A stretch of 27,874 nucleotides of DNA from Deltaproteobacteria bacterium TL4 (GTDB lineage: Bacteria > SAR324 > NAC60-12). Each line of letters opens with the position of its first letter. Positions within the stretch are counted from its first letter, which is position 1. This document shows positions 1 through 27,874 of this stretch, piece by piece. The position numbers were made by a program, and so were the translations under genes. The DNA is taken from assembly GCA_051382335.1 (NCBI GenBank), contig JBBCAX010000342.1, positions 1 through 27,874 on the forward strand. The letters are read 5' to 3'. The notes beneath the pieces are model-generated. The model made no database searches. It was not told the DNA's origin and saw only the letters and a program-made list of their open reading frames with translations.

Positions 1-652
1 CTTCAAAGGACGGCACCATCGGAGACGAATGAGGTAACAACGACGCGGGCGCATTCCCTCGAAGCATCTCCATTTGCTGACTCATCAACGAAGCGAGTCC
101 TTGTTGCTGATGCTTCCAGGTTTCCAATTGTAACGTAAACAAACGATCCAAGGTGGAATTTGGAACAGGCGCACACTGAGTCGCAATTCCAGCGGCTGCC
201 TGCTGTGGCCTACCCGAATAAGATGGGATATTCGGTTTCACAGGATTGAAGGCAGCCTGCGCAGTAGCATCCCGGTCATCGGTCATCCTTAGAACCGGAT
301 TTTGACGAGGTTGCGTTGTTGGTACAGACCCCGAAATCTGACTTTTAGGTTCCGGCGCGGGAGGTTGGAATAAGGCCGCTGAGATCAACGGTTCTAAATA
401 ACTCGCCATTTTATTGAGGGTATCAATCTCCGTATAGAGGTCATTCAGTGACAAGGTTACCCCCAAATCCTGTTCCATATTTTCCTGGAGTTGAGTCAGC
501 ATCAACGAGTCCATTCCCATTTCAAAGACATTGGCATCCGGTGCCAAGTCCTCAAGAGCAATGCCTGAAATCTTGTTGATTTGCTGCTTTAAATTTTCCA
601 GGATGAGTTGATGTCGTGATTTTGGAGACTTTAATGAGAGTTGGCTGGACAT
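1..652 (-). CDS. N-terminal part of a PKS/NRPS-type multidomain protein (ACP domain plus linker), runs off the window edge
   Basis: Hand translation from ATG at 652: MSSQLSLKSPKSRHQLILENLKQQINKISGIALEDLAPDANVFEMGMDSLMLTQLQENMEQDLGVTLSLNDLYTEIDTLNKMASYLE...LASLMSQQMEMLRG..., open to position 1. FEMGMDSL is a phosphopantetheine attachment motif. Confidence 0.85.
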   Translation of the reverse strand, partial: MSSQLSLKSPKSRHQLILENLKQQINKISGIALEDLAPDANVFEMGMDSLMLTQLQENMEQDLGVTLSLNDLYTEIDTLNKMASYLEPLISAALFQPPAPEPKSQISGSVPTTQPRQNPVLRMTDDRDATAQAAFNPVKPNIPSYSGRPQQAAAGIATQCAPVPNSTLDRLFTLQLETWKHQQQGLASLMSQQMEMLRGNAPASLLPHSSPMVPSFE

Positions 653-793
653 GGTTATTTTTCGATGAGTAAATTAATAATTGGATTAAATGGATAGCCC
701 CTTTTACTCTTTCCTTTCGAGTAAATTCAATCAACTTAGTCGGACAAATTTAGATTTTAAGCACCTTTTTTTATTTTTCGTAACGGCGCCCCC

Positions 794-833
794 ATATCAG
801 TCGTTGCTGATGGCAATTACCAAAGATCCAAAA
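794..833 (+). repeat. 40-bp direct repeat, copy 1
   Basis: ATATCAGTCGTTGCTGATGGCAATTACCAAAGATCCAAAA, identical to 10645-10684. Confidence 0.95.
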
Positions 834-934
834 ATAAAGTAGCCCGTGAGCCTTTAAAAAGTAAAGCTCATTCCAGCTACAAAAAAATTGAATCTTTTAA
901 AAAAGCGATCTATAGCTGTTCAGAAAATTAACGA

Positions 935-990
935 CACAGTAGAAGAGGCGTCTCGCCTCTTTCAAGGAGCGGGACGCTCCTTCTACTGTG
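935..990. repeat. REP-like inverted pair (GTAG foot)
   Basis: CACAGTAGAAG...CTTCTACTGTG outer inverted repeat with two internal GC hairpins (AGAGGCG/CGCCTCT, GGAGCG/CGCTCC). Confidence 0.75.
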
Positions 991-1196
991 AATTTATTTA
1001 TTCCTCACAGAAATAATTTTCAGCAAGAATATTTTCCCTTGACCTTCAATTTTATGTTTGCAATGAACTCTGTAGATGCTTTAAGGTCACATTTTACTTT
1101 ATATTTTTCATTTTCCAGGGGGACTTCATGAAAATATTCTGGGGAAGCATTATGATCTTTTTTTTATTGACAGTTAACACCACGCATGGCACCTCA

Positions 1197-1260
<64 letters not shown>

Positions 1261-1313
1261 AATTAAGCCCTCTGAAATATTTTTTCTTTTCCGTGATCTT
1301 TGGTTTCCCTCAT

Positions 1314-1392
1314 TATATTTCTCCAGAAAAGTTTTGTCCTGGGAACGCGGGCATCCTGCCCGCAAAAGCAGGCGGGACGCCTGCGCTCCCAG
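1314..1392. repeat. Repeat family A (CTGG-foot REP pair with one MITE-like end)
   Basis: CCAGAAAAGTTTTGTCCTGGGAACGCGGGC...GCCTGCGCTCCCAG; similar to 10722-10825 and 1733-1807. Confidence 0.8.
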
Positions 1393-1415
1393 CCAAAAAT
1401 ACTTATCTGAAACAC

Positions 1416-1562
1416 TAGGGGAGTCTGTCCGAGAATGGGTTGGTAGGGTGCGCTTAAGCGAAGCGAGCGCACCAAAAAGCACCCAAAGCCCATTATTTTG
1501 GTGCGCTTCGCAAGCTCAGCAGCACCCTACACTTCATTTCGCTATTTTCTGACAGCCACCTA
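1416..1562. repeat. TA-bounded MITE-like element enclosing a GTAG REP pair
   Basis: Imperfect terminal IRs TAGGGGAGTCTGTCCGAGAAT / ATTTTCTGACAGCCACCTA; internal GTAGGGTGC...GCACCCTAC at 1443-1530. Confidence 0.65.
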
Positions 1563-1712
1563 GACTGTGGAGTGTCAAAGCTTGCTTTGACCAAAACCAA
1601 AAAAAGGCCTTCGCCTTTCTGGCCAAAGCAAGCTTTGGTACTCCTGAAACCGCGTTTTTAAACGCTCAGGCAACAGGCTGAGCTTTCTGAATTTATTTAA
1701 ATGAACAGCTAT
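1562..1712 (-). mobile_element. MITE family B, truncated inverted copy
   Basis: Reverse complement aligns with 19893-20046; one terminal IR (TTATTTAAATGAACAGCTAT) is retained. Confidence 0.85.
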
Positions 1713-1732
1713 CGCAGGGACGTAACGTCTCG

Positions 1733-1807
1733 GGGGGAGGGCGTCCCGCCCTCCGGTGAGGGCAAGATGCCCTCGCTCCCAGGACAAAACTTTCCTTGAG
1801 CACTCTA
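1733..1807 (-). repeat. Repeat family A, inverted partial copy
   Basis: Reverse complement nearly identical to about 10724-10795 (AGTGCTCAAGGAAAGTTTTG...GCCCTCACCGGAGGGCGGGACGCCCTC). Confidence 0.85.
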
Positions 1808-1832
1808 CATAACGTCAGTAATTGAGCCAAGA

Positions 1833-4085
1833 ATGAAACCGTTATCGCAACCAGTAAACGAACCGCAAGAACGCTTGCAGCCTTTAATGGAAGAGTTGAG
1901 CAGGAAACTGGACACCGAACAACTTCGACAATACAGCATGCCCTACCTCAGTGGCGTGCTGTGTCTTCTCGATTCAATTCAGGCGGTGCTCTCTTCACTA
2001 AAATTTCCTGTTTTTTTAAAAGTAATAGACCTTCTCAATCAGTTCATGGGGGACATTCTGGTTGAAAAGATGAGTTATTATAGCGGAATGTCTTATGTCC
2101 TGAATCTTTATGAACTATTTGAGGAGGCATGGTACTCATTGATAACCGGTCAGGAAAAATTTCCTGAACTGGAGCAAAATCTCCTCCGTTTGCGAAGCAT
2201 GTTCAACAGAGTGGACGTGGAAGGAATTATTCAAAGCACGGCTAACGAAGAAGCGACGATTCAGGTCCTGCGGGAAGATCTCAGAAAAGACACGGTCCTG
2301 TCAGATTTTGTCAGCGAGAGTCTGGAGGGCTTGGATGCGGTGGAAGCCACACTGCTGAGATTGGAAAATAATCCTGACCAGCTTGAACTGATCCAACCTG
2401 TTTTCCGCATGATCCATACGATCAAAGGAACCTCGGGATTCCTGGAACTTACCATCATCGGAACCCTGGCTCATCATTTGGAAGATCTGCTGGGGCAACT
2501 TCGGGACAGAACCCGCGTCTTTACGCTTCAGGTTTTTGAGGCTTGCCTTCACTCCGTGGATGTCCTCAAACAACTGATACAACAAGTGAGCGATCTTATT
2601 TATGAAGAGCCTCCTGTTCCTGTGAATGTCAAAGCCGCATATAAATTATTGAGCCTGTGTTTAGTCGCGGAAAAGAAGGTTCCAAGTTTCATTCCTGAGT
2701 TTGATAGCAACGCCTCTGCTTACATAAAACCGCTTGGAGCAATTCTGATAGAAAAAGGCATGGTTTCTCAGGAAGCGGTGAATGAGGCGCTTGAGGAACA
2801 AAACCGTCCCCTGGGGGAAATTCTGGTACAAAAGGGCATCGTTTCCCGTGAGGGCATGAACGCGGCGTTAACAGAACAGAGCACTCTTCCCAAGTCCTCT
2901 GGCAAAGAGGAAATGGTACGTGTCTCGTCTGCGAAATTGGATGAACTGGCGGAACTGATGGGTGAAATGGTGGTCGCGCTCTCCCTTTTGTCACAAAACA
3001 CGGAAATCGCGGCCGTTACCAGCAGAAGAACGCAGACTAACCGAAAAGCCCGTGAACGTCTCGAACAACTGGAAAAAGTCACCGAACATCTACGAGACCG
3101 GATTTTGGGTATGAGGATGTTCCCTGTCGGTTCCATTTTTAACAAACTCTCCCGCCAGGTTCGGGATCTGGCGCATAAATCAGGAAAACACGTCAACCTG
3201 TACTTTGAAGGCGAGGACACTTTGGTGGATAAAACCATTATTGATTCCATGTACTCTCCGCTGATGCATCTGGTCCGGAATGCCATTGATCATGGCCTTG
3301 AGTCCGCTGAGGAACGTCAAGAACAAGGAAAACCGACGGAAGGAAACCTCTACCTGCGAGCGCGACACCAGGGAGATTCCGTGATTCTGGAAATTGTGGA
3401 TGATGGCCGCGGTCTTCAAAGAGAGCTCATTTTGGCAAAAGCGATCAAACAAGGACTGCTCCGTCAGGGAGAAACCCTGACGGATCAACAGGTGTTTGCC
3501 TTTATTTTTCAGGCCGGGTTTTCCACAGCCAGCCAAGTGACTGATGTCTCGGGGCGAGGTGTGGGAATGGATGTCGTGAGACATGAAGTTGAAAAATTAC
3601 GTGGAAAAATCACGATCGAAAGCGCTCCTCATCAGGGAACTACTTTCACCATCCAGTTGCCGCTGACCACCTCCATCATTGAAGGTCTGGTGGTCAGGGT
3701 TGGAGACACTCGTTTTGTGATACCGATGCTGGATGCCAAACTAACCCATATTCCGAAACCCGAAGACCTGAAACGTATCCAGGGCGCGGAACAGGATCTA
3801 TTTCTCTTAGCTGGAGATTTGGTGCCCATTATCCGGCTGCATCAGTTCTATGCGCTGGAAAACGCGGTCACAGATCCCGCCAAAGCGGTCATGATCGTGG
3901 TTCAGGTTGAAAATAAAAAATATGGACTCATGACGGATGAATTATTACAGCGGCAACAGGTTGTCGTCAAAAATTTGGGAGATCGTTTTGCCCACCTCAA
4001 GGGAATCGCGGGTGGAACGATTTTGGGTGATGGGAGAATCGGTTTGATTCTCAATCCCCGCGAAGTGATAACCTGTCATCAATGA
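1833..4085 (+). CDS. cheA: Chemotaxis histidine kinase CheA
   Basis: Hpt FRMIHTIKGTSGFL, dimerisation VRVSSAKLDEL, HATPase PLMHLVRNAIDHG, DDGRG and SGRGVGMDVV, C-terminal CheW domain. Confidence 0.97.
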   Translation: MKPLSQPVNEPQERLQPLMEELSRKLDTEQLRQYSMPYLSGVLCLLDSIQAVLSSLKFPVFLKVIDLLNQFMGDILVEKMSYYSGMSYVLNLYELFEEAWYSLITGQEKFPELEQNLLRLRSMFNRVDVEGIIQSTANEEATIQVLREDLRKDTVLSDFVSESLEGLDAVEATLLRLENNPDQLELIQPVFRMIHTIKGTSGFLELTIIGTLAHHLEDLLGQLRDRTRVFTLQVFEACLHSVDVLKQLIQQVSDLIYEEPPVPVNVKAAYKLLSLCLVAEKKVPSFIPEFDSNASAYIKPLGAILIEKGMVSQEAVNEALEEQNRPLGEILVQKGIVSREGMNAALTEQSTLPKSSGKEEMVRVSSAKLDELAELMGEMVVALSLLSQNTEIAAVTSRRTQTNRKARERLEQLEKVTEHLRDRILGMRMFPVGSIFNKLSRQVRDLAHKSGKHVNLYFEGEDTLVDKTIIDSMYSPLMHLVRNAIDHGLESAEERQEQGKPTEGNLYLRARHQGDSVILEIVDDGRGLQRELILAKAIKQGLLRQGETLTDQQVFAFIFQAGFSTASQVTDVSGRGVGMDVVRHEVEKLRGKITIESAPHQGTTFTIQLPLTTSIIEGLVVRVGDTRFVIPMLDAKLTHIPKPEDLKRIQGAEQDLFLLAGDLVPIIRLHQFYALENAVTDPAKAVMIVVQVENKKYGLMTDELLQRQQVVVKNLGDRFAHLKGIAGGTILGDGRIGLILNPREVITCHQ

Positions 4086-4141
4086 AAGTTATCGGGGGAT
4101 GTCCCGTTGTCTTTTGAAACTAAACCGATAAAGGAGATTAA

Positions 4142-4630
4142 ATGGCTAAACAAGGAGCTTTATTTGAAACATCAGGAGGAAAACTGCTGACGTTCGCTTT
4201 GGCGGAGCAGGAATATGGGATCCCAATCCTGGAAACACGGGAGGTCGTAGGCCTCATGCCCATTGAAAGTGTGCCGCAAACCCCGCCCTTTGTCAAAGGT
4301 GTGATCAATTTACGAGGTAAAATCATTCCGGTGATTAGCCTGCGCAGTAAGTTTAACAAGCCTGAACAGGAATTTTGTAAAGAAACCTGCATCGTGGTAG
4401 TGGATATCCACAATACACTGACTGGAATGATCGCGGATTCGTTGTCAGGCGTGCTGACCGTTCAGGTTGACGCTTTTGAAGAACGTCCCCAGATGGGACA
4501 CAATGTTCGTACCGAGTTTATCGTCGGCATGGTCAAACAGGGAAAGCGCGTCATTATTGTGTTGGATATGGAAAAAATACTAGCCAACGAAGATTTGGCA
4601 TTCATTAAAACTACAAAGGAGGAAATATGA
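4142..4630 (+). CDS. cheW: Chemotaxis coupling protein CheW
   Basis: LTFALAEQEYGIPI and VPQTPPFVKGVINLRGKIIPVISLR; AAGGAG RBS. Confidence 0.97.
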   Translation: MAKQGALFETSGGKLLTFALAEQEYGIPILETREVVGLMPIESVPQTPPFVKGVINLRGKIIPVISLRSKFNKPEQEFCKETCIVVVDIHNTLTGMIADSLSGVLTVQVDAFEERPQMGHNVRTEFIVGMVKQGKRVIIVLDMEKILANEDLAFIKTTKEEI

Positions 4631-6600
4631 AAATGACCATTGGTATGAAAATAGGCTCAGGTTTTGGACTCATCACGGTATTACTGATTATCTTAAGCGC
4701 CATCGGCATCACTCAATTAAAGACCGTTGATGAAATCTACTCAGTCGATGTGACAAAGCAGACTAACATTGCGATTCAAGCAATACATGTTGTTGATCAA
4801 ATGATGGATATAACGGTCCTGGTTAAAACTTTTCTCATTGATCTTGAGATGAAGGATGCTGAAAAGGCTCAGCGACAAGCGGATGAGACACTCAAAACCA
4901 TTGACAAGATCCTGGCGCTTGGTCTTAAAAAAGAAGATCAGGATCGCCTCGAAAAAGTCCAGGGACACCTCAAGCGTTGGACGGAGATTTTTAACACAAT
5001 CGTTAAAGCGGAGGTTGAGAAAGGACTCACCGCAAATCAAGGCTTGAGAGCAAGCCTCACCAATGCAGCGTCAAAACTGGAGGAATCCCTAAAATCCACC
5101 TTGGGAGAGGCGGGGAATGTTTTGACCTTGAGCCTGGAGAAGGATGAAAAAATCTATTTACTGAAGCAAAACACCGCTTCGGCTGAAGCGTTTATTTCCG
5201 AAGTAGGGAAAACCAGAGCCAAAATTGAGCAGTCTCAACTCTCGGAAAGTGTTAAAAATCCCATAAGGAATAGCCTGGAGGATTATCTTAAAACCTTTAA
5301 TGCCCTGCTAGCCATGGATCGTATCCTTGAGGAGAATATTAAGAAAAACGCTCAGGAGTTGTCGAGTGCGGACGATCTTGCAAATGAGGCATCAAAAGTA
5401 GCAGAGATCTTGGCAAATGAACAACGTGAATATGCCGATGCTATTGCTCATACAGCCACAACGCTCTTATGGATTGTGAGTGTTCTGGCGGTGGCACTCG
5501 GGTTCGTGTTTGGTGTTTATCTGACGATCAACATCAGGGGGTTATTGACTTCATTGATCTCCGATCTATCGAACTCCGCCACGCAGTTAGCTTCAGCTTC
5601 TCAGCAGATTTCTGATAGTTCCCAACAACTCTCTTCAGGAGCCACGGAACAAGCCGCGAGTTTGGAGGAAACTTCGAGTTCCATGGAAGAGGTTTCCAGT
5701 CAAACCAAGGAAAACGCTGATAACGCAACCTCAGTCGCGGTTTCGATGGCGAGCATCTCCGCTAGTGTGAAGCAGGTCGCGGAGGACTCCAAAATCACAG
5801 CGGCGCTCTCCGAGGAATCCAGACAAGCCGCTGAAAATGGCGCTAAGTCCATGCAGGATATTCGTCAGGGCAGCGATAAAATTACTGAAATCATTGAAGT
5901 CATCAATGACATCACCATTCAAACCAAAATGTTGGCAACCAATGCCGCCATTGAAGCCGCACGGGCTGGAGACCAGGGCAAAGGTTTCGCGGTGGTCGCG
6001 GATGAGGTTTCCAAACTTGCGGAACACTCCAAAACCGCGGCGAAAGATATTGCCACCTTGATCAGGGAAAGCGCCAGCAAATCACGGGAAGGCGAAATTT
6101 TGCTGCAGGATATCCTCACGAAATCGGTGAAAGTAGCGGGGTTGGTTGGAAACATCGCTCATGCGACCAATGAGCAGGCGGAGAAGGTCGGACACGCGGA
6201 GAATATGATTAACAGCATCAAGCTGGCTTCGGTTCAGCAAGCTGATGGGGTGGAACAAGTGACCCGCGCGTTGATGGATATGGACAAAGTCACTCAGTCA
6301 AACGCCGCTAATGCCGAACAAACCGCCAGCGCCGCTGAAGAACTTGCGGGACAGGCGCAAATGCTCAGTGAAATCGTGGCTGAGGTGTCCACCCATGTAG
6401 GGATCAAAGGAGCCTTGGCGGGAAGTGGTTCCCGTGTCCGCTTGGCTCAGAAGGGGTATAAACCTCATAGTCCAGTCCACAAAAATCTGACGTCTTCAAG
6501 GTCGCATAGTTCCTCTCATACGCTTGTGTTAGCAAGGAATGATCAGCGGATCAAACCCACGGACGCCATACCGCAACAGGAAGACTTCAAGGAGTTTTAA
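4627..6600 (+). CDS. Methyl-accepting chemotaxis protein
   Basis: Two TM helices flanking a ~250-aa helical periplasmic domain; tip QTKMLATNAAIEAARAGDQGKGFAVVADEV; methylation helices EQAASLEETSSSMEE; C-terminal xFxxF pentapeptide DFKEF. Confidence 0.97.
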   Translation: MKMTIGMKIGSGFGLITVLLIILSAIGITQLKTVDEIYSVDVTKQTNIAIQAIHVVDQMMDITVLVKTFLIDLEMKDAEKAQRQADETLKTIDKILALGLKKEDQDRLEKVQGHLKRWTEIFNTIVKAEVEKGLTANQGLRASLTNAASKLEESLKSTLGEAGNVLTLSLEKDEKIYLLKQNTASAEAFISEVGKTRAKIEQSQLSESVKNPIRNSLEDYLKTFNALLAMDRILEENIKKNAQELSSADDLANEASKVAEILANEQREYADAIAHTATTLLWIVSVLAVALGFVFGVYLTINIRGLLTSLISDLSNSATQLASASQQISDSSQQLSSGATEQAASLEETSSSMEEVSSQTKENADNATSVAVSMASISASVKQVAEDSKITAALSEESRQAAENGAKSMQDIRQGSDKITEIIEVINDITIQTKMLATNAAIEAARAGDQGKGFAVVADEVSKLAEHSKTAAKDIATLIRESASKSREGEILLQDILTKSVKVAGLVGNIAHATNEQAEKVGHAENMINSIKLASVQQADGVEQVTRALMDMDKVTQSNAANAEQTASAAEELAGQAQMLSEIVAEVSTHVGIKGALAGSGSRVRLAQKGYKPHSPVHKNLTSSRSHSSSHTLVLARNDQRIKPTDAIPQQEDFKEF

Positions 6601-7431
6601 TTGGGGATCGAACCTTTGTTGGAAATGGATGACACGGAGTTTGGACTCTTTAGCAAGTTGATCTATAATAGCTGTGGCATCCATCTCGGAGAGAGTAAGA
6701 AATCGTTGTTGATCTCCCGGTTGAGCAAACGTATGAGGGAACTGGGATGCGCTTCCTTCCATGAGTATCGCCGACTGGTGAGTGAGGACGCATCAGGAAA
6801 AGAAAGGGTTTTGCTGATCGATGCCATTTCAACCAACAAAACTGATTTTTTTCGAGAGCCGCAGCATTTCGATTTTTTACAAGAGGAGGTTTATCCTACC
6901 CTGTTGAAACGTCGCGTCATTCGTTTGTGGAGTTCAGCCTGTTCCACGGGAGAGGAACCTTACACCCTGGCCATCCATCTTCTGAAAAATCTGGGTACAG
7001 CAGGACCGAAGGGGCGGGATATCAAGATCCTGGCCACGGATATTTCCACCAAGGTGTTGGCGGCGGCAGTACAGGGCGTTTTCTCTGAGGATAAAATCAG
7101 TGTGTTGCCCAAAGACCTGCTTCACACTTATTTTCTGCAGGGAATGAACCAGTGGTCGGATTACTACATGATCAAAAATCAGGTGAAGCAAATGATTCGT
7201 TTTCGACGGCTTAATCTGGTTGAGGAATTTCCACTCACCGCGAAGTTTGATGTCATCTTTTGCCGCAATGTCATGATCTACTTTGATAAGTTCACCCAGG
7301 CTCAATTGATTCAAAAATTCAGTCGGCAGTTAGCGCCAGGGGGTTATTTGTTAATCGGGCATTCCGAAAGCCTGAATGGAATTCCGAATTCCCTGCAATA
7401 TGTGCGGTCAACGATTTATCGCAAATTATAG
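6601..7431 (+). CDS. cheR: Chemotaxis methyltransferase CheR (start may be the ATG at 6625)
   Basis: TNKTDFFREPQHF, WSSACSTGEEPYTLA, ILATDIS, FDVIFCRNVMIYF, GHSESL. Confidence 0.97.
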   Translation: MGIEPLLEMDDTEFGLFSKLIYNSCGIHLGESKKSLLISRLSKRMRELGCASFHEYRRLVSEDASGKERVLLIDAISTNKTDFFREPQHFDFLQEEVYPTLLKRRVIRLWSSACSTGEEPYTLAIHLLKNLGTAGPKGRDIKILATDISTKVLAAAVQGVFSEDKISVLPKDLLHTYFLQGMNQWSDYYMIKNQVKQMIRFRRLNLVEEFPLTAKFDVIFCRNVMIYFDKFTQAQLIQKFSRQLAPGGYLLIGHSESLNGIPNSLQYVRSTIYRKL

Positions 7432-7445
7432 AGATCCGGAATACT

Positions 7446-8591
7446 ATGAGCTACTATCAGGATTACAAGAGCGATAAACTCACTACCATTCTACTGCCGG
7501 GGGAGGTGTTAGTGACGCAGAAGGATATGGTGATCAGCACGGTGCTGGGCTCCTGTGTGGCTGTCTGTTTGTGGGATGAAAAACACCGTCTGGGAGGCAT
7601 GAATCATGTCATGCTGCCGGTATGTGGAGAACAAGAGGTCCCAACTACCAAATTCGCGAATGTGTCCACTTTTGTGCTGTGTCATTTGCTGAAGGACAAA
7701 GGTCTTCAGCTCCGCTCGTTATCTGCCAGGGTTTTTGGCGGGGCGGATTCCCGGACGGAGGCCGCCAAACAATTGGTTGGAAGTGTGGGGCTTAGAAATC
7801 TGGAGGTGACCTTCGCTGTTTTGCAACGCCTGGGCCTTCCCGTTACAGGGCAAGACATTGGAGGAGGTCAAGGGCGAAAAATCTGGTTTGACGTGGGTTC
7901 TGGAAAAATCAAAATGGTGTATCTGACAAAATATGATTTCACGAGGGAAACGCGGACACTCTTCAAAACGAGTGAAAATCCCACTTTGGAGAGCCTATCC
8001 TCCCGACCGGTTGGCACGCCCAGGGTCATAGCCATTGGAGCTTCAACGGGAGGAACCGAGGCGATCAATAAAATCCTGGCGGGGTTACCCCCGAAAACTC
8101 CAGGCATCGTGATCGCTCAACATATGCCTGAGGCGTTTACGCCTATGTTTGCGGAACGTTTGAATCAAAACTCCCAAATGGAAGTGCGAGAAGCGAGAAA
8201 TGGAGATGAGGTCCGTGAGGGCTTGGCCCTGCTGGCTCCAGGAAATCAACACATGGAACTCAAACTTAAAAACTCCCAATATTACGTGATGTTGAGTCAG
8301 GGGCCCAAAGTGTGTCGGCATCGACCTTCGATTGATGTGCTGTTCAAGTCTGTAGCCGAGACTGCGGGCAAACAGGCGTTGGGGGTTTTATTGACGGGCA
8401 TGGGCTATGATGGAGCACAGGGATTGCTCACGGTGCGTAAACAGGGAGCGATTACCCTGGTACAGGATGAAGCCAGTTCTGTAGTGTTTGGAATGAACAA
8501 GGCCGCCATTGAGTTGGGTGGAGCGCAACAGATTCTTTCTTTGTCAGAAATCGCGTCCAGGCTCTCAACTTTTTCCTTCGTTAAAAACTGA
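7446..8591 (+). CDS. cheB: CheD deamidase fused to CheB methylesterase catalytic domain, no receiver domain
   Basis: aa 1-160 CheD (PGE, TVLGSCVAVCLWD, GGMNHVMLP, VFGGA, VGLRN); aa 193-381 CheB (IGASTGG, QHMP, HRPSIDVLF, LTGMGYDGA); single uninterrupted frame. Confidence 0.93.
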   Translation: MSYYQDYKSDKLTTILLPGEVLVTQKDMVISTVLGSCVAVCLWDEKHRLGGMNHVMLPVCGEQEVPTTKFANVSTFVLCHLLKDKGLQLRSLSARVFGGADSRTEAAKQLVGSVGLRNLEVTFAVLQRLGLPVTGQDIGGGQGRKIWFDVGSGKIKMVYLTKYDFTRETRTLFKTSENPTLESLSSRPVGTPRVIAIGASTGGTEAINKILAGLPPKTPGIVIAQHMPEAFTPMFAERLNQNSQMEVREARNGDEVREGLALLAPGNQHMELKLKNSQYYVMLSQGPKVCRHRPSIDVLFKSVAETAGKQALGVLLTGMGYDGAQGLLTVRKQGAITLVQDEASSVVFGMNKAAIELGGAQQILSLSEIASRLSTFSFVKN

Positions 8592-9757
8592 TGACTCACA
8601 AGCCGACTTTAAGCAACGATCCCGCGACAACCACGGCCTTACCATCTCGGATTCTGGTGGTGGATGATGAGTTAGACGTGCGGAAATTTTTTACCAGTTA
8701 TTTGCAAAGAAGAACCTCCTATCAGGTAGAATCTGCTGTCGATGGCAGAGAAGCCCTGGAAAAATATTTGAGCGTGAAAGCTTCCGATCAGGTCTATCAT
8801 CTCCTGCTGGTTGATTTGAACATGCCACGGATGGATGGAGAAACCCTCATTCGGGAAATTCGTAAAATAGATACCTACCTCGCGATCATTGTTCTTACAG
8901 GTCATGGCGATTTAACCAAAGCGTTTGAATTGCTGAAAGACTGTCAAATTTTCGATTATCTGACTAAACCTGTGCATCCACCTGAGCACCTTTTGTTTTC
9001 CATTGAAAGTGCCCTGGATAAGCAACGACTTCTGCGTCAAAATCAGGAACTCTGGCAATTGGATCGAATGAAAGATGATTTGACCGCGATGATTTCGCAT
9101 GAATTCAGGACGCCTCTTACCTCCATTATAGGCTACACCGAGGCTTTGCGGGAGTGTCCCACCACACAGGTACAGCAGCAGCAATTTCTGGCTATTATTT
9201 TTGAAGAAGCAGAGCGTTTGGAACGTCTGGTGAAAAATATTTTGGAGATCTCCCATTTTTCTCAAGGGAAACTGGAACTCCAACTGACAGAGCTCGAATT
9301 GGAGGCCCTCCTTCAAAAAGTGACTTCTATCCTAAAATGTTTGATCTTCGAAAAAGAGATTATTCTTGAATGGCAGACAACTCCTGTTCGTTTTGAGGGA
9401 GACGCTGATCGTATGGAGCAGGTTTTGATCAATTTACTTGACAATGCGATCAAATTTTCGCCTAAAAGAGGAAGGATTACCCTCTGTTGTGAACCAGCCC
9501 CGCACCAATTTAAGGTTTCCATTCAGGATCAGGGGCAGGGGATTGCTGAAGATGAACTGGAAAAAGTGTTTACACGTTATTATCAGAGTCATCGGCATCA
9601 ATCAGAAATCAAAGGCAACGGTTTAGGACTCAGCATTGCCAAATATATTATCGACGCTCATCAGGGCGTGATTTGGGCAGAGAATATTGGGAAAGGCGCG
9701 AAATTCTGTTTTACGCTCCCCTTGAAGCAAACGAATATCCATCATAAGGAGGAATAA
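8591..9757 (+). CDS. Cytoplasmic hybrid histidine kinase (REC-HisKA-HATPase)
   Basis: ILVVDDE, DLNMP and LTKP receiver motifs; SHEFRTPLT H-box; NLLDNAIKF, DQGQGI, GNGLGLSI; start overlaps the upstream stop. Confidence 0.95.
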   Translation: MTHKPTLSNDPATTTALPSRILVVDDELDVRKFFTSYLQRRTSYQVESAVDGREALEKYLSVKASDQVYHLLLVDLNMPRMDGETLIREIRKIDTYLAIIVLTGHGDLTKAFELLKDCQIFDYLTKPVHPPEHLLFSIESALDKQRLLRQNQELWQLDRMKDDLTAMISHEFRTPLTSIIGYTEALRECPTTQVQQQQFLAIIFEEAERLERLVKNILEISHFSQGKLELQLTELELEALLQKVTSILKCLIFEKEIILEWQTTPVRFEGDADRMEQVLINLLDNAIKFSPKRGRITLCCEPAPHQFKVSIQDQGQGIAEDELEKVFTRYYQSHRHQSEIKGNGLGLSIAKYIIDAHQGVIWAENIGKGAKFCFTLPLKQTNIHHKEE

Positions 9758-9761
9758 AACT

Positions 9762-10127
9762 ATGAAATCGAAAATAATGATTGTGGATGATGAAAAGCCT
9801 ATTAGGGAGTTAGTAGCGTTTAGGCTGGAAAATCAGGGTTTCCAGTGCACGAATGTGGAAAATGGAACAGAGGCTTTGAGAGTCATTCGAACAAATCGTC
9901 CGAGTTTGGTTATTCTGGACGTCATGCTGCCCGACATCAATGGGTTGGAGGTCTGTAAGACAATAAAATCCAATCCGGAGACCCAGGCGATCAAGGTTCT
10001 TTTATTAAGCGCGAAAGGTCAGCAGGAAGATCAAGACAAGGGCTTTGCGGCGGGAGCTGATGCTTATATCACCAAACCTTTTCTCGCAAAACAACTGCTT
10101 AACGCGATGGAGCGGGTTTTGATCTGA
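9762..10127 (+). CDS. Single-domain response regulator
   Basis: IMIVDDE, ILDVMLP, LLSAK, YITKPF; AAGGAGG RBS. Confidence 0.95.
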   Translation: MKSKIMIVDDEKPIRELVAFRLENQGFQCTNVENGTEALRVIRTNRPSLVILDVMLPDINGLEVCKTIKSNPETQAIKVLLLSAKGQQEDQDKGFAAGADAYITKPFLAKQLLNAMERVLI

Positions 10128-10167
10128 GTGGACCTTGACCGTGGTTTCACCTTTGTCCGCTTTCATG

Positions 10168-10589
10168 ATTTAAATAAATTCAAAAAACTCATCCTGTTGC
10201 GTGATCCGTTTAAACAACGCTGTGGTTACCCACTTAACCCGGGACACCTCGATGGTAGGCCGGAACTACGTGTCCGGCAACCTCAACGCTCAGAAAAGCG
10301 GGGCATGTAATCCCCGCCTACCAATGTCCCGCTTTGTAAGAAAGTGGTAGAAGGGGACTACGTGCCCCTCATTTTGCCGGGCATGTAATCCCGGCCTACC
10401 AATTACTTTCATGCTTCGTTGTGAGACTTGTCTCATGTAGGTTAAGTGGGTAGCCAACGCTGTTTCAGGAGTGCCAAAGCTTGCTTTGGCCAGAAAGGCG
10501 AAGGCCTTTCTTGGGCTTTGGCCAAAGTAAGCTTTGCTACTCCACAGCCTGGGTTAGACTCAAAGGAATTTATTTAAAGGAACGTCTAT
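10168..10589 (+). mobile_element. MITE family B copy interrupted by a family C element
   Basis: 10168-10223 and 10456-10589 align colinearly with the intact copy at 19893-20087. Confidence 0.9.
10224..10455. mobile_element. MITE family C, 232 bp, 16-bp TIRs, 8-bp target duplication
   Basis: Ends GGTTACCCACTTAACC / GGTTAAGTGGGTAGCC; AACGCTGT at 10216-10223 and 10456-10463; two internal GGTAG...CTACC REP pairs. Confidence 0.92.
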
Positions 10590-10644
10590 AGATTAATTTA
10601 AACTGTAAAGATTAAGAAAAGAAAGAGGCCTTTTTCAACTTCAA

Positions 10645-10719
10645 ATATCAGTCGTTGCTGATGGCAATTACCAAAGATCCAAAACTTACCTCACCAACCC
10701 TTTTCTCGCAAAACAACTG
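10645..10719 (+). repeat. Chimeric 75-bp segment: copy 2 of the 40-bp repeat joined to a 35-bp copy of the response regulator 3' region
   Basis: 10645-10684 equals 794-833; 10685-10719 matches 10063-10097 at 32/35 positions. Confidence 0.9.
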
Positions 10720-10721
10720 AT

Positions 10722-10825
10722 TATAGTGCTCAAGGAAAGTTTTGCCCTGGGAACGAGGGCCTCTTGCCCTCACCGGAGGGCGGGACGCCCTCGTTCCCAG
10801 GACAAAACTTTTCTGGACAACTATA
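10722..10825. mobile_element. Repeat family A, complete TA-bounded MITE-like copy
   Basis: TATAGTGCTCAAGGAAAGTTTTG / CAAAACTTTTCTGGACAACTATA imperfect IRs around CTGGGAACGAGGGC...GCCCTCGTTCCCAG. Confidence 0.8.
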
Positions 10826-11067
10826 ATTATAACTGTTTATAAGATATTAGGCGATAACTCATGAATAGTGTGGGACTTTCTCCTTAGATATATTAAAGGG
10901 AAAATAAACATAAAAATAAGTTGGACCTGAATCGCTTCGTGCAATAGCTTACTCGAACAATGTAATGAAATCAGAAAACTTGGTTCCTAAGCTCGTAGCT
11001 CGCTACGGCCAAAAATTTTCAGAGGCTTTCAACATTCGAAATTTACATCCTATAATTCGGAATAATC

Positions 11068-11760
11068 ATGAAAGACACTTCGTGGAAGATGAAGCCCAAT
11101 AAACCTAAGGCAATTATGCTTGCCAAACGTCAATTGGCCGAACTGGTTTATGATGCTGTCAATCTGGAAGGAATTCACTTTACCTTGCCTGAAGTACAAA
11201 CATTACTAGAAGGAATCACCGTTGGTGGACATAAAATAACGGATCAACAAATAGCGTTGAATCAAGCGGATACATGGAAAAGTATCTTCAAATTGGCAGA
11301 AAACAATCAGTTTGAGATATCAATGGAACAAGTCTGTAGCCTTCATCGAATTGCTGGTAAAGATGAAGCTTTGGAATGGGGAAAATTTCGAACCGGCGGA
11401 GTGACTATCGCTGGCACAGAATATATGCCCCCTTCGGCAAAGCTATTACCGGAATTGTTCTCAAAAATGCTCGATGACGCTGCAAAAATAATCGACATTT
11501 ATGATCAAGCCATCCATTTCTTTCTGACAATGGCCAGATACCAATTTTTTTATGATGTCAATAAACGAATGGGACGTTTTATTATGAATGGGGTGTTATT
11601 AACTCATGGATATCCAGCCATCAATCTTCCTGCAAAGAGACAGTTGGAATTTAATCAATTAATGCTCACTTTTTATGAAACAGGTGTTCAACAGCCGCTG
11701 AATGTTTTTTTACGTTCTTGCCTGGATCAACGAATTATTAAAATCATGAAGGAAGAATAA
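11068..11760 (+). CDS. Fic/Doc family protein with non-canonical motif
   Basis: VNLEGIHFTLPEVQTLLEG N-terminal element, LHRI...GKFRTGGV flap, QFFYDVNKRMGR in place of HxFxDGNGRxxR. Confidence 0.88.
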   Translation: MKDTSWKMKPNKPKAIMLAKRQLAELVYDAVNLEGIHFTLPEVQTLLEGITVGGHKITDQQIALNQADTWKSIFKLAENNQFEISMEQVCSLHRIAGKDEALEWGKFRTGGVTIAGTEYMPPSAKLLPELFSKMLDDAAKIIDIYDQAIHFFLTMARYQFFYDVNKRMGRFIMNGVLLTHGYPAINLPAKRQLEFNQLMLTFYETGVQQPLNVFLRSCLDQRIIKIMKEE

Positions 11761-11912
11761 AATTCATGAAATGAGCGGTTTCTAAATATTTTCGAGCGGT
11801 GCAGGTACCTTTTTAAAACCACGAAAAACACTAAAAACACGGCACCTTTCAAAAGTAGTTAACCGTTGGAAGACTCGTTTTACCCACCCCTGTCCTAGGC
11901 CCTAGAATTTTG

Positions 11913-12716
11913 CTATGCATTGCGCTCTTTGCGTCTTTGTGACTTTGCGTTCATGATTTGTAATAGCTTGTTATAATCTTGGACTGTATCCACTTCAAAC
12001 CATTGTTTTTGGTGGAGATTGCAGCAAACAGGATAGCCTCGGTCGAGTAATTCACTAAAAAAGTCGGTCAGATAAGCTTTTTCCCAGGCGAGACTCTTTT
12101 GGAAAGGCTGAGCTTTTCGATAGCGTGCGTCTATTTCCTCAAAAACCTGAATAAAAGTCTGACAAAAGTTTTTAGATAATTTAAACAAACCAATAAACTC
12201 GCCACACATTTGACCCTCTTTGACATTCCGGGGGTTGATATGTTTTCCAATTTCAAGCAATCTTCCCTGAGCGTCATAGAGCGCGTTTTCAGCCTGTTCC
12301 ACGGGATGATCCGTTCTGCCAAGGTAGGTTTCTTCCCAGCACGAATCCACAGAAACAACCACCTCTTCGGTCCTCAGGGAAATTTGCGTTATTAATGGTT
12401 CCTCGATCCATATATCGGAATAGATAATCACGGTATCCTCATTCATAAAGGATCGGGCATACATCAGGGAATGGAGGACATTATTGTTTTGATAATCAGC
12501 GTTCTGAAAATAGTGGACGTTCTCCAGCTTGATTTTTTCAGCAAGATACCCCACGACAATGGCAATCTCCTGGATTCCGGCTTTTCTTAAAAGTCGGATT
12601 GTATTTTCCAAAATAGAAGTTCCCGCAATTTTCAACAAGCACTTGGGATTATCTTTGGTTAATTCGCCTAATCGTTTTCCAAAACCCGCAGCGATAATGA
12701 TGGCTTTCATAGCCAT
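11913..12716 (-). CDS. Phosphocholine/phosphonate cytidylyltransferase-like nucleotidyltransferase
   Basis: AIIIAAGFGKRL...PKCLL, VVGY, NADYQNNNVLHSL, YSD, GEFIGL, WFEVDTVQD; AAGGAG RBS. Confidence 0.85.
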   Translation of the reverse strand: MAMKAIIIAAGFGKRLGELTKDNPKCLLKIAGTSILENTIRLLRKAGIQEIAIVVGYLAEKIKLENVHYFQNADYQNNNVLHSLMYARSFMNEDTVIIYSDIWIEEPLITQISLRTEEVVVSVDSCWEETYLGRTDHPVEQAENALYDAQGRLLEIGKHINPRNVKEGQMCGEFIGLFKLSKNFCQTFIQVFEEIDARYRKAQPFQKSLAWEKAYLTDFFSELLDRGYPVCCNLHQKQWFEVDTVQDYNKLLQIMNAKSQRRKERNA

Positions 12717-12816
12717 AGCCTACTCCTTTCAAACAAATAAACCTGATGAAGATCGTTCCTTCCGGCAGATATTCCGGAAGTATCAGTTCATTTCTGGAAA
12801 CTCAAGTACAATTCCA

Positions 12817-12840
12817 GGCTACTCACTTAAACCGGAACAC
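12817..12840 (+). repeat. Isolated left end of MITE family C
   Basis: GGCTACTCACTTAAACCGGAACAC versus GGTTACCCACTTAACCCGGGACAC at 10224. Confidence 0.75.
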
Positions 12841-12874
12841 AGGGCAATACCCCAATACCCGTTTATGAAATCAT

Positions 12875-12939
12875 GTTCGTAGTTCCGCCTTTAGGCGGTA
12901 AGCCTTGCAGAAAAGCCGCCTAAAGGCGGAACTACGAAC
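12875..12939. repeat. GTAG-family REP doublet (REPIN-like)
   Basis: GTTCGTAGTTCCGCCTTTAGGCGG / CCGCCTAAAGGCGGAACTACGAAC, perfect 24-bp inverted pair. Confidence 0.9.
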
Positions 12940-12999
12940 TTTTCACAAGGACTTCATAAAAACTCGCTATAATTTTATAAGTGGCTGTAATTAAAATAC

Positions 13000-13214
13000 T
13001 TAGGAATGAGAATTAAATAACTTCCCCTTTGAGACATGGTCGTTTTTTTGTTTAGAGGCCTGCGATGGACAATGAACGGAGTGCAAAAGCTTGCTTTTGC
13101 CAGAAATGACCTGAGTTGGGCAAAAGCAAGCTTTTGCACTCCTACTCCATCGTGAAATTCCGATAAAATGAAGGGCCAGAGCAAATGGGGAAGTTATTTA
13201 ATTCTCATTCCTTA
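13000..13214. mobile_element. MITE family D with perfect 26-bp TIRs and internal GGAG REP pair
   Basis: AGGAATGAGAATTAAATAACTTCCCC at 13002-13027 inverted at 13187-13212; GGAGTGCAAAAGCTTGCTTTTGCC pair at 13078-13142. Confidence 0.88.
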
Positions 13215-13301
13215 TTATTATTTCCCCAATTTCATTCACGGGTATTGGGCAATACCCATGAGTGAAATCTGATTCATTGAAAATTTCAGTATATTACGTA
13301 T

Positions 13302-13379
13302 TTTAGTCCCGTAGTGACGATTGAAAATAGCCCAGCGATAAATCGCTGGGCTATTTTCAATCGTCACTACGGGACTAAA
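13302..13379. repeat. Perfect 78-bp palindrome
   Basis: 38-bp arms TTTAGTCCCGTAGTGACGATTGAAAATAGCCCAGCGAT, 2-nt loop. Confidence 0.95.
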
Positions 13380-13471
13380 TAAATCCTTGATCCCCTGACG
13401 GAGAACATGCAATAAGTAAAAGAAACGCTTGTGATGACACAACTTGATAACCCCTCTTCCCAGAGAATCCT

Positions 13472-15892
13472 ATGAAAGCAACAAAAGCAAAGTTTGAAAA
13501 ACAATTGGAAGTCTATGCCCAGTGGCTTTGCCAATACCCAAAACTCGTCATTACGGGGATGTTGATTTTGACCTTAGTCTTGGGAGGTTTTGCTGTCAAC
13601 CTCCGCGTTGATATGTCGAATGATGCCAACTTCCGCAAGGATGATCCCGTTTTTGTCACCTATGAGGCCTTCCGCAAACAATTCGGCCGTGATGAAATCA
13701 TTATGGTGACCATCACCCCTCCCCAGGTGTTTGACCCTCAATTTTTAAAGGATCTGCAAACGTTGCATAAAACCCTTGAAAAAGAAGTTCCTTATATTGA
13801 CGACGTGACTTCCTTAATCAACATAACCTCCATTGAAGGCAAAGAGAAGGAACTCCTCGTTGGAGAACTCTTTAAAAACTGGCCTGAAACGAAGGAGGAT
13901 TTAGAAATCATTAAAAACAAGGTTTTGTCCAATCACCAGTACCGTGATTTTTTAATTTCTGAAGATGGCAAAACCACCGCGCTCGTCATACGTTCTGTCG
14001 CGTTCATCCAGGAGGGCGGACCAAAGGGAAGCGTCGCAGGCGATGAGTTTATTGAAGATGAGGAAAGTAACAGCGGCGTGCAGACTCAGGGGAGGCTGAT
14101 TGGGCAAGATGAAAACTCTGAGTTTGCTTTGGCGATCAAACGAATCGCTGATGACTTTCAAAAAAAGCATCCTGACTCCAAAGTCTATTATTCAGGATTT
14201 CCGCTTTTAGTTGATGATATTGTTCAAGCCATGAACAAGGAAGCCCCTGTTTTCATCCTGGCTTCCGGTTTATTTGTGGTTTTTTTATTGTACTACCTGT
14301 TCAAACGTGTGAGCTGTATCATCTACCCTTTGTCCGTCGTCTACCTTCCTTTGATTGCGACCATGGGTCTGATGGGAATATTTGACGCGCCTGTGACCAC
14401 CTTGACTCAGGCCTTACCTCAAATTCTGTTGGCGGTGGCGATTGGCGACAGTGTGCATTTCTTAAGCATTTTTTTTATGAAATACGATGAAATCCATGAC
14501 AAAAAAGCGTCGCTGGTGTATTCGATGGGACATTCAGGCTTAGGAATGATCATGACCTCCCTGACGACTGCGGCAGGACTGTATTCCTTTGCCACGTCAA
14601 CCATTCCTCCCATTTCCGATATGGGAATTTTTGGAGGAACCGCTGTGATGCTGGCCCTCCTCTATACCTTCACCTTCCTTCCCGCGGCCATCTACATTAC
14701 GCCGCTCAAAGAGAAGCCCTTGGCGAAAGGCTCCGTTGCAAAACTGGATAACATGATCGCGGGAATGGGCAACATTGCCATCCGATACCCTTGGACTGTG
14801 ATACTCATAAGCGCGATTACTGGAGTGATCGGACTTTATGGAACCTCGTTGTTAAAATTTTCCCACGATCCGTTGCGCTGGTTTCATGAAGACGAGGACC
14901 CTAGAGCCTTCACTGAAAAAGTGGATGAACTCATGAAAGGTGCCATGTCTATGGAGATCTTGGTAGATACACAAAGGGTTAATGGACTGTATGAACCGGA
15001 GATTCTCAATAAGATTGAAGCCATGGAAACGTATGCAAAAACCCTGAGAGATGGAAACCTGTACATCGGCAAGGCCTCATCCATCGTCGATACCATTAAA
15101 GAAATACACCAGGCCCTCAACGAAAATAATCCTGAATATTACAAAATACCCCAGGATAAAAATTTGATTGCCCAGGAACTGTTCCTCTTTTCCAGCGGTG
15201 GTTCCGACGATTTGGAAGAGATTATCGATAACCAGTACAGCATGGCCCGGGTGACGTTCAAACTTCCCTGGACTGATGCCAATGAAACCTCCCGTCTGGT
15301 GTCTCAATTGGAAAACAAATTTAAAGAAACGTTCGAGGGCACAGCGAAAATCACAGTCACCGGTGTGGTGGCTTTGCTCACCCGTGTCCTGGCTAATACG
15401 ATGGAGAGCATGGTGGAAAGTTATATTATTGCCGCAGGAATGATTACTCTATTCATGATCATTACGATGGGGAGTTTGCGCATTGGACTGTTGAGTATGA
15501 TGCCCAATTTTCTGCCTGTCATTCTCGGCATGGCGCTCATGGGGTTTTGCCATATACCGCTGGATATGGCGTCCATCATCATTGCCTGTATTGTCATGGG
15601 ATTAGTCGTCGATGACACCACTCATTTCATCCATAACTTCTTGCGATATTTTCACCAAAACGGAGACGCCGTTAGTGCCGTACAACGAACCCTCCAAACG
15701 GTTGGTCGTTCCATGCTGTTTACCTCCATCGTTCTTTCAGGTTCCTTTTTCGTATTCCTGTGGAGCAGTTTGAATCACATGTTCATCTTTGGATTGATCA
15801 GTGGTTTTATTGTGGTCGTTGCGCTACTGTACGATCTGATCTTATCGCCTGCGATGATGATCATTATCGCTAGGACTTTTAAAAATGTTTAA
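13472..15892 (+). CDS. MMPL-family RND transporter
   Basis: 806 aa, two repeats of TM, large periplasmic loop and 5 TMs; IGDSVH, TSLTTAAG and GLVVDDTTHF motifs. Confidence 0.9.
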   Translation: MKATKAKFEKQLEVYAQWLCQYPKLVITGMLILTLVLGGFAVNLRVDMSNDANFRKDDPVFVTYEAFRKQFGRDEIIMVTITPPQVFDPQFLKDLQTLHKTLEKEVPYIDDVTSLINITSIEGKEKELLVGELFKNWPETKEDLEIIKNKVLSNHQYRDFLISEDGKTTALVIRSVAFIQEGGPKGSVAGDEFIEDEESNSGVQTQGRLIGQDENSEFALAIKRIADDFQKKHPDSKVYYSGFPLLVDDIVQAMNKEAPVFILASGLFVVFLLYYLFKRVSCIIYPLSVVYLPLIATMGLMGIFDAPVTTLTQALPQILLAVAIGDSVHFLSIFFMKYDEIHDKKASLVYSMGHSGLGMIMTSLTTAAGLYSFATSTIPPISDMGIFGGTAVMLALLYTFTFLPAAIYITPLKEKPLAKGSVAKLDNMIAGMGNIAIRYPWTVILISAITGVIGLYGTSLLKFSHDPLRWFHEDEDPRAFTEKVDELMKGAMSMEILVDTQRVNGLYEPEILNKIEAMETYAKTLRDGNLYIGKASSIVDTIKEIHQALNENNPEYYKIPQDKNLIAQELFLFSSGGSDDLEEIIDNQYSMARVTFKLPWTDANETSRLVSQLENKFKETFEGTAKITVTGVVALLTRVLANTMESMVESYIIAAGMITLFMIITMGSLRIGLLSMMPNFLPVILGMALMGFCHIPLDMASIIIACIVMGLVVDDTTHFIHNFLRYFHQNGDAVSAVQRTLQTVGRSMLFTSIVLSGSFFVFLWSSLNHMFIFGLISGFIVVVALLYDLILSPAMMIIIARTFKNV

Positions 15893-15958
15893 TAGACATC
15901 TTTCCTAAATAAACGCTGGATTTTAGTAGGTTTACGGGAACCCTGACAGGGTGCCGCT

Positions 15959-16012
15959 GGCTACTCACTTAACCTACATGAGACTTGTCTCATGTAGGTT
16001 AAGTGGGTAGCC
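15959..16012. mobile_element. Minimal 54-bp palindromic derivative of MITE family C
   Basis: GGCTACTCACTTAACCTACATGAGAC-TT-GTCTCATGTAGGTTAAGTGGGTAGCC; the right part is identical to the 3' end of 10224-10455; no target duplication. Confidence 0.85.
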
Positions 16013-16207
16013 CATTGAGAGATGTAAATTGACTCCTCAAGTGTTTGAATTATTTGTTAAAGATCACAATTTGACTCATCCGCATATTGGAGAACTCGAA
16101 GCTCTTTGTTTCTGTTACAATCACAAGATTTCTTTCATTTTGACAGACGATCTAGCCGTAAGGGAGTCCGCCAAAATGTTGAATATTACTCCTGTGGGTT
16201 CATTGGG
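16013..16207 (+). pseudogene. Internal fragment of a PIN-like (DUF3368-type) nuclease gene
   Basis: IGELEALCFC...ILTDDLAVRESAKMLNITPVGSLG matches the GE-x-EA / DD / G(T/S)LG pattern; no N-terminus; both ends abut MITE sequence. Confidence 0.75.
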
Positions 16208-16255
16208 ATCTCGCAACAGGATGAGTTTTCTGAATATATTTTAATGAACCTCTAT
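16206..16255 (-). repeat. Left end of MITE family B, inverted
   Basis: Reverse complement ATAGAGGTTCATTAAAATATATTCAGAAAACTCATCCTGTTGCGAGATCC versus 19893-19942. Confidence 0.85.
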
Positions 16256-16260
16256 ATGTT

Positions 16261-17286
16261 TTAAACAGGCTCCAGGAGTAGATCCTGTAAGGCGCTGCAT
16301 TTGGCCTCGTCCAGATCCAGTGCCTCTTTCAAATAGGCATCCAAGGAACCATAAGTTTGGTTTACACCATCAAAAGCTCCCTGTATATAATCCTTATGAA
16401 CGACAAACAACGGAATTAAGGGTTCAGGCATTTGCGCTTGTGTCGATAACGAATTTAACCAATTTTTGGTGAAGGCACTGGTGAGGATGTAATCATACAG
16501 TACGATATTTTCAGGAACCCCTAACGCGGATAATAAGAGCACAGAGGCAATGCCAGTACGATCTTTTCCACCAATACAATGAAAAAGCAGAGGGAGGTTG
16601 CTGGAATCTAGCAGTTTATTGAAGATTTCTTTAAACTGGTAAGTGAACTTAAGGATATAGTCTTGATAGACATCAATCATTACCTGGTGATAATCAATCC
16701 CCTTCAACGGATCCACTTCAAGTTTTTTTCGAATTAGCCCAGGGTCGAGTCGTTCATCGTAGATAGGTAAATGGATGCTTTGAATCTGATTATTTTCAGG
16801 CAAGCGATTCACGGCTTTTTTTCGCTCTTCTTCGTGACGTAAATCACAGAGAACTTTAATTTTCAAGGATTCCAATAATTCAAGGTCCTCATTATTCAGA
16901 CGAAGAAGTTGATCTGAACGGAAAACCGTTCCCCATTTTACCTTTCTTCCATCTTTGGTCGGGTATCCGCCTAAATCCCTAAAATTGTAACACCCTTTAA
17001 ATGGAATTTTTCTTTCAGCAATAACAAATGATTTTCTGTCGGAGTTTGATAATTGCAGGTTAAAAAAGGGTCTGAACGGCGGATGATAACCTGAAATGAT
17101 AAGCTTATTGCCGTCGGAGTGAAAAGAGGTTATTTCGTCGCTCATTAAACCAGGGCGTTCGCCACCGGTAATAGACAAAACCTCTGTCCCTGCTTTCAAG
17201 CTTCGAATCACAAAGTTACCTGAACCATCTCTTTCAACCCACTCTTTTGCGAATTCACGTTCCATCAATCTTAATCCTTTCCTCAA
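16261..17286 (-). CDS. Tyrosine-protein phosphatase (PtpB/IphP-like); start possibly at MEREF
   Basis: NFRDLGGY, FRSD, DLR and P-loop HCIGGKDRTG. Confidence 0.92.
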   Translation of the reverse strand: MRKGLRLMEREFAKEWVERDGSGNFVIRSLKAGTEVLSITGGERPGLMSDEITSFHSDGNKLIISGYHPPFRPFFNLQLSNSDRKSFVIAERKIPFKGCYNFRDLGGYPTKDGRKVKWGTVFRSDQLLRLNNEDLELLESLKIKVLCDLRHEEERKKAVNRLPENNQIQSIHLPIYDERLDPGLIRKKLEVDPLKGIDYHQVMIDVYQDYILKFTYQFKEIFNKLLDSSNLPLLFHCIGGKDRTGIASVLLLSALGVPENIVLYDYILTSAFTKNWLNSLSTQAQMPEPLIPLFVVHKDYIQGAFDGVNQTYGSLDAYLKEALDLDEAKCSALQDLLLEPV

Positions 17287-17511
17287 GAGTTATCAGCGTT
17301 GTTGGCAGCGAAATTCTGATAAGGAACTCCACTCTCTAACACAGGAGAATCTTAGCGTAGGGAGTGTTGTTACTCAAGGTTTATGTAAAAACAAGTCAGA
17401 ACCTTCTTGGAAAAACAAGTTGAAATTCATTGGATGATATGCCATGATCCGCACCCTGAAGCACCTCCAATAAAACGATTCTTCTACAACTTCAATCCAT
17501 TAAAGGATGAT

Positions 17512-18282
17512 ATGCCAAGTAAATTTTTTGATGTTCCTCACACTTCTTTTGAGACGTCTCAAGGAAATGTGGATTTACCTATTTTGTATTATGAGGGTTC
17601 TGCCGTATTCGTGTTTTTTTTGGTGGATACGAAACGGGTTTTACCCAAACTGAAAGGAACAGGCTTAAAGCCCTATCCTGTTTTTCCCGGGAAAACTCTG
17701 GCAGGCATCGCCGCCTTTGAATACAGGGACTCCAGTATCGGGAGTTACAATGAAGTTGGGATTGCACTCTTGGTCTATCCTGAAAAAACCATCGTTCCGC
17801 CTTTAATCCCTTTGCAGTTTTTAAAGAAAAGCCGATCTCGAAATTGGGGATTTTACATTCTGGACTTACCTGTAACCCTTGCTTCAGCACATGTGGCAGG
17901 AAGTGAGCTTTGGGGATATCCAAAATTTGTGACAGATATTTCTTTTGACCTCACGGACCGTTGGTTTGAATGCTCTGTCCTTGATCCAGAAATCCATGCT
18001 CCAATAATGACGGTATCCGGAGATCTAACGCCTGGTATCAAATTGCAAGGCCTAGATCTCGTGCTGTTTTCACATCTTCAAACATCAATGTTGAAAACGA
18101 TCATAGACGTGAACGCAACATTCAAAACCTCCGTTGCTCACGGAATTCAATTACAAACAGGTTCCAGCCAACATCGCATGACTCAAAATCTCAAAGAGCT
18201 GGGCCTAGGGGAGACCTCTCCCTTTTTGATTCAAACTTCAGCCGATTTCCAATCCCGTCTCAATGCGGGAGAAAGACGTTAG
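17512..18282 (+). CDS. Acetoacetate decarboxylase-fold protein
   Basis: FEYRDSSIGSYNEVGI and GSELWGYPKF; start moved from 17407 to the ATG preceded by AAAGGA. Confidence 0.85.
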   Translation: MPSKFFDVPHTSFETSQGNVDLPILYYEGSAVFVFFLVDTKRVLPKLKGTGLKPYPVFPGKTLAGIAAFEYRDSSIGSYNEVGIALLVYPEKTIVPPLIPLQFLKKSRSRNWGFYILDLPVTLASAHVAGSELWGYPKFVTDISFDLTDRWFECSVLDPEIHAPIMTVSGDLTPGIKLQGLDLVLFSHLQTSMLKTIIDVNATFKTSVAHGIQLQTGSSQHRMTQNLKELGLGETSPFLIQTSADFQSRLNAGERR

Positions 18283-18528
18283 AGTCTCAGAAAAACGTTT
18301 CTACAGCGTTTTGATAGCGTTCTTTTTTAAAGAATCCGTCAGGAAATTGTCTAAAATAAAAATTCAAATAATGCTTGATGATCGCTTGTTAAGTAGATAA
18401 GAACTATTTAGTATCGCTGTCATCAGGTAGCTTTTATGAGTCGCTGTGAACTGATTCATCTGAGGGGATCTGACGTTCGTGATAGGTGTCAATGTCTTTT
18501 TTTTTTACTAATTATCGTTGAGGAAAAT

Positions 18529-19764
18529 ATGGAACTGATAAACCGCTTGTTTACAGATTTTCAAACTCATATGTGGCTCTATTTATCCATGCCGCTGATT
18601 GCGGCTTCTATTGGATACGCGACAAAAATTGTTGCGATTCGGATGATGTTTGAACCCATTAAGTTTGTTGGAATCAAACCTTTCTTTGGCTGGCAAGGGA
18701 TCGTACCACGAAAAGCCGAAGTGATGGCCGCTATCGCCTGCGATACAATGACCCAACGCTTGATTCAACCTAAAGAGATTTTCGGCAGACTGGATGCTGA
18801 ACGTGTCGCGAAAGAAATAGAAAAGCCCATGCTGGATATTGTGGAACAAGTGACCCATGAGGTGATGAGGCAATACCAACCGGGACTTTGGGAATCGTTA
18901 CCCCTCGTAATTCGCAATCGTATCATCAAAGCGGTACAAGCTGAAGCTCCTGATGTTGTCGCTGAAATCATGGAACAGATCAAAAACAATCTGGATGAGG
19001 TTTTTGATATGAAACAGATGGTTACCTCCAATTTGACAGCGGATAAGCATCTTTTAAATCGTATTTTTCAGGAGGCGGGGGATAAAGAATTTAACTTCAT
19101 TCGGAATTCAGGCATTTACTTTGGCTTAATCATCGGGATTGTCCAGATGTTTACCTGGATGTTGACAAAATCAGCTCTCGTCATGCCTATTTTCGGGTTA
19201 TTCACAGGCTGGTTTACTGATTGGCTGGCACTGAAAATGATTTTTTATCCTAAAAAACCCACCAAATATTTAGGCCTGTTCACCTGGCAAGGCTTATTTT
19301 TGAAACGACAAAAAGAAGTCGCCTCCAAATATGGAGCGTTGATTGCCCAGGAAATTCTGACGCCCAGTAAGATCATGAGCGCGATTCTGACAGGACCACT
19401 CTCAGATAATCTGTTTACCCTCATTCAGCGTAATGTTCAGGATATGGTGGATGAGCAAGCAGGGTTATTGCAACCCATCGTTGTTTTCGCCGTAGGCAGT
19501 GAGCGTTATCAACAAATGAAGCAGGCTGTCTCAGAAAAAATCATGGAACATTTGCCGAAAACCTTGAAGCACATTGAACAATACGCAGGTGACGCCATGG
19601 ATATTCAGAACACACTTTCCACTAAAATGCAGGAATTGACTCCCGAGGAATTTGAGGGAGTTCTGAGGCCAGCCTTTCAACAGGATGAGTGGATTTTGAT
19701 CACAGTGGGTGCTATCTTAGGTTTTCTGGTCGGAGAACTGCAAGTGTTCATTATGCTCCATTAA
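18529..19764 (+). CDS. DUF445-family membrane protein
   Basis: IGYATKIVAIRMMFEP...WQGIVP, a second internal repeat GWFTDWLALKMIFYP...WQGL, C-terminal GAILGFLVG; start moved to the ATG after GAGGA. Confidence 0.85.
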   Translation: MELINRLFTDFQTHMWLYLSMPLIAASIGYATKIVAIRMMFEPIKFVGIKPFFGWQGIVPRKAEVMAAIACDTMTQRLIQPKEIFGRLDAERVAKEIEKPMLDIVEQVTHEVMRQYQPGLWESLPLVIRNRIIKAVQAEAPDVVAEIMEQIKNNLDEVFDMKQMVTSNLTADKHLLNRIFQEAGDKEFNFIRNSGIYFGLIIGIVQMFTWMLTKSALVMPIFGLFTGWFTDWLALKMIFYPKKPTKYLGLFTWQGLFLKRQKEVASKYGALIAQEILTPSKIMSAILTGPLSDNLFTLIQRNVQDMVDEQAGLLQPIVVFAVGSERYQQMKQAVSEKIMEHLPKTLKHIEQYAGDAMDIQNTLSTKMQELTPEEFEGVLRPAFQQDEWILITVGAILGFLVGELQVFIMLH

Positions 19765-19892
19765 ATCAACAAGCTCGTATTTCAAACTGAGGCCCCCCTC
19801 AAAATTTCCGGCTCTGAGGGGTGCCACGTCGCTACCCCCTCCCACGCATTCTCGAGCCGTCTCCGAGTCACGTATGAACATGAAATCCAGCG

Positions 19893-20087
19893 ATAGATGT
19901 TCATTTAAATAAATTCAGAAAACTCATCCTGTTGCGTGATCCGTTTAAACAACGCTGTTTCAGGAGTGCCAAAGCTTGCTTTGGCCAGAAAGGCGATGGC
20001 CTTGCTTTGGATTTGGCCAAAACAAGCTTTGGCACTCCACAGTCTGGGTTAGACTCAAATGAATATATTATTTAAATGAACGTCTAT
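19893..20087 (+). mobile_element. MITE family B, intact 195-bp copy
   Basis: 20-bp TIRs ATAGATGTTCATTTAAATAA / TTATTTAAATGAACGTCTAT (1 mismatch) with TA at both ends; internal GGAGTGCCAAAGCTTG...CAAGCTTTGGCACTCC pair. Confidence 0.9.
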
Positions 20088-20146
20088 AGGACAAACCGGA
20101 GGGGATTGATTCGGAGATGCCCCGGTGAAAGATTTATTCAGCAGAT

Positions 20147-20545
20147 CTAATTGTTGGTGGTGACGAGGCTTTGGTATTGTTGCAGTTGTTCGTTGATATA
20201 CTCTTGACAATGATCCCAGGACATTTCTTCGTTTTTTAATTGTTCGTACAAATTAAAAAGGATTTGAAATTGCTCTCGATAACTCAACCCCATTTTTTCA
20301 CACAAGGTTGCAGGAACGAATTTATGCCGTAACATCACCAGCGTGTAGACGGTTTGTTCGAACTGATCCTTAGTCAATATTTGCGCGTTATAATCATCAA
20401 TTAAATAACAAAATATAAAAAATCCCTCATCATCCAGATCATTAACCCATTGCCAGTCTACTCTGGGAAAATCCTCCTGTCCACGATATTCTTTTTTTGC
20501 CTGATGAACCATTTCAATGAATTCTTGATTCTCTATCTTTCTCAT
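20147..20545 (-). CDS. Hypothetical protein
   Basis: 132-aa ORF with no competing ORF and protein-like acidic composition; no motif recognised. Confidence 0.7.
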   Translation of the reverse strand: MRKIENQEFIEMVHQAKKEYRGQEDFPRVDWQWVNDLDDEGFFIFCYLIDDYNAQILTKDQFEQTVYTLVMLRHKFVPATLCEKMGLSYREQFQILFNLYEQLKNEEMSWDHCQEYINEQLQQYQSLVTTNN

Positions 20546-20703
20546 TTTTTAAACAATAATTAGGGTGCGCAAAATTTTTGCAACGAATTCCTCCATTCTA
20601 ATGAATTCCACATTCATTTCAATGCTATTCGTAATCACTCAATCCACAAAACACAGGAAAGATCCTAATCACAAATAACGTTCTCAACATCATACGCCTA
20701 TTA

Positions 20704-23700
20704 TTATTGACTTATCTTCAATTGCTTCAGTTCCTTCAACACAGAAAGATCCCGGATCTGCGTTCCTTGAAGTTCCAATTGTCGCAAGTTTCTGAGACTT
20801 TTTAAAACGCTAAGATCCTCAATAACAACGCCTCGAATTTTCAAAACTTGTAAGCTGGTCAAATTGGCAATTCCCTTGAGATTCTTGACCTGCGTATGGC
20901 TTAGATCCAGTTGACGTAAGTTTCGGTTCCATTTCAATACCTCAAGCTCATGAATGGGGTTACCACTCAAATCTAAATGGGTTAATTGGTTCAGGTTATT
21001 TAAAGAGGAGATATTGGTAATCCCTGTCATACTGATATCGAGTTCACGAAGTTGGTTCATTCCTTGAGTTACCTTATTTAACTCAGTAAGAGGAACCCCT
21101 CGTAGTTTGAGAACTTTCATTTGGGTTAGTTGCGCAAGAGGCGAAAGGTTTGAGACCGGGACGTAACTTAAGTTGAGCTGTTCTAAGGACGTTAAGTCGG
21201 CTAACGCTTTCAAATCTCGGACTTGGGTTCCTTGCAGATTGAGGGAATGCAACTGCTTGAGCTGACTCAAAGAATCAAGGGACTGGATGGGCGTATGACT
21301 GAGGTTCAGACTGGTTAATTGTGTCAATTCATTAAGAAAAATGACGGAAGCAAGTGAGGTGGAAGCAAGATTTAGCGCAACCAAGTTCTTTAATTGGCTC
21401 AACGCGTGTCCTTGCTCTACGCCTGTAAAACTTAAATTTAGCCGTGTCAATTCAGGAAAAAGTGTTAAAGGACCAAGATCTTTTACGTGCATCATCCCTG
21501 ACAGGTCAGCAGAGCGGATAGGTGGCATTTGGGAAAACTCAGCTTGATAGGTGTCGACTTGTTGTTTGAGTTCAGTGACATTCCAGACTGAAAGCTTTTG
21601 ACGAATCTCCAAATACTGTTTTTGTTCTTCAGGGGACATTTCAGCAATCCTGTTTTCTAAAACGCCACGTTCATTTTTTTCAACTTCGAGGCTTAATTCT
21701 GCTTGAAATTTGCTGAGGACTTGCTGGAGTTTTTCAACGCTAGGGTCTTCACCTTTCAATAAATGACTTTCTATGGCCTGTTGTAGGAGCGCCTGAGTAT
21801 TTTGCTTCCGTTCTTCAGGCAACAGGTGACTTTCTACATTTTTGTATAAATCCTGCATCTCTTGTAAGGACGGAGTCCCTGCTTGAAGCCCTTCTTGTTG
21901 AAAGTCAGACAAAATACGGTGTTCCGCACTTTTTCTCAATACATTCACATATTGGTCGAGGTTTTGGTCAAAAACTGATTGGGATTTGCTTAAACTTTCA
22001 GAATCTTTCAGATAAGTTTGATAATCTCTGACGATGGATTCCGCATCATTGAGGTCTTTCCACATTTCAGGCGTGACAGGAAACTTGGTATTTCTCATGG
22101 TTTGGGCCAAGATTCCTGCGGTGGTAGTCGATTCCAGGACAACCAGCATTTTTTTATTTTTCTTTTGAATGTCCGTATACATTTCATTCCATTCTTCAAT
22201 GGAAAGGTCCTGGGGTTTCGCCAAAGGATCTCCTATCTTCGGATCATCTTCCAGCGCGGCTTTCAACAATTGGTGCGTCTCTTTTTGCAGTTTTAAGGTT
22301 TTCTGAATTTGTTCGCCAACAGGACCTTCCAAGGCTTTCCCCATGGCGTCACTACTTTGAGTTGGGGCCTGTTCGTGGCTGGGAGTGGTACCTTCACTTG
22401 AAAGACGGCTTCCTTGCAAAAAGGAGGGATTCAATGGGGTCAGAGCTTGAATATTACCCGTTTGAGAATTGGTTGACATTTGACCTGCGGGAATCAGTAT
22501 CTTTTCATTCAACATCAATGACGCCAGTTCAACTTTTCCTTCAAGGGTTCCCACTCGTGTGACCGAGTCTTCAAATTCAACAATAAAATCCGTGCCAATC
22601 ACCGTGACTTGGGAAGTGGGTGTCGTGACTTTGACTTGCTCTTGGGATCTTTTCTTAATTTGGACTCGTATTCGCCCTTGCTTCAAGGTCACTAAGGTCA
22701 CAGTAGAATCGTTTGCGTTTTGAGACATCAAAAGGACTTTGGTCAGGCGTTGAATTTCAAGGGTATCTCCGGATTGAAAATGAATCACGGCAACTCCTGA
22801 GGAATCGGTAAAGACAAAATCATCTTCATAAAGTGAAAACTGGGGCTGTTGCACTATTTCTGTTTTATTATTGCGGTTGATTGATACATTTCCAGTTTGA
22901 ACCGTCAACGACGCGACAGAAGGCCGAGTTTGCTTCAAGGTTTTTTCAAGCGTACTTTTCCAAAAAATCAATCCTGTAATGGCGATGACAGCTAAAATTC
23001 CAGTGAGGCCAATCAGTAAACTGAGATTTCCAGCTTTTGATGTTTTCTTCTTTTTTGAGATTCCCCTTGGTTTGTTTTCACTCGGTTGGGGCGGTTCTTG
23101 TAATAGTTTAAACTTATGAGACAAGACCTCGTAGGAATCGGTCAGGCCGCAAGTCTCTCGCAGCTCCTCCAGTAACATCTGAACTTCGGTGAAATTATTC
23201 TGTTCGATCTGGATCTGAATCATTTCTTCAAAAACGTGCTCTATGAGAGCGCTATAGTTATTACTTTTTCCATATTTTGACTTGTAATCATGCAGCAAAG
23301 ATTTGGCTTTTTCGAAGTTTTTCTTTTCTATGGCATCATTGATTTTAATCTGTAATCCAAAGGCTTTTGTTGTCGCTGCCATTTGCAAAGATTCGAGGGC
23401 TTGGGAATCTTCTTGCGCCAATTCAAATACTTTTTTCATATGAGCATAAAGTTCTCGTTCCAAACGGGTAAACTCCTGATCCGCGGCAATAACCCGCACC
23501 ACCAGTTCAGCCACCTCCTTTTTTCCTTGTTCATCCAAGGTCAACGCTAATTTTTTTATGTTCTGATCAAAGCGTTCTTCTGTATTTGTAAGACTTAAGA
23601 CAACCTGAACCCGATCCTTGATGAACTGGGTTATCGCCTCCCGATCTTCAGCAACATGGGTTTCGATAAAGCTCAGAATCACTTCCAACTCTGAATCTTC

Positions 23701-23766
23701 AAAACCATCAATGCCGCTCATGATGAGTAAACATTCCAATAATTGATCGATCTGTTCATTAGTCAT
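20704..23766 (-). CDS. TerB-like / TM / FecR / leucine-rich repeat protein (start 23766 or 23790)
   Basis: IMSGIDG..DSE and VIAADQEFTRLERE TerB-like motifs; TM LSLLIGLTGILAVIAITGLIFW; FecR LKQGRI...VTTPTSQVTVIGTDFIV; about 11-12 22-aa LxxLxLSxTxV repeats. The ORF-track start overlaps trxB by 53 nt. Confidence 0.85.
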   Translation of the reverse strand: MTNEQIDQLLECLLIMSGIDGFEDSELEVILSFIETHVAEDREAITQFIKDRVQVVLSLTNTEERFDQNIKKLALTLDEQGKKEVAELVVRVIAADQEFTRLERELYAHMKKVFELAQEDSQALESLQMAATTKAFGLQIKINDAIEKKNFEKAKSLLHDYKSKYGKSNNYSALIEHVFEEMIQIQIEQNNFTEVQMLLEELRETCGLTDSYEVLSHKFKLLQEPPQPSENKPRGISKKKKTSKAGNLSLLIGLTGILAVIAITGLIFWKSTLEKTLKQTRPSVASLTVQTGNVSINRNNKTEIVQQPQFSLYEDDFVFTDSSGVAVIHFQSGDTLEIQRLTKVLLMSQNANDSTVTLVTLKQGRIRVQIKKRSQEQVKVTTPTSQVTVIGTDFIVEFEDSVTRVGTLEGKVELASLMLNEKILIPAGQMSTNSQTGNIQALTPLNPSFLQGSRLSSEGTTPSHEQAPTQSSDAMGKALEGPVGEQIQKTLKLQKETHQLLKAALEDDPKIGDPLAKPQDLSIEEWNEMYTDIQKKNKKMLVVLESTTTAGILAQTMRNTKFPVTPEMWKDLNDAESIVRDYQTYLKDSESLSKSQSVFDQNLDQYVNVLRKSAEHRILSDFQQEGLQAGTPSLQEMQDLYKNVESHLLPEERKQNTQALLQQAIESHLLKGEDPSVEKLQQVLSKFQAELSLEVEKNERGVLENRIAEMSPEEQKQYLEIRQKLSVWNVTELKQQVDTYQAEFSQMPPIRSADLSGMMHVKDLGPLTLFPELTRLNLSFTGVEQGHALSQLKNLVALNLASTSLASVIFLNELTQLTSLNLSHTPIQSLDSLSQLKQLHSLNLQGTQVRDLKALADLTSLEQLNLSYVPVSNLSPLAQLTQMKVLKLRGVPLTELNKVTQGMNQLRELDISMTGITNISSLNNLNQLTHLDLSGNPIHELEVLKWNRNLRQLDLSHTQVKNLKGIANLTSLQVLKIRGVVIEDLSVLKSLRNLRQLELQGTQIRDLSVLKELKQLKISQ

Positions 23767-23779
23767 GTCGGCCGTACCG

Positions 23780-25066
23780 TTATTGCGCATCGTCGATTTC
23801 TCTGGTCGCTGTGATAGCAGCCTTCGTACCATCGGATACCGCTACCGTAATTTGGCGATAGGGATTATTGGCCACATCTCCAACCGCAAAAACATCTTTT
23901 ACATTCGTTCTCATGAAAACATCTGTTTTTATATAACCCCATTGATCTTTTTCGAACACATCCCCGAAAACATCGATGTTGGGTTTCATCCCCGCAAAAA
24001 TAAAGACGCCATGAGTGGAAAGCGTTTTATGCTCCTGGGTTTTTAAATTTTCGACGATAACTGCCATTCCCTTTTCCGTCTTTTCAAATTTTCTGGGCTC
24101 ATGCTCAAACAAAAACGCGATTTTTTCATTGGCGAACGCTCTTTCTTGAGCCAGCTTATTGGCCTGTAACTTGGCAAATTGGTGGACGATTGTCAGTTTT
24201 GAAGCAAATTTTGTGATAAACAGAGATTCTTCAACCGCTGAATTCCCTCCCCCAATCACGATCACTTCTTTATCTTCAAAATATTTTCCGTCACAAGTGG
24301 CACAATAACTGATCCCATCGCCTTTATACTCTTCTTCGCCGGGAACGCCCAATAATCGGTGACTTGAACCGGTCGCTATAATGATTTTTTTAGCTCTAAT
24401 CGTTTCAATGCCATCAATGACAAGCTCTTTCTTGTAAAGATCCGCACTGGTCACATCCACCGCGTACCGTCTTTCAACGCCTGCGCCAACAGCTTGTTCA
24501 TTCATTTGATGCATTAACATAAAGCCTTCAATGGGGGCTATAAACCCGGGAAAGTTACTGACCAGATGAGTTTTGGAGACCTGTCCCCCAGCGAGTCCCA
24601 CGTCAATAATGACGGTTCTTAATTTAGCTTGAGCCGTGTAAATTCCAGCGGTTAAGCCCGCGGGGCCGGCTCCGAGAATGGCAATATCGAACTCTGTTTC
24701 AAAGGGCTGAATTTTACTTTTCAAGGCGGTTGCCTGTTCGGTGCCAAGCATGGCGTCAAGGTTTTTGACGATATCCGCCCTTTTGATGCCGCCCGTCAAC
24801 TTGTCGCCAACAATTTTTCCATTATTATAAAACAACAGCGTTGGCGAACTGTTAACCTTCAGCTTATTCGCCAGTTCCCGATTCCCCTGTCTGAAAATTT
24901 TAACAAATTTAATATCTTTTCCGTAAATCTCGTTCAGGCTACTGAATTTTGAGGCTAAGGCTTCACAGGGTGGACATTCGGTAGAATAAAAGTCAAACGC
25001 GACAAGTCCGCCCTTGAGTATCTCACTTTCATATTGACCCGCGTTAATTTCCATAATTTTTCCCAT
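23780..25066 (-). CDS. trxB: Thioredoxin::thioredoxin reductase fusion
   Basis: N-terminal Trx DFYSTECPPC; GAGPAG, SYCATCDG, GGGNSA and VFAVGDV in the reductase. Confidence 0.93.
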   Translation of the reverse strand: MGKIMEINAGQYESEILKGGLVAFDFYSTECPPCEALASKFSSLNEIYGKDIKFVKIFRQGNRELANKLKVNSSPTLLFYNNGKIVGDKLTGGIKRADIVKNLDAMLGTEQATALKSKIQPFETEFDIAILGAGPAGLTAGIYTAQAKLRTVIIDVGLAGGQVSKTHLVSNFPGFIAPIEGFMLMHQMNEQAVGAGVERRYAVDVTSADLYKKELVIDGIETIRAKKIIIATGSSHRLLGVPGEEEYKGDGISYCATCDGKYFEDKEVIVIGGGNSAVEESLFITKFASKLTIVHQFAKLQANKLAQERAFANEKIAFLFEHEPRKFEKTEKGMAVIVENLKTQEHKTLSTHGVFIFAGMKPNIDVFGDVFEKDQWGYIKTDVFMRTNVKDVFAVGDVANNPYRQITVAVSDGTKAAITATREIDDAQ

Positions 25067-25067
25067 T

Positions 25068-26378
25068 TTAATTCTCCCTATTGAAATATATTGAAATTCC
25101 CATCTCCAATAATTGAGCTACTGGACGACAATCTTCAGACAACAGCGCACCGCCTCTTTTCTTGGCCACAGAGGCACATCCGCCTCCGCAGGCTAAGGCC
25201 AGGTTACAGCGCCGACATTTGTCGATCGATAAAACATCTCGCTTTCCCCATGCTTCAAGGAGGTCTTCTTTTTTAGTGATTTGTGGGTAAAAGGTACCCA
25301 GTTCCTCTCCTTTTTTTCCAACGGTTGCGGTGCAGGCGTAAATGTTGCCAGTGTAATCAAAAGCCCATTCTGACTTGGTCGCAGGACAAGCATCAAAAAG
25401 CGGCTCAGGAAGTTCACCCTGGTCAAACAGAAATCTTGACACAGAAAAAGCCGGTTTATGAAATTTAAGAAAATCAGGATATTTTTTGACTATTTCATAA
25501 ATTCTCTCATAGAGACTGATTCTGGTATACAATTTGGAACTGTCGGACTGGCAGGTGTGCAATTCATAATTTCGCCCAAGTTGTGTCTTAAACAGAGGGG
25601 TGTCCGTCCATCCCCTGTCAATGGCGTACTTGGCGAGTTCCTCCAGGTTATCAATATTTTCTTTGTCCACAACAACCCTTAAATTGATGGGGATTTCGTG
25701 GTCTAAGCATAAATCGATACCCGAGACAATTCTATCAAAAGTAGCGCTTCCATTTTTCAAGGCTCTTCTTTTATTGTGAAGATCTTGGGTCCCATCGAGC
25801 GTAACCTGGATTTCCTTAAGGGAGGCTTTTTTCAAAAGCTCGACATATTCAACCAGCGTATATCCGTTGGTCACAGCCGCTATTTGAAGGTGTCTTTGAT
25901 TGGCTTTCTCAATGAGGGCTTTAACGTTTTTTTTGCTGCTTCCATTATTCAAGAACGGTTCGCCACCAAAAAGGGTAATATATTTCTTCCTGGAGCCAAA
26001 CTCATGGTCAATATAGTGAAAAAAGGAGTCGAGGATTTCATCAGTCAAGGGATTTTGTTCTTGAATATACTCCCTTTGGTAGCAATACTCGCAGTTAAAA
26101 TTGCAACTGTAGTGAGGGACAAAAAATATCTGAATTTCATCATGTTCCCTGTTTTCAAGAAATTCGAGATATTTCATTTTAAACATTTCGTTTTCTTTTT
26201 TTTCCTCTACCAAATAGCCTTTTTCGATATACTCATCCCTCTCTGAGTATTGTTCTGTTTCAATTTCACGGGCTTTTTGCGGGGAAAGAATATCGGCGTT
26301 TCCTGTCAACAGGTTGACTATAAAAAAATCATCAGAATCTTTAATTTTTGAGAAAATATTGTGGCGAGAGAAAATCAC
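25068..26378 (-). CDS. Radical SAM/SPASM peptide maturase
   Basis: CNFNCEYC, FGGEP, TNG, QVTLDG; seven-Cys SPASM (ACPA, YACT, CRRCNLALACGGGC, DCR); ~80-aa N-terminal extension resembling an RRE. Confidence 0.93.
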   Translation of the reverse strand: MIFSRHNIFSKIKDSDDFFIVNLLTGNADILSPQKAREIETEQYSERDEYIEKGYLVEEKKENEMFKMKYLEFLENREHDEIQIFFVPHYSCNFNCEYCYQREYIQEQNPLTDEILDSFFHYIDHEFGSRKKYITLFGGEPFLNNGSSKKNVKALIEKANQRHLQIAAVTNGYTLVEYVELLKKASLKEIQVTLDGTQDLHNKRRALKNGSATFDRIVSGIDLCLDHEIPINLRVVVDKENIDNLEELAKYAIDRGWTDTPLFKTQLGRNYELHTCQSDSSKLYTRISLYERIYEIVKKYPDFLKFHKPAFSVSRFLFDQGELPEPLFDACPATKSEWAFDYTGNIYACTATVGKKGEELGTFYPQITKKEDLLEAWGKRDVLSIDKCRRCNLALACGGGCASVAKKRGGALLSEDCRPVAQLLEMGISIYFNREN

Positions 26379-26414
26379 TTTTTACCTGACAGAAGCTGAG
26401 TTGGGACAAGTTTA

Positions 26415-26447
26415 GCAAGTAAGGAGGAATCAAGTCTCCCTACTTGC
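26415..26447 (-). terminator. Stem-loop between peptide gene and maturase (attenuator or mRNA stabiliser)
   Basis: Minus-strand GCAAGTAGGGAG-9 nt-CTCCTTACTTGC, 12-bp stem with one G-U pair; no U tract. Confidence 0.6.
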
Positions 26448-26463
26448 CGCTTATTGATCGAGA

Positions 26464-26559
26464 CTAGTCATGGCAACCAGCAACAGCAGTCGATACCTTT
26501 GCACAACACTGTGCGACGGCTTTGCAGTTACAGGACTTCTTTTTTATCAAAGACTTCAT
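26464..26559 (-). CDS. 31-aa Cys-rich putative RiPP precursor
   Basis: MKSLIKKKSCNCKAVAQCCAKVSTAVAGCHD*, AAGGAG 5 nt before the ATG, directly upstream of the SPASM gene. Confidence 0.88.
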   Translation of the reverse strand: MKSLIKKKSCNCKAVAQCCAKVSTAVAGCHD

Positions 26560-26598
26560 GCGTTCTCCTTGTTTGAGGTTAACGAAACTATGGCAGAA

Positions 26599-27237
26599 TC
26601 AGGGTTTCCAGCCCATGATGGTAAAACTGGAAACCACGGTCTTGCCTTTTTCATAAGGCTCACTTTCCTTACACACGGTAATACGTTCAAAGCCGGTATT
26701 CTTCAGTGTGGTCAGATATTCATCTCTTGTTACGGCTCCTGCCCAGCATTCGGATATTGCGACTAGATCATTTTTGTATTCGTCAGGAATAACTTCTGAT
26801 GAGTAAATATCACTCACAACAAATCGGCCTCCCTGCTTTAAAATTCTGTAGATCTCTCGCCAAACCGCCTTTTTATCGGTCGCGTGATTGATCGTACAGT
26901 TTGATACAACCAGATCTGCTTTTTCATCCGCAAGGGGTAAATGACGCAGCTCTGTTTGAACAAACTCAACATTATGTACGTCGAGCTTTTCCGCATTTTC
27001 TCTGGATTTTTTGAGCATCCCTTCAGAAACATCGATGCCATAGCAAAATCCCTCTTCACCAACAATTATGGCCATTTTCAACAAGTCATGACCTCTGCCA
27101 CTGCCCAAGTCAACACAGACTTCACCCTTTTGCGGCTTGGAAGAATCTAAGGTGTCTCCACATGATAAACAACATTGACCCTCAGCAAGATCCGAATATC
27201 TCCTATTGATTTCCTCAAGGCTAATCTCAATGGACAT
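26599..27237 (-). CDS. arsM: Arsenite methyltransferase (ArsM/AS3MT)-like SAM methyltransferase
   Basis: CCLSCG, DLGSGRG, SNCTINH (C114), ECWAGA (C164); GGGAG RBS. Confidence 0.78.
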   Translation of the reverse strand: MSIEISLEEINRRYSDLAEGQCCLSCGDTLDSSKPQKGEVCVDLGSGRGHDLLKMAIIVGEEGFCYGIDVSEGMLKKSRENAEKLDVHNVEFVQTELRHLPLADEKADLVVSNCTINHATDKKAVWREIYRILKQGGRFVVSDIYSSEVIPDEYKNDLVAISECWAGAVTRDEYLTTLKNTGFERITVCKESEPYEKGKTVVSSFTIMGWKP

Positions 27238-27270
27238 TCGATCTCCCTTCTATAACACCATGATTCATTT

Positions 27271-27429
27271 TCATTTCCAATTGACTTCTATTTTTTTATC
27301 CCCAATTTCTTTTTTTGCGATTTTTGCCAAGCTTAGAAGTTCATCTTTGCAGCAATCAATTGTTTTTGCATTTTTTATTCGTTGAGCCAATTCGTCAGCA
27401 AACTCACTTATTGTAATTACTTTTTTCAT
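27271..27429 (-). CDS. 52-aa small protein with vicinal Cys-Cys
   Basis: MKKVITISEFADELAQRIKNAKTIDCCKDELLSLAKIAKKEIGDKKIEVNWK*, GGAG RBS, stop 33 nt before the methyltransferase start. Confidence 0.8.
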   Translation of the reverse strand: MKKVITISEFADELAQRIKNAKTIDCCKDELLSLAKIAKKEIGDKKIEVNWK

Positions 27430-27531
27430 CGTCTTCTCCATGGTTTAATGTAAGATTTCAATCTTTACTCTTTGAAGCTAATTGCTTCCACAAACTTATT
27501 ATTCCAAGGTCCAGAGCAATATCCCTAGTCT

Positions 27532-27560
27532 TTTCTACCATGTAACTTTGTTTATCTCAA
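27532..27560 (-). promoter_or_regulatory. Possible sigma70 promoter of the methyltransferase/RiPP operon
   Basis: TTGAGA-17 nt-TAGAAA with a TG extension, about 100 nt upstream of the first gene; AT-rich context makes a chance match possible. Confidence 0.3.
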
Positions 27561-27595
27561 GCAGATTGGCCTCTCTGAACATTAAAATTTAATTT

Positions 27596-27797
27596 CGGCA
27601 CCTTTCATTTTTAGTTTACAGTTTATCTCATGACGTGGCTCTGCTACGTCATGTTAACGATCGAGGCTCTGCCTCCGAGGCTCTGCCTCGCCAAACCAGG
27701 CAGAGCCTGGGCAATAGGGATTCCGTGGCAGAGCCACGGAACCAGAAGAGGGTTGAGTAAACTGTCAACTAAAATTCATCGTTTTTGAAAGGTGTCT
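27596..27797. mobile_element. Nested MITE/REP element
   Basis: Outer IR GGCACCTTTCA / TGAAAGGTGTC, inner IR TTTTAGTTTACAGTTTA / TAAACTGTCAACTAAAA, five GGCTCTGC/GCAGAGCC units inside; the outer end recurs near 11840. Confidence 0.7.
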
Positions 27798-27874
27798 TTA
27801 AATTTGCTGAAAATTTAGATTGACAGGACGCGAAGAATTTTGTATCACCCCGTTATCAGGACCCATTTCAGAGG

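Follow-up and report, generated by a model that had tools for sequence, protein, structure and literature searches.

The window analyzed here, which is the whole stretch of 27,874 nucleotides, contains a conserved four-gene cassette encoding a compact SAM methyltransferase of the ArsM clade (MT), a precursor-like peptide, a radical SAM/SPASM enzyme (rSAM), and a thioredoxin-thioredoxin reductase fusion (Trx::TrxR). Our preferred reading, which we hold tentatively, is that the cassette may carry out an intracellular RiPP-type peptide maturation coupled to methyl chemistry of a trivalent metalloid, likeliest As(III), apart from the arsenic resistance and arsenosugar pathways. Neither a description of the four-gene system nor the arsM-linked RiPP clusters that a preliminary description of this DNA had mentioned from other bacteria were found in the literature searched, and the system looks undescribed. 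In the window, a fifth gene precedes the cassette, and the five ORFs span positions 23780 to 27429:

27271 to 27429, minus strand: Cys-Cys miniprotein, 52 amino acids, accessory partner of no known family
26599 to 27237, minus strand: MT, compact ArsM-clade SAM methyltransferase, 212 amino acids
26464 to 26559, minus strand: precursor-like peptide, 31 amino acids
25068 to 26378, minus strand: rSAM, radical SAM/SPASM enzyme with an RRE-like N-terminal extension, 436 amino acids, GTG start
23780 to 25066, minus strand: Trx::TrxR, fusion of a thioredoxin (CPPC) and a thioredoxin reductase (CATC), 428 amino acids

All five ORFs were confirmed as co-oriented, and the intergenic gaps of 33, 39, 85, and 1 nt (from the miniprotein gene to that of Trx::TrxR) are exactly those reported previously. 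The earlier domain assignments also hold, with Pfam matches to Thioredoxin and Pyr_redox_2 (Trx::TrxR), Radical_SAM (rSAM), and Methyltransf_31 (MT). The proposed five-gene operon stood only for its four-gene core, which recurs elsewhere, whereas the miniprotein is an accessory and not a core gene, being present in 3 of 79 GTDB loci. Its ATG at position 27429 has a GGAG site, while a longer version starting with the ATG at 27441 has none. Of 401 Spirochaetota genomes, 17 encode the miniprotein, and 14 of these belong to the 43 that bear rSAM; in one further carrier, its gene lies directly before a cassette-type MT gene, and it is also located upstream of the MT gene in a relative (G009). C26 and C27 are invariant in all 16 aligned homologues, and no match was obtained in Pfam, the PDB, or the ESM Atlas. 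Promoter and terminator scans of the locus gave counts at or below the shuffle level (6 versus a mean of 8.0 and 2 versus 5.2, respectively), and there was no Rfam match.

Conservation of the neighborhood, which the preliminary description had proposed to score, is extensive: the genes for MT, peptide, rSAM, and Trx::TrxR occur in that order in 56 of the 63 related loci with enough flanking sequence, in several phyla. The loss of synteny between the maturase homologues and the MT and Trx::TrxR genes, which would have refuted the earlier proposal, was thus looked for and not seen. In Spirochaetota loci, MT was present in 30/30 and Trx::TrxR in 29/30, and the gene order is kept even where rSAM identity falls to 35% to 39%, in one subfamily. 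Conversely, all four cassette-type MTs among 401 Bacteroidota genomes adjoin the peptide and rSAM genes. These observations favor the preferred reading. The three enzymes also diverge in step with one another, their pairwise identities being correlated across 69 loci (Spearman coefficients of 0.72 to 0.85). The carriers belong to many groups, mostly of uncultured bacteria; rSAM is present in 43 of the 401 sampled Spirochaetota genomes, so that about 1 in 10 carries the cassette, and in one Bacteroidota family, 27 of 151 genomes encode the peptide. The rSAM group comprises at least 3,312 protein clusters at an E value of at most 1e-100, and among the 120 matches listed its members had generic names only. 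On plasmids, only Bacillus rSAMs of 28% identity were matched. The recurrent neighbors are of the redox or sulfur type (DUF302, YgaP, rhodanese, OsmC, DUF1847, extra thioredoxins, MarR, and Crp), which speaks against arsenic chemistry. No exporter or protease is conserved among them, in line with the earlier remark that the locus lacks both, and this too counts against the preferred reading. Second methyltransferases near eight loci were considered as ArsM-type enzymes, but they are not of that type.

The 31-residue peptide consists of a leader-like segment (M-K-S-L-I-K-K), a variable linker, and a fixed 16-residue core, with G-C-H-D at the C terminus. The core, AxCCxKxS...GCHD, is nearly invariant; 99 of 107 close loci have it, compared to 0 of 52 loci with a distant rSAM, which is more than chance would give. 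The peptide had been called Cys rich, and it does contain five Cys residues, although only three of these (C18, C19, and C29) are conserved. An AGGAG ribosome-binding site precedes the gene. Codon comparisons with 99 homologues gave 729 synonymous and 349 nonsynonymous differences, and invariant residues are written with several synonymous codons, as expected of a gene under purifying selection at the codon level. None of 72 members matched an NCBIfam family at a useful E value, the ESM Atlas gave only matches below 0.9, and a motif scan that allowed stops at Cys positions detected no selenocysteine variants among the matches listed. A sequence so constant in different phyla is a sign of a specific chemical product rather than of a bacteriocin.

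The MT was described earlier as ArsM-like, and both its phylogeny and its catalytic residues agree with this. It has a class I SAM methyltransferase fold, its top five PDB matches are all arsenite methyltransferases, and C26, C114, and C164 correspond to C72, C174, and C224 of CmArsM. This triad is present in 92/92 MTs, and its third Cys is kept in 128/128, including MTs of 33% to 41% identity, which favors the preferred reading. Most ArsMs require conserved Cys residues for catalysis, according to part of PMC8552651. In a quick, midpoint-rooted tree, the cassette MTs form their own clade (SH-aLRT, 99) within ArsM, among bacterial ArsMs. However, no ArsM family cutoff was exceeded: the score against NCBIfam PRK11873 was 192 bits (cutoff, 263), where the shorter length of the protein costs score, and those against the arsinothricin and arsenosugar ArsM models were 107/500 and 80/400. 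The MT is ~35 to 40 residues shorter before C26 and has a long branch, and only 12 residues separate RY from the first catalytic Cys motif, compared to 44 to 53 in ordinary ArsMs. It also has invariant residues of its own (H118, W165, P194-Y195, and K197). Together, the long branch, the shortened N terminus, and these residues suggest that its substrate may have changed from that of ordinary ArsMs.

Additional Cys residues are found at MT positions 22 (86/92) and 23 (85/92) and are absent from a divergent subfamily; for the fourth, N-terminal Cys of ArsM (C44 equivalent), two alignments are possible. Where the MT lacks the pair, the peptide has an extra Cys pair in 7 of 8 cases, compared to 17 of 106 otherwise (nominal P = 6e-5), but six of the seven cases belong to one clade, so that about two lineages are involved. 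Three further loci missed by the script added one such case and two counterexamples (8/11 in total), and we regard compensation between MT and peptide as a hint only.

In rSAM, the CxxxCxxC motif (positions 92, 96, and 99) and seven SPASM Cys residues (C331, C349, C388, C391, C397, C401, and C417) make ten Cys residues that are all conserved in 93/93 members. The clade, which has the motif GRNYEL, is well supported in a tree that was likewise quick and midpoint rooted. There was no Pfam SPASM match, yet the seven-Cys pattern aligns with the SPASM domains of CteB and anSME, which upholds the earlier SPASM assignment. The nearest structures are CteB, anSME, and 8VPO, and the nearest NCBIfam models are CefB (score/cutoff, 151/600), TIGR04463 (142/525), and PapB (116/340); with all scores below the cutoffs, rSAM falls in no named maturase family. 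An N-terminal extension of ~80 residues aligns with the N termini of CefB and 8VPO and has no PqqD match. At the catalytic site, rSAM has Y/F/V/T/T/A where CteB has F/F/T/S/H/Q: the CteB Thr is V169, and the His-Gln loop is T350/A351, a replacement that could leave room for nonstandard chemistry. C276/H274 was considered as an essential eighth ligand; all 93 close members have it, but five divergent members do not, so it is not essential clade-wide. Neither ArsS (TIGR04167) nor ArsL was among the best 25 NCBIfam matches, and to our knowledge, all characterized near relatives act without arsenic, which weighs against the preferred reading. In its favor, distant rSAM relatives have recruited other ArsM subtypes, in a fusion protein (P0036) and in a locus (L109) with a CC...GCE peptide, a full-length ArsM-type MT, TldD, and OPT, although these are two cases only and their tree position is unresolved.

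Trx::TrxR has the active sites CPPC and CATC and keeps the GxGxxA motif (as GGGNSA), whereas HQF replaces HRRxxxR, the meaning of which in NADPH thioredoxin reductases is covered in parts of PMC10880999 and PMC5627308. H295 and Q296 are present in 77/77 sequences. With the NADPH-binding HRR motif absent, the enzyme is probably not NADPH specific. The host encodes a separate, canonical HRR-type TrxR on another contig (C34), which suggests that Trx::TrxR is a dedicated reductase and bears out the idea that the locus has its own reductant supply.

As for arsenic as the substrate, the earlier proposal retains the MT motifs in its favor, whereas the gene neighborhoods go against a role in the ars regulon and count against the preferred reading: of 64 cassette MTs, only 1 has a gene such as those for ArsR, Acr3, ArsC, or ArsP at a distance of 1.5 kb or less, compared to 24 of 26 ordinary ArsMs. 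The host ars operon and the host ArsS gene are on other contigs (the latter, a different gene, on C112). A second ArsM was found in 7 of 9 cassette genomes checked (4/4 and 3/5), as well as in the host, and the cassette copy thus looks specialized. ArsS and the TIGR04282 family are both absent from 3 of 5 cassette genomes, so the product there would not be an arsenosugar precursor. The cassette is independent of arsenosugar genes, and we rejected the idea that it replaces ArsS in arsenosugar synthesis. Acr3, present in 5/5 cassette genomes and 7/14 control genomes, is uninformative on the role of the cassette.

The three thiols of the peptide, all invariant, and the accompanying thioredoxin system suit As(III) chemistry. 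In our preferred reading, judging from the family, the short basic leader would be bound by the rSAM N-terminal extension, and Trx::TrxR, to go by its motifs, would keep the Cys residues of peptide and MT reduced with NADH or another non-NADPH donor. As(III) would be bound by MT C26/C114/C164 and methylated, probably while on, or handed over from, the three peptide thiols. rSAM would then generate a radical at a carbon of one of the invariant core residues, to be joined to a heteroatom at the open auxiliary cluster. Cys sulfur, giving a thioether, is the family default, and methyl-arsenic, giving a C-As bond, would be about as likely because of the ArsM partner. A farther-reaching outcome, which we consider possible but rather unlikely, is that the cassette makes a ribosomal peptide with a covalent C-As bond, its core being capped by methyl-arsenic or bridged by As, or that the peptide is dedicated to carrying arsenic toward a new organoarsenical.

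A serious, if doubtful, alternative is an arsenic-independent thiol or sulfur system, in which rSAM would form Cys thioether links (ranthipeptide-like, e.g., to S23 or D31) in an intracellular redox or metal-binding peptide, an ArsM-derived MT would have been repurposed to methylate sulfur (in a peptide thiol, a persulfide, or another species), and Trx::TrxR would keep thiols free. The nearest characterized rSAM enzymes form thioethers, rSAM resembles CrpC and CteB (described in parts of PMC13692751 and PMC10352776) in having seven Cys residues in the SPASM domain and a putatively open AuxI site, and the candidate eighth Cys (C276) is missing from the five divergent members. Moreover, a Ser or Thr follows C19 by four residues in 128/128 peptides, and the sulfur- and redox-type neighbors and the near lack of ars linkage fit as well. 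However, this alternative leaves unexplained why the ArsM Cys triad is invariant down to 33% MT identity, and the catalytic site is unlike that of CteB at 4 of 6 positions besides the Phe-to-Tyr change.

It is improbable, though well suited to an invariant core with a dedicated reductase and no protease or exporter, that the peptide serves as a recycled carrier of metalloids, tethered by its leader to rSAM and presenting As(III) or methyl-As on its three thiols to MT and rSAM; the product would then be a small organoarsenical made by ArsS-like radical addition, after which Trx::TrxR would reset the peptide. The extra peptide Cys pair agrees with this, as does DUF5714, which joins the cassette as a separate gene in 4 of 6 divergent Spirochaetota loci and is also found fused to rSAM. 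Against it, the Cys-pair swap reduces to about two lineages with counterexamples, and the genomes without ArsS and TIGR04282 would make no arsenosugar precursor. Very improbable is a plain arsenic detoxification operon (ArsM plus reductase) with the peptide and rSAM as passengers. An ArsM-clade MT does lie beside a thioredoxin system, and in one locus (L096) the cassette is followed by genes for ArsR, ArsF, ArsG, and ArsP; but in the reverse test all four cassette-type MTs were accompanied by peptide and rSAM, the identities of the three enzymes co-vary, ArsR linkage is almost nil, and the host ars operon is elsewhere.

Should the peptide carry arsenic or have it built in, the arsenic cycle would extend to ribosomal peptide chemistry. 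A C-As peptide or carrier would then reveal an unrecognized but widespread part of the arsenic biochemistry of anaerobes, as well as a reaction new to SPASM peptide maturases. If arsenic is not involved, an ArsM-clade enzyme would have a new substrate, and some of the genes taken for arsM in metagenomes would be miscounted. With four small soluble proteins, the question is directly testable.

The closest known systems each share part of the cassette. The SCIFF/CteB ranthipeptide (PDB 5WGG and 5WHY), PapB, CrpC, CefB, and TIGR04463 systems also combine a short Cys peptide with an N-terminally extended seven-Cys SPASM rSAM, but the cassette falls below all their cutoffs and differs in its peptide, in its catalytic-site residues relative to CteB, and in its obligate ArsM-clade MT and Trx::TrxR partners. 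Mycofactocin- and PQQ-type cofactor peptides have a near-invariant core across phyla, an rSAM/SPASM maturase, and no known exporter; the cassette, unlike these, has no conserved peptidase and has a Cys-based core and an ArsM-type partner. ArsM/AS3MT enzymes (CmArsM, 4FR0 and 4KW7; CrArsM, 5EVJ; human, 8XT7) are the best structural relatives of the MT and share its Cys triad, but the 212-residue cassette MT is in its own long-branched clade and is not ArsR linked. Arsinothricin arsQML (ArsL and ArsM) and arsenosugar ArsM plus ArsS also pair an rSAM enzyme with an ArsM-type MT, as part of PMC8552651 describes. The arsinothricin analogy drawn earlier is nevertheless weak: ArsL has a single cluster and transfers ACP (same part of PMC8552651) and has an exporter, whereas rSAM is an N-terminally extended SPASM maturase in a cassette with no conserved exporter, and neither of those two pathways uses a peptide, as the cassette does.

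All five co-oriented minus-strand ORFs proposed in the preliminary description are present, separated by gaps of 33, 39, 85, and 1 nt as originally reported:

27429 to 27271, minus strand, miniprotein (52-aa Cys-Cys protein)
27237 to 26599, minus strand, MT (212-aa ArsM-clade SAM methyltransferase)
26559 to 26464, minus strand, peptide (31-aa precursor-like peptide)
26378 to 25068, minus strand, rSAM (436-aa radical SAM/SPASM enzyme)
25066 to 23780, minus strand, Trx::TrxR (thioredoxin::thioredoxin reductase fusion)

The last four are here called the cassette. Ribosome-binding sites are clear for four of the five genes and weak before the GTG start of rSAM. The closest named MT homologue (75% identity) comes from a SAR324-cluster genome, which makes the host a probable member of this lineage. 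The cassette is patchy among SAR324-cluster genomes (2/41, host counted); in the sole relative carrying it, G009, the five genes are all present and follow the order of the window (73% to 90% identity).

A GTDB genome scan with rSAM confirmed 95 stretches, the best 80 of which were kept, yielding 79 loci (48% to 59% identity to rSAM) in Bacteroidota, Spirochaetota, Ignavibacteriota, Gemmatimonadota, Elusimicrobiota, Myxococcota, and other phyla. The five-gene operon suggested earlier held as a four-gene set, with the order MT, peptide, rSAM, and Trx::TrxR in 56 of the 63 loci that have at least 1.5 kb on each side. The seven exceptions comprise four loci lacking Trx::TrxR, two with MT and rSAM only, and one with rSAM alone; in the exceptional locus L052, the peptide and Trx::TrxR genes lie together at another place in the genome, and a search for the peptide in L066 and L077 found none. 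The rSAM clade was present in 43 of 401 Spirochaetota genomes sampled (46 matches minus three weak ones) and in 13 of 301 genomes from the phylum of locus L069, the peptide in 27 of 151 genomes from the family of locus L047, and a cassette-type MT in 4 of 401 Bacteroidota genomes, centre genome counted. Thirty fetched Spirochaetota loci contained MT (30/30), Trx::TrxR (29/30), and, once CC[S/T]K variants were included, the peptide (30/30). All four genes are also kept in a divergent subfamily (rSAM, 35% to 39% identity; MT, 33% to 41%), to which a DUF5714 gene is added in four of six loci. Between loci, the pairwise identities of MT, rSAM, and Trx::TrxR rise and fall together (Spearman, 0.72 to 0.85; 69 loci, with kin not independent). 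In locus L008, the rSAM-to-TrxR portion is tandemly duplicated on the contig, which may be an assembly artefact.

The miniprotein did not prove to be a constant member, being found near only 3 of the 79 GTDB loci and mostly downstream. It occurs in 17 Spirochaetota genomes, 14 of which belong to the 43 with rSAM, and in a fifteenth it directly precedes a cassette-type MT; the co-occurrence of miniprotein and rSAM by genome has a Fisher p of 2e-12, a significance that kinship overstates. Judged by this distribution, the miniprotein is a real yet dispensable partner of the cassette.

In the peptide, a short basic N-terminal stretch and a variable linker precede a fixed-length 16-residue core, in which A16, C18, C19, K21, G28, C29, and H30 are invariant and S23 and D31 nearly so; some of these residues are demanded by the search patterns. 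C10 and C12 of the window peptide are linker variants. Even so, the patterns recovered 99 of 107 close loci; of the other eight, five lie close to or at the end of a contig, and the remainder are L052, L066, and L077. Several synonymous codons are used for every invariant residue, and the stop codon occurs in three forms, so the gene is coding and under selection. No NCBIfam family matches the peptide, and the strings CCAK, GCHD, and MKSLI were absent from the precursors tabulated in a compendium of 15,000 enzymes (PMC10288494 supplement, whose enzyme sheet gives UniProt identifiers only).

The rSAM protein has an ~80-residue N-terminal extension, a CxxxCxxC motif, and seven SPASM cysteines, all present in 93/93 homologues. 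With seven such cysteines, one iron of AuxI would stay open, and in thioether formers this open iron is thought to bind the substrate cysteine (PMC13692751). An eighth cysteine, C276, is found throughout the close group, whereas five divergent members lack it. The nearest structures are CteB, anSME, and 8VPO, and the nearest models (CefB, TIGR04463, Clo7bot, and PapB) all score well under cut-off. Whereas the six catalytic-site positions of CteB are F, F, T, S, H, and Q (PMC10288494), those mapped by alignment in rSAM are Y, F, V, T, T, and A, so the reaction is not predictable from the family.

The best PDB matches of MT are all arsenite methyltransferases, and C26, C114, and C164, which align with CmArsM C72, C174, and C224, are kept in 92/92 proteins. 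A quick tree unites 23 cassette MTs in a single clade on a long branch (SH-aLRT, 99), and this clade is grouped with ordinary bacterial ArsMs (support, 95). Compared with the latter, MT lacks 35 to 40 residues ahead of C26, through either a deletion inside the protein or a truncated N-terminus, and it has invariant residues of its own. Of nine other cassette genomes checked, seven carry an additional ArsM. In the host, another ArsM-type gene, an ArsS, and a complete ars operon are spread over three other contigs.

Both CxxC sites of Trx::TrxR are invariant. GxGxxA is retained, and HQ(F) stands where the NADPH-selective HRRxxxR is expected (77/77); for enzymes lacking HRR, the donor is described as NADH, ferredoxin, or unknown (PMC10880999, PMC5627308). 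Since the host has a separate housekeeping TrxR with HRR on another contig (C34), Trx::TrxR looks dedicated to the cassette.

Queried with the host ars operon and three ArsR-family proteins from cassette loci, only 1 of 64 cassette MTs had an ars gene within 1.5 kb, compared with 24 of 26 ordinary ArsMs (the top-scoring ones from the 401-genome Bacteroidota search, all Bacteroidota). An ars gene occurred anywhere in the locus in 4/98 cases, three of them including self-hits, and only L096 has a clear adjoining ars operon. ArsS and TIGR04282 were absent from three of five cassette genomes. The cassette is therefore neither an ars resistance operon nor the arsenosugar pathway, and plain detoxification is highly improbable. 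The scarcity of ars genes also favours an arsenic-free thiol or sulfur chemistry, as do the recurrent neighbours, which are thiol/sulfur-stress genes (60 of 101 recurrent neighbour families scanned); we regard this as a possible reading. The three-thiol peptide, the thioredoxin system, and the invariant ArsM triad nevertheless fit As(III), and the cassette may represent a separate biosynthetic use of it.

The sequences show that the genes are real and linked and carry the motifs described. As to substrates, products, and binding, we infer, tentatively but in preference to the other readings, that peptide maturation is coupled to As(III)-type methylation; the product would be a thioether-rigidified metalloid-binding peptide or contain a true C-As bond. 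That the peptide is instead a recycled arsenic carrier seems unlikely. arsM genes inside RiPP clusters have been noted in earlier work, which may or may not concern the present cassette. No description of it was found in full-text searches of a library with few subscription journals, and the source databases give its proteins generic names only.

A further point in favour of As(III) comes from two rSAM relatives, placed outside the clade without support in a quick tree, that have recruited other ArsM subtypes: P0036, an rSAM::ArsM-type fusion protein, and the distant locus L109 (58 to 9437). The latter encodes an OPT-like transporter, a 47-aa CC...GCE peptide, an rSAM/SPASM protein, a full-length ArsM-type MT with the three catalytic cysteines, a TldD/PmbA pair, an FAD monooxygenase, and an M3-like peptidase, and is a separate candidate for an ArsM-linked RiPP, possibly an exported one. 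The rSAM relatives P0008 and P0011 are fused to DUF5714. Locus L110 (3987 to 8860) has two tandem rSAM/SPASM genes (31% identity to the window rSAM), followed by NifU-like, SaoD (score, 169.1; cut-off, 169), and MerB/SaoL-like lyase genes.

The only hint of transport is an OPT-family transporter gene located after the cassette in L085 (scored) and L069 (by eye). A protein of ~144 aa containing an IS1595 zinc-ribbon domain, possibly a domesticated regulator, is encoded divergently from the cassette in 33 of the 79 loci (e.g., L006, 3757 to 4188); in 12 Spirochaetota-type loci, MarR takes its place. Downstream in the window (20704 to 23766, minus strand) is a gene for a ~1020-aa protein that combines FecR and leucine-rich-repeat domains with an N-terminus weakly resembling TerB (Pfam E, 0.006, under cut-off). 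It could begin 13 nt past the TrxR stop and may thus be co-transcribed with the cassette; it is absent from this position in G009. In loci L267 and L268, miniprotein homologues are directly followed by TerB-family genes. Upstream of the miniprotein (27609 to 27774) is a MITE-like element of 166 bp, bounded by 17-nt terminal inverted repeats and containing internal palindromes; partial copies of it occur on six other contigs. The window also contains a chemotaxis cluster (1833 to 10127, plus strand) encoding CheA, CheW, MCP, CheR, a CheD::CheB fusion, a kinase, and a response regulator.

Follow-up and report, generated by a model that had tools for sequence, protein, structure and literature searches.

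The window analysed here, a stretch of 27,874 nucleotides from the genome of Deltaproteobacteria bacterium TL4, carries a cassette of four genes that follow each other on the minus strand and encode, in this order, a short ArsM-like methyltransferase (26599..27237), a peptide of 31 aa (26464..26559, TAG stop included), a radical SAM (rSAM)/SPASM enzyme of the RRE type (25068..26378), and a fusion of thioredoxin and thioredoxin reductase (Trx-TrxR, 23780..25066). All parts of the peptide finding lie on this same strand: the ORF (26559..26464) is translated into MKSLIKKKSCNCKAVAQCCAKVSTAVAGCHD and ends with TAG, a ribosome-binding site AAGGAG (26570..26565) precedes its ATG by 5 nt, and a stem-loop of 12 bp (26447..26415) follows 16 nt after the stop. 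These elements had been pointed out in a previous sequence-only reading of the same DNA, together with five Cys and a CC-x9-CHD ending, and each of them was recovered, the Cys being C10, C12, C18, C19, and C29 with the correct spacing. The core named at that time (QCCAK..GCHD) corresponds to the conserved part of the peptide, with three invariant Cys. That reading had been unable to assign the peptide to a named family, and it indeed matched no NCBIfam or Pfam family, nor the precursor models of the Cys-peptide maturase families, including the six-Cys SCIFF peptide model. The only annotation found for it was "hypothetical protein," its Atlas matches were all below 0.9 and serve as leads only, and the viral contigs searched contained no relative.

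Scanning species genomes for the rSAM/SPASM enzyme yielded 79 loci from the best 80 of 95 confirmed matches (48-59% identity), which span Bacteroidota, Spirochaetota, Ignavibacteria, Gemmatimonadota, Elusimicrobiota, a Chitinispirillaceae, and a deltaproteobacterium. The peptide pattern was present in 75 of these 79 maturase loci, the methyltransferase in 75, and a Trx-TrxR match, weak in one case, in 71. The sequence-only reading had made its own case depend on a conserved peptide ORF beside maturase homologs, and it withstood this test, since such an ORF adjoins them in 75/79 loci. Among the four loci lacking the peptide, L074 is truncated, and the genome of L052 (G041) has the peptide, the hairpin and Trx-TrxR on another contig; L066 and L077 carry the maturase with no peptide found genome-wide (the completeness of these genomes is not given). 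Metagenome loci anchored on the methyltransferase held the peptide in 10 of 12 cases, both misses lying at contig ends. Across 101 genomes of the Bacteroidota family to which G041 belongs, the peptide, the maturase, and the short methyltransferase (called at E < 1e-75, the next class being at 1e-40 or weaker) were found in the same 19 genomes and in none of the 82 others; this three-way co-occurrence is a pattern rather than a p-value, as kin genomes are not independent. In G041 itself all four cassette genes are retained despite a split over two contigs, with the peptide, hairpin and Trx-TrxR on one (L103 1501-2946, G041:C14) and the abutting methyltransferase and maturase genes on the other (L052). 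The peptide is very probably the substrate or a ligand of the maturase. Its distribution in the window's own phylum is patchy: of the 88 genomes searched there, many of them incomplete, two carried it (G000, that of the window, and G009). The closest named maturase (73%) is labeled SAR324, and relatives of the enzyme at E < 1e-40 count in the thousands. Duplications were observed as well: a Bacteroidales genome has two tandem copies of peptide plus maturase (L008, 107-1426 and 3498-4984), and the genome G143 has two peptide copies.

The 59 distinct peptides are 30-37 aa long and consist of a fixed core and a variable linker behind a basic N-terminus. The latter, M-[KNRT]-[ST]-[LV]-[IV]-K-K (26536..26559, minus strand), is a predicted leader, and its conservation is partly built in since positions 2-5 entered the rule for picking start codons. 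The core, A-Q-C-C-A-K-x-[ST]-x-x-x-x-G-C-H-[DN] (26467..26514, minus strand), has its A, A, K, and G in 59/59 distinct peptides, as well as Ser or Thr at the variable S/T position in 59/59; the search pattern itself required CC, CH, and D/N, yet just 4/79 loci failed it. Only three Cys of the peptide are thus invariant (CC-x9-C). The CxC formed by C10 and C12 in the window's peptide is not conserved and is incidental, because any Cys before the core occurs in only 11/59 distinct peptides, and we rejected it as a piece of a functional motif. At the DNA level, the 72 distinct sequences use two to four synonymous codons at each of the invariant residues and all three stop codons. The peptide gene is real: its recurrence, its synonymous variation and the conserved hairpin behind it go beyond chance.

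This hairpin contains one G-U pair among its 12 bp, with one further G-U pair possible, and has a 9-nt loop and no U tract. The 111-nt stretch examined folds with z = -2.76, none of 200 shuffles being as good. A strong hairpin, as judged by shuffling, follows the peptide stop in 52/75 loci, versus 1/75 for an upstream control stretch. Among 53 hairpins there are 52 different sequences: it is the structure that is conserved, not the sequence. No Rfam family was matched. A canonical terminator was considered and rejected, as terminator prediction does not call one and a U-rich tail is found in only 14/53. We predict a stabilizer of the mRNA or a partial terminator, and it is plausible that the hairpin would raise the level of the precursor mRNA.

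The rSAM/SPASM enzyme (436 aa, GTG start) has the CxxxCxxC motif (C92/96/99) and two sets of SPASM Cys (C331/349/401 and C388/391/397/417), all invariant in 65/65 members aligned. Its AlphaFold2 model (pLDDT 90, above 90 at the N-terminus) begins with three strands (7-11, 18-22, and 27-31) and three helices (33-41, 47-52, and 59-79); this secondary structure and a near full-length match to CteB identify the N-terminus as RRE-like, while no RRE profile matched. As in rSAM/SPASM RiPP systems in general, a short ORF that is conserved and whose product divides into a leader-like and a core-like part lies next to the enzyme gene. The best NCBIfam scores were obtained with CefB (NF038107, over its full length; 151 bits for a cut-off of 600), TIGR04463 (142/525), Clo7bot (TIGR04334, 117/600), and PapB (NF047865, 116/340), none of them reached: the scores amount to about a third of the cut-off or less, and the peptide, in contrast to those of these families, shows neither a Cys at every fifth position nor a Cx3D repeat. 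The closest resemblance is to the SCIFF system (CteA-CteB; TIGR03974; PDB 5WGG, 5WHY), which shares the RRE + rSAM + SPASM architecture, provides the best sequence and fold match (CteB being the best PDB match), and also relies on a short, highly conserved Cys peptide with Ser or Thr four to five residues after a Cys. Yet, the enzyme scores 87.8 bits with TIGR03974 versus a cut-off of 425, the peptide has 31 aa and three Cys in a CC-x9-C arrangement, the active-site His is absent, and an ArsM-like methyltransferase and a Trx-TrxR fusion are obligate here. The six residues proximal to the active site, mapped by hand on the CteB match, are Y-F-V-T-T-A and nearly invariant, the position of CteB His363 being Thr in 64/65 maturases. 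They fit neither the F-F-T-S-H-Q of CteB nor the Y-T-I-S-K-L of StsB, the type seen with hairpin-forming sactipeptides (PMC10288494), and this leaves room for other chemistry. Two further features stand out. An eighth Cys, C334, is present in 60/65 family members and replaced by Thr in the window's enzyme; from its inferred placement, it may occupy the open iron site on which thioether formers rely. The last barrel strand is followed by an invariant loop, G268-R-N-Y-E-L-H-x-C276, with the extra H274-x-C276. The cassette works like an RRE-dependent rSAM/SPASM RiPP system and falls outside every named family tested.

The methyltransferase (212 aa, with C22, C23, C26, C114, and C164) has the SAM-dependent ArsM fold, and its top ten Foldseek matches are all ArsM. 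Compared to ArsM/AS3MT (PRK11873; PDB 4FSD, 4FR0, 5EVJ, 8XT7), which match it best in both sequence and structure, it has the same fold, the same Cys positions and a thioredoxin partner, but it is shorter, forms its own clade and lies outside ars operons. C26, C114, and C164 are invariant in 64/64 sequences and align to the Cys of the GCG, SNC, and ECL motifs of CmArsM, and the fourth Cys typical of ArsM can be assigned to the N-terminal CC, which is present in 64/64 (60 in the column, 4 shifted), with a different spacing. The PRK11873 cut-off of 263 bits is not reached by the window's enzyme (192) or by that of L005 (196). Against 15 ArsMs chosen for their adjoining acr3, the median length is 215 versus ∼268 aa, i.e., about 55 aa less. 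ArsM has a segment of ∼30 residues that separates its N-terminal CC from the (L/G)xCG motif, and also a C-terminal insert; both are absent here. In the phylogenetic tree, for which 10 of the 64 sequences were used, the short methyltransferases form a clade of their own (99/99), on a long branch, beside the acr3-linked ArsMs (85/82), the outgroup branches being long as well. A second, longer ArsM match was found in 13/19 cassette genomes, and the short enzyme therefore looks less like a replacement than like a dedicated part of the cassette. ArsM works with four conserved Cys in a disulfide cascade, and thioredoxin is the suggested reductant (PMC6138428); such a cascade would explain the Trx-TrxR fusion. 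The fusion protein (428 aa) has intact redox motifs across the loci, with the CPPC of its thioredoxin part in 56/59 and the CATC of its reductase part in 59/59. A variable, Cys-rich C-terminal tail was observed in 30/64 short methyltransferases, that of the window being without it. The window's genome also has a second ArsM-like gene (L081 871-1944, G000:C84), whose product of ∼357 aa carries a 37-residue insert and is distinct from both the short clade and the acr3-linked ArsMs.

When the ORFs of 15 canonical ars loci were searched against the 79 cassette loci, we found one ArsR-like gene, one piece of Acr3 and no ArsC, so that only 2/79 loci show any ars gene and the cassette cannot be considered part of an ars operon. 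A Pfam search of 149 neighbor proteins, which represent all 81 multi-locus clusters and leave 194/259 single-locus clusters unscanned, retrieved as recurrent neighbors IS1595 (32 loci), DUF302 (23), thioredoxin (20), MarR (9), Crp (8), DUF1847 (7), and OsmC (5); the recurrent neighbors are thiol/redox genes and the recurrent regulator is MarR. Exporter or peptidase/protease families were found in no more than three of the 79 loci among the neighbors scanned. Genomes with the cassette are not clearly richer in acr3 (18/19 versus 63/82 of the others, p = 0.11) or in a second ArsM (13/19 versus 37/82, p = 0.08). A role as the genome's general arsenic defense was discarded, given that acr3 and a further ArsM-like gene lie elsewhere in the window's genome, on different contigs.

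Collectively, we tentatively propose that the cassette encodes an intracellular, arsenic-linked RiPP pathway in which the peptide is the rSAM substrate and its three Cys hold As(III) for an ArsM-like methylation; we consider the chances of this reading to be close to balanced. Of the two chemistries suggested for the peptide by the sequence-only reading, As(III) binding and thioether links, the ArsM-type Cys set of the methyltransferase favors the former. The basic N-terminus of the peptide would bind the RRE of the maturase, and C18, C19, and C29 would bind As(III) or methyl-As(III) as do the three Cys of the RCCLKC motif in ArsL, a motif that resembles both the CCLSC of the methyltransferase and the CC..C of the peptide; rSAM enzymes are also able to form C-As bonds (PMC13598754). 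The methyltransferase might then transfer methyl groups from SAM through the ArsM disulfide cascade, with its disulfides and the peptide thiols re-reduced by the Trx-TrxR fusion and NADPH. The rSAM enzyme would form a radical at a carbon of the core, for which the invariant Ser/Thr four residues after CC is a candidate site, and arsenic or a Cys sulfur would trap this radical. The hairpin may keep the peptide mRNA above that of the downstream genes. The product presumably remains inside the cell. A more specific version, in which the peptide captures As(III), the mini-ArsM methylates it on the peptide, and the RRE-SPASM rSAM enzyme forms a peptide C-As bond, giving a widespread class of peptide-templated organoarsenicals in several phyla of bacteria from sediment and groundwater, seems unlikely on present grounds. 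Judging from the sequences, any arsenic role would have to be reconciled with the counter-evidence of few ars neighbors, a missed ArsM cut-off, and maturase kin that are mostly thioether formers.

The main competing explanation is a thioether RiPP free of arsenic, which we regard as somewhat unlikely but by no means far-fetched. The rSAM enzyme would link one or two core Cys to a nearby carbon (a ranthionine or sactionine, e.g., at the Ser/Thr invariant in the core), the ArsM-like enzyme would methylate a remaining thiol of the peptide, Trx-TrxR would keep the precursor reduced, and the product would have a role in thiol or oxidative stress under MarR control. The scarcity of ars neighbors and the presence of redox genes nearby favor such links, as do the best NCBIfam scores, all with Cys-peptide maturases, and CteB as best structural match. 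The 3+4 pattern of the SPASM Cys in the window's maturase (C331, C349, C401; C388, C391, C397, C417) is also like that of the thioether former CrpC (PMC13692751). However, the Thr in place of CteB His363 and a proximal profile fitting neither CteB nor StsB do not match this chemistry, C334 could, if placed as inferred, close the open iron site, and a whole ArsM Cys set is not obviously needed by a peptide methylase.

It is distinctly unlikely that the peptide gives rise to a small redox cofactor or thiol buffer, following the logic of mycofactocin or PQQ and recycled by Trx-TrxR, or that other chemistry takes place, such as an epimerization with C276 as hydrogen donor. The epimerase EpeE uses a Cys as H donor, and the structure of its C223A mutant is among the structural matches of the maturase. 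The near-invariant C-terminus of the peptide, the lack of export, a dedicated reductase that stays with the peptide when the cassette splits, and the invariant loop ending in C276 would all fit, but no recurrent peptidase that could release the core was found, EpeE ranks far below CteB in structure matches, and the ArsM-type Cys set is left unexplained. Improbable, too, is an unmodified As(III) carrier, that is, an ArsD-like chaperone docked on the RRE, on which the two SAM enzymes would build a small organoarsenical in the manner of ArsM with ArsS or ArsL. The CC..C thiol triad and a core as invariant as expected of a carrier speak for it, and the mini-ArsM beside an rSAM gene mirrors the arsenosugar and arsinothricin clusters (PMC12159101, PMC13598754). 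Yet, the rSAM enzyme belongs to the RRE-SPASM type of peptide maturases, its best 25 matches of 77 listed NCBIfam families include neither an ArsS nor an ArsL model, the peptide has a leader-linker-core layout, and ars neighbors are few. Finally, that the methyltransferase is extended by selenocysteine read-through, with the peptide as its tail, has a negligible probability: the methyltransferase TGA of the window shares its frame with the peptide and no further stop intervenes (26560-26601, minus strand), and the genome has a tRNA-Sec, but a TGA with an open frame occurs in only 2/73 loci (open frames after TAA or TAG in 3), which refutes read-through as a general rule for want of a conserved in-frame TGA, the peptide of the closest relative, G009, lies in another frame, and the window's peptide has its own RBS.

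Returning to the arsenic-linked pathway that we favor, its nearest precedents are the routes to arsinothricin (ArsL + ArsM) and arsenosugars (ArsS + ArsM), which likewise pair an rSAM enzyme with ArsM; unlike the cassette with its peptide-maturase type enzyme, they act on SAM and free arsenic and have no precursor peptide. A preprint from around 2023 is said to describe an arsenic-containing RiPP ("AsRiPP"), with arsenic on a ribosomal peptide and a methyltransferase plus an rSAM enzyme, reportedly encoded by a cyanobacterial cluster with another gene set. Work of this type has reportedly also been linked to Roseimarinus, a member of the Prolixibacteraceae; this family is rich in the cassette studied here. 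No description of the cassette was found in the literature searched, which did not extend to subscription journals and several supplement files, and neither CCAK nor GCHD occurs in the readable parts of the supplements of PMC10288494 (a sheet of 3,421 precursors), PMC9062424, PMC7470986, and PMC10352776. It is quite unlikely, in our view, that the cassette is already in print. The cassette is common (19/101 genomes in one Bacteroidota family) and crosses phyla, with a peptide core that is nearly unchanged, which argues for a single product of importance. Should arsenic be the substrate, this would represent a new route to C-As bonds and would add to arsenic cycling in anoxic sediments. If the pathway is free of arsenic, it would still constitute an unnamed RiPP family, with a maturase whose active-site signature is unlike that of characterized thioether formers and whose ArsM-derived partner enzyme has a new specificity. 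With its four small soluble genes, the cassette lends itself to direct tests in E. coli.

Just upstream of the methyltransferase gene, the window encodes a Cys-Cys microprotein of 56 aa (27271..27441, minus strand), which we consider an accessory. Its relatives (62-75% identity) were found in G009 and in three of the 79 loci (L018, L038, L078), all spirochaete loci where it lies downstream of the cassette; it had no match in Pfam, NCBIfam, or Atlas. On the other side, directly downstream of the Trx-TrxR fusion, whose end its start overlaps, lies a gene for a protein of 1042 aa (20704-23832, minus strand) that combines a FecR domain and a membrane segment with leucine-rich repeats (LRR) of the internalin kind and does not recur as a neighbor across the loci. 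The rest of the window (chemotaxis genes, this LRR protein, and an RND transporter) looks unrelated to the cassette. The chemotaxis genes include, both on the plus strand, a CheD-CheB fusion (7446-8591) and a CheA (1833-4085) that carries a c-di-GMP-binding motif of the MshE type. Between 27629 and 27745, three short palindromes with a common GGCAGAGCC core, present in 58 copies in the genome, resemble REP repeats.
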